A DNA stretch of 64,000 bases from Candidatus Latescibacterota bacterium (GTDB lineage Bacteria; Latescibacterota; UBA2968; GCA-2709665): the NCBI GenBank assembly GCA_965219995.1, contig CBDCOX010000002.1:4768001-4832000 (forward strand). The letters run 5' to 3'. The notes beneath the pieces are model-generated. The model was not told the origin of the DNA. It saw only the letters and a program-made list of their open reading frames with translations, and did not search any database. Positions 1 to 64,000 of the stretch are shown here, one piece after another. A program made the position numbers and the translations under genes. The number at the start of each line of letters is the position of its first letter. Within the stretch, counting starts at the first letter, position 1.

Positions 1-144
1 CGTGACGGGTTTGCCCGTGGCATCGCTTCCGCCGGCGTCCACCGTGGTGGTTGTGACGGTGTCGCCGCTTGCGACGTGCAGCACCGGGTCGTGCGCGCCG
101 ATGGCGGTGTGATAGGTTTCAGGGACGAAGTGGTGGTGAGCCAT
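1..144 (-). CDS. Acetamidase/formamidase family protein, N-terminal part (runs off the window start)
   Basis: Not in the ORF track. Manual translation from the ATG at 144 gives MAHHHFVPETYHTAIGAHDPVLHVASGDTVTTTTVDAGG, which matches the 'H.PVL.v.sGD.v...t.Da' start of this family. AGAGGAG RBS upstream. Confidence 0.7.
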   Translation of the reverse strand, partial: MAHHHFVPETYHTAIGAHDPVLHVASGDTVTTTTVDAGGSDATGKPVT

Positions 145-227
145 GTGTACTCCTCTAAAGAAAGTGCGGGTCAGGCGATCGGCGGTTCCTGGAACCCGCC
201 GGCGGGCGCCCGGTTTCGGTGGTTTCG

Positions 228-1148
228 TTACTGGGGTACCGCGATCATGCGGATGTTCGAGGGTGCTTTCCACGCGGACGCCCAGGTCTGGCCATGGTCC
301 CCGCTCCCGTAAAGAGTGTCGTCCACGACCGACCACGCCTGGCCGTCCGGCGTGAAGCCGACGTGGAAGGTATCGATATTGCCCGCCGTGGTCTCGGGGA
401 ACCCATTGGTGACGTGCGACCATTCGCGGCCCGCGTTCTCGGTCCGGTAGAGTTGGCCCTGGGCGTCTCCGCGGGGCCCCGTGCTGACCGATGCCAGAAG
501 GCATTCCGGTTCTTCAGGGTGCACGGCGATGGCCCGGCCGTAGAAATAGGGAAAGCCGTCGGGGCGGTGCTGCCAGGACCTCCCGCGGTCGTCGCTGAGA
601 TAGACGGCCCGGGCCGTGTTCGCGTAGACCCGGTCGGCTTCCACGGGCGACGTGGCGACCTGATGCACGTCCGGGTGCAGGTCCGGCGTGACGGGTTCCC
701 AGGTGCGGCCCCGGTCGGGCGAACGCATGATGCTGCCCACGTGAATGTCTGCGTAGACCCAGCCGTCCCGGGTGGAGGCCATGCTCCGGACGGCCGCGGG
801 GCCGCCCCAGGGCGTGTACCAGTCATCGCGGCACTCGAGCGCGTCGAAAGCGTCCAAACGTTCGGCACCGGCTTCCGTCACGGCGTAAACGTGGGGCGCC
901 TCCACGCCCACGAGGAAGCGCAGCGGTTCTTCCTCGAGGATGAGAACGCATTCTACAGGCTCTTCGATACCGGTTGCCAGGGTCCGCGTGCCGTTCTGCG
1001 ACAGGACGGCGACTTCTCCGTCTTGCAACGCGGCGAGGCCTGTGGACCGGCCTTCCGCGATGGCCTGGACGCCGCCGTCGATAACGGGTTGCGGTGCGGT
1101 CTCCCCGCCATTCAGGGTATACAGGGTGTCACGGGTGGCGATTAACAT
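228..1148 (-). CDS. BNR/Asp-box repeat beta-propeller protein (WD40/YVTN/BNR-like)
   Basis: Repeated S-x-D-x-G-x-T/S-W motifs (SPDRGRTW, SDDRGRSW, TENAGREW, SGDHGQTW). GGAG RBS. Confidence 0.8.
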   Translation of the reverse strand: MLIATRDTLYTLNGGETAPQPVIDGGVQAIAEGRSTGLAALQDGEVAVLSQNGTRTLATGIEEPVECVLILEEEPLRFLVGVEAPHVYAVTEAGAERLDAFDALECRDDWYTPWGGPAAVRSMASTRDGWVYADIHVGSIMRSPDRGRTWEPVTPDLHPDVHQVATSPVEADRVYANTARAVYLSDDRGRSWQHRPDGFPYFYGRAIAVHPEEPECLLASVSTGPRGDAQGQLYRTENAGREWSHVTNGFPETTAGNIDTFHVGFTPDGQAWSVVDDTLYGSGDHGQTWASAWKAPSNIRMIAVPQ

Positions 1149-1229
1149 ACCGGCTCCTTTCGCACAGGATGTTGTCCCGCGGGATGCGGTTCCCGATGGC
1201 GTCTCTCAGACCCGGTCGAGCGCGGCCCC

Positions 1230-2294
1230 TCAAAAGTAGCGGACATCGCGGCCCCCGTCCGGCAACGGCAGGTCGACCGCGCGGTGTTCGTCCGCGGCCC
1301 GATTCCAGGCCAGGCAGAGTTCCAGTACGTTGCGCGCGTGTTCCGGGGTCACGTCGAGCGGATGACTGTCGCGGACGGAGTGGACGAAGCGTTCGACCGC
1401 GGCGTCGATGGTATCGTTCTGAGCGCGGTAGAACACGCGGGGAGCGCCCCCGTCGTCTTTGTGCCAGACGATGCCTTCCATGACATCCAGATGCGCGCGG
1501 GCGATACCGTCGGCGCCGACCACTTCCATTTCCCAGGCCGGTGCGCCGCAGGAGACGTTGAAGATGATGTCCATGGATCCCATACGCCCGTCTTCGAACC
1601 GGACGGTGCCCTTGCCGGTATCCATCCAGATGCTGTGCGGCGTGGCCAGGTTGTCGTATTCGGCATAGGCGCGCACGGCGGGTGAATCGATGAGCCAGAG
1701 CAGCAGGTCCGCGGCGTAGACGCCCAGGGAAAGCCCGATGCCGCCCTGTCCGGGGCCGAATTCGCCGCTGCCTTCGAAGACCGTTCCCGGCCCGAAGCAG
1801 CCGTGCTGAATCCATGCCCTCGACGTGATGACGCGTCCGACGGCCCCGTCCCGCACCCGGGTCGCCATCGCGCGGATGGCGCCGTCTTCCCGTCCGGGCA
1901 GCAGGGCGGACAGCAGCACGTCGTTTCGGCGGGCCGCGGCGATCATGGCGTCCGCGCCCTCGAGGGTCATGCACATCGGCTTGCTGATAAAGGCGTGCGC
2001 GCCCGCGTCCATTGCCTCGGCCGCCTGTTGCGGCTTCAGCCTGTCCCGGCACGTCACGAACACGAGGTCGAGCGACTCGGCGCGGACCATCTCCGGCACC
2101 GTGGCATAGCCCCGGACGCCGTATTGGGCGCCGAACGCCTCTCTCGATTTCATACCGAGTCTGCCGAGGGTTTCGTCGCTCTGGTCCAGATGCGCGTACG
2201 CCGCCAGGTCGATGTCCGGGTTACGCATCGCGGATCGGGCAAACGCGTTCGAATAGTAGGATCCGATGCCGCACACGCCCGCTCTCAGCGCCAT
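1230..2294 (-). CDS. Gfo/Idh/MocA family oxidoreductase
   Basis: N-terminal Rossmann GVCGIG; SKPM variant of the EKP motif; typical C-terminal 'ARNVLELCLA'. Start moved to ATG 2294 (GGGGAG RBS); the track starts at 2345. Confidence 0.8.
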   Translation of the reverse strand: MALRAGVCGIGSYYSNAFARSAMRNPDIDLAAYAHLDQSDETLGRLGMKSREAFGAQYGVRGYATVPEMVRAESLDLVFVTCRDRLKPQQAAEAMDAGAHAFISKPMCMTLEGADAMIAAARRNDVLLSALLPGREDGAIRAMATRVRDGAVGRVITSRAWIQHGCFGPGTVFEGSGEFGPGQGGIGLSLGVYAADLLLWLIDSPAVRAYAEYDNLATPHSIWMDTGKGTVRFEDGRMGSMDIIFNVSCGAPAWEMEVVGADGIARAHLDVMEGIVWHKDDGGAPRVFYRAQNDTIDAAVERFVHSVRDSHPLDVTPEHARNVLELCLAWNRAADEHRAVDLPLPDGGRDVRYF

Positions 2295-2544
2295 GGTTTC
2301 GTTCTCCCCGTTCCCGATGACGAACGGCGTCGACTCGCGGATCAACCCGCCGGTCTTCCCGTCCCTCGCCGCGCGTACTCACTCGCCGTTCGCGCGGGTA
2401 TTCATGTCAAAATCAGCGGCATTGTCAAGCGCAATCGTTCACGTATGCGGGCTGGCGCGGGTGCGTGGCGCTCCCGGACGGAAAGGAGCCCTGGTGCCGG
2501 GAAATGCCGGACTCGCAATCAGAAAACACGTGACAGGAGGCTGA

Positions 2545-3987
2545 ATGAACCAGGGTAAAACCGGGATTCGGCTGGAGACGGCGGACGAGGCGCGGCTGCG
2601 CGCGCACCATTCGCCGGCCGTCAGGGACACCGGCGAACAACTGTGCGGGATCCGGGAGCTTTTTTCAAAAGAGGCGTCCCTGTCCACGGATTCCCTTGCG
2701 CGGTACGGGCGCGCATGGACGCGCAGCCACCTGCAGGACGGGGACGTCAGACGCGCGGTGGACCTCGCCGACCGCGCGCGGGACGACTTCGACGCGCTGG
2801 TCACGGTGGGCGTTGGAGGGTCCGACCTGAGCGCGCGGGTCTTCCACGACGTACTCAATCCCGCGTACCACAATCTCCTGACCCCAGATGAACGGGGCGG
2901 CGCGCCGGAAGTCTACTTCGCCGGTGATACCTTCGATCCGAGGCGGCTGAGGGCTCTGCTGGGGATGCTGGACCGGCGCGGGGTACTGGAACGCACCCTC
3001 TTCAACGTGATCAGCAAATCCGGGCGCACGGGCGAGACTGTCAGCGCGTTGATGGTGGTGCGGGAATGGCTGTTGCGGCGCGCCCACGGGAACAGGAAAG
3101 ATAGGCGTAGCTACATTGTGGCTACAACGGGGTCGGACGCAGGCAGCGCCCTGTATGCAATGCACGGGCAACGTCCGTTCTACGGCGACACGCCGCTGCC
3201 CGTACCCGAGGGCGTGGGAGGCAGGTTTTCGGCATTTTCGCCCGTGGGTACGTTCTTCCTGGCGATGACAACCGGAAAGCGGACGACACCCGGTTCTCGC
3301 GTCAGGGCCCTGCTCGGCGGGGTTGCCTGGGCCGACGCGCGCTGGGGCCTGCCCCGCAAGGACGAGCGCAACATCGCCTACCGCCTCGCCCGGTGGCTGC
3401 ATCTCCACGAACGGTACGGGGGGAAGCGGGCGCTGGTGTTCTACAACTACGCGGACAACCGGTGTCTCGGAACCTGGTTCCAGCAGCTGTACGACGAATC
3501 GCTGCAGGAACGGGGCGGCGGCCTCCACGTCGTCCCCGTCGTCGGACCGTCGGGCAACCACTCCGTTCTGAACGGGATCGTTGGCGGCCGTGCGGACCGG
3601 GCGGTTCTCTTCGTACACTGGGAGGACCTGGGGCGGGACCTGCAAATCCCGGATGGAGCGGAAATCAGGGGCGAGACGGCGTCGTTCGGCGGGCTGCGTA
3701 TGAGCGAGGCGCAGTCGATTTCTTACCTTGGCACGCGCAGGGACTTTTCCGCGCGCGGGATTCCAATCGCGACGCTGCACGTTGCACGGCGGGACGAGAG
3801 ACACCTTGGCGCCCTGATGCGCGTATTGATGGATACCGTCGCGGTGAAGGGACGCCTGCAGGGCCTGCACGTCAACGACGCGGGCGAGGTGGATCCCGCC
3901 GCCGATCTCACGTATTCGCAGGCCGGCGTGGAAGGATATAAACAGCGAACGCACGAGCTGGTGCATCAGATGAAATCCCGGCGCTGA
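2545..3987 (+). CDS. pgi: Glucose-6-phosphate isomerase-like protein (divergent)
   Basis: Motifs [42 protein letters not shown] and [17 protein letters not shown]. Confidence 0.75.
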
Positions 3988-4115
3988 CGCATCGCCGCGG
4001 ACAGCAGGAGGATTGCCGGAAAGGCGGGGCCGGGCTTCCTGTTGTGCCGCCATTTTGTTCTGATTATCTTGGCCGCTGGCGCGGTTTATCCGAAAGAGAG
4101 AAAGGGAGCGGATCG

Positions 4116-6308
4116 ATGGCTGTTGAGATTGGCGGCTTGCGGGTAAGCGAGATCCTTTACGATCTGGTCGGCGATGAGATCGCCCCCGGCACGGATGTGG
4201 CCCCGGATGCCTTCTGGACGGCGCTGGGAGAGATCGTCCGGGATCTGGGCCCGGGGAATCGGGCGCTGCTGCAAACGCGGGACTGCATTCAGGAGAAGAT
4301 GGACCGGTGGTACCGGGAGAGGAAGGCCCAGCCCATCGACCGGGAGGGGTACCGGGCATTTCTGGCCGACATCGGCTACCTGGTGCCGGAGGGCGACCAT
4401 TTCGAGCTGACCACGGCGCGCGTGGATTCCGAAATCGCAAATGTTGCCGGCCCCCAGCTGGTGGTGCCGGTGGACAATGCGCGTTACGCGCTGAACGCGG
4501 CGAATGCGCGTTGGGGCAGTCTTTACGACGCCCTGTACGGAACAGACGTGATTCCGGAGGAGCCCGGCGCCGAAAAAGGCGACTCCTACAACCCGGTCCG
4601 GGGAGCACGGGTGATCGAAGCGGCGGAAGCGTTTCTGGATGACGTGGCGGGTCTGGCATCCGGTCGATGGTCGGAGGCGACGCGTTTTGCCCTGGAAGAC
4701 GCGGACGGGACCCGACGGCTCGTTGTCGCGCTTCGGAGCGGTGCGGAGGTCGGCCTCGCTAACCCCGAACAGTTCGCCGGGTACCGGAAGGATGAGGGCG
4801 AACTCTCGAGCGTGCTGCTGGTGAACAACGGTCTTCACGTAGAGATCCGGATCGACCGGAACCATCCGGTTGGCGCCGCGCATCCCGCCGGCGTCAGGGA
4901 CGTCCTGCTGGAGGCTGCGGTGACGACGATCCAGGACTGCGAGGACTCGGTTTCGGCCGTGGATGCGGAGGACAAGGCGCGTGTATACGCCAACTGGAAC
5001 GGAATCATGAAGGGAACGCTGGTGACGACCTTTGACAAGGGCGGTCGGCCGATGACGCGGCGGCTGAATCCGGACCGGGAGTTTACGGCTCCGGACGGCG
5101 GGGCCTTCGCCCTGCCGGGACGGAGCCTCCTGCTGGTGCGGAACGTCGGCATCCACATGTACACCGATAGCGTGACGACCGGCGACGGCGAGGAGATTCC
5201 CGAGGGGTTTCTGGACGCGATGGTGACCGCGCTTGCGGCCAAACACGATTTGAAGCGGGAGGGCGGATTCGTAAACAGCCGCGCGGGCAGCATCTACATC
5301 GTGAAACCCAAACTGCACGGACCGGATGAGGTCGCGGCCACGATCCAACTGTTCGAGCGCGTGGAAGCGGCGCTGGGACTGGAGCGCAATACGCTCAAGG
5401 TCGGCATTATGGATGAAGAGCGAAGGACCACGGTAAACCTGAAAGCGGCGATTCGTGAGGCGCGGGACCGGGTGGTGTTTATCAATACAGGATTCCTGGA
5501 CCGGACTGGCGACGAGATCCATACGAGCATGGCAGCCGGTCCGATGCATCCGAAGGCGGACATCAGGGCGCAACCGTGGCTTGCGGCGTACGAGGACTGG
5601 AACGTGGACGTGGGTGTGGAGACCGGCTTCAGCGGCAGGGGGCAAATCGGGAAAGGGATGTGGACGATGCCGGATGAAATGCGGGAGATGGTGGAGACCA
5701 AGGTTGGACATCCGGAAGCGGGCGCGAGCACGGCGTGGGTGCCGTCCCCCACGGCGGCGGTTCTTCATGCCATGCACTATCATCGGGTGGACGTCTCGGC
5801 CAGGCAGGCGGAGCTTGCCCGGCGGGGGCGGGCGAACCTGGACGATATCCTCACGCCGCCGCTGCTGGACCGCGAACTGACGGGGGACGAGATCCAGCGG
5901 GAGCTGGACAACAACGCCCAGGGCATCCTGGGCTACGTCGTGCGGTGGGTGGACCAGGGCGTGGGATGCTCGAAGGTTCCGGACATCAACGACGTGGGCC
6001 TGATGGAGGACCGGGCGACGCTGCGCATTTCCAGCCAGCACATCGCCAACTGGCTGCACCACGGGATCGTGAGCGAAGCGCAGGTGCGGGCGACTTTTGA
6101 GAAAATGGCGGCCCTGGTCGACGAGCAGAACAGCGGGGATCCGGACTATCGGAACATGGCGCCGGACTTCGATCGAAACGTCGCGTTTCAGGCCGCGCTG
6201 GACCTGGTGTTCGAGGGTACGGCGGAGCCGAACGGCTATACGGAACGGGTGCTGCACCAGCGGCGGCGTCAGGTGAAAGAGCGGGGAGACGCTGGACGTG
6301 AGACTTGA
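4116..6308 (+). CDS. glcB: Malate synthase G
   Basis: [73 protein letters not shown]. Start set at ATG 4116 after GGGAG. Confidence 0.97.
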
Positions 6309-6321
6309 GACGGGTTGTTCA

Positions 6322-6349
6322 TTGACTTTTCTCGCATGACGTGTAACTT
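6322..6349 (+). promoter_or_regulatory. Candidate sigma70 promoter for the molybdoenzyme operon
   Basis: TTGACT-16 nt-TAACTT about 50 bp upstream of ATG 6400. Confidence 0.4.
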
Positions 6350-6399
6350 AGGTACCGCTTCTTTCGGTGTGCAATTGTCCGAATTCAGGAGGGCGGGAT

Positions 6400-8592
6400 A
6401 TGCAGGCCCAGGGCGAATTGAAATCCGTCGGGCAGCGGGTGGCCAGGCTGAACGGACCGGATATCGTGACGGGGCGGATTCAGTATGCCGACGACGTCCA
6501 GCTTCCAGGCATGCTTTATGGCCGCATCCTCCGCAGCCCGCACGGTCACGCGCGTATCCGGAAAATCGATACGTCCAAAGCCAGAGCGCTGCCCGGGGTG
6601 GTGGACGTGGTGTGCGGCCCGGACGTGCCGGAACTGTCGATATTCGAATCCAAAGAGGTCTGCTACCAGGGGCAGAAGGTGGCGGCCGTTGCGGCCGTGG
6701 ATCCGGATATCGCGGACGACGCCCTTGCGTTGATCGAGGTGGACTACGAAGTGTTGCCCGCGGTTGTGGACCCCGTACACGCCATGGATCCCGACGCTCC
6801 GGAGGCCGTCCTGGGCGCGCCGACCAAGGATGTAAGGGATCCGGACGGCCGAAGACTGCGGAACGTGACCGCCTTTAACGTACTGGAAGAGGGAGACGTC
6901 GAGCGGGGATTTGCGGATGCGGACGCCGTCTTCGAGGCGGAATACCAGGTGCCCTTTTTCAACCAGACCTACATGGAGCCGAACGCGGCCACGGCGCGCG
7001 TGGAGGCGGACGGAAGGCTGACGGTATGGGCCGCCGGACAGGGCACCTTCACGAAGCGCGAGGGCCTCGCAGAGGCGCTGAACATCCCCGAGGGACGAAT
7101 CCGCGTCATCATGACCGAGACCGGCGGCAGCTTCGGCGGCAAGAACCGGATCAATATCGAGGCGCATACGGCGCTGCTGGCCATGCGCACCGGTCGCGCG
7201 GTGAAGGTCACGATCAATCGCGGGGAAGACTTCCGGGACAGTCGACCGGGGCCCGGGTGCTGGGTGCGCCTGAAGACGGGCGCCCGCAAGGACGGGACGC
7301 TGACCGCCGTTGAAGGACGAATCGTCTGGGACGGTGGCGTCCTGGGCAGCGGCGGGGCCGCGAACCGGTTGCTGGGACCCTACAGGATTCCCAACGTCAG
7401 GCTGGAGGGGATGGCCGTCCGGACCAACAAACCCGGGCCGGGCGCGTACCGGGCCCCCGGAGGGCCGCAGACGGCGCTGGCGAGGGAGTCCAATCTGGAT
7501 ATGCTGGCAGAAAAGCTTGGGATCGATCCGGTGGAGATCCGCTTGAAGAACGGGCTGGGCAAGGGAGACAATCCGTTGATGCAGCACGACTGGCTTAAAG
7601 ACACCATCCGGAAGGCCGCGGAGACCGCGAAATGGGGACGGCGCGACCTGAAGCCCAACCAGGGCATGGGAATCGCGGTTGGGGACTGGCACAACGCGGC
7701 GGGCCCAACCAATGCGCTCGTGACGATGTCGGCGGACGGGTCGGTGGCGCTGGTGACCGGTCAGGTGGACATCACGGGTCTGCATACGGTGATGGCGCAG
7801 GTGGCGGCCGAGGAACTGGGCGTGCCCGTCGAAAAGGTAACGGTGCGTCTCGGAGACACGGATACAGTGCCCTACGCGTCATTGAGCGCGGGAAGCAAGG
7901 CAGCGTATTCGGCCGGAACGGCGGCGAGGGAGGCGGCCCGGGAGGCACGTGATCAGTTGTTGCGCCTGGCCTCCGAAAAACTGGAGGCCGCCGTCGACGA
8001 CCTGGTCATCGCAAACGAGCGGGTGCAAATCGTCGGCTCGCCCGACCATGCCATCGGCCTGGGCGAATTGGCCGCCGAAGCGATCGAGTCAAGCGGCGCC
8101 GTCAATGGCCGGTGCGTGCTGAGCAGTGTTCCCACCTATCCCTCGTATTCGGTAAACGTCGCCACCGTGGAGGTGGACCCCGGCACCGGACAGGTCCGGC
8201 TGATCGACCTGGTTGCGGGTCAGGACGTGGGCAGGGCGCTCAACCCTCTGCTGGTGGAGGGTCAGATACAGGGCGGCGCCATCCAGTCCATCGGATTCGG
8301 CCTGATGGAGGGATACCGTTATGACGAGACGGGCCGGATGCTGAATCCCAATCTCCTGGACTACGCCATCCCGACGGCGCTGGACGTGCCCAACATTCAA
8401 ACGGTTATGGTCGAAGACCCGTGTGAGCACGGGCCCTACGGCGGCAAGGGCGTAGGGGAGCCACCCATTATTCCGGGAGGCGCAGCGGTGGCCAACGCGA
8501 TCTTCGACGCTGTGGGCGCGAGGGTCCGGGAACTCCCCATGACGCCTGAGCGGGTGGTGGCGGCGTTGCAGGAAGCCAACAACGGACGGTAA
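6400..8592 (+). CDS. Xanthine dehydrogenase/aldehyde oxidoreductase family, molybdopterin-binding large subunit
   Basis: ILRSPHGHA, MEPNAA, GGSFGGK, AYRAPG, VEGQIQGG and GKGVGEPPI motifs. Start at ATG 6400 after AGGAGG. Confidence 0.92.
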   Translation: MQAQGELKSVGQRVARLNGPDIVTGRIQYADDVQLPGMLYGRILRSPHGHARIRKIDTSKARALPGVVDVVCGPDVPELSIFESKEVCYQGQKVAAVAAVDPDIADDALALIEVDYEVLPAVVDPVHAMDPDAPEAVLGAPTKDVRDPDGRRLRNVTAFNVLEEGDVERGFADADAVFEAEYQVPFFNQTYMEPNAATARVEADGRLTVWAAGQGTFTKREGLAEALNIPEGRIRVIMTETGGSFGGKNRINIEAHTALLAMRTGRAVKVTINRGEDFRDSRPGPGCWVRLKTGARKDGTLTAVEGRIVWDGGVLGSGGAANRLLGPYRIPNVRLEGMAVRTNKPGPGAYRAPGGPQTALARESNLDMLAEKLGIDPVEIRLKNGLGKGDNPLMQHDWLKDTIRKAAETAKWGRRDLKPNQGMGIAVGDWHNAAGPTNALVTMSADGSVALVTGQVDITGLHTVMAQVAAEELGVPVEKVTVRLGDTDTVPYASLSAGSKAAYSAGTAAREAAREARDQLLRLASEKLEAAVDDLVIANERVQIVGSPDHAIGLGELAAEAIESSGAVNGRCVLSSVPTYPSYSVNVATVEVDPGTGQVRLIDLVAGQDVGRALNPLLVEGQIQGGAIQSIGFGLMEGYRYDETGRMLNPNLLDYAIPTALDVPNIQTVMVEDPCEHGPYGGKGVGEPPIIPGGAAVANAIFDAVGARVRELPMTPERVVAALQEANNGR

Positions 8593-8607
8593 GAGGAGGT
8601 CGAAGAA

Positions 8608-9504
8608 TTGAATCGTTTCGAATATTTCGCTCCCGCGACCGTGCGGGAGGCCGTTGAGGTACTGAACGACCGCCCGGGTGCGAAGTTGCTGGCCGGGGGC
8701 ACGGACCTGCTGGTGCAGATGAAGGAACGGATGCGGACCCCCGATACACTGGTGGATATCCGGCGGATTCCCGGCGCTGACGAACTCCGCTTCGACAGAA
8801 AATCCGGACTCACGATCGGGGCGGCCGTGACCATGCGTCAGGTGGAGCTTATGCCTGCTGCACAATCACATTACGCGGGACTTGCCGAAGGCGCCCGTGT
8901 GGTGGGTTCTTTCCAGATCCGTAACCTCGCGACCATCGTCGGCAATATCTGCAATGCGGCGCCTTCCGCGGATACGGCGCCGGGATTGATCGTGCACGGC
9001 GCGAAGGTGAAGGTCGCCGGTCCGACGGGACGGCGCGCAATGCTCGTGGAGAATTTCATGACGGGTCCCGGCCGGACCACGCTCCGGGACGGAGAATTCG
9101 TGGTTGGCCTCCACGTACCGGTTCCATCTGCGCGGACCGGGTCGGCCTTTATGCGGCACACGCCCAGAGGCGCAATGGATATCGCGATGGTGGGTGTGGG
9201 CGCGGCCGTGACGCTGGCGCCGGGAACCCGCGCCTGCCAGGACGTCCGCATCGTGCTGGGCGCCGTGGCGCCCACGCCCCTGCGGGCGAGGGCGGCCGAG
9301 CGGTTGCTGAAAGGACAGCGGCCGACCGGTGAGTTGATCGCGAGGGCGGCGGAAACGGCGGCTGAAGAGGCCCGCCCGATCAGCGACGTTCGAGGTTCGG
9401 CGGAATTCAGACGCGAGATGGTGCGGGTGCTGACGGGTCGGATGGTTAGTGCGGCGTTCGATAACGCGCAGGAACGATCGGGCAACAAAAGGAGGGCGGC
9501 GTGA
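8608..9504 (+). CDS. FAD-binding medium subunit (CoxM/CutM-like)
   Basis: AGGTDL, QIRNLATIVGN, PISDVRGSAEFR; follows the large subunit. Confidence 0.92.
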   Translation: MNRFEYFAPATVREAVEVLNDRPGAKLLAGGTDLLVQMKERMRTPDTLVDIRRIPGADELRFDRKSGLTIGAAVTMRQVELMPAAQSHYAGLAEGARVVGSFQIRNLATIVGNICNAAPSADTAPGLIVHGAKVKVAGPTGRRAMLVENFMTGPGRTTLRDGEFVVGLHVPVPSARTGSAFMRHTPRGAMDIAMVGVGAAVTLAPGTRACQDVRIVLGAVAPTPLRARAAERLLKGQRPTGELIARAAETAAEEARPISDVRGSAEFRREMVRVLTGRMVSAAFDNAQERSGNKRRAA

Positions 9505-9998
9505 ACCACGAGATCCAATTGAACGTCAACGGCACTGTCTACGACCTCTCTTTAGAGCCGCGTAAGACGCTGCTGGCCGTTTTGAGGGACCGCCTTGGGC
9601 TGACCGGCACCAAGGAGGGTTGCTCCACCGGCGACTGCGGCGCCTGTACGGTTCTGATCGACGGTGAGCCCGTCACGTCCTGCCTGGTACTCGCCGTTGC
9701 CGCCGCCGGTCGGGAAATTACGAGCGTGGAGGGTGTCGCGGACAGGGCCTCGTTGCATCCGGTCCAGGAGGCCATGGTAAGTTCAGGCGGGCTGCAGTGC
9801 GGCTTCTGCACGCCAGGATTTATTGTCTCATCCTATGGGCTTCTGCAGAAAAATCCCTCGCCGTCCGAGGACGAAATCCGGCGGGCCCTCGCAGGCAATC
9901 TCTGCCGGTGTACCGGATATACGAAAATTGTGGAGGCGGTGCAGGAGGCCGCAAAGCGAATGGCCGGTAAAAAGGAACGGAAACGGGCAGCCGCGTAG
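9501..9998 (+). CDS. 2Fe-2S small subunit (CoxS/CutS-like)
   Basis: GTKEGCSTGDCGACTV, QCGFCTPG, GNLCRCTGY; 4-bp overlap with the FAD subunit gene. Confidence 0.95.
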   Translation: MNHEIQLNVNGTVYDLSLEPRKTLLAVLRDRLGLTGTKEGCSTGDCGACTVLIDGEPVTSCLVLAVAAAGREITSVEGVADRASLHPVQEAMVSSGGLQCGFCTPGFIVSSYGLLQKNPSPSEDEIRRALAGNLCRCTGYTKIVEAVQEAAKRMAGKKERKRAAA

Positions 9999-10214
9999 GT
10001 TGTTGGACTGATCGGGTGAAATCGGTATCTTCGAAAACGCCGTGTCGCATGACGCGGCGTTGTTCGGTATCAGGCGTAGAACCGGGGGTACGCCGCCGGG
10101 AAGGACCGGGTTCACGACGCGTTGAAAATCTGTTTTGTAAGGTCCAGCCAATAGGCGCATAGGAATCATCGCCGCGTCCTGTCGGCATGATGAAACAGGA
10201 GGAATGAAACAGCC

Positions 10215-11234
10215 ATGGCGAAGTACAAGGCGGGCATCATCGGATGCGGGGGCCGGGGCCGCGGTCATGCACAGGGGTATGCCGCATCGCCCGAGGTCGA
10301 AATCGTGGCGTGCGCGGATCCGGCCGAGGCGGCCAGGGTAAACCTGGCGGAACAATTCGACGTTTCGCAAACCTACGGCGACTACCGGGAAATGCTGGCG
10401 CGAGAGGATCTCGACTTCGTCAGCGTGTGTACCTGGATCGGGATGCATCGGGAAATGGTCATCGCGGCGGCCGAGAGCGGCGCGCGGGCCATTCATTCCG
10501 AGAAGCCGATGGCGCCCACGTGGGGCGATGCGAAAGCGATGGTTCGGGCCTGCTGCGACCATGGCGTCACCATTACGTTCTGCCACCAGCGTCGTTTCGA
10601 GCGGTCTTTCAAAAAGGCGAAGGCCCTGGTACATGAAGGGGCGATCGGGCAGCTTATCCGGGTGGAAGGCGCGTGTCCCAATCTTCTCGACTGGGGCACG
10701 CACTGGTTCGATATGTTCTTCTTCTACAATGACGACGCGCCTGCCGAGTGGGTGCTGGGGCAGATCGATGCTTCCGAAAAGCGCGAAATATTCGGCGTGG
10801 AGGTGGAAGCGGGCGGGCTTTCGTGGGTGCGCTGGCGGAACGGGCTGGAGGGATTGCTCGCTACCGGCGACGCGGCCCTGAAGGGCGTAGCGAACCGGCT
10901 GATCGGCACGTACGGAATCATCGAAGTGATTGGAGGGCGAGACAGGCCCCCGATCCGGATCATGCGCCCGGGCTCGGACTGGGAGGTCCCGGATCTGCCG
11001 GGGCCGCAGGTGAATCCGACGGTGCTCTCGGTGCTGGATCTCATAGATTGCGTCAAGACGGGGCGGGAACCGGAGTTGAGCGGCCGGAAGGCGCTGCAGG
11101 CAACGGAGCTGATCTTTGCGACCTATGAGTCCAGCCGCCGCCGCGGGCGGGTGGACCTGCCCCTGGACGTGGAGGATTCCGCGCTGCTGACCATGCTGGA
11201 CGAAGGGTCGATCGGCGGGGAGAGAAGTAAGTGA
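10215..11234 (+). CDS. Gfo/Idh/MocA family oxidoreductase
   Basis: IIGCGGRG, SEKPMA, DWGTHWFD. Confidence 0.9.
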   Translation: MAKYKAGIIGCGGRGRGHAQGYAASPEVEIVACADPAEAARVNLAEQFDVSQTYGDYREMLAREDLDFVSVCTWIGMHREMVIAAAESGARAIHSEKPMAPTWGDAKAMVRACCDHGVTITFCHQRRFERSFKKAKALVHEGAIGQLIRVEGACPNLLDWGTHWFDMFFFYNDDAPAEWVLGQIDASEKREIFGVEVEAGGLSWVRWRNGLEGLLATGDAALKGVANRLIGTYGIIEVIGGRDRPPIRIMRPGSDWEVPDLPGPQVNPTVLSVLDLIDCVKTGREPELSGRKALQATELIFATYESSRRRGRVDLPLDVEDSALLTMLDEGSIGGERSK

Positions 11235-11242
11235 GTCCGTGC

Positions 11243-11296
11243 GAAAACGGACCCGCATGGGGTTAGAGACCGGTATCGCTGACCGACTATCACTAA
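11243..11296 (+). pseudogene. Fossil C-terminus of a HigB/RelE-type toxin
   Basis: One frame reads ENGPAWG*RPVSLTDYH*, ending 16 bp before higA. Plasmid-killer HigB proteins typically end in '...GP..V.i.DYH*'. Confidence 0.55.
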
Positions 11297-11312
11297 ATAT
11301 TCTGGAGGCAAA

Positions 11313-11600
11313 ATGCTGCCGGAAAACCGAATTACGACCCATCCTGGGGAAGTTCTTCTGGAAGAATTCCTGAAGCCCCTGGAAATTACTCAGGTGGCGT
11401 TCGCCAGGCACATCGAAGTACCTCTCCAGAGGGTGAACGAGATCATCCGTGGCAAACGAGGCGTAACCCCGAATACCGCCTGGCTGTTTGCTCAAGCTCT
11501 GGGAACGACGCCGGAGTTATGGTTAAATCTACAACGTAATCATGACCTGGCCAAGAGCCGACCCGATAAGGAAATACAGAAACTTCAAGCGGTGGGATAG
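11313..11600 (+). CDS. higA: HigA-family addiction module antitoxin (HTH)
   Basis: THPGEVLLEEFL, RVNEIIRGKRGVTP, WLNLQ. GGAGG RBS. Confidence 0.92.
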   Translation: MLPENRITTHPGEVLLEEFLKPLEITQVAFARHIEVPLQRVNEIIRGKRGVTPNTAWLFAQALGTTPELWLNLQRNHDLAKSRPDKEIQKLQAVG

Positions 11601-11624
11601 ATCAGGATTTACCAGGAGGATCCC

Positions 11625-12257
11625 GTGAGTTTTCAGGTGTATGATTATCGAATGGATGTGTGCAACATGCTCGTCACGCCCTGGATCCGGTCGCGTTTTC
11701 TGCGGATGGAGCCCGGCGAATCTGCATCGCTGCACAGCCACGATCTGGGCCACGAGATCTTCCTTGTGCTCGCCGGCCGGGCTGAGTTTACGATCGACGG
11801 CGGCGTCAGGGAGGTGGGCCCCGGACAGCTGTGCGTGGCGCTCGCCGACGAAATCCACTCGGTGCGGACCGTGGGGGATGAGCCGATGACGATGTACCTG
11901 TCCGTCACCCCGCACATCCAGCCCACGCACACGGGTCGGACCGGGGCCGGTGAGCGGTTGCCGACCCGCTTCGCGCCTTCGAGCGCATACGACGTAGCGC
12001 CGGACGACGCGCCGTCGATGGCGGACGTGGTCGACCGCAACATGGAGGCGGCTCGCGCCCTGGCGCGTGATGTGGCTGCGCTGGTCCGGACGCAGGAGGA
12101 GACGGCAGGTCGCCTGCGGGGTGGCAGCAAGCAGGATGCCGTGGAGGCGCGGGAAGCGGTGTGGGGCGCGCTATACAATGTGTACAGACATGCATACGAT
12201 CTCGGGGACGCGTGGAATGCGCTGGCGGACCGGGTGGAGCGGATGCAGGACGGTTAG
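11625..12257 (+). CDS. Cupin domain protein with helical C-terminal extension
   Basis: HSHDLGHE and EIHSV cupin metal-binding motifs. AGGAGG RBS, GTG start. Confidence 0.8.
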   Translation: MSFQVYDYRMDVCNMLVTPWIRSRFLRMEPGESASLHSHDLGHEIFLVLAGRAEFTIDGGVREVGPGQLCVALADEIHSVRTVGDEPMTMYLSVTPHIQPTHTGRTGAGERLPTRFAPSSAYDVAPDDAPSMADVVDRNMEAARALARDVAALVRTQEETAGRLRGGSKQDAVEAREAVWGALYNVYRHAYDLGDAWNALADRVERMQDG

Positions 12258-12325
12258 GCGTCGAGAGTTTCCATGCGCCGCGGTACATTTGCGGCTGCCG
12301 ATTGCGGGGAGAAAGGACAATCGCG

Positions 12326-13417
12326 ATGGCTCGCGTCAAACTCGGCGTCGTGGGATGCGGCGCAATCGCGCAGGTTCAGCATCTGCCGAATCTGGCGGGG
12401 TTGACAGAGGAATTCGAGGTCACCACCGTGTGCGATCTGTCGCCGGGGCTTGCCGCCTGGGCCGCGGAGACGTTCCACGTGCCCGCTTCGGTGACGGATT
12501 ATCGCCGGCTTGTCGCGTCGGATGACGTGGAAGCGGTGCTCCTGTGCCATTCCGACCCCAAGACCGAAGCGGCCGTCGCCGCACTGGAGGCCGGAAAGCA
12601 CGTATTGATTGAAAAGCCGGTCTGCTTTACGCTGAGTGAGGCGGATGCGATCGTAGATGCGGCCGATAGGGCCGGCGTGGCGGCACAGGCGGGGTATATG
12701 AAGGTGTACGATCCGGCGTTCGAGACGGCGAATGCCGAAGTGGACGGGATGACGGATATTCGCTTCGTCCAGGTGAACCATCTGCACCCGGACAACCGGC
12801 TCCATCTTCGCCAGTTCAGGCTGGAGCGGTTTGACGACCTGCCCGCGGGACCCGTGGCGGAGACGCGCGAGGCCCGGCAGTCGGCGGTTCGCGAGGCGAT
12901 CGGCGAGGCGCCGGAAGACGCGGTTCGTGCGTTCTTCACGCTTTCGGGAAGCATGATCCACGATCTGTACTGTCTTCGCGCGATGTTGGGGACGCCGGCG
13001 TCGGTGGTCAGCACGGAGGTATGGAACGAAGGGCGGGCGATTTCAACGGTACTGTCCTACGGCAACGGCGCGCGTTGCGTGGCATCCTGGGTGGACCTGC
13101 CGGATCTGTGGGACTTCAAGGAGACCCTTGAGGTGTACGGCGGCGACCGGCGCGTGCTGGTTTCCTATCCAACCGGATTCGCAAGGGGGATTCTGTCCAC
13201 GGTTGTCATATACGAGACGGACCCCCGGGGGGAGACGTCCGCCCGGCGGCCGGCCGTGGCATGGGAAAGTCCGTTCGTGCGGGAACTGCGCCACTTCCAT
13301 TCGTGCATAACAGGACGGGAAGCCTGCCGGACGCCGGTGACCGACGCCAGGGAAGACATCAGGTTGATTATCGATATCACCCGGTCATATATGGAATGCA
13401 GGCCGATACCGGCATAG
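12326..13417 (+). CDS. Gfo/Idh/MocA family oxidoreductase
   Basis: VVGCGAIA, GKHVLIEKP, SMIHD. Start at ATG 12326 after AAGGA. Confidence 0.9.
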   Translation: MARVKLGVVGCGAIAQVQHLPNLAGLTEEFEVTTVCDLSPGLAAWAAETFHVPASVTDYRRLVASDDVEAVLLCHSDPKTEAAVAALEAGKHVLIEKPVCFTLSEADAIVDAADRAGVAAQAGYMKVYDPAFETANAEVDGMTDIRFVQVNHLHPDNRLHLRQFRLERFDDLPAGPVAETREARQSAVREAIGEAPEDAVRAFFTLSGSMIHDLYCLRAMLGTPASVVSTEVWNEGRAISTVLSYGNGARCVASWVDLPDLWDFKETLEVYGGDRRVLVSYPTGFARGILSTVVIYETDPRGETSARRPAVAWESPFVRELRHFHSCITGREACRTPVTDAREDIRLIIDITRSYMECRPIPA

Positions 13418-13502
13418 TGGAAGGAAGGTGGAAATTCAAAGAGCCCGGGACGGCTCCCGGGCGTTCGTGTGTACTACGAGATCCCTATGGCAGGAGTAAC
13501 GG

Positions 13503-14462
13503 CTACTGTGCGCCGTCCGACACAGGGTAGAGGGTCAGTCTGCCTCTTCGTCCCGCGCCCTCATCGGCAACGATCAGCGTACCGTCCGCGGCGAAGGCGA
13601 TTCCTTCAACCTGACGATGCCACTTTGCGGGGAACTTCCTGACCACAACAACCTTCCCGTCCGGCGTGATTTCCGCAATCGCACCCTGGCGGGCGGCAAC
13701 GACGTACAAATTCCCCGAAACCGGATGTCGTTCGATTCCAGAGGGATGGAATCTTCGGCCTTTGATGTGTCGAGCGAATTCCTTAACCGGTATCAGGATA
13801 CGACCGTTTTCTTTCATCTGTCTTTCATCAGTCGACCACTTGTATATGGCCACCTTCCCTGACGTTTCAAGGCTGCGAGCTTCCTTGCACATCAACAGAA
13901 GTACACGCATGCCCTGGTCATACGCCAGGCCCTCGATTTCAAAATCCCGGCCAATCCCGGTCGTGTAGACATTGAAGAGAACGGACTCCCCGGCAATTCC
14001 CTCTTCAAACTCGTAGAGCCGTCCGGTACTTGTGACCATGAAGATCTTGTCGCCAGTCGCGGCAATACCCTCAAAATCACCGGCAACCGGGTGAATCAAA
14101 TCCGCCAGCTGGAATGCCTTGACGATTAACCCCTGCTGATAGTCGATCTCGAAGACGATCGCCCTTTCGTCGTTGTGCGCCAGGAGCCGGTTGTCGGCGG
14201 TCATTGCCAGACCGGAGACCTCCTCCAGTTCCCGCGGGAGCTTCCAATGCGTTGCGGTCTCGGGATCCAGGGGATAACTGTCGAGAGATGATTTCCTTTC
14301 TGACGCCGCCGTTGATTGCGCTGGCGAGCGTGCGCTTGAAACGCCCTGATCCGGGCCTGACCGATCTCCGATGATCTCCGCGGATGCATCCTCACCGAAT
14401 CCCATTGCCAGCAGGCAGAGAAGAATGCCGGGACCGGGACAGTTGAGCGAAAAATTCATCAT
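13503..14462 (-). CDS. SdiA-regulated (YjiK-like) secreted beta-propeller protein
   Basis: Signal-peptide-like N-terminus; repeated EVSGLA, DFEGIA, EIEGLA, HPSGIE and QVEGIA blades; HNDE motif. Confidence 0.75.
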   Translation of the reverse strand: MMNFSLNCPGPGILLCLLAMGFGEDASAEIIGDRSGPDQGVSSARSPAQSTAASERKSSLDSYPLDPETATHWKLPRELEEVSGLAMTADNRLLAHNDERAIVFEIDYQQGLIVKAFQLADLIHPVAGDFEGIAATGDKIFMVTSTGRLYEFEEGIAGESVLFNVYTTGIGRDFEIEGLAYDQGMRVLLLMCKEARSLETSGKVAIYKWSTDERQMKENGRILIPVKEFARHIKGRRFHPSGIERHPVSGNLYVVAARQGAIAEITPDGKVVVVRKFPAKWHRQVEGIAFAADGTLIVADEGAGRRGRLTLYPVSDGAQ

Positions 14463-14534
14463 GTTGTCATTCGTTTCCGTTTTTCCGTTTCGTCAGCGTC
14501 GCCACAGATGGTCGCTCTGGCTCAGATCCACCGG

Positions 14535-15503
14535 TTACAGGCTCGAGTCGGCCTCGACTTCGGTCAATTCTACGTCTTTGATGCGTTTTTTTCCTTTCTT
14601 CTCTATATTCCGGACAAGAGCGGGCAGATCGGCGGATTGATTCGCGGAGAAATCATACCCGACGACAACCGTACCGTCATCATTCTCGATCACTTCCGCC
14701 ACGTTCCACTTGATGCTGCCCGAGTCGAGAGAAGGGCCGGTTGCCTTTTGCGCTGCATTGACGTTTGTTGCATGCACGTCGAGCCGGAAGTCGCTGACAT
14801 TCCCGTCGACATCTTCCCCGGACGCGGAGGTACGGTCCGATTTCTTCCGGGAGACAATTTTCCAACCCGAAAGTATCGGTGGCTCTGCTGCATAGTTGGT
14901 CTTCCACACGCCCAGCGTTATGGTGACAAAAGCCAGCGATGCGATGAACGCGACCGTCGTAAGCTGGGTGCCTGCAGCCAGCCCGATCCCGATGACGATG
15001 AACATGTAGACCGCATCCATCGTTTCTTTGAGCGAGATCCGGAAGCTGACCGCGGCCACGATTCCCGCAAGGCTGAACGCAAGGGCAAGACTGCCCTTAA
15101 CCAGGAAGACGACCAGCGAAATCGCGACAGGCATCACGAGGAGCGTGTGCGCAAAGGACTGGCTGTAATTCTTGAGCGGCCGCGTCCAGGAATACACCCA
15201 GGTGATCGGCAGGGTAACTGCGAAGGAAAGCACCAGAGCGACCACAACCGGAATCGTGTGCGCCGGATCGAGCAGGCGGTTGATCCCCTCCTTGATGTTT
15301 CCCAGTGGTATCGCGGAGTCGGACCCCGATCCGAGCGACTTTCCAACGAAGATGCGCTCGCGCTCCTCGGCAACGTAATGGAGGATTTCCGGATAAATGT
15401 GGAAAATCACATTGAGAATGACAAGCCAGGTGACATAGTAGATCACCAGACGGACGATGATATTGTTGGACAAGGCACCCTCCCTCATTAGCCAGCCCTG
15501 CAT
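14535..15503 (-). CDS. DUF4956-like membrane protein
   Basis: Several TM segments and SLALAFSLAGIVAAVSFR...D.VY.F..IGIGLAAG. Confidence 0.75.
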   Translation of the reverse strand: MQGWLMREGALSNNIIVRLVIYYVTWLVILNVIFHIYPEILHYVAEERERIFVGKSLGSGSDSAIPLGNIKEGINRLLDPAHTIPVVVALVLSFAVTLPITWVYSWTRPLKNYSQSFAHTLLVMPVAISLVVFLVKGSLALAFSLAGIVAAVSFRISLKETMDAVYMFIVIGIGLAAGTQLTTVAFIASLAFVTITLGVWKTNYAAEPPILSGWKIVSRKKSDRTSASGEDVDGNVSDFRLDVHATNVNAAQKATGPSLDSGSIKWNVAEVIENDDGTVVVGYDFSANQSADLPALVRNIEKKGKKRIKDVELTEVEADSSL

Positions 15504-15719
15504 CCCTCACGGAGATTGAGAAATTGGTTCGGAGTCCTGGAGGATCGATCTTGCGGTCGGTAGTCTGACTTGCTGTTCCCGCCAGTCGTCAGATTCTGTT
15601 CGGAAACTTGCCGCGAACTCCGGTGCGGATCCGCGGATGCCCATTGACGACAATATACACTGCCATAGCGAAAATTCAGATCGAAAATTTCCTGGCGTTT
15701 GGGCAGGAATGGCGCGTTG

Positions 15720-18440
15720 TTAGAACATGAATCCGCCGCGCAGATACACTCCCGTCAAATCGTCACCTCTTACGACGGCCGCACTTACCGTGTGCCTGCG
15801 GTTCAGAAAGGACAGCCAGAATCCACCCCCGATACCGGTGTGCCACTTGCCGGCGCTTGAAGGATCGCCGTCGTAAAATACCCTGCCGGCATCGGCTGTG
15901 CCGAACAGCCCCAGTTCACCCGCAACGAAGAGGTTGATCTCTGCGAGAACGAGCCGAAGTTCGGAATTTCCGAACAGCGAGGTATCTCCCGCGAACCTGT
16001 TTTTCTGGTATCCGCGTAAATTTCCGCCCGATATTCCAGTGCCGACAACGCCGGTCCCACCCAGAAAAGCGCTTTCAAAAAACGGATAGGATCCCCAGAC
16101 CTTCCTGGCGCCGCCTCTCACGGCGAGTGTCGGCCTGGTCGGCATACGTACAGTCAGGTACGTACTGGCTTCTCCTTTTATGCTGCCGAACATGGAATCC
16201 ACGTTCCACATTTCCGGGTAGATGGCTGCGCCGACCATGACCCGGATCCCCCGAGTGGGATACCCCGGGTTGTTCCGCGTATCGAACCTGATTTCGCCCT
16301 GTGCGCCAATCTGACCGAAAGCGCCCACACCGTAGAGCTGGTTGTCCATGGAACCGATCAGCGTCCCTTTGTTGGATCCGGATGGGGTGTTGGAATACTT
16401 GATGACAGGACCAAAGTGGACGTTTAATCTCGACCGAAGCGAAGCCAGGCTGAAACCGGACATTTCTTCCCTGTAGTCCGCTCCTCGATACTCCAGCGCC
16501 GGCGCAAGAACGAGAGAATATCTCGTCACCTTATAAAACGAACGTGGTCGTCGAATTTCCGTTTCATTGCCGAAGCCGTAGAACCGCAGCGACCGGATAC
16601 CGGAGAAATCAAAGCGGACGTTCGCGTCGAATTCACGCAGGGGTCGACGAAAATGGCCGGTATATGAGAGAAAGGGTCTGACGCTTTCGAAACCGTTCAC
16701 TCCCGCGAGCCCGGCTACAAATGTGTGTTGTGCGGAGAAAGGGTCTTTCCGATAACCGAAGTACTGCCGGGTGTGAAGTAAACCCGTATACACGGTCAGG
16801 TCCGGATCGATCATGAATATGGGCAGACTTCCGGACCGTTTGCCCCAGTCCAGCGCGTACCTGGCGTTCGGTGTGTGGGTTCCGTGGGGCCGTTGGTACG
16901 AGCTCTCGTCGATCCTCGCTCCCTCGCCGGTGACAAACCGGTTCTTTCCGCGCGAATCGTAAAACCGGGTCTTCGAGGCGCCGGATTCGGATCCATTCGT
17001 CAGCGTGTCATCCCCGCCGCCGCCGTCGATGTGGACGACAATCGGGCCCCCGGGTCCGGACACTTCCGCACGGTCGTCTCCACCCCGAAGGTGGATCCGG
17101 ACTTCCCGCGTTTCTCCCGGTTGAAACGTCCGCTGGAAATAGGGCGGCTTCTTCTCTCCCGCGGCACCCTTCATCAGACCGATTCGGACGTTGAGATTCC
17201 CGTCAGGCAGGTGCTCGCAGTGGACGTACTCGTCCTTGTCCGTCGTTTTGATTTCGGCCTCACGGTTGATCATCTCGTAGTATCGGCCTGCGAATTCGGG
17301 CAGTGCGTCTCGCCGCGATTTGAGCGCCCGGGTCAAAGATTCGCCAATCAGGGAGTGAAACGGCGGCGGCAGCTTCCGCACGGCGTTGTCGATGACCGGG
17401 TCCGGCAGATCCTTGCGAAAGGCCGACACGACCGAGTTCCAGGCGGCTCTATCGAGTTCGGCCAGGAATTCCCGGTCTATTTCCCATCCGGTCATTGAAA
17501 GGCCGATCAGGCTGGGGAACTTCTCCTTAAACTTGATCTGAATGGGAAAGCGTCCTCGCGCGATCGCCATCGCAACGCCTTCGAAGTGGATGAAGGCCTG
17601 GTCGCGGTCCTCCGGAATCGGCAGCCACGTGTAACAGTCGCCATCGGGAAACCGCGCCCATCTCCACTGACCGTAGTGGCGGTCCTTGTCATTGACGAGA
17701 AAGTCCATCAGTCTCGCTTTCAGAAAGGCCCGGGCATCGACGCGGTTGCAGGGGCTTTTCTCCAGGTGGTCCCGCAGCTTGTCCGTACCGCTGACCTTCC
17801 GCGAACCGGCGAATCCGGGCGCGTCGTCCTTACCTTCCGACGGGTGTTCCTGCAGCATTCCGATAAGGCCGGCGAATCGCTCCCGATATTCCTTCAGTCT
17901 CGGATCGTCCGGAATAACGACCAGCGTATGCCTGGAATGCAGGATGCCGGCTGCCTCCATCAGCGGATCGACCACGAGCGCGCCCGTCGGCAGCATCGCG
18001 CAGATCAGATCGTGAAGGACGTCGCCCACGACCGTATTGGCGATTTCGTCAGGGACCCTCCTGGTCGCGTCCTTGTCCAGCGAACGAACCGTGTACCGCC
18101 GGCCGTCTTCCCCTGTAAAGTGCAAAGAGACGGACTGTCCGAAGCCGCCGGTGCGAAGCGGGGTCAGGCCGCCGCCGACGCCGTCGAGGTCAAGGACCGC
18201 GACCTCGACGGGGGTATTCCACAGGTCCCGGTAATTCGCCCCGTAGAACCAGCGTTTGAGCCCGTCGGCGCGAAATCTCTCCCCTGGAATCACCTTATGG
18301 GTTCTTGCTCCGGGCGGAGGAACGGATCGGTGAATCCTTGACCCTGGAGCCGGCGAATCCTTCTGAGATGCGGATGCTGCCGGAACCGAAAGGGCGAACA
18401 CGAGCAGGAGATTAAGGGGGTTCCACCAGGAAAGTACCAT
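15720..18440 (-). CDS. Omp85/BamA-TamA-type outer membrane protein with an N-terminal atypical-kinase-like domain
   Basis: Signal peptide; GGFGQS loop, DKDRHYGQWRW and PEDRDQAF; C-terminal barrel with LRGY (VRGY-type) motif and terminal Phe. Confidence 0.7.
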   Translation of the reverse strand: MVLSWWNPLNLLLVFALSVPAASASQKDSPAPGSRIHRSVPPPGARTHKVIPGERFRADGLKRWFYGANYRDLWNTPVEVAVLDLDGVGGGLTPLRTGGFGQSVSLHFTGEDGRRYTVRSLDKDATRRVPDEIANTVVGDVLHDLICAMLPTGALVVDPLMEAAGILHSRHTLVVIPDDPRLKEYRERFAGLIGMLQEHPSEGKDDAPGFAGSRKVSGTDKLRDHLEKSPCNRVDARAFLKARLMDFLVNDKDRHYGQWRWARFPDGDCYTWLPIPEDRDQAFIHFEGVAMAIARGRFPIQIKFKEKFPSLIGLSMTGWEIDREFLAELDRAAWNSVVSAFRKDLPDPVIDNAVRKLPPPFHSLIGESLTRALKSRRDALPEFAGRYYEMINREAEIKTTDKDEYVHCEHLPDGNLNVRIGLMKGAAGEKKPPYFQRTFQPGETREVRIHLRGGDDRAEVSGPGGPIVVHIDGGGGDDTLTNGSESGASKTRFYDSRGKNRFVTGEGARIDESSYQRPHGTHTPNARYALDWGKRSGSLPIFMIDPDLTVYTGLLHTRQYFGYRKDPFSAQHTFVAGLAGVNGFESVRPFLSYTGHFRRPLREFDANVRFDFSGIRSLRFYGFGNETEIRRPRSFYKVTRYSLVLAPALEYRGADYREEMSGFSLASLRSRLNVHFGPVIKYSNTPSGSNKGTLIGSMDNQLYGVGAFGQIGAQGEIRFDTRNNPGYPTRGIRVMVGAAIYPEMWNVDSMFGSIKGEASTYLTVRMPTRPTLAVRGGARKVWGSYPFFESAFLGGTGVVGTGISGGNLRGYQKNRFAGDTSLFGNSELRLVLAEINLFVAGELGLFGTADAGRVFYDGDPSSAGKWHTGIGGGFWLSFLNRRHTVSAAVVRGDDLTGVYLRGGFMF

Positions 18441-18537
18441 TGTTGTCCCTTACGTTTCAGGGTGGTTCGGAAAACCTTAAGCTGTCCGAAGGTTGTCTCG
18501 GTAACGGTCCTTTCCCGTGCGAGAGTGATCCTGAATA

Positions 18538-18760
18538 TTAACCTTGATTCGTCATTATTCGGGGACGTTAATTCGAATATGTGCAAGTGAATAAAGGCGA
18601 TTTAACTGCTGATTTCTATGATGCTTCAGGTCACTGGACGTGAACGGAAAAAATGTCCTTCCGGACGACCTCTTCGGCGCGTTTCGCAGCGATACCCTTT
18701 GTGCCTTTTTGTGCTTTTTGTGGCCAATTTAACGGTTGTCTTTTTTCGAATTGAGGTTAA
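18538..18760. mobile_element. MITE copy 1 (TTAA-flanked)
   Basis: TTAA|CCTTGATTCG...CGAATTGAGG|TTAA imperfect inverted ends. The first 140 bp match 54808-54947 at 137 positions. Confidence 0.75.
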
Positions 18761-20970
18761 AACCCGAATCCGATCGCCGCGTTGATCTTGATATCCTTTT
18801 TCTGCGTGCTCACAATATCGACGCGAATGGGTCCCAGAAGCGTTGTGGTGACATAGCCTCCAACTCCGAAACCGTGGATGGGGGTATAATCCTGCTCCGG
18901 ATTTGAACTCATATCATAGAGTCCGCCCTGATAGAAGATCCCGATCCCACTGCGCGGCAGGGATTCCCAGAATTTGACGTGCCTCCATATGGATACGCCG
19001 ACCGATGCGAACCTGGCAGCCCTCAATTCATCCCGCTTGAGTCCGACCACCGGCAATGCCGCGCTGCTGAAATGTCCTGCACCGCCCAATGGGAAGAATT
19101 CAAATACTGGAGCGGGCTGTGTCACATAGCCTCCGTAGGACCAGAGGCCGACACTCCATCCCGACCGGGGACTTGCGTGGAACGCGAATCGGGTTTGAAT
19201 CTGCTTATGTGAAAACGTCCGGTGGACCCACTTCGCGCGTGTCTGAAAATAGACGCCCTGTGTTGGCACCATCGAGTCGTCTCGCGTGTCAATTCCTGCG
19301 GTTAACCATAAGCCGGGCAGGAATTCGGACGCGTCGCCTATCGAACGGGCCGCATAGTGGATACGGGCGTGCTCCAACTGATACCCTGCCTGGAAACCAC
19401 CCCAGCTGTGGAACAACGCCTGCAATCCAAGTCGCGAGCGAAAACGCCTTTCCTTGTACCCGCCCTCACGTTGCCGATTTCGAAAATACAAACGGTCCTG
19501 GTCCCATCCCTGGATCTCCCCGAGCAGACCGAGGCGCCCGGATGTCCTGAAAATCATGACCAGTTCAGCGAAATTCAAATTTCCCACCAGACCGCGAAGG
19601 TGGAGTTCCGATATGCGGCCAAGTGTACTTTGATGCGCAATCTCGCCCAGCACCGAAACCCGGTAATCGTTGTTGTAATGAATCCCCACTTTCAACTCGC
19701 TCGGGGGGTTTTCGAGCACGTGAAAGACCAATTCGGTCTCGCCTTCATGATAGAAGACGTGAAAATCCACCGTCTGAAACAATCCTGTGGCGTGCAACCG
19801 CGCGCACTCGCGTTCGAGTTCCTTAAAGGATATCGGCCTGTTGACGAACTTTTCCAGCCGTACCTTGAACCGGGTCTCCGAATAGCGCTGTACGCCCTCT
19901 ATCCGAACCCGGTCGATTACCACTTCCGGCGGTATATCCGCCCACATATTGATATCGAACTCTTCCGGCAATCTGGACGTTCTTGGTTTTCCGACGCTTC
20001 TTGGTACACCAAGCGTCTGCAATGCGATCCAGATCTCGTCCATTTCCTTTTCAGTTGCCTGTTCACCAATCGGAATCAGGGTATACGACCGATTGAAATC
20101 GCTTCCATCGAAGTTGTGCAGTTCGGGCAATATCAACACATGGGAGCGTTCCCGGTTTGCGATTTTTCTTTCTTCTATCCGAAAACTGACGGCCTGGTCG
20201 ATGACGTCGATAATATCCTGAATTTCCTCTTTTAGTGTACGCAGGGGCGTGGCGCAGTCCACGGCAATGACAAAATCGGCGCCAGCGTCCAATGCGACGT
20301 CCACCGGCAGGTTATTGACGATGCCGCCATCCACGAGATGGGTGTGTTCCGTACTCAGCGGCGCAAACACTCCTGGAACGGAAATGCTCGCTCTGATTGC
20401 AGCACCGAGCGAGCCGTTATCGATCACGACCTGTTCTCCGGACAGAATGTCGGTTGCAATTGCACGAAAAGGCGTTGGTAGTTGATCGAAGTCGTTGCGC
20501 GCCCTGTAGGTTGCGCCAATGGTCAGTTGATTGAGGAATTGATGGATCTTCTGTCCGGCAAAGATTCCATAAGGCAATTTCAGTTTCAGCTCTTCAAGGT
20601 GCAATGCGAGCATCTGACGGTCGGCCATTGGTTTACGGTTCATGTTCGACAGGCGCCGGTCCGGGCTGTTGCTGGTGATCTCCCACCAGTCGGTTTCCAG
20701 GATTACACGCTGGAGATCGTCAACGGAATATCCCGCGGCGTACAGACCCCCAACCAGGGCGCCATAACTTACCCCCACAATCATATCTATAGGTACGCCT
20801 TCGCGCTCCAGTACGCGCAACACGCCGATATGGGCGCCTCCGCGCGCGCCTCCTCCACTGAGTACTAGCGCGACCCGCGGTCTCTCGGCCGCAGACGAAG
20901 GACGCGTGCTGAATACGACGGAAACGGAACACAAAAGGAGCAGACCGAAAACGGTCAGGCGTTGAGTCAT
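18757..20970 (-). CDS. Patatin-like phospholipase + POTRA + Omp85 barrel (PlpD-like, type Vd)
   Basis: LSGGGARG, GVSYG (GxSxG), DGG; POTRA-like 'IDRVRIEG'; barrel ending in GF. Start set at ATG 20970 (signal peptide, GAGG RBS); the track starts at 21069. Confidence 0.85.
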   Translation of the reverse strand: MTQRLTVFGLLLLCSVSVVFSTRPSSAAERPRVALVLSGGGARGGAHIGVLRVLEREGVPIDMIVGVSYGALVGGLYAAGYSVDDLQRVILETDWWEITSNSPDRRLSNMNRKPMADRQMLALHLEELKLKLPYGIFAGQKIHQFLNQLTIGATYRARNDFDQLPTPFRAIATDILSGEQVVIDNGSLGAAIRASISVPGVFAPLSTEHTHLVDGGIVNNLPVDVALDAGADFVIAVDCATPLRTLKEEIQDIIDVIDQAVSFRIEERKIANRERSHVLILPELHNFDGSDFNRSYTLIPIGEQATEKEMDEIWIALQTLGVPRSVGKPRTSRLPEEFDINMWADIPPEVVIDRVRIEGVQRYSETRFKVRLEKFVNRPISFKELERECARLHATGLFQTVDFHVFYHEGETELVFHVLENPPSELKVGIHYNNDYRVSVLGEIAHQSTLGRISELHLRGLVGNLNFAELVMIFRTSGRLGLLGEIQGWDQDRLYFRNRQREGGYKERRFRSRLGLQALFHSWGGFQAGYQLEHARIHYAARSIGDASEFLPGLWLTAGIDTRDDSMVPTQGVYFQTRAKWVHRTFSHKQIQTRFAFHASPRSGWSVGLWSYGGYVTQPAPVFEFFPLGGAGHFSSAALPVVGLKRDELRAARFASVGVSIWRHVKFWESLPRSGIGIFYQGGLYDMSSNPEQDYTPIHGFGVGGYVTTTLLGPIRVDIVSTQKKDIKINAAIGFGF

Positions 20971-21513
20971 CCGACCTCTGGTCGTGTTCGTTATCTCGTC
21001 CGACATCCGGTTGCCCGTTTCAAATGTAATGGTTCGGTTTTGACGTCGCATAACGCGAAAATCCAACAATCGCCTCGCGAAAAGCGCAGATTCCCAATCG
21101 GGAACGACGTATATTCAAGATAGTTAACGGTGTGTTTCAATTGCAAGCCCTTCATGGCTGCAAGGACACAGAGAACGGTACCGGTTTGCACGCTTTGGAA
21201 CCCGGTTGGAGCTTAAACGACGTTCGATATATTCTTCGGCATATAGAATCCCCTGAAAGCCCTAAAGATGTCAAGGTTGAAGGTTTGTCGAATGGTACTG
21301 AATTTGTCCCGGATTCCACTTTATCGCCGTTAATGGTCGATTTGTTTCGATGTTGCGTTGCTTTCGTCGGAAATGCGCAGGATCGAGCAGGTCGGATGAA
21401 CATCCGATCCGGAACAGGATTGGTTGACTGAGGCGGATTCGACGCTCGTCCCTCCGGGTTTTTCGCTCCCTTGAATTCAAACAGTGTCCGGAACTCCCGG
21501 CTGGAGGTAGAAT

Positions 21514-24500
21514 ATGGAAAACCTTGCGTTGCACAGCAACGGCAGCCGGCCGTACGTGAGCAGTATTTCTTACAACCACCACGCGTCCAGGATCAACGAC
21601 GGAATCCTGCCGACTGACGAGGCGTCCACGAGCGATACGGCCTGGGTTTCGGCGTCCGAATCCCTGCCGCAATGGGCTACGGTTGTGTTTTCAAGGGTCG
21701 CCCGGGTTGACCGCGTGGCGATTTACTGGGGGACGGGGCGGCTGCCCGAATCCTCACGCCGGATCGAAGTTCAGGGTCGTATTGAGGGTGCGTGGGTCAC
21801 CCTTTCGGCGCGGGAAATCCGGGCGCCCGAGCCAAAAACCGAGTTGGTTTTCGAACCTGTTCAGGTTGAAGCAGTGCGGATCTGGCAGGACGCGGACGGA
21901 GGCCCGGAATCGACGCCGGGCCGGATGCACGTCGCGCAGCTGGAAGCGTACGGCGAGTTCGTGGAAGGTCGAGCGGTGGATTTTCCGGGAATCCGGGACG
22001 CACTCAGGGAGGAGTGGGAACGCAATTTTTGGCAGGCGCGGCGGGAGATTACACGGGAGGTCCTGGAACGGATCGACCGGTCCCCCGCGCGCCGGTCTGC
22101 GACCGGACCGGTGGGGGTTGACGAAATCGCGCGGGCGCGGCGCAACCGTGCGTCCACGGCGTGGGGAAGGGCACAGGCGGAGAAGATCCTTGAGGACGCG
22201 TCGTGGTGGCTGGACAAGGACGATGAATTCATCTACCGGTTCATACCCACGCAGAATCCGCGTGCGATTTCGCCGAGTTACGAGCGGGGTTGTCCGATCC
22301 ACGGCGGCGGCCGCAAGTGCATGCGGACGAATACGGCGCTGGAGTACCGGTGGCAATGCGTCATTGGCGGGGAGTGGTGGTACAACGGTGCGGTCGTGGA
22401 CAATCCGGTCACGGGTGAGCCGGTGGAAGTGCTTGACGACGACGACGGATGGACCGCGCCCGAGGGGTTCGCCCATCCGGGGACGATTTATCACTTCAAT
22501 TCCGCGTGGCGATATTATGTGCTTACAAAGCTGTTCTTTCATCCTTACGAATTGACGGTCCCGTCCGGGGATGCCTATACCGGCGACAGGGCCATTCTGC
22601 AGTTGTCGCGCGCCTATGCAATTACAGGAGATGAGCGGTACGCCCACAAAGCCGGCGTAATGCTGAACCGGCTGGCGGAGGTCTACCGGTACTACAACGG
22701 AACGGTGGACGAACAACGCCCGCTGACCCGCGGCTATGTAGTGCAGGTGAGCTGGGAAGAAATGCTGATCTATAACTGTATGTCGGCCTGCGACCTTGTG
22801 ATGGACTCGATGTTGAAAGACGAAGCGCTCCTGGCCTTCTTCAGGGCAAAGGGCGACTGCGACTACAACGGGGACGGGCGCGTGGATTTCGAGGACATAC
22901 GCTACAATATCCGGCACAACCTGTTCGGCTATATGTACGAGTGGCTGCACCGCGCCATGGCGATCCAGACCGGGGATTACATCATCCGGGAAGGGCTGGT
23001 GCTCTGGGCGCTGGGCGAAATGCTCGGTAATGAGGAACTGGTAGACGAAGCCATCGAAGGTCGGTACGGGCTGGCCGTGAATTTGACCAACAACACGTTC
23101 CGCGACGGAAAGTGGTGGTACGACGCGCCCGGCTACTCGGTCAGTTCGATTACGCGGACGATTCTGGACCGGTTGTGTTCAATGAAGGGCACGGAACGGC
23201 TCCGGGATCCCCGCCTTCGGATTCGCGAGTCCATTGAGTTCGCCCGGAACATATACTGCGATGGCCGGATTCCCGCCATCGGCGATACCGGCGGCGGCGA
23301 CTCCAGGAAGAAGGTGCTGGATCCGCTCGCGAACTGCGATGTTGAAGAACTGGCATACATCCACACCGGTGACGACGAGTATCGGAACCGACTGCTCGCG
23401 CTTTCGAAAGGCGCTGTCAACGGGGCCAGGGCGCGATATGCCGATGCGAACCTGCTGTTTCACGCGGATGCGGTAACCGGGACCGCCGCCCCGCATGTGC
23501 CGTGCACGACGCTATTCCACGACTCAGGCATCGCGATCCTCAGAACGGGGAGCGAAGTAACGACGAGGAAGCATCTGGTTCTGAACTTCGGAAAGGGCAG
23601 CGGCGGACACGGGCACCGGGACAAGCTGTCAATCAACCTGATTGCGTTCGGGTACGATCTGGCGTGCGATCTGGGGTATCCGACGACGTTTACGCACAAG
23701 AAGGTGGACGGGTGGGAGAAGCATACCGCCAGCCATGCGACCGTATGCATCGACGGCCGGGCACAGGAGATCGCCACGGGCAGCCTGCGGTTCTTCGGAC
23801 GAACGCCGGGAATGCAGGCCGTCTGCGCATCCGGAGAACGGGCGTATCCGGGATGCGCCGGGGTGTACGAGCGGACGCTTGTTATGGTGGATGCGCCGGG
23901 ATCCGACACGTATGTCTTTGATCTGTTCCGCGTCCAGGGAGGCGCGACCCACGACTATATGTTCCGGAGTCTGAGCGGGGACGACGGCGAGGGCTTCAGT
24001 ACGGAGTTTCCCGCCGGGACGAAGACGGTGCGCCAGCCCCGGGGTACGGCGGCCGGGGAGGACGTCGCGTTCGGGACATTGCCGGGTCCGGGATATATCA
24101 AGGATGTCAGCCGGACGTTCTGTTCGGGCACGTGGTCGGCCACGTGGGGGGCGGGGGACGAGGACAGTACGGGCATCCGTCTGACGATGCTGGGGAATCC
24201 CGGCCGGGAGATTATCAACGGAAAGGGAGAAGGATTCGGATTTTTCGGCCAGAGCCCGTGGGATGCCTGTGTGGCGGTGAGACAATCGACCGAAGGCGGC
24301 GAGTCGATCTTTGGGGGCGTGCTGGAGCCGTTCCAGGTCGACCCGTTCGTCAGGTCGGTGAAAGCCTTGGACGTGTCCGGCGGTATCGGCGCAATGGTAT
24401 GCCTGGATGGCAGAACCGATTACCTGCTTCGCAGGTTGGCGGAGGGGGAAGTCTGTACTGCTGAAATCGACGGAGCACCGGTGACATTCGACGCGGAAGT

Positions 24501-25149
24501 GGCAAGGGTTACCGTGTATGAGTCGGGCGGGTGCGACTTGCACATCCTGCATGGAATCTGGCTGCAATTCGGGGACGAGGTCCTGGAAGGCGGCGCCTTG
24601 CCGCTCGGCAGGGTGGATACCGTCGATCCGGGAGGCGATTCGGTCGTTTTGGACCTGGATTCGGGAGACGGGATCGTGGAAGGGGATGTGGTCGTATTCA
24701 ACAATCCGGACTATACGTGCAATTCCAGCTACGAGGTTGCCACCGCCGAAGCGATGGATGGAAACCGGTTCAGAATCGGGTTAAGCATGTCCCTGAACCT
24801 GTCGGAAGGCGTGGTACGAGCGGTAGACAGAGAGCGCGGGTTATTTGCAACGGACACGTGCATGACCAAGCTGGAAGCGTGTCCGGGTGGTCTGTTCGAC
24901 GGGAAGGCGGTCCACTCGGCGGGCAGAGCCCTCGGCGCGATCGAAACCGCGGGGAAAGACATCCTCGGGCCGGAAGAACGGACATTCGCGAGCGGGACGG
25001 GCGGCGGGAGTGCGTCTTTGAGCTGTTTCAGGTTCCTGGATCCGCGCTCGGCGTCGGGGTTGAACGTGGGGGACCGGTTCCTGGTGTGCGACCTGACCGC
25101 AGGCGACCGGTTCGAGGTGATGCGATCGGCATTCAGGACCGTCGCGTGA
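21514..25149 (+). CDS. Heparinase II/III-family lyase-like protein with N-terminal discoidin (F5/8 type C)-like domain
   Basis: INDG...W and PQW discoidin pattern; AYAITGDERYA toroid motif; PAIGD, GHGHRDKLS and HTASHATVCIDG. GGAGG RBS. Confidence 0.8.
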   Translation: MENLALHSNGSRPYVSSISYNHHASRINDGILPTDEASTSDTAWVSASESLPQWATVVFSRVARVDRVAIYWGTGRLPESSRRIEVQGRIEGAWVTLSAREIRAPEPKTELVFEPVQVEAVRIWQDADGGPESTPGRMHVAQLEAYGEFVEGRAVDFPGIRDALREEWERNFWQARREITREVLERIDRSPARRSATGPVGVDEIARARRNRASTAWGRAQAEKILEDASWWLDKDDEFIYRFIPTQNPRAISPSYERGCPIHGGGRKCMRTNTALEYRWQCVIGGEWWYNGAVVDNPVTGEPVEVLDDDDGWTAPEGFAHPGTIYHFNSAWRYYVLTKLFFHPYELTVPSGDAYTGDRAILQLSRAYAITGDERYAHKAGVMLNRLAEVYRYYNGTVDEQRPLTRGYVVQVSWEEMLIYNCMSACDLVMDSMLKDEALLAFFRAKGDCDYNGDGRVDFEDIRYNIRHNLFGYMYEWLHRAMAIQTGDYIIREGLVLWALGEMLGNEELVDEAIEGRYGLAVNLTNNTFRDGKWWYDAPGYSVSSITRTILDRLCSMKGTERLRDPRLRIRESIEFARNIYCDGRIPAIGDTGGGDSRKKVLDPLANCDVEELAYIHTGDDEYRNRLLALSKGAVNGARARYADANLLFHADAVTGTAAPHVPCTTLFHDSGIAILRTGSEVTTRKHLVLNFGKGSGGHGHRDKLSINLIAFGYDLACDLGYPTTFTHKKVDGWEKHTASHATVCIDGRAQEIATGSLRFFGRTPGMQAVCASGERAYPGCAGVYERTLVMVDAPGSDTYVFDLFRVQGGATHDYMFRSLSGDDGEGFSTEFPAGTKTVRQPRGTAAGEDVAFGTLPGPGYIKDVSRTFCSGTWSATWGAGDEDSTGIRLTMLGNPGREIINGKGEGFGFFGQSPWDACVAVRQSTEGGESIFGGVLEPFQVDPFVRSVKALDVSGGIGAMVCLDGRTDYLLRRLAEGEVCTAEIDGAPVTFDAEVARVTVYESGGCDLHILHGIWLQFGDEVLEGGALPLGRVDTVDPGGDSVVLDLDSGDGIVEGDVVVFNNPDYTCNSSYEVATAEAMDGNRFRIGLSMSLNLSEGVVRAVDRERGLFATDTCMTKLEACPGGLFDGKAVHSAGRALGAIETAGKDILGPEERTFASGTGGGSASLSCFRFLDPRSASGLNVGDRFLVCDLTAGDRFEVMRSAFRTVA

Positions 25150-25344
25150 ACAATGACAAAGAAAACGGCCATTACCAGAGGCCCCAAGGTAGTGGTATCT
25201 GCGGGCTGAGGACCGATTGGACGATTCTCAGGTGCCGCTAAAGGTTGGCTACCTCTGGTGCCTGGGCAATGGCTTGCAAGACAAGATAGATCCGGGCAAT
25301 TGGGAAGTCAACAGTAAATCGTCGATCCAACCGCTGCACCGGTA

Positions 25345-25565
25345 AAGGCGGGGAGACGGAAGAGGGTAGACGGTAGTTAAAGGCGGTGAGACGTAAGACG
25401 GTAGACGGTAGAAGACGTCCTTGCCCGATTGATTCTACCTTAATGCCTCTGGCAAGATGTAAAACCACGCGGGGCACACAATATCTCACGTCTCCCGTCT
25501 AACGTCTACCCGTTCTTCAGGCATTCATTGCCTCTCCCCTCTTACGTCTATCGTCTCCCCGCCTT
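25345..25565. repeat. Heptamer-armed palindromic element, copy A
   Basis: Perfect 14-bp terminal IR AAGGCGGGGAGACG/CGTCTCCCCGCCTT; arms of GTAGACG/GTGAGAC-like 7-mers and their complements. Confidence 0.75.
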
Positions 25566-25594
25566 CGCCAGAGGTCTGCGCCATCGATCAATTC

Positions 25595-25619
25595 GTAGGG
25601 GCAACCCTTGTGGTTGCCC
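25595..25619 (+). repeat. GTAG-type REP
   Basis: GTAG followed by the imperfect palindrome GGGCAACCCTTGTGGTTGCCC. Confidence 0.75.
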
Positions 25620-25683
25620 GCCTTTCGACTGTTTCTCTTCGTGTCTTTGTGTCTCCGTGTGAGCTGATTCCTGTCCGGACGGG

Positions 25684-26310
25684 TCACACGGTCCGGATAA
25701 GGGCGATCAGGTCCCGGGTTGCGGCTTCCGGACCGGCCTGGCAGCAGACAGCCGATATGACTGCGACGCCGTGTGCCCCCGACCGTACCACGTCTGCCGC
25801 GTTCCCGGCGCCGATACCGCCGATGGCGACTACCGGCGCAGGGACGGCGCGGGCGAAGTCGGCCAGCTTTTTCAGTCCCTGCGCTTCGCCGGCGTCGCTC
25901 TTGGACCCGGTGGGAAAGACAGGCCCGAATCCCACGTAGTCCGCGCCGTCCGCGATGCCGCGGCGGGCTTCGTCTAGACTGCCGGCGGACACGCCGATGA
26001 TCCGCCCGGTCCCAAGGAGACGCCTGGCGAGCGCGACCGGGAAATCGTCCTGTCCCAGGTGTACGCCGTCGGCTTCCGCGGCGAGGGCGACGTCGACGCG
26101 GTCGTTGACAATGAGGGGGACGCCCAACCGCGAACAGGTATTCCGCATGGTGCGCGCGGTCTCGATCATGTCGCGGGTGTGTCCGGTTTTCTGCCGGTAC
26201 TGCACGGTGTCCGCACCGCCGTCGACGGCCATGCGTGCAAGATCGGCATGGGTGTGGCGGGTCTGAAGGACGGTATCCGTGAGTACGTGGAGTGCCCCGA
26301 TTTTCTTCAT
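25684..26310 (-). CDS. thiE: Thiamine-phosphate synthase
   Basis: VQYRQK, IVNDR, GVHLGQDD, GPVFPTGSK, VAIGGI. ATG 26310 overlaps the thiD stop. Confidence 0.92.
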   Translation of the reverse strand: MKKIGALHVLTDTVLQTRHTHADLARMAVDGGADTVQYRQKTGHTRDMIETARTMRNTCSRLGVPLIVNDRVDVALAAEADGVHLGQDDFPVALARRLLGTGRIIGVSAGSLDEARRGIADGADYVGFGPVFPTGSKSDAGEAQGLKKLADFARAVPAPVVAIGGIGAGNAADVVRSGAHGVAVISAVCCQAGPEAATRDLIALIRTV

Positions 26311-27104
26311 CTGTCGCCGTCGAGAAAGTAGAAGTGATGGGTGGGTCCGCGGCCCCCGCCAATGTCGAGTCCGCGGCGAATGGCTTCGGTTACGTACGTC
26401 TTGGCGTTTTCGACGGCGGATATGACGTCGCAGCCCTTCGCGAGGTTCGCCGCGATCGCGGCCGATAGAGTGCAACCCGTACCGTGCGTGTTCCGGGCCG
26501 CAATTCGTCCTCGTGAAAAAACGGTGATTTCGGAACCGTCGTAAAGTACGTCCACCGAGGCGTCGTGATCGCACAGATGCCCGCCTTTCACGAGCACGGC
26601 CCCGGGGCCGGCATCGAAGATGACGCGGGCAGCCGTCTTCATGTGATCCAGGGTGTCGACGGGCATCCCGGCCAGAAACCCGGCTTCGCGCAGGTTGGGC
26701 GTAACGAGCGCGGCCAGGGGAAGGAGGCGTTCTTTCAGGCCGCGAACGGCTTCGGGTTCAAGCAGTCTGGCGCCGCTGGAGGAGACCATCACCGGGTCGA
26801 CGACGACGTTGGGCGCGCGAAATCCGGCGAGTCTGTCGGCGACGACGTTGACCACCCGTTCCGAAGACAGCATCCCGGTCTTCACCGCGGATACGTCGAA
26901 GTCATCGAATAACGCATCGATCTGGGATTCGACGAGGTCTGCCGGCAGTTCGAACGACTGCCTGACCTCTCTCGTGTTCTGTGCGGTCACCGCAGTGACA
27001 ACCGAGAGGCCGTAAACGCCGTTGGCGTGAAAGGACTTGAGGTCGGCCTGGATACCCGCGCCGCCGCCAGGGTCGGAACCGGCAATGGTGAGGACCTGTT
27101 TCAT
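26307..27104 (-). CDS. thiD: Hydroxymethylpyrimidine/phosphomethylpyrimidine kinase
   Basis: LTIAGSDPGGGAGIQADLK, KTGML, VDPVM, VKGGH, NTHGTGCTLSAA. Confidence 0.96.
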   Translation of the reverse strand: MKQVLTIAGSDPGGGAGIQADLKSFHANGVYGLSVVTAVTAQNTREVRQSFELPADLVESQIDALFDDFDVSAVKTGMLSSERVVNVVADRLAGFRAPNVVVDPVMVSSSGARLLEPEAVRGLKERLLPLAALVTPNLREAGFLAGMPVDTLDHMKTAARVIFDAGPGAVLVKGGHLCDHDASVDVLYDGSEITVFSRGRIAARNTHGTGCTLSAAIAANLAKGCDVISAVENAKTYVTEAIRRGLDIGGGRGPTHHFYFLDGDR

Positions 27105-27766
27105 GACGGCTGCGGATGACCTGGGCCGGGTGCGGATGCCCAGGCCTCAATATAGCCGGTCACGGCAGACGGGACATCATCCGCGGCGAGGATTCCGGAC
27201 ATAACGGCAGCGCCCGCGGCGCCGTTTTCCTTGCAGGCGGCGACCCGTCCGGGTGTGATACCGCCCAGGGCGTAAACGGGAAGGGATGACCATTCCGTGG
27301 CGCGGCGCAGGGCCCCGGCCCCCGCGCCGGGACCGGTTCCCGGTTTCGAACCCGGACTGTAGATCGGGCCGAAAGTGATAAAGTCGGCGCCGTCGGCCTC
27401 CCTGCATTCCTCCCGGTTGTGGGTTGAACGGCCGATGAGCAGATGGTCTCCGTATTGCTGACGAATTCTCGATGGGGCGGGTCCGTATGCCGGAAGATGG
27501 ACGCCGGCCGCGCCGATGTCCCGCGCGAGCCCGGCATGCGTGTTGACGAGCAGGCGCGCGTCGTAGTCTTCGACACGTCGCTGAAGGCGCGCCGCCAGCC
27601 GACGGAGCTTGCGCATTTCAAGTTGCTTTTCCCGCAGCTGGACGAGGCGGACACCGGCGTCCAGCGCCTCCGCGAAAACGTCCTCCAGGTCACGGGGCGC
27701 ACACGTTTCCCGATCTGCAATGAGATAGAGGGTCGGAAGGTGCTTCGCGTGCGGAGTTTCATTCAT
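27101..27766 (-). CDS. Second, divergent ThiE/TenI-family protein
   Basis: VQLREK, GVHLP, GRSTH, GPIY, YALGGI. ATG 27766 overlaps the thiG stop. Confidence 0.8.
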
Positions 27767-28538
27767 GGCCGGCCACGCCCTCCATCGGCGTGGAAGCGGT
27801 GGCGTAGAGCTTTTGGGGGATGCGCCCGGCCTCGTACGCAAGACGGCCCGCGCGGACCGCCTGACCCATGGCTTCGGCCATCACTACCGGGCGGCGGGCG
27901 CCGGCCACGGCCGTATTCAGCATCACGCCGGCGCAGCCGAGCTCCATCGCCTCCGCGGCATCGGAGGCAGTGCCCACCCCGGCGTCCACGATCACGGGGA
28001 GGTCGACCGTGTCCAGGATGATGCGGAGATTGTAGGGGTTGCGAATGCCCATTCCGGAGCCGATGGGCGCGCCGAGGGGCATGATAGCGGCACAGCCGGC
28101 GTCTTCCAGCTTCTTACAGGTTACGGGGTCGTCGTTGCAGTAGGGCAGCACCGTGAATCCGTCCTGAATCAACTCGTTCGCCGCTTCCAGCAATCCCGCA
28201 ACGTCCGGAAAGAGGGTGTTCTCGTCTCCGATGACCTCCAGCTTGATCAGATCGGTATCCAGGGCTTCGCGCGCGAGCCTGGCCGTGAGCACGGCGTCCC
28301 GGGCGGTGAAGCATCCCGCGGTATTGGGCAGCAGCGTGAACCGGTTGCGGTCGATCAGATCGACCAGGCTTTCGCCGGATGGGTCGTTCAGGTTGATCCG
28401 GCGGATGCCTACGGTCACGATATCCGCACCGCTGGCGCGGATGGCGTCCAGCATAACCTGCATATTGGGGTACCGCGCCGTTCCGATAATGAGACGGGAA
28501 TCGTAGATCGTGCCGGCAATGGTCAGACCATCAGACAT
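27759..28538 (-). CDS. thiG: Thiazole synthase
   Basis: [38 protein letters not shown]. Start at ATG 28538 after GAGGGG. Confidence 0.96.
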
Positions 28539-28591
28539 ATTCCCCTCGTTGAATCGTGTCTCGGACACGCGGGTATCGCGCTTTCGGGCAA

Positions 28592-28798
28592 CTATCCACC
28601 CTGGACCGCGGCGATGATGTCCACCCTGTCGCCGCTGCCCAGCCGCGTTGAATTCCACTCCGCCCGGGTCACGATTTCGGCGTTGACGGCAACCGCAATG
28701 CCCCTGCGGTCCGGATCGTGCGAAAGGTCGATCAGCAGGTCCCGGATGGATATGCCGCCGTCGACGGTCCTGTTTTCTCCGTTCAGCGTGATCTGCAT
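28592..28798 (-). CDS. thiS: Sulfur carrier protein
   Basis: MQITLNGE...[10 protein letters not shown]...AVQGG with C-terminal diglycine; 68 aa. Confidence 0.95.
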
Positions 28799-28809
28799 GG
28801 CGAATTGTC

Positions 28810-29000
28810 TCAGAAGCTGCTTTAAAATTCCCAGCGGTCTTCGCGCGGCTGCAAAAGCGCCGGTCGGCGTTGGGCAAATCCACCCGTATTGAGAGGTCGA
28901 GGCTGCGCTCGCTCGCCTCTCTTGGGCGGATTCTCCGGCCTTGACCGTCACTTTTTCGCTCGCGCTCGGGACTCACCAGTAATTTCAAAACAGCTTCTCA
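28810..29000. mobile_element. MITE with IS5/IS1031-like ends inside the thi operon
   Basis: TCA|GAAGCTGCTTTAAAATT...AATTTCAAAACAGCTTC|TCA: 15/17 terminal IR, 3-bp TCA direct repeat, 185-bp core, no transposase. Confidence 0.75.
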
Positions 29001-30134
29001 TGCGGCGAATCGGTCGATGCCGAAGGGTCGGATTTCCTCCGGCGTGATTCCCGTGAGTACTAGCTCGGCTATGGTACAGGCGGTGACGGGCGCCAGCAGG
29101 ATGCCCTTCCGATAGTGGCCCGTGGCCATGATAAGGCCTTCGACCGGCGTCTTCCCGAGGATGGGCGCGTCGTCCCGGCTGCCCGGCCGAAGACCGGCGG
29201 CGGCTTCAATGATCGGCAGGTCGTAAATCCCGGGAACGACCTCCCAGGCTGCGCGCAGGAGCTCGAAAATGCCGCCCGCCGTCAGGCTGCTGTCGTAACC
29301 CATTTCTTCTGATGTGGCCCCCAATACGAGGCGACCTCGATCCTTCGGACACAGGTAAGCGACGGTCGATGACGCGGTGCGGTTGTACCAGACGATGGTT
29401 TTCAGGGTGCAGTCGCCGGTCATCTGCAGCCTGAGGATCTGGCCGCGGACAGGTCGCACCGGTGGTTTTGCGGCATCCGGCAGACCCGGAATGAGACGCG
29501 ACCAGCAGCCTGCTGCCAGAATGACCACAGCCGCAGGGAACGATTCATCGCCGGCCACAACGCCTTCGACCCGGTTCCGTGCGATGCCGATGTTCTCGAC
29601 CGGCGTGGATTCAACGAGGGATCCGCCGGCTCTCAGGAATGCCTGCCGCAGGGCCTGCACCAGGCGCCGGTTGTCCACCTGGTGGTCTCCAGGGCACCAG
29701 ACTGCGGCGCCGACCTGGGGCGAGAGTTGCGGCTCTCGCGCACGGGCCTCAGCGCCGTTCAGCCATTCCACGGGCAGGCCGAGGTCCTGCTGGTAGTCGT
29801 AGCGGAAACGCAGGTATTCGATATCGTCGCGGGTGACACCCACCAGAAGGACGCCGTCGGGGCGATAGCCCACGCACATTCCGCTCTCGGATTCGAGTTC
29901 GGCGACAAAGTCCCGGAAACGCTCGAGACTCTTCAGGCCAAGCCGAAGGAGCCCCTCCTCTTCGTGTCGCACCTCCGCCAGCGGCGTGAGCATACCGGCG
30001 GAAGCCCGGCTGGCGGCCTGACCCGCACGGTCCCGATCGAAGATCAGGACGTCCCGCCCCGCCCTGGCGAGTCGCCAGCCGATGCCGAGTCCGATAACGC
30101 CCGCGCCCACGATAATGATCCGGTCCGATGCCAA
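28998..30134 (-). CDS. thiO: Glycine oxidase
   Basis: IVGAGVIG, ASRASAGML, PVRGQI, AGLRPG, TGHYRKGILLAP; first gene of the thi operon; TTG start. Confidence 0.93.
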   Translation of the reverse strand: MASDRIIIVGAGVIGLGIGWRLARAGRDVLIFDRDRAGQAASRASAGMLTPLAEVRHEEEGLLRLGLKSLERFRDFVAELESESGMCVGYRPDGVLLVGVTRDDIEYLRFRYDYQQDLGLPVEWLNGAEARAREPQLSPQVGAAVWCPGDHQVDNRRLVQALRQAFLRAGGSLVESTPVENIGIARNRVEGVVAGDESFPAAVVILAAGCWSRLIPGLPDAAKPPVRPVRGQILRLQMTGDCTLKTIVWYNRTASSTVAYLCPKDRGRLVLGATSEEMGYDSSLTAGGIFELLRAAWEVVPGIYDLPIIEAAAGLRPGSRDDAPILGKTPVEGLIMATGHYRKGILLAPVTACTIAELVLTGITPEEIRPFGIDRFAA

Positions 30135-30169
30135 CGGATACGGTCCCAGGGGATTTGAATACAGCTTCT

Positions 30170-30207
30170 AAAAAAGCCGCCGCCCTCGATCAGGTCGAAA
30201 AGCGGCT
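30170..30207 (-). terminator. Intrinsic terminator (expression platform of the TPP riboswitch)
   Basis: On the minus strand AGCCGC...TCGA/TCGA...GCGGCT followed by a U-run, between the aptamer and thiO. Confidence 0.7.
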
Positions 30208-30221
30208 GGGGTGCGATTCCT

Positions 30222-30297
30222 GGACTCCCTGCGCCGGCATAATCCGGATCAGGTTCAAAGGGTATGTTCTCAGCTCGGCGGGCGAGCACCCCTGCGT
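30222..30297 (-). ncRNA. TPP riboswitch aptamer
   Basis: Minus strand reads GGGGTGCTCGCCCGCCGAGCTGAGAACATACCCTTTGAACCTGATCCGGATTATGCCGGCGCAGGGAG, with canonical CTGAGA, ACCTGAT and GCGNAGGGA elements; upstream of thi genes. Confidence 0.95.
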
Positions 30298-30308
30298 TGT
30301 TACGCGTT

Positions 30309-30337
30309 AAGATAGCCGTTCGGCCGCCCTCCGTCAA
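30309..30337 (-). promoter_or_regulatory. Sigma70 promoter of the thi operon
   Basis: TTGACG-17 nt-TATCTT, placing the transcription start a few nt before the aptamer. Confidence 0.75.
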
Positions 30338-30374
30338 GCGATTCCGCTTGACATCGATCGACGTTTGATTATTT

Positions 30375-30531
30375 AAAGGCGGTGAGACGGGAGTGGGTAG
30401 ACGGTAGAGGATGTGATTGCCCGGTGCGGTTTCATTTCTTGCCGGCGACGATAGGGAAGAATCAATCGGGCAAGGATGTCATCTAACGTCTAACGTCTAC
30501 CGTCTCCCCGCTTTCATCTCACGTCTCACCG
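30375..30531. repeat. Heptamer-armed palindromic element, copy B
   Basis: CGGTGAGACG/CGTCTCACCG IR; 30458-30480 is the reverse complement of 25414-25436 (22/23). Confidence 0.7.
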
Positions 30532-30547
30532 AATTTAAGGAGGTTAT

Positions 30548-31744
30548 GTGTCGAAATTAACGTTAAGGGTTCACGCGGGACCGCACCGGCGAGTCAACTG
30601 CCCGGTCTCCATACTTTTGGCGAGATCTGAAAAGACGCAACCTACACTCGATCGTCTGGATCGCACCGGGTCCGGTGCGGAGATTGGGAATCTGGCCGGC
30701 AGGAATGGCAGTACCCCGTGCCAGGTCAATCGCGAGGGCGACGCCGTCAGGCTCAGCTGGATCGTGGACGATCTCGCGGCGGGCGAAACCACGGATTACG
30801 GACTGGAATCAGGGGGGCCCGCGGCGTCCGGCGGCGGGGTCGAATTGTCGGAAGCAGGCGAAAGCGTCCAGGTGCGGATCGACGGTACCCATTTCACGAG
30901 CTATTGCTTCGGGAAGGACCTCGTCAGGCCGCACCTCTACCCGGTGATCGGGCCGTACGGGGACGGGATCACGCGCCCGTTGATCAACCAGGGAGAGGGT
31001 GATCACCACCACCACCGTTCCGTCTGGATTTCGCACGGCCACGTAAACGGATGGAACAACTGGGGTGAAGGCGAGGGACACGCGTGGACCCGCCACCAGC
31101 GATTCGACAGCCTGGAAAGCGGCCCGGTCCATGGCCGGATCGTATCGGTCAGCAACTGGGAGGGCGCCGATGCATGGCGCGGCGAGCACGGGTCGAACGT
31201 GATCTGCGAGGAACGGGCGGAGTGGACATTCTACCGGACCGGGCCGGACGTGCGGGTCTTCGACCTGCGCCTCACGCTGACCGCGCCGAAGATCGACGTC
31301 CTTTTCGGAGATACGAAAGAAGGCGGCCTGGCGTCGATCCGCGTGGCCGAATCCATGGAAGTGCGGTCCGGCAAGGGTGGAAAAATCGAAAACGCAATCG
31401 GGGGTGTCAACGAGGACGAAACATGGGGCAAGCGAGCCGCGTGGTGCCACTATACCGGCCCGGTGAACGGCAACCGCGTGGGCGTAGCCATCATGGACCA
31501 TCCCGACAGTTTTCGGCATCCTGTATACTGGCACGTACGCAACTACGGCCTGATGACGGCCAATCCGTTCGGTCATTCGCATTTTTACGGAGACCCGGAT
31601 CGGAGGGGGAACCACGTCCTGCCCCCCGGCAATTCCCTCAACGGCCATTACAGATTCTACGTGCACAAAGGAGACGCGGCTGAAGGCCGGATCACCGATC
31701 GCTATCACGATTTCGCCTACCCTCCTGCGGTGGAGGTCGCGTAG
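30548..31744 (+). CDS. DUF6807/'PmoA-family' protein of unknown function (not methane monooxygenase)
   Basis: RPHLYPV, DHHHHRSVW, GDTKEGG, MDHPDSFRHP..WHVR.YGL..ANPFG. AAGGAGG RBS, GTG start. Confidence 0.75.
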   Translation: MSKLTLRVHAGPHRRVNCPVSILLARSEKTQPTLDRLDRTGSGAEIGNLAGRNGSTPCQVNREGDAVRLSWIVDDLAAGETTDYGLESGGPAASGGGVELSEAGESVQVRIDGTHFTSYCFGKDLVRPHLYPVIGPYGDGITRPLINQGEGDHHHHRSVWISHGHVNGWNNWGEGEGHAWTRHQRFDSLESGPVHGRIVSVSNWEGADAWRGEHGSNVICEERAEWTFYRTGPDVRVFDLRLTLTAPKIDVLFGDTKEGGLASIRVAESMEVRSGKGGKIENAIGGVNEDETWGKRAAWCHYTGPVNGNRVGVAIMDHPDSFRHPVYWHVRNYGLMTANPFGHSHFYGDPDRRGNHVLPPGNSLNGHYRFYVHKGDAAEGRITDRYHDFAYPPAVEVA

Positions 31745-31789
31745 ACAACCTTCGCGGCGCGCCGGCTCGCGGAAGGCGAGGACTGCCGG

Positions 31790-33229
31790 ATGGCCGATTC
31801 CTTCAAGCGACCACACATCGTCTTCATCACCACGGACCAGCAGCGGGGCGACTGTACCGGCATCGACGGGCACCCGATTCTGGAAACGCCCCACCTGGAC
31901 CAGCTTGCGAACGAGGGAGTCTATTTCTCGAGAGCGTATTCTCCCTGTCCCGTTTGCGTGCCCGCGCGCATGGTCATGATGACGGGGCAGTCTCCGTACA
32001 ACACCGGATTCTACACCAATTCGAGCAAAGCGATTGGCACGACCGACACCCTGCCGCGGATTCTGGGCGGCCTGGGCTACCAGACGCAACTGATCGGCAA
32101 GGCCCACTTCAGTCCCCAACGGGCGAGGCTGGGGTTCGACAATACGATCATCAACGAGTCCGGCCGGTACCGCGACGGCGACGACTATCACCGGTGGTTG
32201 AAGAAGACGCCCTACGCGGGCCTGGAGCGGGCGACGAGCATCGGGAACAACGACGTGTTCTCCCGAAGGTCGGTCGTGCCCGAGACCCATCATGTGAACA
32301 CGTGGACGGCGAACGAGTGTATCGAATTTCTGGACAGGCGCGATCCCACCTGTCCCTTTTTTCTGTGGATGTCTTTCAGCCGACCGCATTCCCAGTACGA
32401 CCCCCCGGCGCCGTACGATACCTGGTACGATCCGGACGACGTGCCGCCGCCCATACGCGCCCCCGGCGAAGATTTTCTGCCGCCCGAACTGCAGGAGGCT
32501 CCCCTGCGCTACGACTGGGACCGCATGTCACCCGCGAGGATCGTTCGGGCGCGGCAGCACTATCTGGGGCAGATTACGCATATCGACCATCAGATCGGGC
32601 GTTTTCTGGCCGCGCTCCGGTGGAAGGGGTTGTGGGACGACACGCTGGTGGTTTTTACCTCGGATCACGGCGACATGATGGGAGATTACGGTCTTTTCTT
32701 CAAATCCCATTTTTTCGAAGGTTCCGGTCGCGTTCCACTGATTCTGCGGCCCCCGAGAGGCAGGGAGGGCGCGATTCCGGCGCAGCGGTATGAGAAGCCC
32801 GTGTCGCTCGTCGACGTGCTGCCCACGCTGGTCTCGGCGGCGGGCGGCCCTGTCCCCGGGCAGGCGGACGGGGTGTCGCTTCTGCCGACGCTGGACGGCG
32901 GGGACCCGGTCGGCGACCGGATATTCCACGGGGAAATCGGCGCGGAGCCGCGGCGCCACCACTGTCTGACGGACGGACGGTACAAGTATATGTGGTTCCG
33001 GCTGGGGGGCAGGGAATACCTGTTCGACCTGAAGGAAGACCCCGGCGAAGTGAACAATCTCGCGGGTGATGAGGCCCGGGTGGCCGTTTGGAGAAACCTG
33101 TTGATCGACCTTCTCCATACGCGCGGCGATTCGGCCGTGAAGGACGGTGCGCTGGTGTCCACGCCATACAGACCGACGCCTGAGGCGGAGTTGCGGGCGA
33201 TGGATCCGTTCGGCAGACGGCCGCATTAA
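31790..33229 (+). CDS. Cys-type sulfatase
   Basis: TDQQR, CVPAR (CxPxR), GKAH, SDHGD, LFDLKEDPGE. Confidence 0.92.
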   Translation: MADSFKRPHIVFITTDQQRGDCTGIDGHPILETPHLDQLANEGVYFSRAYSPCPVCVPARMVMMTGQSPYNTGFYTNSSKAIGTTDTLPRILGGLGYQTQLIGKAHFSPQRARLGFDNTIINESGRYRDGDDYHRWLKKTPYAGLERATSIGNNDVFSRRSVVPETHHVNTWTANECIEFLDRRDPTCPFFLWMSFSRPHSQYDPPAPYDTWYDPDDVPPPIRAPGEDFLPPELQEAPLRYDWDRMSPARIVRARQHYLGQITHIDHQIGRFLAALRWKGLWDDTLVVFTSDHGDMMGDYGLFFKSHFFEGSGRVPLILRPPRGREGAIPAQRYEKPVSLVDVLPTLVSAAGGPVPGQADGVSLLPTLDGGDPVGDRIFHGEIGAEPRRHHCLTDGRYKYMWFRLGGREYLFDLKEDPGEVNNLAGDEARVAVWRNLLIDLLHTRGDSAVKDGALVSTPYRPTPEAELRAMDPFGRRPH

Positions 33230-33297
33230 TCTGATTCATTCGAAAACATGGACCTATACAGGGAGTACCCTACAGTTTACATTATTTCACACCATTG

Positions 33298-33379
33298 CCC
33301 TGGCACCCTGAGCCGCTCCCTGAGCATGCGGTGCCCTGAGCTTGTCGAAGGGTCGAAGGGTCGGCGAAGGGTCGAAAAG
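33298..33379. repeat. Nested CCCTGAGC...CGAAGGG palindromic units
   Basis: Three CCCTGAGC (33306, 33318, 33334) followed by three CGAAGGG and one decayed TCGAAAAG. Confidence 0.7.
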
Positions 33380-33469
33380 TCACGGAAACGCGGGCGCAAC
33401 ACCGTGGCCCGCGGGTAACTGCATCCATATCGGGGCTATAATGGGTGTGCAGAGGGAGGTTGGATCACC

Positions 33470-33952
33470 TTGGCCGACTCTGTTGAAGAACGCCTCGGTC
33501 GACTTCTGATTGAACGTGGCTGGACCCTTTCGGTCGCTGAAACGACGGCGGGCGGACTGATTTGCGCGCGCATCGTGGGTGTGCCCGGCAGTTCGGCCTG
33601 GTTCGAACGCGGCGTGGTGGCTTACAGCACACAAAGCAAGATTCAATGGTTGGGCGTTCAGGAGTCCTTGCTGGAGCGCCACGGTACCGTGAGCGGGGAG
33701 GTGGCTTCGGCCATGGCCGCGGGCGTGGGCAGGGCGGGCCGGTCCACTCTGGGGCTGGCCGAGACGGGCATCGCCGGGCCGATTCGGGGACGGTCGCCCA
33801 AGCCGTTGGGTACCGTGTATATCGCGCTGTGGACGCCGGAAGGGATCAAATGCCAACGCTTCGCGTTTGAGGGGGACCGGAGCAGGATTCGCGAACGGAT
33901 TGCCGAGCAGGCCCTGGTGACGGCAGCGAATTTTGTGCGAGATGCGGCTTGA
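33470..33952 (+). CDS. pncC: CinA C-terminal domain / NMN deamidase-like protein
   Basis: AETTAGG (AES.TGG-like), PGSSAWFERGVVAYS, TGIAGP, GTVYIA, FEGDR..IR. Confidence 0.85.
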   Translation: MADSVEERLGRLLIERGWTLSVAETTAGGLICARIVGVPGSSAWFERGVVAYSTQSKIQWLGVQESLLERHGTVSGEVASAMAAGVGRAGRSTLGLAETGIAGPIRGRSPKPLGTVYIALWTPEGIKCQRFAFEGDRSRIRERIAEQALVTAANFVRDAA

Positions 33953-34024
33953 CACCGGCTGTTCATTGACATACATTGACACCTTGACCTGACGCGGGTC
34001 TCCTGACTTCAATCCGGAGGTTGC

Positions 34025-34309
34025 ATGGCAAAAGAGGAAAAGGTCTCACTTGAAGGAACCGTCACGGATACCCTTCCCGACGGGCAGTACATGGTGGAAG
34101 TGGAGGGCGGACATCAGATTCTGGGTTATACGTCGGGCAAGATGCGACGGTTCAATATCCGGGTTCTGGTGGGCGACCGCGTGACGATCGAGACCTCGCC
34201 GTACGATCTGAATCGCGGGCGCATCGTGTGGCTGCACCGGTTGCCCCCGCCCGACGATGCCGGCGGAAAGCGCCGAGGCGGTGGTAACCGACCCAGGCGC
34301 CGGCGATAG
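34025..34309 (+). CDS. infA: Translation initiation factor IF-1 with basic C-terminal tail
   Basis: MAKEE...EGTV...LP, SGKMRRFNIRVLVGDRV..E.SPYDL.RGRI. Confidence 0.93.
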   Translation: MAKEEKVSLEGTVTDTLPDGQYMVEVEGGHQILGYTSGKMRRFNIRVLVGDRVTIETSPYDLNRGRIVWLHRLPPPDDAGGKRRGGGNRPRRRR

Positions 34310-34425
34310 TCGACTGGTCGTTCATTCCCGTAATTACAAGAAGTTCCAATCCAAACGAACTTCTGCACGAAAGGCATGCGTCAACCGCGACACGTATCGT
34401 ACATTGAAGTGGAACTCTACGCTCC

Positions 34426-34462
34426 AGGCCGAATCAGAATATCGATCGGCCTTTTTCATTTT
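34426..34462 (+). terminator. Intrinsic terminator downstream of infA
   Basis: AGGCCGA...TCGGCCT stem followed by TTTT. Confidence 0.6.
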
Positions 34463-34521
34463 TAACCCCGGTCGCGAGGTCTCCGAATGGATACAGCAGG
34501 ATCACCGTCAGGAGGTAACGG

Positions 34522-35010
34522 ATGGCAAAGACCGTCGAGGATAGCGAGGCGAAGTTTCAGCCGTACCACGTCGAGTTCGATTCGCTCAGGAACGAATTGA
34601 AGAAAACGGCTTGGGGAAGGGACTGGAATTTCAGGGCGGAGATGTTCGGCGAGCCAAGGATCCGGGGCGCGTCGATTCGGATGTGGAAGAAGCGCTGGCC
34701 TGAGGAGATCCACTTCGAGAGCTGGATCGGAAATGCGGACATCGAACGCGGCAGCGCCACGCTCGCGTTTCACATCGAGACGCCGCTGGGCGATTTCGGC
34801 GTCCGGCGCAACGAGTTCAATCGGATGCTGATTGAGCGCGGTGCGGAGAGGATGGACGATTGGAAGGGATTTACCCTGTCGCCCAGGTCTTTCCAGACCA
34901 TCAAACGCCATGTACCGTTCAAGCAGGGCGATATTGCGAAAGCCCTGACGCCCGAATTCACCCGTCTGCAGCGCCTGGGAGAGGTCATCGACCAGGTTCT
35001 GAACCTGTGA
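34522..35010 (+). CDS. Hypothetical protein
   Basis: AGGAGG RBS, host-like codon usage; no family recognised. Confidence 0.75.
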   Translation: MAKTVEDSEAKFQPYHVEFDSLRNELKKTAWGRDWNFRAEMFGEPRIRGASIRMWKKRWPEEIHFESWIGNADIERGSATLAFHIETPLGDFGVRRNEFNRMLIERGAERMDDWKGFTLSPRSFQTIKRHVPFKQGDIAKALTPEFTRLQRLGEVIDQVLNL

Positions 35011-35219
35011 ATCGGGGGAAACGGCCTTCGTGAATACGAGTCGTTGCCGTCACGATAGGAAAAGGAGTCGAAAGTTAGAAATCAACCCTTGTTTGTCTTG
35101 GCGACCTGTGCGATGCATTCGCAAGTCGCCGAGCAGGGGCCGAGGTCTGCCGGCCCCCGGGCGGAGGAAAGCCGAAAGACCGCTTCGACCACCTCCATTG
35201 ATTCGATTTTCTCTATGAC

Positions 35220-35423
35220 TTGATTTTCCATGTCCACCGCAGCGATGATGTCTGGACACTGCGGATGGAACGTCTCGCCTGCGATGCCGGGCTCGGGCAA
35301 TTCTTGCATCCGGACATGTGCCTGCGCAACCCGGACAACCTGGACTGGGCGGACAACGGGGTGATCTACGTGCAGGAGGACCGGATCCGCGATGGCCCCA
35401 TCAGACAACACGACCTCGTCTAG
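35220..35423 (+). pseudogene. Remnant of a PhoX/DUF839-like phosphatase gene
   Basis: LRNPDNLDWADNGVIYVQEDR resembles the PDN...QED motif of PhoX-type propellers; the surrounding frame is broken. Confidence 0.55.
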
Positions 35424-35746
35424 GGCGGGCAGATGGTCTTGTTTCCGCGGAATCAGTGAGCTACGCGCAAGGCAGGGAAGCAGTCTATATACATCCGTTA
35501 GCTGCAATGTAATGTGGACTATTGCGCGAGCGGCTTTAATCTGTTGCGGGCATCTCAACGAAACTCAAGAGCCGTTGTAAAATTCGCGTAATTGGATTAT
35601 ATTTCGGGTACACGAAATCCTCTGGTCTTGTGGCCTGCGTCCCCCGCACCCGCCTCGCCTTTCCCCGGGCCAGGCCAAAACCCGCCTTATTTGCTGCCTT
35701 CCGTTTATAGCCCGAAATCCTTACATCCATCTCGCCTGCGTTCGCC

Positions 35747-36523
35747 ATGGAAAATGGAAGCTGTACGATAAAGACTTCGGACTATGCCCGGTTTCTGTCG
35801 GAATTAGAGGATCAGAGCGTCGATCTGATTTTGACGGACCCTCCCTATACGATTAGCCGAAAAACTGGATTCAAGCACATCGGGCCCGGGAGTGTCGAGC
35901 GGTTCGCCGTGGACATGGATTTCGGGGCGTGGGACCACGCCAGAATCGACCTGGACGTTCTGGCCGAACAGGCATTGCGCGTCCTCCGTCGAGGCGGAAC
36001 GGCAATCATCTTTTACGATTTATGGAAGATGAGCTATCTGGCTGACAGCATGAACAAGGCCGGTTTCAAGCAATTGCGTTTCATCGAGTGGGTCAAGAAA
36101 AACCCGGTTCCGCTGAATAGCAGACGCAACTACCTCACAAACAGCAGAGAGATTGCCGTATCGGGAGTCCGGTCAGGCAAACCTACCTTTCATAGCGAAT
36201 ACGACAACGGGATATACTCGTTTCCCATACCGAACAATCGCAAGAGGCATCACCCGACTCAAAAGCCCATGTCGTTGTTCAATGAGCTGATTGAGAAACA
36301 CAGCAATGACGGCGATCTGGTGGTCGATCCGTTTCTCGGATCCGGTACCACCGCGATCGCTGCATTGAGCCTTTCGAGGCGTTTCAGCGGATGCGATATC
36401 GACAAAGGTTATGTCAAAATTGCGAAAGATCGAGTCGAAAGGGCCTATCAAAGCGGAGCTGGCCGCGGAAAGTTGTCTAATGAGGACCCCGGTAAATGCC
36501 GAGATACGGATTTTCGGGCATAA
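35747..36523 (+). CDS. Site-specific DNA methyltransferase (N4-C/N6-A, beta class), orphan
   Basis: DPPY precedes HPTQKP and DPFLGSGTT. Confidence 0.92.
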   Translation: MENGSCTIKTSDYARFLSELEDQSVDLILTDPPYTISRKTGFKHIGPGSVERFAVDMDFGAWDHARIDLDVLAEQALRVLRRGGTAIIFYDLWKMSYLADSMNKAGFKQLRFIEWVKKNPVPLNSRRNYLTNSREIAVSGVRSGKPTFHSEYDNGIYSFPIPNNRKRHHPTQKPMSLFNELIEKHSNDGDLVVDPFLGSGTTAIAALSLSRRFSGCDIDKGYVKIAKDRVERAYQSGAGRGKLSNEDPGKCRDTDFRA

Positions 36524-36744
36524 ATTACCCTTGATTTGAGATCATTTGGCCGTATGGTGCGAACGTGGCGTCGCGTGGGATCAAGCCCGAAGCCGGGGTA
36601 AAGGAGTTCCATAGACCACGACGGCGTCGCGAATCGGCGGGCCACCCGGGATCAGGCGTCCGGCTGTGTGGGAATGGCACAAATAGGAAATTTGTCCGTT
36701 TTTTGTGACAATTACTTGGCCATTCTTGGCAAAAAAACGGGTTT

Positions 36745-36769
36745 GTAGGGGCGTCCCTTGTGGGCGCCC
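36745..36769 (+). repeat. GTAG-type REP
   Basis: GTAGGGGCGTCCCTTGTGGGCGCCC. Confidence 0.75.
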
Positions 36770-36866
36770 GCTTTCCCCTCCAGTTGGGAATCCGTGGGTA
36801 TTCTTGCACGCACAGACGGACTTCAGACGGCTGAAGACTCAAAACGACCCGTAGAGGAGAAACACC

Positions 36867-37028
36867 ATGACAACAAAGAGGACGAAGGATCGGCGCAAAA
36901 CGGCTCGTCCGCGAGTCAAACCATCGGCGGAAACAGTCGACGAGATTCCTGAGAAACGAAAGCGGGCGCCACTAAACAGCCGCCAAAAGGTACATGGCGG
37001 GCGGAAGTATCTCGATCGGAGCCGATGA
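36867..37028 (+). CDS. Small basic protein, 53 aa (below the ORF-track cutoff)
   Basis: GAGGAG RBS 7 nt before the ATG; MTTKRTKDRRKTARPRVKPSAETVDEIPEKRKRAPLNSRQKVHGGRKYLDRSR; short hairpin and T-run downstream. Confidence 0.55.
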   Translation: MTTKRTKDRRKTARPRVKPSAETVDEIPEKRKRAPLNSRQKVHGGRKYLDRSR

Positions 37029-37115
37029 GGCATCGTGCGCGTTTTTTTGTTGTTCCTCTTCTTCAATTTCTCTCCCGTTTCCTGCCTCGTTCTTCCGCTA
37101 CGCGGTGATCCTATA

Positions 37116-38060
37116 TCACGGCACCTGGGCCCCGACCGTCTCCACGTAGACGGAGAACAGCGACTGGGAGCAGGTCATGAACAGCCTGTTCTTCTTTTCG
37201 CCGCCGAAGCAGAGGTTCGCACAGGGGGCCGGGAGGTGGATCTTGCCGATGAGGGTGCCGTCGGGCGCGAAGCAGTGCACGCCGTCGGTGCCTTCGCCCG
37301 CCCAGCACGCGCCTGCCCACAGGTTGCCGTCCACGTCGGTTCGGATCCCGTCCGCCGAGGCGGGCTCCATGTTCACGAACACACGGCCGCTCGCGAGTCG
37401 GTCGCCATCCACGTCGAACACGCGGATGTGGGTGGGGTATTCGGGTCCGTCGGAGCGCCCGGTGTCGACGATGTATAAGAGCGACTCGTCGGGGCTGAAG
37501 CACAGGCCGTTGGGCCGCTGGAAGTCTGAAACGACAACCGTTGCCTCTCCGGTGTCCGGATCGAGACGGTACACGTTGGTGTCGTTCTCGAATTCGGCCC
37601 GGTGCCCTTCATAGTTCATCAGAATGCCGTACCCCGGGTCGGTGAACCAGATCGACCCGTCCGACCTGACCACGGCGTCGTTCGGCGCATTCAGCGGCCT
37701 TCCCTCAAAGCGGTCCATCAGCACCGTGATCGAACCGTCGTATTCCGTGCGGGTGACGCGACGCGCGTCGTGTTCACAAGAAACCAGCCGGCCCTGGCGG
37801 TCGCGCGTATTCCCGTTTGTGTTGTTCGACGGCTTGCGGAATACCGAGACGTCCCCCGTCTCCTCTTCCCACTTGAGGATGCGGTTGTTGGGGATATCGC
37901 TGAACAGCAGATAGCGGCCGTCCCCGAACCACACCGGTCCCTCCAGCCACCGGCCTCCGGTCCAGAGCATCTCAATGGCGGCGGTCGATAGTTTGTACTT
38001 CGCAAACCGGTCGTCGAGCACTTCGACGCGGCTGTCCGGGTACCTCACGAGATCCGTCAT
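37116..38060 (-). CDS. SMP-30/gluconolactonase/LRE family protein
   Basis: EGPVW, SDIPNNRI, NAPNDA, RPNGLCFSPDE, DGIRTD. Confidence 0.92.
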   Translation of the reverse strand: MTDLVRYPDSRVEVLDDRFAKYKLSTAAIEMLWTGGRWLEGPVWFGDGRYLLFSDIPNNRILKWEEETGDVSVFRKPSNNTNGNTRDRQGRLVSCEHDARRVTRTEYDGSITVLMDRFEGRPLNAPNDAVVRSDGSIWFTDPGYGILMNYEGHRAEFENDTNVYRLDPDTGEATVVVSDFQRPNGLCFSPDESLLYIVDTGRSDGPEYPTHIRVFDVDGDRLASGRVFVNMEPASADGIRTDVDGNLWAGACWAGEGTDGVHCFAPDGTLIGKIHLPAPCANLCFGGEKKNRLFMTCSQSLFSVYVETVGAQVP

Positions 38061-38330
38061 TTCATTTCTGTCCCTTCATGATGATCCGATTACGTCGGTT
38101 GTCCGACGAGTGATCGCAAAAATCCAATAACATCCGGTTTAACGACTGGTTGGGCGACGGATGATCCGCGACATCACTTACAGCTCCCGCGGCCGCCATT
38201 TCCGCGTTATCCACAGGCAATACACGACGGCAAATTGCACCTCGGAAGCAGTCTTGTCAACGGTTTTTCGGGAAGCCGGAACCTGTCGGCCACCGCCGGC
38301 AGGGTCGGTGGTCGTTAAGGTTGCCACACC

Positions 38331-38359
38331 TTGACAACTTTTCAGACGCCCTTTATATT
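38331..38359 (+). promoter_or_regulatory. Near-consensus sigma70 promoter
   Basis: TTGACA-17 nt-TATATT upstream of the gene at 38543. Confidence 0.7.
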
Positions 38360-38542
38360 GAAAATTAACACCGGTGAAGTTTCCGAAGAGAGCCGGAAAC
38401 CCGCCAACGTGCGCAGTCTTCATGTGGCCGGCCGCAGATCGACGAACAGGTTCCGCCGATCCGTTTCCGGCGCCCTGCGACGACCCGTCACAACCGGCGG
38501 GCCTGGCCCGTTTGCAGCGATTCGATTCGCGCCATCGCCGAT

Positions 38543-39499
38543 ATGACAACCCGTCAGAACATACCCGGATTGAGCCTGGTCACCGTACTGCTTTGTTTAT
38601 CCAACCCTGAACAACCAGGGTGCGGGGAGGCGCGCGCTTCCGGAACGGCGTACCAGATCGTAAGCCGGCAGGAAATACTGGATGCCATGCGGCAGACTGG
38701 CGATTACGATCCGACAGCGACGACGAACGGCGCCCGGTTCCAATGGGAAGTGATCTTCAATCTCGCGCACCGGGCGTGGGAGCGGGACCCGCGTGGAGCA
38801 CCGCTGTTTATCGACTCGGAGGACTGGTTTCGGGCGTTTATGGAGACGACCGGACGGACGGAAGACGAAATGCCACTGTACGCGAGGCTGTCCTATGAAT
38901 ATAAGCAGCATATGGATGTGGAATACAGAATGGATCGAGTGATCCGGAGGGTCATCGAAGGGCCGGCGCCTCGATTGGCTTTGAATGTCCGTATCTGGTG
39001 GGAAGACCGGACGGACAGGGCGGATCGTTACTCATATCGGGATACGCTGGCAACACCCAATCTCAAGATTACGATTCGTCAAATGATTTCGTATCGGCTG
39101 CTGGATCTTGGAGACTGGTTTGTTTGCGATAAAGTCAGGGGGCTCAGCGGACGTCCGACGTCAGGATTGTTGGGGTTTATCTTTCGGATTATCGGCGACG
39201 GTCGCATTGTACACTCCCGGATGGCAGTCTCGGCTGACGGTCTTCAGGTTGTCCGCGGGACGTCGAAGAAGGGGTTTATGGCAATGACAACCACCGCGAC
39301 GATTTTCAGGGATGGAGAGATGATCAAGGATCTGCCGGATGGCCGGTCCGATCTGAAGGAACTGAAGAAACGCGTCAAACAGAAGCTGGAAGTCGAATAC
39401 GTCGAACTACCCGAGGGCAAACTGGCGAAACCTGAAATCCCTGTGGAGAAACCGAAGGGCACGCCTATGGAGGAGCCTCATGAGCGAGCAGACAGGTGA
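38543..39499 (+). CDS. Hypothetical, probably exported protein
   Basis: Hydrophobic N-terminal segment; long ORF overlapping the next gene by 20 bp; no family recognised. Confidence 0.7.
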   Translation: MTTRQNIPGLSLVTVLLCLSNPEQPGCGEARASGTAYQIVSRQEILDAMRQTGDYDPTATTNGARFQWEVIFNLAHRAWERDPRGAPLFIDSEDWFRAFMETTGRTEDEMPLYARLSYEYKQHMDVEYRMDRVIRRVIEGPAPRLALNVRIWWEDRTDRADRYSYRDTLATPNLKITIRQMISYRLLDLGDWFVCDKVRGLSGRPTSGLLGFIFRIIGDGRIVHSRMAVSADGLQVVRGTSKKGFMAMTTTATIFRDGEMIKDLPDGRSDLKELKKRVKQKLEVEYVELPEGKLAKPEIPVEKPKGTPMEEPHERADR

Positions 39500-40310
39500 C
39501 GCAAGATACACGATGGGACGCAGCAAGGGGGAAGAGGAGCGGTTGATTCACCAGTCCCAACTGTACGACGCCATCACCCGCCGCTTTCTGACTGAAGCGG
39601 GCGTTGGAAACGGGATGAAAGTCCTGGATATCGGCTGCGGTCCCGGCGACGTCTCCCTGACGGCGGCTGAACTGGTCGGTCCGGCTGGAAGCGTTGTGGG
39701 CGTGGACGTCAATCCGGATATCATTGGCACCGCCCGGGACCGTGCGCGCGGCGCGGGCTTCTCCAACGTCGAATTCCGGACGGGCGACGCGCGGACGCTG
39801 GACGTGGGAAGCGACTTCGACGTGCTGACGGGCAGGCTGGTGCTGATGTATATGGGCGACCCCGCGGAAGCCCTGAGACAGTTGACAGCCAGGCTGCGGC
39901 CGGGCGGAATCGTGGCCTTCCAGGAGGCCGACTTCAGCTACTATCACAAGCGAGCGGACACGCCCGTGGCGAACGATCTCATCGAATGGGCCATTTCCGT
40001 TTTCAAACGTTCCGGCGCGCACATAGAGATGGGCTTGAATCTGTACGGCGCGTTTGTAGACGCGGGACTGCCCGATCCGGAAATGGATCTCGCGGCGCCG
40101 GTTGGCGGGCCGGAGAACTGGACGGGGTACCGGTTCGTCGTTGAAGCATTTCGCAGCATGGTTCCGCTGATCGAAGAGTTTGGGATCGCAACAGCCGACG
40201 AGGTCGATCTGGATACGCTGGCAGACAGGCTCCGAAACGAGGTGGTGGCGACAAAACGCGCGTTCATGCTCCCGCCCCACGTGACCGCGTGGGCGGTGCT
40301 GCCGGACTGA
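39480..40310 (+). CDS. Class I SAM-dependent methyltransferase
   Basis: VLDIGCGPG, VGVD, FDVLTGRLVLMY, LRPGG. GGAGGAG RBS. Confidence 0.9.
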   Translation: MSEQTGDARYTMGRSKGEEERLIHQSQLYDAITRRFLTEAGVGNGMKVLDIGCGPGDVSLTAAELVGPAGSVVGVDVNPDIIGTARDRARGAGFSNVEFRTGDARTLDVGSDFDVLTGRLVLMYMGDPAEALRQLTARLRPGGIVAFQEADFSYYHKRADTPVANDLIEWAISVFKRSGAHIEMGLNLYGAFVDAGLPDPEMDLAAPVGGPENWTGYRFVVEAFRSMVPLIEEFGIATADEVDLDTLADRLRNEVVATKRAFMLPPHVTAWAVLPD

Positions 40311-40400
40311 CTCGCTCTGCTCCGTGTAGTTAACATGATTTCGCCGGGACGACGAAGTTGTCGCCCCGGCGTTGTCTTGTACCGCGATCCAATGTCCTGC

Positions 40401-41678
40401 CTAAGGGGTTCGCCCGGCCGCGCGGATGCCTTCTTTTTCGTCCACCCACTTCAGAAGTACGCTTCCCGCCACGAACAACACCGCCACGATCGAGACCCCG
40501 GCGCGCTGGGACTGGAAGACGCGCGTGAGTTCCCCGAGGGCCAGGGGGCCGAGAAACGCGGTGGCTTTTCCCGAAAAGGCGAAGAGGCCGAAGAACTCGT
40601 TCTCCTTTTCCGGCGGGACAAACCGTCCCAGGAGCGAACGGCTGGCGGACTGGTTCGGTCCGGCGAAAAACCCGACCATGATGCCCGAAACCCAGAAGAC
40701 GGTCTTGCTGTGGGTGAAGATGGCCAGCAGGGTCGCGACGATGAGAAACACGAGGCTGATCTGGATGGTGCGTTTGCCGCCCAGCAGATCGTCGAAGAAA
40801 CCCATCACAAATGCCCCGATTCCGGCGGCGACGTTCAGGACAATCCCGAAGATCATGATTTCGGTAAACGTGAAACCGAAGGTGCCGGCCGCGTAGATGC
40901 CCCCGAAGGCGAAGATGGTAATGAGCCCGTCGTTGTATACGAGCCGGGCGATGAGTAACTTGATGATTTCCTTATATTTCCTGGCATCTCCAAACGTCCG
41001 CGCGAGTTGACGATAGGAGGCAGCCAGGAGCCCCCGCGCCTGAGTGACGGGGCCTTTTTTTTTTTTCACCCACAGGAAGATGGGGACGCTGAAGACGGCG
41101 AACCACACGGCAACGAGCAGATTGGTTGCGCGGATATTGGCGCCGGCCTCCTTCGTGAAACCGAACCAGGGTGTTTCCGCACTGACGAACCCGACCATCG
41201 CGATGCCCATTGCGAGGAGGCCGCCGATATATCCCAGGCCCCATCCGTAGCCGGAGATACGACCGATGTATTCTCGTGGCGAGATGTCGGGAAGAAAAGC
41301 ATTGTAGAAGACGTTTCCCATTTCAAAGGCGAAGTTCGCGATGGCGAACCAGAGCAGCGCCTTCATGACCTGGCCCGGCGTTGCCGTATAAAGGACAGTT
41401 GTCGCGATGACGGCGATGATCGTGGTGAGGAGAAGGAAACTTTTCCGGTACCCTCCGCGGTCGGCAAGGGCACCCGCGAGAGGCGAGACGAGGGCCACCG
41501 CGATGGCGGAGAAGGTGACCCCTCTGGACCAGAGCGTGGTGCCGATGATCTCGCTCGACGCGAGGGACTTCACAAAGTACGTGGAATAGATGAAGGTGAC
41601 CACGAGGGTGGTGAAGGCGGAGTTGGCAAAATCGTACATTGCCCAGGACACGACGGTCTTTTTGTCAATCTTGTTCAA
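40401..41678 (-). CDS. MFS transporter (UMF1/Atg22-like)
   Basis: WAMYDFANSAF, FYNAFLP, GWGLGYIGG, QSASRSL, EFFGLF. TTG start at 41678 preferred because the extension to 41720 runs into a REP. Confidence 0.88.
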   Translation of the reverse strand: MNKIDKKTVVSWAMYDFANSAFTTLVVTFIYSTYFVKSLASSEIIGTTLWSRGVTFSAIAVALVSPLAGALADRGGYRKSFLLLTTIIAVIATTVLYTATPGQVMKALLWFAIANFAFEMGNVFYNAFLPDISPREYIGRISGYGWGLGYIGGLLAMGIAMVGFVSAETPWFGFTKEAGANIRATNLLVAVWFAVFSVPIFLWVKKKKGPVTQARGLLAASYRQLARTFGDARKYKEIIKLLIARLVYNDGLITIFAFGGIYAAGTFGFTFTEIMIFGIVLNVAAGIGAFVMGFFDDLLGGKRTIQISLVFLIVATLLAIFTHSKTVFWVSGIMVGFFAGPNQSASRSLLGRFVPPEKENEFFGLFAFSGKATAFLGPLALGELTRVFQSQRAGVSIVAVLFVAGSVLLKWVDEKEGIRAAGRTP

Positions 41679-41708
41679 GAGCGGGCGGGCCCTTCCCCAA
41701 TAACACAA

Positions 41709-41814
41709 GGGCGACCACAAGGGTCGCCCCTACGATTGCAGATCGTGCGTAGCCAGAAACCGGATGGCAGTGCCGCGGTCGAATTTGTAGGGGCGACCGG
41801 CCCCTCGCCCCTAC
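41709..41814. repeat. Pair of GTAG-type REPs between the TBDR and MFS genes
   Basis: Reverse complement of GTAGGGGCGACCCTTGTGGTCGCCC at 41709-41733; GTAGGGGCGA...TCGCCCCTAC at 41787-41814. Confidence 0.75.
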
Positions 41815-41838
41815 TGCTGAGAGCTGAAAGCCTTTCGC

Positions 41839-44715
41839 TTAGAAGTCCGCCGTCAGTCCGACCGAAACGAGGCGGCCAATCTCAGGCGCCCCGACGAATT
41901 CCCGGTGCTTCTGGTTGAACATGTTGGAAGCGTTGACGACGAGTGCGACGGTTCCATCCGTAATCACGGACGGCAGTTCATATCTCACGTTTGTGTCGAA
42001 GACCAGGGAAGATTTGACGTCGCCGATGTAGACGCCCGAGATCATCGGAAAACCGCTGCGGCCTCGGAGACGGAATCCCACCCGGATCCCGCGGTCCGGC
42101 ATATTGGCCGTTGCGCCGAGCGTGAATTTGTTGCCTGGGGCGTTGAGCGCGACGTCCGCGATGCCGCCCAGATTCCTGAAAAGGTCCTTGTTGACGTGTG
42201 AATAACTGCCCGTGAACGTCCACATTTCGTCGGCGTAATAGGCAAGGCTGACGTCGAAGCCGTAGAAATCCACGTCGCCAAAGTTGCGGTACGTCAGCAT
42301 GATCGCATTTGGATCGGACGCTTGCAGGGGCGACACGGTGCCGAAGGGAATAAACGCGGCGCCGTTGTCATTCGTGCCGGCAACGAAGAGGCGGGTGATT
42401 TCATCGATCGGCGTGTTGTTGCCGTTGCCGCCCTGTTCCGGCGCATCGAGGACCCCCAGTGCCGCGGCCAGCAGCGCCGCGGAGGGGTCCTGGAGGGCCT
42501 GGGCGAGAGCGGCGGACAGAGAGGCCGCAAGCGCGTCCGGATCCAGGAAGACGTTAGGCGTTTCCACGCGCAGCGGCGCGACGAAGTCGTGGGTGCGGGT
42601 ACGGTACACGTCCGCTGCAAGGGCGAACCGGTTGCCGAATATGCCCTTGTAACCCACTTCGTAGGTTTCCGTTATCGTGGGTCTGATCTTGTCAATATCA
42701 CGTATGGTCGAAGCACCCGGGACCGGGTCGAAGGCAGCCGTTGTCGGATTCAGGACCCGGAGCGTGTTCCGGAGGCCCGGCAGGGTCTGCGGTATGAGAT
42801 TCTGAAACGCGACCGCCAGCCCTTCCACCTGCTGGGCTGCAATGGCCGGAATCTGTTCGGCAGGGATCCCGGCGGCCGCGAGTTGCCCGGAAATCACGGC
42901 GGTTGCAAGTTGCTTCAGTGACGGAAGGGCCGCTTCCATGACGGCGCTTCGGCCGATTCCCCACATGACGTTGCTGAACCTCGCGTCGTTCATCCCGATC
43001 TGGTGTGAAGGCGACAGGCCGATGACCTGGGCGAACGGTGAACGGAAGGTGGGTACGCCGCTGGCGTCGCGGCTCCATGTAAACCCATCCTCGGTGCCCT
43101 GCGCGCGGATGTCGAAACTGGGACTGAATCCCAGGACCGGCGCAAAGGCGCGACCCGTACCGAAGGCGTCCCTGGCCTGGACGATATCCAGGAAGAAATT
43201 GCCCGTGGATGGCGTACTGAACGCCCTGTTGTACGTCAGCCTGACGGTCTGCAGCGGGTCGGGCTTCAGAACCACCGCCGCCCTTGGTGAGAATACCCGC
43301 TCATCAATGTGGTTGTGGTCGTCGTACCGGGCGGCCGCCACCACAGTCAGATACTCGTTCAGGCTGCTCTCGCCCTGCACGTAGACCCCGAATTCGTCAA
43401 CGTCGTCGCGGGTCTCGTTGGCGCCGTTTATGGTCCCTTCGGTATTCGGGCGCGTGAACAGGCCGTCCACCCCGTAGGTGACCCGGTGGCGGTCTTCCAC
43501 GCTCAGGCTATGCTGGGCCTGCAGCACCGTAAAGGACGACTTGTCCACAATTGGATCGTTTGTCCGCAGGAGTTTGGTATCTTTGGCGTCGCTGCTGTTG
43601 TGAAAGGCCTGAATGAAGAAGTCCTTGAAGAGCAGGCGACCCTGGAAAGAGTAGTTGGTCCACCCATCGGCCTGGCCCGCGCCGATACCCGTCATCTCGA
43701 TGCTGTTCAACCGGGCGAATCCGGCGGAAAGAATCCCCGTCAGGTCCTCTGTGGGCCGGACGTCCAGCCGAAGTTCTCCGCTGAGCCGGCTGACGTCGTA
43801 ATCTCTCGGATTCCGGCCCCGCAGCCGCACCTCTTCCGGGTCTTCATGTTCCCAATCGGTTCCGGAAAAGTACTGTCCGGAGAGTTTCATGCCGACCGTT
43901 TCCGTGGTTGCGGCGTGCCGGAAAGAGAGATTCCGCAGGTCGCGTTCGCCGCCCATCACGCTGACGGACGTGCCTTCAGAGCCGAAGGGCGACCGGGTGA
44001 TGATATGCATCACACCGTTTGCGCTGTTCGGTCCGTAAAGGGCCGATCCCGGTCCCAGGACGACCTCAACGCGGTCGACGTCGTGGTTCGTAATGGGAAT
44101 GAAATGATGTGCGTTGAACCGGAGAGACGGCACACGGGTAATGCGGTTGTCCACCAGCGTGAGCAGCGTTCCGGAGAAGACGTTGTTGAAACCGCGCGCC
44201 ACGGTGTTGGCCTGGAACAGCCCGGTCTGGGCGTTGTCCACGCCCGCAAGCCCCACGATATAATCCGCGGCGCTGAGACCGCGCTGCGCCTGAACGTCGT
44301 CGGTCCCGACAACCGCGACGGACGCGGGAGCATCCAGGACTTTTTCCCGCCGGCGGGACGCGGAGACGATGATCTGGTCACCGTAAAGTACCTCGACCGC
44401 GAGGCTGAAGTCGAGATTGACCTCGCCGCCGTCGGAAATGCGGACGTTGCTCCGGGTGACGGACTCGTATCCGACAAAGGATACGGAGACTTCATAGACG
44501 CCGTCCGGAAGATTCCCGGCCTCGTACATACCGTTCTCTTCCGACACAACGGTCAGTGGACCGGAGAGTGCCGAACCCTGGACGATGACGTTCGCGCCGA
44601 ATAGGGGTTCACCATCGTCGCCGGTGATCTGTCCCTTGATGGCGCCCGCGCCCTGGGCGAAGGCAGGGGTGACCAGGCACAGAAGCAGGGCCAGTGCGGA
44701 CCGTACGGATGACAT
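41839..44715 (-). CDS. TonB-dependent receptor with N-terminal carboxypeptidase-regulatory-like domain
   Basis: Signal peptide; IIVSASRR TonB-box region; VEVVLGPGSALYG plug motif; NMFN...and terminal Phe. Start at ATG 44715 after AAGGAG. Confidence 0.92.
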   Translation of the reverse strand: MSSVRSALALLLCLVTPAFAQGAGAIKGQITGDDGEPLFGANVIVQGSALSGPLTVVSEENGMYEAGNLPDGVYEVSVSFVGYESVTRSNVRISDGGEVNLDFSLAVEVLYGDQIIVSASRRREKVLDAPASVAVVGTDDVQAQRGLSAADYIVGLAGVDNAQTGLFQANTVARGFNNVFSGTLLTLVDNRITRVPSLRFNAHHFIPITNHDVDRVEVVLGPGSALYGPNSANGVMHIITRSPFGSEGTSVSVMGGERDLRNLSFRHAATTETVGMKLSGQYFSGTDWEHEDPEEVRLRGRNPRDYDVSRLSGELRLDVRPTEDLTGILSAGFARLNSIEMTGIGAGQADGWTNYSFQGRLLFKDFFIQAFHNSSDAKDTKLLRTNDPIVDKSSFTVLQAQHSLSVEDRHRVTYGVDGLFTRPNTEGTINGANETRDDVDEFGVYVQGESSLNEYLTVVAAARYDDHNHIDERVFSPRAAVVLKPDPLQTVRLTYNRAFSTPSTGNFFLDIVQARDAFGTGRAFAPVLGFSPSFDIRAQGTEDGFTWSRDASGVPTFRSPFAQVIGLSPSHQIGMNDARFSNVMWGIGRSAVMEAALPSLKQLATAVISGQLAAAGIPAEQIPAIAAQQVEGLAVAFQNLIPQTLPGLRNTLRVLNPTTAAFDPVPGASTIRDIDKIRPTITETYEVGYKGIFGNRFALAADVYRTRTHDFVAPLRVETPNVFLDPDALAASLSAALAQALQDPSAALLAAALGVLDAPEQGGNGNNTPIDEITRLFVAGTNDNGAAFIPFGTVSPLQASDPNAIMLTYRNFGDVDFYGFDVSLAYYADEMWTFTGSYSHVNKDLFRNLGGIADVALNAPGNKFTLGATANMPDRGIRVGFRLRGRSGFPMISGVYIGDVKSSLVFDTNVRYELPSVITDGTVALVVNASNMFNQKHREFVGAPEIGRLVSVGLTADF

Positions 44716-44824
44716 ACACTCACTCCTTACGTTTGAAGTTCGGATTTTCGGCCTGTGTGTGAGGAGAATGGACAAATTCGGGAAACACAGTGTCCCGTTC
44801 CGGAGTTATGTTACCATTCAACGG

Positions 44825-45385
44825 TCAGGTTCTATCGCGGCCTTCCACGTTGGCGAGCGCCGCTTTGATGGCGCCCGCCAGCGGTTCCGGAGAAGCCAGG
44901 TATTGCCGCGTACTCGAGAAGACGCGGCCGCCGATCGGTTCGCCGGGAAGCCTTGGAATCAGCTGAAAGTGAAGGTGAGAAAGCCGTCCGGAACACATGG
45001 TGACCTGGTATACCTTGTCGCAGCCGGTAGCCGTTTTCAGCGCGCGGGTCAGGCGGAGCATGACCGCCATCAATTCCATTCCGAACGCTTCAGACAGGTC
45101 GGCGATATCCGGGACGTGCGGCCTGGCGATAACGATCGTGTGACCCAGGCCGCGCGGGTATTGCTCGAGAAACGCGAGACAGCGCTCGTTTTCGAACAAC
45201 AGCGCGCCGTCCGAGTTCGACGTTGCATCTCCGCCGGCGATCCAGTGACAGGTGTGGCACACACCCTGCTCGATTAGCCGGTTCCATCCGCGACCACGTT
45301 CCGCACGTTCGCGCACTTCGTGCTCCGTGGCCGGCCTTATACAGTCCTTTAGACGTTCGAGATCCACAGGTTTACGGTCTGGCAT
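44825..45385 (-). CDS. HIT family nucleotide hydrolase/transferase
   Basis: CHTC, GHTIVI and HLHFQLIPR (HxHxQ variant). Confidence 0.8.
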   Translation of the reverse strand: MPDRKPVDLERLKDCIRPATEHEVRERAERGRGWNRLIEQGVCHTCHWIAGGDATSNSDGALLFENERCLAFLEQYPRGLGHTIVIARPHVPDIADLSEAFGMELMAVMLRLTRALKTATGCDKVYQVTMCSGRLSHLHFQLIPRLPGEPIGGRVFSSTRQYLASPEPLAGAIKAALANVEGRDRT

Positions 45386-45564
45386 CTATTCTCAAGTGTC
45401 GAGAATTGGGACGGTCGTTTTTCTAAATATAAGGCATTATAATCTTCCTGCCCGTAAAAATCAACTTTGTTGCAAGTTGCCCGCGGGACGACACCCAACC
45501 TTGATTCGCTTCGGGGTTTTTTACGGAAGATCGAGGTACAGACGATGCCGCCCGGCGTTGTCGC

Positions 45565-49896
<4,332 letters not shown>

Positions 49897-50036
49897 GTGT
49901 GTTCCTCATCCGGAGTCCGTCGACGCCGTGACGAGATGGGTTGGCCACGCTGAAAAGGGGAACATCCGTTCACTAATATAATGAACGACAATCTCAAACG
50001 CAAGGCAGCGGAATCCGGTATGGGAAAAAGAGACAG

Positions 50037-50072
50037 AAGGCGGGGAGACGTAAGAAGGTAGACGGTAGAGGA
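50037..50072 (+). repeat. Heptamer-armed element, left arm only (copy C)
   Basis: AAGGCGGGGAGACGTAAGAAGGTAGACGGTAGAG; same 14-bp end as copy A. Confidence 0.65.
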
Positions 50073-50133
50073 CAACCTGCGTCCTTGAAACGACGACACG
50101 GCCTCGCGAAATCTAGCGGCGATAGTCGCGCAG

Positions 50134-50254
50134 ACCTATCCCCCCTGCCTGCCGAAAAACCACCGGCAGGCAGGGACCCTTTCCTGAAGGAAAGGGAAAC
50201 CAGCGCCAAGCGATGGAATCCCGCTTTCCCGCTTCCTTCAGGAAGGGGGTAGGT
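50134..50254. repeat. Composite palindromic repeat
   Basis: ACCTA...TAGGT outer ends, two CCT(GA/TC)AGG-centred hairpins and an inner CCTGCCTGCCG...CGGCAGGCAGG stem. Confidence 0.6.
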
Positions 50255-50354
50255 CCCCGCGCCGAGCGGCGCCGTTTTTTTCCTGTGAGCGCTGTCCCGA
50301 AAGGGCTTGTCCGCCGACCTGGGACCTGTAATGGAGTTTCATTGAAGGGTACCG

Positions 50355-51074
50355 TCACGGCCTGAACTCGTCCCAGTGCGTGATCGAATCCTTCCATTTG
50401 TCCGGCTCTGCCGTCGGCCGTTCGCGCGACCGATCGAAATAGATCGCGTTCATGCCCAGCGATTTCGGGGCCAGAACGTCGTTTCGCAGATTGTCCCCGA
50501 TGAACAGGACATCGCCCGCCCGGTCGGCGCCGAGGCCGGCGCGTCGAAGCGCCTCGAGATAGATCTCATGACCGGGTTTTCGAAAACCGATCGCCGCGCT
50601 GTCGATCACGAACTCGAAATGCTGCAGGAGCTCGTGAACGCCCAGGAGCCGCTCCGGCCAACCGGGCAGGTAGAAATTCGACACGACGCCCATTCGAACG
50701 CTTCCGCACCACACCGACAGCATCTTTTCGACGCCCGGGGTTCGACGGACCTGCTTCGGATAGGACCGTTCGAATACTGCCACCATCTCCTGTACGAGCC
50801 GGTGTATTGGCACTCGACCGGTCGTTCCGCAAGCGGAAAGCACCTCCGACATCCGGTCTCCAAGCTCGATTTCCCTCGACGCGCCGCCGAACAACCGGTT
50901 TTCCCGCCATCGCGAGTACGCAGCCTCGAACTCGCGTGGCGTAGCAAAGTAGCCCTCCCGGACCGGAAGGTCGAGAATCGAGCCCAGACCGGATTCATCT
51001 CCGGCCTCGTCGAAATCATCGAGAAGGGTATTGAAGCAGTCGAAGAAGATCCACGCGGGTCTACGGTCGGTCAT
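50355..51074 (-). CDS. HAD-superfamily hydrolase
   Basis: FDCFNTL, VSN, RKP, IGDNLRNDV. Confidence 0.88.
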   Translation of the reverse strand: MTDRRPAWIFFDCFNTLLDDFDEAGDESGLGSILDLPVREGYFATPREFEAAYSRWRENRLFGGASREIELGDRMSEVLSACGTTGRVPIHRLVQEMVAVFERSYPKQVRRTPGVEKMLSVWCGSVRMGVVSNFYLPGWPERLLGVHELLQHFEFVIDSAAIGFRKPGHEIYLEALRRAGLGADRAGDVLFIGDNLRNDVLAPKSLGMNAIYFDRSRERPTAEPDKWKDSITHWDEFRP

Positions 51075-51107
51075 GGGGTATTCGGGGGCGATTGCAAGGG
51101 AACGGCA

Positions 51108-51851
51108 TCAATCGAGGGGATTGTCGAGGGTCCATTTGAGGACGGTATCGAGGCCGGCGAGATGCGCCGCGGTTCGCTGCGCCATCGGCCAGTCCGTGGG
51201 CGTCTCGAAGATCAGAACGTGGTCCGCGTGGTAATGATGTACGTACGGGACGATCCCGCCGATCCCCCACGCGGGATCGACTTTGTAGACCCCGCGGGAA
51301 ACCGGAATGTCGTTCTCGTCCTCCGTATCCGGATCGATAGGACCCACCTGCTCGACTTGGCGAACGACGTCCGGCCCCGCGTACCGGTCATCTCGCCGGA
51401 CTTCATACATGTAGAATCCGGCGGCCTCCCAGTCTTCGTGGAAATCCACGTATACGTCGAATCGCTCTCCCTTCAACATTCGCCGGCCGATTTCGCCTTC
51501 GGGAACACCGGACTCGGAGAACGACCGGTTGATGTCCTGACCCTTGCTGTTTTCCCGCTTGTTGTGGACGTACCCCCAGGGATTGACACACGGCAGAATC
51601 AGGAACACGAAATCCTCCAGCAGGTCCGCCGGGTCCCGTTCGAGGAATGCAAGGACGGCCTCCGGCCCCGCCGGTTCGTCACCGTGGACCCCGCCGGAGA
51701 GAAGCACCCGCCTCCTGCCGCGCGCGTCGCCGCCCAACCGGATGCAATGGATCGGATAATCGTCCACGTATCCCGCCGTCGCCATCTCCATGTCGGCGAG
51801 ATCAAGCGACTCCAGACGTTGTGTCAATCCATCGAAATCATGGCCTGACAT
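51108..51851 (-). CDS. M14 metallocarboxypeptidase / succinylglutamate desuccinylase-like protein
   Basis: GVHGDE, NPWG, DINRSF, DFHED, FETP. Start at ATG 51851 preferred; the track starts at 51905. Confidence 0.85.
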   Translation of the reverse strand: MSGHDFDGLTQRLESLDLADMEMATAGYVDDYPIHCIRLGGDARGRRRVLLSGGVHGDEPAGPEAVLAFLERDPADLLEDFVFLILPCVNPWGYVHNKRENSKGQDINRSFSESGVPEGEIGRRMLKGERFDVYVDFHEDWEAAGFYMYEVRRDDRYAGPDVVRQVEQVGPIDPDTEDENDIPVSRGVYKVDPAWGIGGIVPYVHHYHADHVLIFETPTDWPMAQRTAAHLAGLDTVLKWTLDNPLD

Positions 51852-51946
51852 CTTTACAACTTCCGTGTTTTCTGGCGTGGCTTCGCTATGCTCAGCGGCG
51901 ACCAAATAGGTGGAAATGAACGGGCGAGCACATTTGATGGTTCAAT

Positions 51947-52030
51947 CACTCCCCCTAGAGGGGCAGTCGCAGAAGCCGAGCCGTCCCCTGAGCTTGTCGA
52001 AGGGCCGGCGACGGCTGATCCGGTGGGGGG
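51947..52030. repeat. Palindromic repeat carrying an inserted CCCTGAGCTTGTCGAAGGG unit
   Basis: CACTCCCCCTAGAGGGG...GCCGAGCCGTC[CCCTGAGCTTGTCGAAGGG]CCGGCGACGGC...GGTGGGGGG. Confidence 0.6.
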
Positions 52031-52114
52031 ATTTCAATGCCTCACCATATGCAAGCAGCAGGATTGAACATCTACACATTTTGACCTGAAGTCTTACTGT
52101 AAGGTCTAAAATGT

Positions 52115-53815
52115 TCAGAGAAGCGTTCGATAGCGATCGAGTGCCACGTGTTTCATGGTCCCGACGAGATGCTTCGATACCATCCGAAAGGCACTATCCA
52201 GACCCTTCGCATATTCCAGGTCCACGATGGCGTTTCCGGATGCTTGGATTTTCCTCCGGGTGGGATTCTTGTAATTGTTGGACAGCTCGACCAATTCATG
52301 AATTCGGGTCCGATCCGAGATAATGATTGGCGCGCAGCATTCGATTGCTCTACCCAGCATCAACGTCGCCAGACGCGACGAATCCGCAGGAAGTTCGTCC
52401 CACACATTCCAGATGATCGGTTGGCAGTCTGCCTGTTTCGCGCGGTCGATCACGCCAAAACACGCGGCTGCATCCAGAATACGATCATTTGGCACAATTC
52501 CGACGTAAACTGATCCGTGGACAGTTTCCACATCACATCCGGTTGCATCCACTGCAACCCATCCCGACCGACTCAGGACTGCCGGATGTTCGTCGATTTG
52601 TCGAACGTGGATTGGCATCTTTGCATTTGCGTTACGTGGATTCTGTAGTCTTGCTTTCGGCAGGTCATCGGCCCGTGGAACCCGATCCCACTCCAATTCT
52701 CCGCCAAGTAAACCCGTATCGAGATCTACAATGTAGATCGTCTCCGATTCCGTGCATTTCGACAATGGAAGTGAATTGCTGGTACCTGCCTTTCTCGCTT
52801 TAAGTTCATTGCCGTCTGGAGAAAACGCAAACGGATGAGTTCTGGTCGTCTTTTGCTTATTGCAATGCAGCGTACACAGTGAGAACATCCGATTCTCTAC
52901 CGCTCTTAGACGAAGAATGGACGACCATTTGATTTCAGAGACATTGTCGTAGCTTGGATTAATCCATATCCGCGCACCGCGTTTTGCTAGAAAACGTGGC
53001 AGAAGACCCAAATATTGGTCGTGACAGATCGTCGTACCAGCCGTCACGCCGGCCAAGTCGAAAGTCGGAAGCATCGAGTTCGGTCTCCAGGCGGGCCTCT
53101 CAAAAGCAACTGCGCATTCCGTCGAATGTTTTACATATATCCGTGAATGCGATCTATCTGGATTCACACGTAACAGGACCTGCCAGGTGCGGCCAGTAGA
53201 GTCGACATTATTGTCGGTCGCGCCGACGAGCAATCGGGCCTCCAGATCTGCAGCGAGTTTTTTCAGTGAGTTGATTCGTTTGGAATCGGACGCGTTAATG
53301 TATCCTTCCGGAAAGAGAACAAAGTCGACGTTTTCGCCTGCAAAGGAGGCGAGGGTAGGAATGACGGGCATTTGCGCATTGTCTCCGCGAGGCACGATCC
53401 CGAACAGCGCGCTGCGGTTTACCTGAGGAAATACAAGTGCCACTCGTAGTACGGAAGCGTTTCGAGCCGCTGACAGTTGTCTTTTCTCTATCGTTTGGCT
53501 CTCCCGAAATGGCTTCTTACCCGGCATGCAATAACCGATACTGCCAATGCTGCCGCCGCATTTGCAGTGAATAACATCGAAGCCAAGTGCGCTGAGAAAG
53601 CCGTTGGACTCAGCACCTCCTGAGAATTCGTATGAAGGTAGAAACTGACCTTTACGAACGTGGTGAGCCACTGCAATGGCGTACTTAGGCGGAAAATGAC
53701 AGCCATCCTTCACCAGGCAGTAGACCCGCGCTTTCCTGTTCGCTGGAACACCGTCACGCCTGATGCGCCGAATTGCCTCCATCAAGTCTTGTTTTGTAAT
53801 GTAAGACGGGATCAT
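52115..53815 (-). CDS. Carbon-nitrogen hydrolase (nitrilase-fold) protein fused to an N-terminal restriction-enzyme-type head domain
   Basis: Triad motifs FPEG, YVKH and ICHD; N-terminal IP..IT...L..AI..I...GVP...FPPKY.I..A......L....FSGG.E.N.FL..LGF.V pattern. Confidence 0.75.
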   Translation of the reverse strand: MIPSYITKQDLMEAIRRIRRDGVPANRKARVYCLVKDGCHFPPKYAIAVAHHVRKGQFLPSYEFSGGAESNGFLSALGFDVIHCKCGGSIGSIGYCMPGKKPFRESQTIEKRQLSAARNASVLRVALVFPQVNRSALFGIVPRGDNAQMPVIPTLASFAGENVDFVLFPEGYINASDSKRINSLKKLAADLEARLLVGATDNNVDSTGRTWQVLLRVNPDRSHSRIYVKHSTECAVAFERPAWRPNSMLPTFDLAGVTAGTTICHDQYLGLLPRFLAKRGARIWINPSYDNVSEIKWSSILRLRAVENRMFSLCTLHCNKQKTTRTHPFAFSPDGNELKARKAGTSNSLPLSKCTESETIYIVDLDTGLLGGELEWDRVPRADDLPKARLQNPRNANAKMPIHVRQIDEHPAVLSRSGWVAVDATGCDVETVHGSVYVGIVPNDRILDAAACFGVIDRAKQADCQPIIWNVWDELPADSSRLATLMLGRAIECCAPIIISDRTRIHELVELSNNYKNPTRRKIQASGNAIVDLEYAKGLDSAFRMVSKHLVGTMKHVALDRYRTLL

Positions 53816-53970
53816 AATTGATTTAGCTATTGTGTTTTCCCGATTGGGACGAGCGTGCGCTTTGTCGCTAGCGTTGAGTCGGGTGTTACGGGCTGAATTC
53901 TAGCTGATTGGTCAGCCACACGATATTACCGGGGATGGAAATTCGCCATATGCTCATTCCTCCCCACCAG

Positions 53971-54789
53971 TTATGATTCTTGTACCCTGTACCGTATCGC
54001 GTGGTAGTCGTAGTCGCTCGTGACGGGCACGGGTTTTCCGTCCAGGAAGGCCCATCGCCCCACGTCGCACGCGGATGCGCGGACGAACCCGTTGATGTAC
54101 GATCGCCGGGGACGGTCGGTCGTATTCGGCGACGAGCCGTGGACCGTGTAGGACGTGAACATCATCACGTCGCCCGGCAGGGCCTCGCAGGGCACCGCGG
54201 AAGAGACGTCCACCTGCGATTCGACGCTTCCCTTCGCGTAGCGTTTCACCCTCAGGTTGCCCAGCTTGTGGCTTCCCGGGATGACGTGCAGACAACCGTT
54301 CGCGACGGTCGCCGGGTCCACCACGACGATCGTCTGCACATAGTTGTTTGCCTGATCGCGAAACGCGGGCGTGGGACGTACGTCCTGGTGCCACGGAAAT
54401 TCGATTTTCCCGCCCGGCATCTTGAAGTTGATCTGATTGATGAACTGCTTCAACGTCGTTCCAATGAGGGGCGCCAGAAGCGCGGGAAACTTCGGACTGT
54501 TGCGAATCTCCTCGAAGGCGGGATGAACCAGCGCGGGCCACTGGACCTTGCGCAGATATCGTACCGCGTCCGGCCCGGTCATCGGACCGGGTGTCTGCAG
54601 GTGAATATGCACGTCGCGCCGCCTGCCATTCAGGATTTCGTCCGGAAGGTCCCTCCTGGACGCCAGTTCGAGGATATATTCGTAGCCCTCGCGCAGTCGT
54701 GCGATCTCATCCCGCCCGAATACGCCCCGCGCCACGTGATAACCCTGTTCCCGGAAGGCTTCGATGTCTTTCCTGTTGAGCGTCGTCAT
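53971..54789 (-). CDS. Phytanoyl-CoA dioxygenase (PhyH) family 2OG-Fe(II) enzyme
   Basis: F.EQGY, PWHQD, NGCLHVIPGSH, HGS.PN.T..PRR. Confidence 0.9.
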   Translation of the reverse strand: MTTLNRKDIEAFREQGYHVARGVFGRDEIARLREGYEYILELASRRDLPDEILNGRRRDVHIHLQTPGPMTGPDAVRYLRKVQWPALVHPAFEEIRNSPKFPALLAPLIGTTLKQFINQINFKMPGGKIEFPWHQDVRPTPAFRDQANNYVQTIVVVDPATVANGCLHVIPGSHKLGNLRVKRYAKGSVESQVDVSSAVPCEALPGDVMMFTSYTVHGSSPNTTDRPRRSYINGFVRASACDVGRWAFLDGKPVPVTSDYDYHAIRYRVQES

Positions 54790-54807
54790 CGACCAATGTC
54801 CCGAGTC

Positions 54808-55071
54808 TTAACCTTGATTCGTCATTATTCGGGGACGTTAATTCGAATATGTGCAAGTGAATAAAGGCGATTTAACTGCTGATTTCTATGATGCTTCCGG
54901 TCACTGGACGTGAAAGGAAAAAATGTCCTTCCGGACGACCTTTTCGGTCCGGTGAGGAAAGAACTGCAGGGTCACCGCCTTATGACACACGCCGCTTTGC
55001 ACGGATGCTTTTTGTGTCTTTTGTGCTTTTTGTGGCCATTTTTCGGTGTTCTTTTTTCACATTGAGGTTAA
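54808..55071. mobile_element. MITE copy 2 (TTAA-flanked)
   Basis: TTAA|CCTTGAT...ATTGAGG|TTAA; 137/140 identity to the left part of copy 1, and shares TTTTGTGCTTTTTGTGGCCA near the right end. Confidence 0.75.
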
Positions 55072-55101
55072 ATGCAGAATGTGTTCGCCAGCTTCAATAA
55101 G

Positions 55102-55956
55102 CTATTCCAGTTCCGGCAGGTCAGCCTGGTCGATGAGAACCCTGATCGAGCGTGGACGACGCGCTACCCGTGAGATGAAGCCCTGCTCTTCCAATCGCTT
55201 AAGCATGCTGTTTACGGTTGGAGGCGTAACGCCGAAATAACGCTGTATATCGGCATGGGCGGGCGGAATACCGTTCACCTTGGTGTAGTAATGGATAAAC
55301 GCCAGGTATTGTCCCTGCTTGTAGGTATAGGAATCTGCTACCACGGAATCGTAGAACGCGTCCATGTCGAATTCGGACAGGTACCCGTTGACAAGATCGA
55401 TCGGGAAGTACTCGGGGTCGAAATCGCCGCCATTCCAGTCGATGGTCGCGGAGTGCTCCGGGTGATCGCCGTCCGCCAGGGCCTTGAGGAATTCCGCATA
55501 TCCAGGGCTCCCGCCGACATTCTCGGGCGGACACGATCGCTCACCCGCGAGACACCTGGGTTTGAACTCGTCCGTGTCGGCTTCTTCGATCGCCTCTACC
55601 CTTACCAGGTGTACCCAACTGTCTCCGAGATCGTATTCATAGTGAAACTCGACGCCGACAAACGGGGCGGCCTGCTCGAGCGTGAACAGTTCTTCATCCT
55701 GCAGGTCTTCGCTAAACTCGTCGAACCCCAGGTCGTCCATTCCGTAGGAGGAGTCGCCGATGCGAAACTCATGCGCATGGGAGTTCGTCCACCCCATCAC
55801 GATTTGAAACAACACGTGGAGGTCGCCCAGCGAACTCTCCCCGTCAACGAGGACGCGTCTCCAGATCGGCGGCTCGATGTTCAGCATGGTAATCTTGAGT
55901 TGGTAGATCATGCAGACTCCTCCCGCTTCTTTCTCAGTTTTATTCCTTCGCGCCAT
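55102..55956 (-). CDS. pRiA4b ORF-3 family domain fused to a C-terminal winged-HTH (LexA/MarR-like)
   Basis: YQLKITM..IEPPIWRR, GWTNSHAHEF, YEYDLGDSW, CPPENVGG.PGY; then KQGQYLAFI...FGVTPPTV..ML..LE..GFI.R.....RSI. Confidence 0.85.
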   Translation of the reverse strand: MARRNKTEKEAGGVCMIYQLKITMLNIEPPIWRRVLVDGESSLGDLHVLFQIVMGWTNSHAHEFRIGDSSYGMDDLGFDEFSEDLQDEELFTLEQAAPFVGVEFHYEYDLGDSWVHLVRVEAIEEADTDEFKPRCLAGERSCPPENVGGSPGYAEFLKALADGDHPEHSATIDWNGGDFDPEYFPIDLVNGYLSEFDMDAFYDSVVADSYTYKQGQYLAFIHYYTKVNGIPPAHADIQRYFGVTPPTVNSMLKRLEEQGFISRVARRPRSIRVLIDQADLPELE

Positions 55957-57691
55957 ACCGCCTTAGCAGTGCGCCGACGTCCGCTTCCTTCGTTTCGAGA
56001 CGGGCGTATTCCTTGTACCCCTGCGGTTTCTTGCTCCAGGCCAGAGGCGTCGCCCATGGCGCCCCGGCCAGATTCGGATCGGCGCCCGCTTCCAGCATGA
56101 ACCTGGCGAGTTCGGGCCACTCGAAACGTACCGCCATAGCGAGCGGCGACGATTGTCTCTCTCCGCCAAGTACGTTCAAATCAGCCCCACTGTCGATCAG
56201 CTTCTCCGCGAACGTGATTCGATCCTGCTCACCCACGTGCCAGGTAATCTCCGCGGTCCAGTGTAGCGGCGTGAGGCCGCCCTTCTTCTCGCGGGCGTTC
56301 GGGTCGAATCCGCGATCCAGGAGAAGCTCGAAGCAGGAGTAGAAGTGTTCGGCACGGGCATTTCCCGGATTGCCCGGGCACCGCAGCCGCCACATCCGCA
56401 TGGCCAGACACAACACGTCGTGCATTTCGCTCTCCGAAAAACCCGGATTCCGTGAAAGACAGACTGCCACCAGGTCCGGATGCCCGCCATGGACGGCTCC
56501 CTTCAGGACCTCCTTTGCACACGATGGATCGGAACTTACGAGCGCGGCATCGACGGAGACATTGTCGCTGTTCGCGGCGTAGAATCCTGGAGAGGCCCCG
56601 TCGTCGAACCCGGGGAATGCCCCATGTCGCAACAGCAGTTTCTCCATCGCGTCGTTCCCGTTCGCGATCGCCCAGTTCAAGGCGTTGCCGGACGCATCCA
56701 TCACGGTATGCGCCGATGCCCCGTGCTCCAGGAGCAGCACTGCCATCTCCAGATCGTCATTGAGAGCCGCGGCGTGCAGCGGCGCGCCTCGTTCGGCCAC
56801 GGGGTAGCCTTCGTACTTGTCATACGGCGTATCCGGGTCCGCACCCCGTTCCAGGAGGAGGCGCACCACCTCGAGGTGTCCCTTGTCGGCGGCAATCGAG
56901 ATCGGATACGCGTCCATCCCGGGATAGTTCCGGGCACAGTCGTTCACGGCTTCGGGATCGGCATCCAGAATTCTCCGAGCCCCGTCGACGTCGCCGATGG
57001 CGCAGGCAACCCACAGGTCGTATTCGGCGCCGCGTCCCAGCAGAATTCCGCCGATTACCGGCCACAGGGGGCTTGGCGGCGGGTCCCACCCGCGTTTGGG
57101 CCGCGGCCCGAGCGCAAGGTGGACGGGCTTCTTCCCGCGTGCGTTCGACCGATTCGGGTCGGCGCCTCGATCCAGCAACTCCACAACGCCGTCGACGTGG
57201 TGGTTCTCCACGGCTACGTGCAGCGCCGAATCGCCACTCCCGTTCACCGAGAGAACCCCCGGCGGGTCCGCATCGAGCAGTTCCCTCATGGCGTCGATAT
57301 CCCGCCTCCCGGCGGCCTGGCAAAGCAGGATTCCCGACTCCGTCTCTCCCGAGTGCCCGGACCGCCACGCTTCCATCGCATCGGCAACTTCGGCATGCCC
57401 GTGGTGCCGGGCCATGTCGATCGCGGACACGCGCTCCCGGTACGTTATCCGGGTCGGGCTGGCGCCGGCCTCCAGGAGCAGCCTGACCACCTCCCGGCGT
57501 CCCTCGCGCGCCGCGAGGTGGATGGCCTGATAGCCCTGTGGACCGTCCCGACGCGCAAGCTCGGGTTTCTTCACCAGGATGGACCGGACGCGGTCCACGT
57601 CGCCTTCGCGCGCCGCCTTACAGATTTCCGCGACGCCGGCGGATTCATTGTCCCGGGCCGGCCCATTCCTCCGTAGCGTTCTCTTTGCCAT
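55940..57691 (-). CDS. Ankyrin repeat protein
   Basis: Many ankyrin repeats (AIHLAAREG..EVVRLLLEAGA, SALHVAV, PLHAAA, TPLHW, SPLAMAV, TPLAW). Confidence 0.92.
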   Translation of the reverse strand: MAKRTLRRNGPARDNESAGVAEICKAAREGDVDRVRSILVKKPELARRDGPQGYQAIHLAAREGRREVVRLLLEAGASPTRITYRERVSAIDMARHHGHAEVADAMEAWRSGHSGETESGILLCQAAGRRDIDAMRELLDADPPGVLSVNGSGDSALHVAVENHHVDGVVELLDRGADPNRSNARGKKPVHLALGPRPKRGWDPPPSPLWPVIGGILLGRGAEYDLWVACAIGDVDGARRILDADPEAVNDCARNYPGMDAYPISIAADKGHLEVVRLLLERGADPDTPYDKYEGYPVAERGAPLHAAALNDDLEMAVLLLEHGASAHTVMDASGNALNWAIANGNDAMEKLLLRHGAFPGFDDGASPGFYAANSDNVSVDAALVSSDPSCAKEVLKGAVHGGHPDLVAVCLSRNPGFSESEMHDVLCLAMRMWRLRCPGNPGNARAEHFYSCFELLLDRGFDPNAREKKGGLTPLHWTAEITWHVGEQDRITFAEKLIDSGADLNVLGGERQSSPLAMAVRFEWPELARFMLEAGADPNLAGAPWATPLAWSKKPQGYKEYARLETKEADVGALLRRYGAKE

Positions 57692-57756
57692 ATCGGGTAA
57701 TCCCTTGTGGAACCGCCATCGTCGTTAACATGGGGGTCCGGTTTGCCAGGCGCCCT

Positions 57757-60078
57757 TCAGTGCCCGCTCAGATCGGACGTCTCCACGAGTTTCCACGTCT
57801 CTCCGGCGTCTGCCGACATCATCAGCGCCCGGCGGCTTCCGCGGTGGTCGTTCCTGTAGAACCAGTAGGTGGAAAAGTAGTCGTACGAAAGGAAGAGCCT
57901 TCCCGCACGGTCGATGGTGAGTCGGTGGTAGAAGACGCTGTATTCCGAAAACGGAGGTACGACCAGCACCCGGGGTTCCTTCCAGGCCTTGTCCGCGGGA
58001 CGACGCTGATGCGCGAGGGTCGCATAATTGCCGGCCGGGAAGTAGCTCGTGCCGTTCCACCAGAGCCTGAAGGCCGAATGCAGCGTGTCATCCGGATCGC
58101 AGACGAAGCCGATGTAGGTCTGGCGCGCATCCGGCCAGGCGTCATCGGGAACGGTCCAGCCGGCGTGCGCGGTGTTCGGAGCCAGCGACCGGGCATACGG
58201 GAAGGGGCATCCGTGGGTTCCTGAAAGGGCGTGCAGATAGCCCTGGCTGTCCATCGTGATGCTGGGCGAATTGTGGATGTCGTTCGCGGGCGGACCGTAG
58301 CCCACCAGCGCGGGCTCGCCCATTTCCCGGGTCTCCCGATCGATGGTGGCGACGTACGTGGGGACGCCCGGAACGTCCTCGTCCGGATCGGTGGCTTCGG
58401 CCCAGATGACGTGCACTTTTCCATCTTTCGAAACCACGGAAGCCGGGATCCCGGAATGCTGGGAGAGCCCGATGCAAAGATCTGACACCAGAATCGGTTG
58501 GCCCATGGACAGCCCTCCGGACGTCGTTTCCGGCAGAAAGAGTTCCAGGTCGTTGACTTTACGCCAGAAAAGGCGTACATCTTCACCGGTACGGGCATAG
58601 CGGAGGATGGGCGGCGGACCGTCACAGGCGTTGTGGCCGGTAAACCACTCGATATCGAACGTGAGCGGATGGTCGTCCTTGCCCGCAATCGGACAGGCCG
58701 AAAAGGTGAGGCCCCGATCCTCTGAATACAGCAAGTTGGGTTGGCCGTTGACATTGGCTACAAGATATAGTAGATTCTCGGAGTCAAAGGCGATCTTCGT
58801 GGACGCGGCGCCAAAAACCGCGTTTTCCGCGCTCTGCACGGAATTCCTGAAATCCGACGTTGTCCAGACGCCGTCGCGCAACGCGGCAAGTCCGGTTTCG
58901 GTCCGGACGAAGGGCCGGTTGTCCACGTCGAAATAGATCTGGTTCTCCACGGGCAGATCGGGCGCATAACCGAATTGCGCGTTCTCATGTTCGTAAGGTC
59001 TGAAAACCAGTGGCAGTTGGATGGGACGTCGGACGGGTGACGTCCCGGCCCTCAACGTCATCGTCGAATACGTGGAAACGTCGGGGAATTCCTCCGAAGT
59101 CGCCCGAAGCCGGCACTGGAGGACGTCAGTCGAAAGGGGCATGCTGTAGCGGGCGGCGACGCCGGCGCTTTCCATGGGGCCGAGGTCCACGGTGTCCTCG
59201 GACAGCCGGACGGGAAGGGTGTCGGCCCCGTCGCATTCGGCATCCAGTCTCACCGTCTGCGGGCGGTTCGAACTGTTCCGGATCGTAAAGTCGATCGAGC
59301 CGGACTCCCCGGGGCGGACATACAGGTTCCTGTTGTATGGCGTCAGAAGCCAGCGGCAGGGGTGGAGGGGAAAGAAAGATTCCCGGTGCGGGGTCCAGTA
59401 GGACATGTTCGCGTGCGGGTCGTCGTCGGCCCAGCGCGTGACCCCGCCGACGTGGATCACGGCCTGTTGTGCGGGCAGGTGGAGGCGCCAGGGGGCCGAC
59501 CGATGGGTTTCCGCGGCAAATGTTCCGGTGGCGCGCCCGTTATGAACGGCCAGGGTACCTGCGAGGTTATCGGCCGCGTCGAACACGGACACCGCCTCCA
59601 CCGTGTCCGGCAGGTCCTCGATTTCAACGGCAAACTCGCCGGCGGGCGGCAGAAAACAGACGCTGCCGGGATACTCCGGCGCGAGCAGGACGATGGGTTC
59701 CTGGTGCGCTGCGTCCTTGTGTCCGCGCGACGTCTCGATGAGGTAACGCCTGCAGTTGGTTCGAAACGCCCAGACGATCTCCTCGCCGTACCTGTCATTG
59801 GAGATGGTGACGTTGAGCTTGTAGATCCCTTTGTGGTTGACAGGCGTCGACAACCGTGTATGTTGAAGTGGACCCGCGCTGTCGCCCGGCCCGGTATCCG
59901 GCAGGGTTACGTCCCGCAGGACCTTCCGGTCGGGTGAAACCAGAATCGCGCGCAGGTCCGTACGCCGGTTGTGGACGTTCCGGTCGCGTTTCTGGAGGTC
60001 AATGGCAAGTTCACCCGGCTCGGCGAGAAAGTACGCGCCTCCCGCGCCGCCGATACCCCATCGAGTCCTCGAGTCCAT
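57757..60078 (-). CDS. BNR-4 repeat-containing protein
   Basis: SEDRGLTF and SADAGETW Asp-boxes; NDIHNSPSITMDSQGYLH; YSVFYHRL. Confidence 0.75.
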   Translation of the reverse strand: MDSRTRWGIGGAGGAYFLAEPGELAIDLQKRDRNVHNRRTDLRAILVSPDRKVLRDVTLPDTGPGDSAGPLQHTRLSTPVNHKGIYKLNVTISNDRYGEEIVWAFRTNCRRYLIETSRGHKDAAHQEPIVLLAPEYPGSVCFLPPAGEFAVEIEDLPDTVEAVSVFDAADNLAGTLAVHNGRATGTFAAETHRSAPWRLHLPAQQAVIHVGGVTRWADDDPHANMSYWTPHRESFFPLHPCRWLLTPYNRNLYVRPGESGSIDFTIRNSSNRPQTVRLDAECDGADTLPVRLSEDTVDLGPMESAGVAARYSMPLSTDVLQCRLRATSEEFPDVSTYSTMTLRAGTSPVRRPIQLPLVFRPYEHENAQFGYAPDLPVENQIYFDVDNRPFVRTETGLAALRDGVWTTSDFRNSVQSAENAVFGAASTKIAFDSENLLYLVANVNGQPNLLYSEDRGLTFSACPIAGKDDHPLTFDIEWFTGHNACDGPPPILRYARTGEDVRLFWRKVNDLELFLPETTSGGLSMGQPILVSDLCIGLSQHSGIPASVVSKDGKVHVIWAEATDPDEDVPGVPTYVATIDRETREMGEPALVGYGPPANDIHNSPSITMDSQGYLHALSGTHGCPFPYARSLAPNTAHAGWTVPDDAWPDARQTYIGFVCDPDDTLHSAFRLWWNGTSYFPAGNYATLAHQRRPADKAWKEPRVLVVPPFSEYSVFYHRLTIDRAGRLFLSYDYFSTYWFYRNDHRGSRRALMMSADAGETWKLVETSDLSGH

Positions 60079-60443
60079 GGCCTTCGTCTCCGGATAATCA
60101 TCGATGCCAGGTATTGGTACAGGTATGGTGTTGGAAGTATAAGGTCGAGGGCCGTCAATTAAAACGAAAATCAGCCGGGGGCAGGTTCCGCGGATCTGCT
60201 CTTCGTCGGCCGGCGCCTGGAATGCTTCGCCCCGTCCGTTTTCAGACTCAACGTCGGATTTTTGGAACGAAGAAGCGAGTTGCGAAGTCGAAATGCGTTG
60301 AAGGAACCACGCCTCGTCGTCGGTTCGTCTCCACGGGTCACAGATTCACAACCTTCACGTAACCGATCCGTAACACGATAGATATACGTTGTGATTCAAA
60401 TCGCTTTTACCGTTGAAAGAGGAAATACCTTGAGGGGGGAGAG

Positions 60444-61214
60444 ATGAAGTTCGTGCTGCATCGGTTCGACGGATCCATCCTGTCGACTCTGGCCGCCCAG
60501 CGGGACAAGCGCAAGCGATTTCAGCTGCTTCTGGCGGACCGGAGAACCGGGATCCAGGTGGAAAAGCGGGAAAAGGAACCGGAGGCGGATCTGAAGCGAC
60601 GATATCGGCAGGTTCTGGGCTTTTCCTTTGTGATATCCGCGGCGATTCATGCCGGAATTGCCGTTCTGTTTCCCACCCTGGACATTCAGGCCACAACTGC
60701 CAAACCGGAACAGATCCTGATTCATGTCGAGGACCTTCCGGAGACCCGGCAACTCACGCGTCCGCCGCCGCCGCCCCGTCCGGCTATCCCGATTGAGACG
60801 GAAAGCGAAGACGTACCGGACGACGTGACGATCGAGACGACCGATCTCGAATTGGAAGACGTTCCGGTGGATCTGCCGCCGCCCCCACCTGCAGGCAGCG
60901 AGGAAGTTCCCTTCGAAGAGGAGGAGATTCTGGAGGTGTGGAAGGTGGAGCAGAAGCCGAGGCTGATCAGGCGGGCGATTCCTGCATATCCGGAGTTTGC
61001 GCTGCGTGCCGGCCTGCAGGGATCGGTGATGTTGAAAGTGCTTCTGGGCAAAGACGGCAGGGCGGAGTCGATCCAGGTCTTGAAAGGCGAGCAGATCTTC
61101 CGGAAATCGGCCGAAGACGCGGTGCGCAAGTTCCTGTTCGAGCCCGCCCGACAAAGCGACCGGCCGGTCAAAGTCTGGCTCGTGATTCCGATACACTTCA
61201 AGCTTGAGGAATGA
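60444..61214 (+). CDS. tonB: Energy transducer TonB
   Basis: TM anchor with SAAIH, Pro-rich linker, YPEFA...G.QG.V and F.PA.Q...PV.V....PI.F.L C-terminal domain. Confidence 0.88.
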   Translation: MKFVLHRFDGSILSTLAAQRDKRKRFQLLLADRRTGIQVEKREKEPEADLKRRYRQVLGFSFVISAAIHAGIAVLFPTLDIQATTAKPEQILIHVEDLPETRQLTRPPPPPRPAIPIETESEDVPDDVTIETTDLELEDVPVDLPPPPPAGSEEVPFEEEEILEVWKVEQKPRLIRRAIPAYPEFALRAGLQGSVMLKVLLGKDGRAESIQVLKGEQIFRKSAEDAVRKFLFEPARQSDRPVKVWLVIPIHFKLEE

Positions 61215-61281
61215 GAGCGGCGCACGGACCGATCCGAACATACGACGGGCTCCGGAAAAAGCCGGAGCCCGTCGTGTGTAC
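61207..61281 (+). repeat. Direct repeat 1: tonB 3' end plus terminator-like hairpin
   Basis: AGGAATGAGAGCGGCGC then, starting 39 nt after its first base, CGGGCTCCGG-AAAAAG-CCGGAGCCCG...TGTAC. Confidence 0.7.
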
Positions 61282-61283
61282 GA

Positions 61284-61503
61284 GGGTAGAGGTAAGACGT
61301 TAGAGAAAAGCGGTGAGACGTGAGTCGTGAGTCGGTAGATGAAGACATTTGCAGCAGTGTTTCCGCATAGACCGTGCCTGTTTATTTGCCGCTATCGTAA
61401 CGACAAGAAACACCATAAGGCACTGATATCATCTCCCGTCTCCCGTCTAACGTCTACCCGTTCTTCATGCATTCACATCATCTCCCGTCTCACGTCTAAC
61501 GGC
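61284..61503. repeat. Heptamer-armed palindromic element, copy D
   Basis: GTGAGAC/GTGAGTC arm and GTCTCCC/GTCTAAC/GTCTCAC arm; 61431-61475 matches 25483-25527 at 43/45. Confidence 0.72.
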
Positions 61504-61835
61504 TTCTTCAGGTGTGATATCCATAATTAAACTCAATTGTCCGGTATTTTATGTTCTGATTGTTGACGTTCTTGCCCCGCTACCACACAGCAGGGGCAGG
61601 CAAACAGAATCATGCTCCCCGAAATAAGGGCGAAACAGGGCACGACGGAGTGATTTTCTATCATTGCAATATGGCGGAAAATCCGTTACATTCAGGTATT
61701 GAGTGCGGCGTCCCGAGAATGACTTCACCTTGCCAGCCTCTCTATATATAACCCGTCATATAACCCTTCTTTCCAGCAGGGACATCCGACAGCTTCATCC
61801 GAGATTCCTCAAGTTCACGATTGCAAACGTAACCC

Positions 61836-62972
61836 ATGGAGTCAGCCTTGTTTACCAGGATTCGCAGTCTGTTCGTTTTCTCGCTCGTCGCTGCCGTGAG
61901 TTGGGGTTGCGCTGCGGACGGTCTGCCCGAAAAGATCGAGATCGGCGTCGCACTTCCGCTGACCGGCCCGCAGATTTTATACGGCGCGCCGGCGTGGGAA
62001 GGTTTCCAGTTCGCCCTTGAAGAAATCAACGGTTCATCGATACTCGGGGGCTCGAGCATCGAGTTCATCCGGGAGGATTCCCGGGGCACGGTTGACGCCG
62101 CCACGAAAGCGTTCAATAAACTCATCAAAGAGGACGGTGTGTCCGTCATCCTGGGGCCCGGTATTTCCACCGTGGCGAAGGAGGTGTTTCCGATCGCTCA
62201 ACAGAGCGAGGTTCTGGCTTTAAGTTCGACGTCGACCGCCGTCGGACTGAGCGCGATCGGCGACTATATCTTCCGCACGGGCCTCAACGTTGGCACGCTC
62301 GCTCCAGGCGCCGTCAAGGGCACGAAGGAGAAACTGGGGTATCGACGAGTGGCGATTATGGTCGATTCGACCGACGTGTATTCCCTCAGCCTGGACGAGG
62401 AATTGCGCAACGCCCTGGCCGAGAACGAGGTCCGGATTCTGACAAGGGAGACTTTTGCAACGGGCGACACCTCGTTTGCCGACCAGCTGAGCAGAATAAT
62501 GGCTTTGAAGCCGCAAGCCGTGTTTGTCTCGTGTCTGGCGGCGGAGATGATTCAAGTTCTGGTCAACGCCCGTGACGTTGGCATCGCTTCTATGGTTCCT
62601 ATGATCATACCTGAACTGTCCCTGGCCGAAGTCAGGAAAGCGGGCGACGCCGCCGAAGGCGCGATTTCCGTCTTGAGTTGGGCAGGCAACGCTTCCACAC
62701 CCGGGAACAAGGCCTTCGTTGAAAATTATATCGGCAGGTACGGCTATGAACCGCACCCGTGGGGCGCGATTTCTTACGTCTCGCTGATTGTACTCGCCAA
62801 GGCAATCGCGGAAACCGGATCGATGGACGCGAGTGCGATCAAACGCGCGATGATCAATACCCGGGAGGTCGATACGATTCTGGGGCGATTCTCGTTCAAT
62901 CCCGATGGCGACGCGGTTTACACTCCCATTGTACTGAAGGTGCGGAACGGTGCCTTTGAAGTCTTCAAGTAA
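61836..62972 (+). CDS. Branched-chain amino acid ABC-type substrate-binding (lipo)protein, orphan
   Basis: Lipobox-like SWGC, IGVALPLTG, EEIN, ILGP, YIFRT, DTSF, G.FSF...GD; no permease or ATPase genes adjacent. Confidence 0.88.
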   Translation: MESALFTRIRSLFVFSLVAAVSWGCAADGLPEKIEIGVALPLTGPQILYGAPAWEGFQFALEEINGSSILGGSSIEFIREDSRGTVDAATKAFNKLIKEDGVSVILGPGISTVAKEVFPIAQQSEVLALSSTSTAVGLSAIGDYIFRTGLNVGTLAPGAVKGTKEKLGYRRVAIMVDSTDVYSLSLDEELRNALAENEVRILTRETFATGDTSFADQLSRIMALKPQAVFVSCLAAEMIQVLVNARDVGIASMVPMIIPELSLAEVRKAGDAAEGAISVLSWAGNASTPGNKAFVENYIGRYGYEPHPWGAISYVSLIVLAKAIAETGSMDASAIKRAMINTREVDTILGRFSFNPDGDAVYTPIVLKVRNGAFEVFK

Positions 62973-63043
62973 GCCAACCTACGGCTCCTGCTGAGATCGT
63001 GTAACGGGTACGACCCCACTGTCGCCAGGCATTGCCCATCTTC

Positions 63044-63117
63044 AGGAATGAGAGCGGCGCGTCAGCAGATTATCGAGCGCAGCGGGCTCCGGAAAAACCG
63101 GAGCCCGTTGTTTGTAC
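63044..63117 (+). repeat. Direct repeat 2: diverged copy of the tonB 3' end plus hairpin
   Basis: Identical 17-mer and the same hairpin at the same 39-nt offset. Confidence 0.7.
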
Positions 63118-63440
63118 TGATCATATTATCAAATGCACTGCGATAAATTCGCCCCCAACCTTTAAATTCCCCTATTCCCTTGCCCTTTTTCTTGCTTCGC
63201 CCCAAGAAAAAGGGCGAAAAAGAAGGGCGCCGCTCAAACGCCGCGGGGCTGCTTTTCCGCGAACCGCCTCCGTCGAATAAACGTGATCCGTTGCCCTGTG
63301 ACCTATGCAGGCATTTCCGGACTCTCGTGCTGAACGGACTCGCGCGGAAAAGCCCCCGCACCACCACCGTCCGCTTGTCAGGTTGTAGCGAAGATCGACA
63401 CACAGTATTGGCTGCGCGTTTGAGCGAGGTTTCCGTTGGT

Positions 63441-63467
63441 GCAGGGGCAGGTTTCAAACCTGCCTCT
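63441..63467 (+). repeat. REP-like palindrome
   Basis: GCAGGGGCAGGTTTCAAACCTGCCTCT. Confidence 0.55.
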
Positions 63468-63532
63468 GCATTTGTCAGACGTTCAAGAATTGATTTCGCC
63501 AGTCCGTATCGCTTACCGGTTCTGGCTGATCG

Positions 63533-64000
63533 CTAACGGCTGATTGCTGAAAGCTGTTTCTCCAGAAACGTGTACGCCAATTCACGCTGCGGGCCGGCGA
63601 AGCCATGCCCGTCTTCGTGCAGGACCTGGCGGTAGTTGTCCGTCGCGCCATAGAGCGAAAAGACGCTGGACACGGCATCGCCCATGCGCTCGAGGACGGG
63701 ACGCGTGAATCGGGTTTCCTCCAGGCTGTATTGAAAGTCATTCAGCGCGGTGATGTGCATGATGGCGCGGGGCGCGGCCAGGGCCAGGGTTTCGTGGAGT
63801 TCGATCGGGAAGGGTTTTCCGGTCTGACAGTACGGCCTTAGTAAGGGGCGCCCCACCCACCAACCCGTACGTGCATGATTGAAGGGATTTTTGGAGAACC
63901 GAGCGGGCCAGTCGCCGCAACTCGCGACGCCGGCCATGATGCGCGGTTCGAGCGCCATCGCGTGGATCGTGATGCCGCCCCCCTGAGAATGGCCGATGGA
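63533..64000 (-). CDS. Alpha/beta hydrolase (dienelactone hydrolase/esterase-like), C-terminal part
   Basis: The frame stays open to the window end and reads SIGHSQGGGITIHAMALEPR (GxSxG); LALAAPRA and a terminal GHGF catalytic His. Confidence 0.8.
   Translation of the reverse strand, partial: SIGHSQGGGITIHAMALEPRIMAGVASCGDWPARFSKNPFNHARTGWWVGRPLLRPYCQTGKPFPIELHETLALAAPRAIMHITALNDFQYSLEETRFTRPVLERMGDAVSSVFSLYGATDNYRQVLHEDGHGFAGPQRELAYTFLEKQLSAISR

Follow-up and report, generated by a model that had tools for sequence, protein, structure and literature searches.

The gene at 52115..53815 on the minus strand of the window (the whole 64,000-nucleotide stretch of Latescibacterota DNA that was analysed) encodes a protein in which a head domain of the ScoMcrA_N type precedes a tandem nitrilase unit with an intact catalytic triad. 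Judged from alignment with its relatives, it is a short allele of a family in which the majority of members have an additional nuclease-like domain between these two parts. The gene is mobile and is a credible candidate for an antiviral or selfish role in microbes of sponges and corals. A restriction-like conflict (defence) gene is the best reading, to which we give about an even chance of being right.

Gene organization and composition

The gene and its domains are laid out as follows.

52115..53815, minus strand: whole gene, 566 codons plus stop (stop 52115-52117), from the ORF list, with a 100% self-match in its own genome
53552..53815, minus strand: ScoMcrA_N-type head, residues 1-88, ending in the invariant C84-x-C86-G-G (PF26345, fold model and alignment)
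53462..53551, minus strand: linker, residues 89-118, holding the in-frame deletion junction (alignment and junction comparison)
52685..53461, minus strand: catalytic nitrilase-superfamily domain, residues 119-377 (Pfam PF00795)
53306-53308, 53129-53131 and 53024-53026, minus strand: triad codons E170, K229 and C264 (alignments)
52118..52684, minus strand: degenerate second nitrilase-like domain, residues 378-566, with invariant R489 and E492 (GRAIEC) (structure model)
52071..52119, minus strand: hairpin overlapping the stop codon, core 52076-52114, not a canonical intrinsic terminator (folding)

The open reading frame starts with ATG and specifies 566 amino acids, with conserved motifs beginning at residues 41 (FPPKYAIAVA), 64 (FSGGAESNGFLSALGFDVI), 168 (FPEG), 227 (YVKH) and 263 (ICHD). 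It is poorer in G+C than its surroundings, both overall (0.517, compared with 0.615 and 0.596 in the 10-kb flanks) and at third codon positions (GC3 0.53, compared with 0.70-0.78 in six neighbouring genes), and the segment 52801-52860 has 26 of 60 G+C. The frame, motifs and AT-richness described in the first-pass annotation were all reproduced, the coordinates exactly. The annotation had also given the gene its own hairpin. The hairpin is present, but its strength is only modest (-14.7 kcal/mol, z=-2.1; 7 of 200 shuffles are equally stable), it lacks a U-tract and a scan of the minus strand found no terminator. A promoter scan returned no sigma-70-like sites, using a sigma-70 model that is uninformative for the Latescibacterota phylum.

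The head domain resembles that of ScoMcrA

PF26345, which the Atlas names ScoMcrA_N, is precomputed on the window protein and on most of the 120 relatives listed. The AF2 model of the head (pLDDT 90.3) has as its first-ranked Foldseek match in the PDB the ScoMcrA chain 5zmm_B (E=1.3e-2, which is marginal; prob 1.00; TMq 0.63 over 84 columns). Chains A, E and D of 5zmm are likewise among the matches, every other match has a prob of at most 0.05, and a sister-family profile matches residues 4-95 of 5zmm_A. The earlier assignment of this module as a ScoMcrA-like head is thus upheld by PF26345 and by 5zmm as the only credible fold match in the PDB. Searched on their own against Pfam, neither the N-terminal 105 amino acids nor the pieces from the C-terminal end had a match at E<=10. 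The head sequence alone retrieved only a chance ribosomal match from the PDB (E=0.65), a whole-family profile did not recover ScoMcrA there, and the best match to the head model in a viral structure library had E=0.91 and prob 0.06. A homologue search confined to the head region yielded 38 candidates; a head alignment that admitted longer proteins worked better.

In other proteins the ScoMcrA-type head is joined to EVE+HNH_2, AAA_5 (which we take to be of the McrB type), NucS_C/PD-(D/E)XK, DUF3427 or DUF7255, in agreement with the earlier statement that it normally accompanies restriction proteins. The DUF3427 and PUA/EVE nuclease fusions are architectures that were screened as modification-dependent restriction enzymes, according to the available text of PMC6765204. 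The role of the head is not known in ScoMcrA itself, as far as the available text of PMC6224610 goes, so the step at which the head would dock the window protein on DNA is an assumption.

An intact nitrilase with a predicted pseudo-partner in the same chain

The Pfam CN_hydrolase profile (PF00795) matches residues 163-337 with E=1.4e-11 and 44.7 bits against a cut-off of 23.2. E170 (FPEG), K229 (YVKH) and C264 (ICHD) show no variation among the 12 family members aligned; when stand-alone relatives are included in a 13-row alignment, the lysine remains invariant and the glutamate and cysteine nearly so. In alignment with Nit2, C264 falls in the 'GICYD' stretch, and K229 is probably the catalytic lysine, as judged from its motif and its invariance. 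All three catalytic motifs that the first reading of the sequence had reported are therefore present in an intact and invariant triad. NCBIfam models gave only sub-threshold matches, the best being lnt (33.5 bits, with a cut-off of 132.9).

The catalytic domain had been expected to group with nitrilases of the DRT1 type. This candidate was rejected as far as profile similarity goes, with no PADLOC family matching the window protein at E<=1 and no specific likeness otherwise; the nearest proteins are Nit2 and other metabolic enzymes. A Pfam search of the window protein also found no reverse-transcriptase family.

The C-terminal region, about 180-190 amino acids long, had been described as of unknown type. 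Its model (pLDDT 93.4) matches only nitrilase-superfamily structures in a Foldseek search of the PDB (best E=2.2e-4), and does so partially (TMq 0.33-0.39). The extreme C-terminal tail of this region is conserved at Y562, R563 and L565. Contact between the C-terminal domain and catalytic-domain residues 230-307 is predicted with an ipSAE of 0.93, compared with 0.01 for the best of three controls; 58 of 80 solved complexes attained that mark, as did 2 of 110 mismatched pairs. The contacts agree to at least 94% among three packing runs, with a partner pLDDT of 88 or more. Because nitrilase dimers are among the solved structures, passing this test may reflect likeness to them. In the models, the C-terminal domain is predicted to pack on the catalytic domain through two equivalent 'RA[VI]E' helices, forming an intramolecular pseudo-dimer, and the conserved tail is predicted to lie beside the active-site region. 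With this packing and this position of the tail, one chain would be a self-contained pseudo-dimeric amidase.

A short allele of a family that usually has a nuclease-like domain

In 1.84 billion representatives searched, 970 proteins match at E<=1e-3, of which 50 reach E<=1e-30, well above what chance would give; the fusion is not the one-off that would have spoken against the first-pass annotation. Most relatives are about 760 amino acids long and carry an extra domain of about 200 amino acids, DUF7255, between head and nitrilase. This nuclease-like domain occurs in 46 of 58 related loci, and all 46 insert sequences match DUF7255 (best E=2e-6). The top PDB match of the insert profile, a weak one (E=0.01), is to AbaSI residues 30-90 over a D...E-x-D-E-x-x-H core, and the Atlas lead for the domain is PvuRts1I-like_N. 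DUF7255 thus appears, from profile comparison, to resemble the N-terminal nuclease domain of AbaSI and PvuRts1I. These enzymes are 5hmC-dependent and have a Vsr-like nuclease at the N terminus, and in AbaSI the base reader lies C-terminal of the nuclease. We take DUF7255 to belong to the same Vsr-like class, which includes a repair enzyme. No modified-base reader (SRA, EVE/PUA, SBD, winged helix or DUF3427) was detected by Pfam in the window protein or in the long forms.

For the stand-alone nitrilase pairs of about 420 amino acids, a scan with a more closely related subset gave five metagenome loci. The neighbours at these loci (DUF7096, DUF7343/7345, TFIIB and a Y-family polymerase) are uninformative on function.

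The alignments and the junction in the linker indicate that the window gene is a short allele from which the DUF7255 domain has been lost in frame, as has happened several times in the family. No nuclease domain was found in the window protein, and DUF7255 has no match in its whole genome, where positive controls were matched. The window protein therefore cannot itself be a restriction endonuclease.

We considered whether the short allele is a functionless remnant, representing the first decay step of a dispensable or toxic gene. A whole domain has gone, terminal branches are longer on average in short forms (median 0.23, compared with 0.12 overall), and many family copies are pseudogenes, with 23 of 58 genomic copies (40%) disrupted. 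However, the allele keeps 96 of 97 near-invariant positions, the sole deviation falling in the junction region, and its overall dN/dS of 0.20-0.27 is close to the values for the HAD and PRiA4-like genes nearby; in the nitrilase domain it is 0.12-0.19. Its frame is intact over 566 codons, and the relative P0002, which has the same deletion junction and is full length, is 75% identical to it, so that this divergence arose after the deletion without a stop appearing. Decay of a functionless gene is accordingly a very unlikely explanation.

The family presents a natural allele series: head, nuclease and nitrilase; head and nitrilase, as in the window; head and nuclease; and the nitrilase pair alone. 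This series is a ready-made domain-deletion experiment, and shows that selection maintains the head-nitrilase half by itself.

A single-gene cassette with filled and empty sites in the genus

The gene occupies a slot between two flanking genes.

51861..53987, no strand assigned: 2127-bp single-gene cassette, present or absent (blastn against the empty sites of genomes G010 and G001)
53971-54789: PhyH-like flanking gene
51108-51905: M14/AstE-like flanking gene
51950..52030, no strand assigned: GC-rich REP-like repeat in the 3' flank of the cassette (depth spike; 65 blastn matches in the genome)

At empty sites the flanking genes lie 0-34 bp apart (five of five same-genus genomes checked). In a metagenome run (X5), a contig of the empty allele has 51860 linked to 53988 by 28 other letters, and filled and empty alleles occur together in one run. 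Ten of 15 genomes from the genus contain strong matches to the gene, as against none of seven from other genera of the family. This distribution does not follow the kinship of the flanking PhyH gene, by which the nearest relatives of the window (G010, 94%; G001, 90%) are empty, whereas more distant genomes (87-88%) are filled. An identical 1842-nt contig was recovered from a run whose sample and study codes differ, and near-identical pieces of the gene occur in two metagenome studies, one of coral and one of sponge. Beyond the genus, the 58 related loci bear more than ten phylum labels, two of the labels being archaeal, and many come from MAGs that, by their names, are presumably sponge or coral symbionts.

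Within the genus the gene keeps the same orientation inside a metabolic-looking row (PhyH, M14/AstE-like and HAD), and its synonymous divergence equals that of its flanks, which indicates that its acquisition in the genus is old rather than recent. Across the 58 loci no neighbour is conserved, and likeness of the flanks is confined to the genus; in this sense the gene stands alone, as had been noted from the window. Horizontal acquisition, also proposed earlier, is borne out by the foreign composition of the gene and by its travelling as a single gene. A search for terminal repeats and target duplications showed no clear duplication at the cassette junctions, and there is no integrase or transposase inside the cassette. 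Searches of phage records, plasmids and IMG/VR recovered no relatives (plasmids gave two generic single-domain matches, and IMG/VR 22 pattern matches that include no relative). Among 84 immediate neighbours at 43 loci, a raw tally made up mostly of ordinary genes, are DruA, Dsr1, ThsA/ThsB, type II/IIG MTases, Mrr_cat and PDC families, together with two integrases, IS66, IS240, a resolvase and TraL.

Much of this behaviour would suit a selfish, homing-type mobile gene, in which the head and the Vsr-like nuclease of the long form would cut an empty target and repair would copy the cassette in, with the nitrilase as cargo or as a benefit to the host and the short allele as decay after invasion, a course typical of homing endonuclease genes. 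Such a gene would account for the exact insertion of one gene between closely spaced neighbours, for the co-occurrence of filled and empty alleles and their patchiness relative to PhyH-gene kinship, for a cassette lacking integrase and transposase, and for the repeated loss of the nuclease domain and the many broken copies. Yet insertion sites vary by lineage and have no conserved neighbour or flank, unlike those of a site-specific homing enzyme; the 450-amino-acid nitrilase unit is the best-conserved part and is retained after nuclease loss, which is hard to explain for cargo; ordinary homologous recombination between filled and empty alleles would explain the patchiness without a nuclease; and Pfam searches detected no known homing-endonuclease fold. 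We consider homing unlikely.

The gene row and the host associations raise instead the idea of a holobiont-adaptive metabolic amidase or nitrilase that acts on an amide or nitrile compound found in sponge or coral hosts, its N-terminal domains being regulatory or incidental. The coral and sponge metagenome pieces, the presumed symbiont MAGs, the PhyH, M14/AstE-like and HAD genes around the gene in the genus, the intact triad and the metabolic nature of the closest solved relatives (Nit2 and N-carbamoylputrescine amidohydrolase) are all in keeping with this idea. Sponge symbionts have been proposed to use host nitriles, a proposal that in the available text of PMC11812461 concerns nitA and not the head-nitrilase family. 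Against a metabolic role, the domains to which the enzyme is fused occur elsewhere with nucleases, EVE and AAA_5 ATPases, and most members have the nuclease-like domain. No metabolic neighbour is conserved over the 58 loci. The gene is also absent from 5 of 15 genus genomes, 40% of copies are broken, and its GC3 is foreign. We judge a metabolic role improbable.

The assumed kinship of the nuclease-like domain with a Vsr-like class that includes a repair enzyme could also point to a house-keeping factor that works on the DNA of its own cell, for instance in maturing or removing an amide-bearing base modification of the host. But the 58 loci have no conserved partner modification genes adjoining them, presence is patchy within one genus and disruption is frequent, and such a factor is highly improbable.

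A restriction-like conflict gene as the best reading

The reading that we prefer, a restriction-like conflict gene, draws on the restriction-type partners of the head and the nuclease-like DUF7255 insert in most relatives; on the selection acting on the short allele, as seen in its near-invariant positions and dN/dS; and on mobility and turnover, as seen in patchy presence, the spread over phylum labels, broken copies and foreign GC3. Some neighbours in the tally of 84 are of defence or mobile type, and DRT1 sets a precedent for a nitrilase as an immune effector. Several observations weigh the other way. PADLOC-DB v2 has no match for the short form, the long form P0005, the stand-alone P0166 or nine of ten proteins that bear the head or are related; the window protein and its genome have no DUF7255 nuclease domain; the gene has resided long in the genus within a metabolic-looking row; no copy is found in phage records, plasmids or IMG/VR; and the longer terminal branches of the short forms could mean relaxed constraint.

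In such a conflict gene, once the head had engaged DNA, the nitrilase unit would hydrolyse a C-N bond, either in an amide- or nitrile-bearing DNA modification or in an essential small molecule, as proposed for the nitrilase effector of DRT1. In full-length relatives the nuclease would cut DNA. In the window allele only head-guided amidase activity can remain, and it is this activity that selection would maintain.

A more specific version, which we hold to be unlikely, would make the family a new type of immune enzyme with its nitrilase chemistry on DNA. Here the targets of the active-site cysteine would be hypermodified bases of foreign DNA that bear an amide or nitrile, such as 7-amido- or 7-cyano-7-deazaguanine or carbamoylmethyl-adenine, and the attack would serve to read these bases by way of a covalent intermediate or else to remove their protective group; long forms would then cut, and short forms would act by erasing or trapping. 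One lead for nitrilase chemistry on DNA is that the nitrilase pair is placed where AbaSI carries its base reader.

If the gene does act in defence, it would offer a tractable single-gene system for finding the substrate of an immune nitrilase, a question still open for DRT1. The family would be a second lineage, unrelated to DRT1, in which restriction-type DNA modules are joined to an intact nitrilase. With 970 representative clusters at E<=1e-3 it is abundant, and it moves as one gene among bacteria and archaea of marine holobionts. The literature searched holds no description of the head-nitrilase architecture, which the first-pass annotation had likewise not recognized from any account, and no paper naming PF26345 or DUF7255.

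Comparison with known systems

ScoMcrA, the phosphorothioate-dependent type IV restriction endonuclease of Streptomyces coelicolor (5zmm), has the small N-terminal head in common with the window protein. The window protein differs in having no SBD, SRA or HNH domain, the remainder being a tandem nitrilase unit.

AbaSI and PvuRts1I resemble the long relatives in that a further module lies C-terminal of the nuclease domain. This module is the nitrilase pair in the long relatives, whereas in AbaSI it is an SRA-like reader, and the window protein, unlike AbaSI and PvuRts1I, lacks the whole nuclease domain.

The metabolic nitrilases Nit2, yeast Nit3 and N-carbamoylputrescine amidohydrolase give the best sequence and fold matches to the catalytic and C-terminal domains and have the E-K-C triad in common with them. 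By contrast, they have neither the tandem arrangement nor N-terminal fusions, and the similarity is distant (E about 1e-4 to 1e-6).

In the DRT1 system, the nitrilase is the immune effector and needs oligomeric contacts, with a C-terminal lid contributed by a neighbouring protomer, and nitrilase domains are said to be rare in immunity (both according to the available text of PMC13275509). DRT1, a UG5 class-3 RT-nitrilase, is like the window protein in placing a nitrilase with an intact active site in a single-gene protein of immunity type. The window protein differs in having no reverse transcriptase and no PADLOC DRT match, and its partner is intramolecular rather than part of a filament; the fused pseudo-partner and C-terminal tail are nevertheless predicted to take a structural role similar to that of the oligomer contacts and lid of DRT1.

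Domain organization of the head–nitrilase protein

The gene lies exactly where the first-pass annotation had placed it and encodes, from an ATG start, 566 amino acids arranged as follows.

52115–53815, minus strand: gene for the head and nitrilase protein
Residues 1–88: head domain, assigned from ScoMcrA_N (PF26345) and the predicted fold
Residues 119–377: catalytic nitrilase domain, assigned from Pfam and an invariant triad
Residues 378–566: C-terminal domain, assigned from a structural model and Foldseek

Each sequence motif described earlier was located (FPPKYAIAVA at residue 41, FSGG...DVI at 64, FPEG at 168, YVKH at 227 and ICHD at 263). The proposal that the N-terminal module is ScoMcrA-like agrees with a precomputed match to PF26345, named 'ScoMcrA_N' in the Atlas, on the window's protein and on most of 120 listed relatives. 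An AlphaFold2 model of the head (25 sequences, pLDDT 90.3) has a sole credible PDB match by Foldseek, the type IV restriction enzyme ScoMcrA (5zmm_B; E = 1.3e-2, prob 1.00, TMq 0.63, 25% identity over 84 columns). Three further 5zmm chains are among the matches, all others have prob ≤0.05 and none reaches E ≤ 0.001; taken alone, this predicted-fold evidence is marginal. For a sister family that carries this head too, the profile has ScoMcrA residues 4–95 as its top PDB match (E = 0.027). According to the published account (PMC6224610), the ScoMcrA head is small and joined by a flexible connection, and its function is unknown.

Among longer proteins, a search with a profile of the head recovered 158 at E ≤ 1e-3. 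Ten of these were scanned with Pfam, and the partners of the head are NucS_C/PDDEXK_4, DUF3427 (once with NOV_C), AAA_5 ATPases (twice), EVE with HNH_2, and DUF7255 (twice), with no additional Pfam family in 2 of the 10; one head-bearing protein matches the PADLOC candidate family PDC-M57B. PUA/EVE or DUF3427 fused to HNH or PD-(D/E)XK are architectures that have served in the search for modification-dependent restriction enzymes (PMC6765204).

The expected C–N hydrolase domain is recognized by Pfam (CN_hydrolase, residues 163–337, E = 1.4e-11; score 44.7 bits, cut-off 23.2). All 12 aligned family members have its catalytic residues E170, K229 and C264, which are conserved too in distant stand-alone relatives, and the GICYD stretch of mouse Nit2 aligns with C264. 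The C-terminal region, previously set down as of unknown type, is not so: all listed PDB matches of its model (41 sequences, pLDDT 93.4) are nitrilase-superfamily enzymes, the best being N-carbamoylputrescine amidohydrolase (5h8i_E, E = 2.2e-4, prob 0.99). Six matches reach E ≤ 0.001 with TMq of only 0.33–0.39, and the match to the nitrilase fold is therefore partial. The domain has no E-K-C triad. The 'RA[VI]E' helix motif occurs in it a second time (GRAIEC, residue 488), with R489 and E492 invariant in the 41 sequences.

When folded as two chains, the C-terminal domain is predicted to pack on the catalytic domain with an ipSAE of 0.93, compared with 0.01 for the best of three controls (at least 94% contact agreement between runs; partner pLDDT at least 88). 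Among solved complexes 58 of 80 reach this mark, as do 2 of 110 mismatched pairs. The tightest predicted contacts join helix 299–307 (LRLRAVEN) to helix 484–492 (LMLGRAIE), and the conserved tail 554–566 is predicted to touch residues 230–239 and 268–275, beside K229 and C264. Because both parts belong to one chain and solved nitrilase dimers exist, this predicted packing is a likeness to a nitrilase dimer and not proof of binding. On this model, one polypeptide would form a self-contained pseudo-dimeric amidase with one active site.

A larger family with a DUF7255 insert

When 1.84 billion representatives were searched without a profile, 970 relatives were found at E ≤ 1e-3, of which 253 reach E ≤ 1e-10 and 50 reach E ≤ 1e-30. 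The fusion is recurrent and not a one-off: by motif classification, 110 of 126 close relatives carry the head and an extra domain of ~200 aa, nine (short forms, the window's protein among them) have the head without it, five show the extra domain but no head motif that can be recognised, and the last two lack both. The extra domain stands after the invariant C-x-C-G-G that ends the head and before the nitrilase. All 46 inserts extracted from genomic loci have a match to DUF7255 in Pfam (PF23913) at E ≤ 0.1 (best 2e-6), the first insert member at 23 bits, under the cut-off of 27.

The top PDB match of an insert profile is AbaSI (4par_B, E = 0.01), and the invariant C-D-...-E-F-D-E-x-Q-H of the insert aligns with T-D-...-E-V-D-E-G-H-H of AbaSI. 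The Atlas matches are DUF7255 clusters (0.95) and 'AbaSI family restriction endonuclease, PvuRts1I-like_N' (0.81), the latter a weak lead. We take AbaSI to be a 5hmC-dependent restriction enzyme and the domain matched here to be its Vsr-like nuclease. The start of the insert (for example L001:10286-10400, a locus of a relative), H-x-E-R-C-x-x-C-K...LERIYG, bears a weak likeness to the CxxC metal-binding (HMA) domains of CopA (E = 0.014–0.25); this segment and the C-x-C of the head may form a metal site.

The modules also occur in other arrangements. A large sister family of ~580–600 aa has the head and DUF7255 in common with the long forms and a different C-terminal domain of ~300 aa, for which there is no Pfam, PADLOC or PDB match; in P0303, P0320, P0324 and their relatives (alignment A9) this end has conserved FLITCGGF, GCHD and HHPHTT. 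The nitrilase pair also occurs alone, in proteins of ~420 aa that are 20–34% identical to the window's protein. All four module combinations are therefore found in nature, which argues that the two halves of the family work separably. Two of three neighbour-scanned stand-alone pairs (L081 and L082, on metagenome contigs of haloarchaeal look with TFIIB and DUF7343/7345) lie divergent beside a DUF7096 protein.

Loss of the insert and upkeep of the short allele

Judged from these comparisons, the window's gene is a deletion allele of the larger long-form family. On a tree of the nitrilase and C-terminal columns only (74 rows, with the N-terminally truncated P0014, P0017 and P0091 left out), the short state needs seven changes, at least five of them forced by well-supported branches, and nine short forms carry six different junction sequences. 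The number of independent losses may be inflated by recombination. Within one pair, dS is unequal between domains (nitrilase 0.55 and head 1.18 for L003; nitrilase 1.67 and C-terminal domain 0.57 for L002), and the alleles are therefore probably mosaic; the spread within a single pair is up to 3-fold.

A decaying remnant is a rival reading of the short allele, and the terminal branches of short forms, longer than those overall (median 0.23 versus 0.12), are a point against upkeep; the window's own branch is ordinary (0.14). Of 97 positions with at least 97% conservation in the long forms, the window's allele retains 96, and its sole deviation lies in the junction region; the long forms themselves deviate at a median of one. 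Against six same-genus copies dN/dS is 0.20–0.27 overall (nitrilase 0.12–0.19, head 0.14–0.38, C-terminal domain 0.20–0.29), similar to the neighbouring HAD (0.14–0.22) and PRiA4-like (0.15–0.30) genes and higher than PhyH (0.08–0.12). One relative, P0002, has a junction identical to the window's, is full length and shows 75% identity, so that divergence arose after the deletion with the frame unbroken.

The window's genome (98.6% complete) has no match to a DUF7255-like domain anywhere, with 29 candidates scored, and its head domain is this single copy only. The same search recovered the domain in four of five control genomes (E = 1e-89 to 1e-105), the fifth (G002) being another short-form genome. 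Whatever its function, the window's protein acts without the DUF7255 nuclease.

A cassette in a polymorphic slot

In the window's genus, 10 of 15 genomes, its own included, have a strong match (E ≤ 1e-184), as do none of seven from other genera of the family; the rest of the order has one long form (G047) and one 335-aa ORF of head and DUF7255 only (G043). The overall tally of 29 of 61 genomes takes in weak matches (E about 1e-4) to ordinary nitrilases. In all five genus genomes without a strong match (G001, G007, G009, G010 and G011), the flanking PhyH-like and M14/AstE-like genes are 0–34 bp apart. Alignment to G010 and G001 defines a cassette of 2127 bp (51861–53987) in place of a 28–29-bp spacer. 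Metagenome run X5 contains a contig that joins 51860 to 53988 through 28 other letters (depth 7.2), together with a stretch of 1842 nt identical to the gene (depth 2).

The closest relatives by PhyH identity are empty (G010 94%, G001 90%) and filled genomes stand at 87–89%, so presence is patchy, for which the simplest cause is exchange of filled and empty alleles by homologous recombination. A homing-type selfish gene is a rival reading of the family. Long alleles share this slot across the genus with two distinct short alleles (566 and 551 aa), an N-terminally truncated copy (L008, G004) and a copy split by a ~1.5-kb insertion (L004, G008). In this last copy (G008:C1:1059569-1063435) the insertion falls between the insert and nitrilase domains, and there is one in-frame stop.

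The gene is as AT-rich as first described (26 of 60 G+C at 52801–52860; GC 0.517 versus 0.615 and 0.596 in the 10-kb flanks), with a GC3 of 0.53 versus 0.70–0.78 in six neighbouring genes. The acquisition in this genus is not recent: dS is equal for the gene (0.70–1.23) and its flanks (0.60–1.15), and the gene is therefore a long resident of the lineage. All genus copies (L001–L008 and L030) have a GC of 0.51–0.57, versus 0.59–0.61 in their own flanks, and amelioration is thus lacking despite equal dS. The 3′ hairpin is present and overlaps the stop codon (~52071–52119), and is modest and without a U-tract (−14.7 kcal/mol, z = −2.1, equal folding in 7 of 200 shuffles); no terminator-like site came up in a scan of the minus strand.

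The 3′ flank of the cassette contains a GC-rich, partly palindromic REP-like repeat of ~50–90 bp (51950–52030; 65 blastn matches in the genome), where contig depth rises ~50-fold in metagenome runs. A second, AT-richer repeat of ~103 bp (54808–54910; 38 genome blastn matches) lies upstream of the PhyH-like gene, with a 96% identical window copy at 18529–18640. Adjoining the slot, and conserved there across the genus, is a 284-aa protein (55102–55956, minus strand) with a PRiA4_ORF3 domain (E = 2.8e-57) and a LexA/MarR-type winged-helix domain. A 583-aa protein at 55940–57691 (minus strand) is nearly all ankyrin repeats (Ank_2, E = 2.9e-42), presumably of the eukaryote-like kind enriched in sponge symbionts.

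Wider distribution and neighbours

A scan of one genome per species gave 58 loci of relatives (identity 38–75%). Their record titles, as deposited, name Latescibacterota, Gemmatimonadota, several Acidobacteriota orders, Nitrospira, Alpha- and Gammaproteobacteria, Dadabacteria, Thermodesulfobacteriota and Rhodothermaceae, and among archaea Nitrosopumilus and Aenigmatarchaeota; two 'Gemmatimonadota' records carry the window's synteny, and one of them (L002) has a flank match in common with the same-genus genome G006. Intact long forms account for 33 loci and intact short forms for 2. In the remaining 23 the gene is disrupted or truncated, in 10 of them by in-frame stops, and some frameshifts may be assembly errors.

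Beyond the genus-level synteny group, each neighbour family is shared by a handful of the 58 loci at most. The 84 nearest large ORFs beside 43 non-syntenic loci include DruA, Dsr1, ThsA/ThsB, type II and IIG methyltransferases, Mrr_cat, SIR2_2 and PDC-S11/S01/M50B, together with two integrases, IS66, IS240, a resolvase and TraL; many others are ordinary, such as sulfatases and AddB. This is a plain tally with no background control, and its defence and mobile genes are therefore suggestive only. No relatives were found in 50,697 phage records or in IMG/VR, and plasmids gave generic domain matches only.

Near-identical pieces of the gene occur in one coral-metagenome and one sponge-metagenome run (share 0.33 each). 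We take many of the MAG names among the loci to be those of sponge or coral symbionts, an origin for which we found no literature backing; a metabolic amidase of the holobiont is a further rival reading.

Function and comparison with known systems

Domain anatomy, the deletion, selection on the short allele and cassette behaviour are each shown or predicted by the tools used, and we infer that a restriction-like conflict gene is the likeliest identity of the family. Modification-dependent restriction enzymes would be the source of its nuclease type and head, and the nitrilase unit would perform C–N bond chemistry, as sensor or effector. The remaining rival is a factor acting on the cell's own DNA.

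As the first-pass annotation had held, no description of this architecture was found in the literature, judged by title and abstract start (supplementary tables could hold one), nor any paper naming PF26345 or DUF7255. Each domain belongs to a known kind, but neither their combination nor its biology has been described. New here are the allele without a nuclease and its origin on several occasions, the prediction of a pseudo-dimer, the polymorphism of filled and empty sites, and the lack of the nuclease module throughout the genome.

DRT1 provides a published precedent for an immune nitrilase: there the nitrilase is the effector, requires oligomeric contacts, is gated by the C-terminal lid of the neighbouring protomer and has an unknown substrate (PMC13275509). 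A defence role is likewise reported for a UG5 RT–nitrilase module (PMC13436386). The DRT1-type nitrilase suggested earlier is not supported, as the window's protein shows no specific sequence link to DRT1 or UG5 systems.
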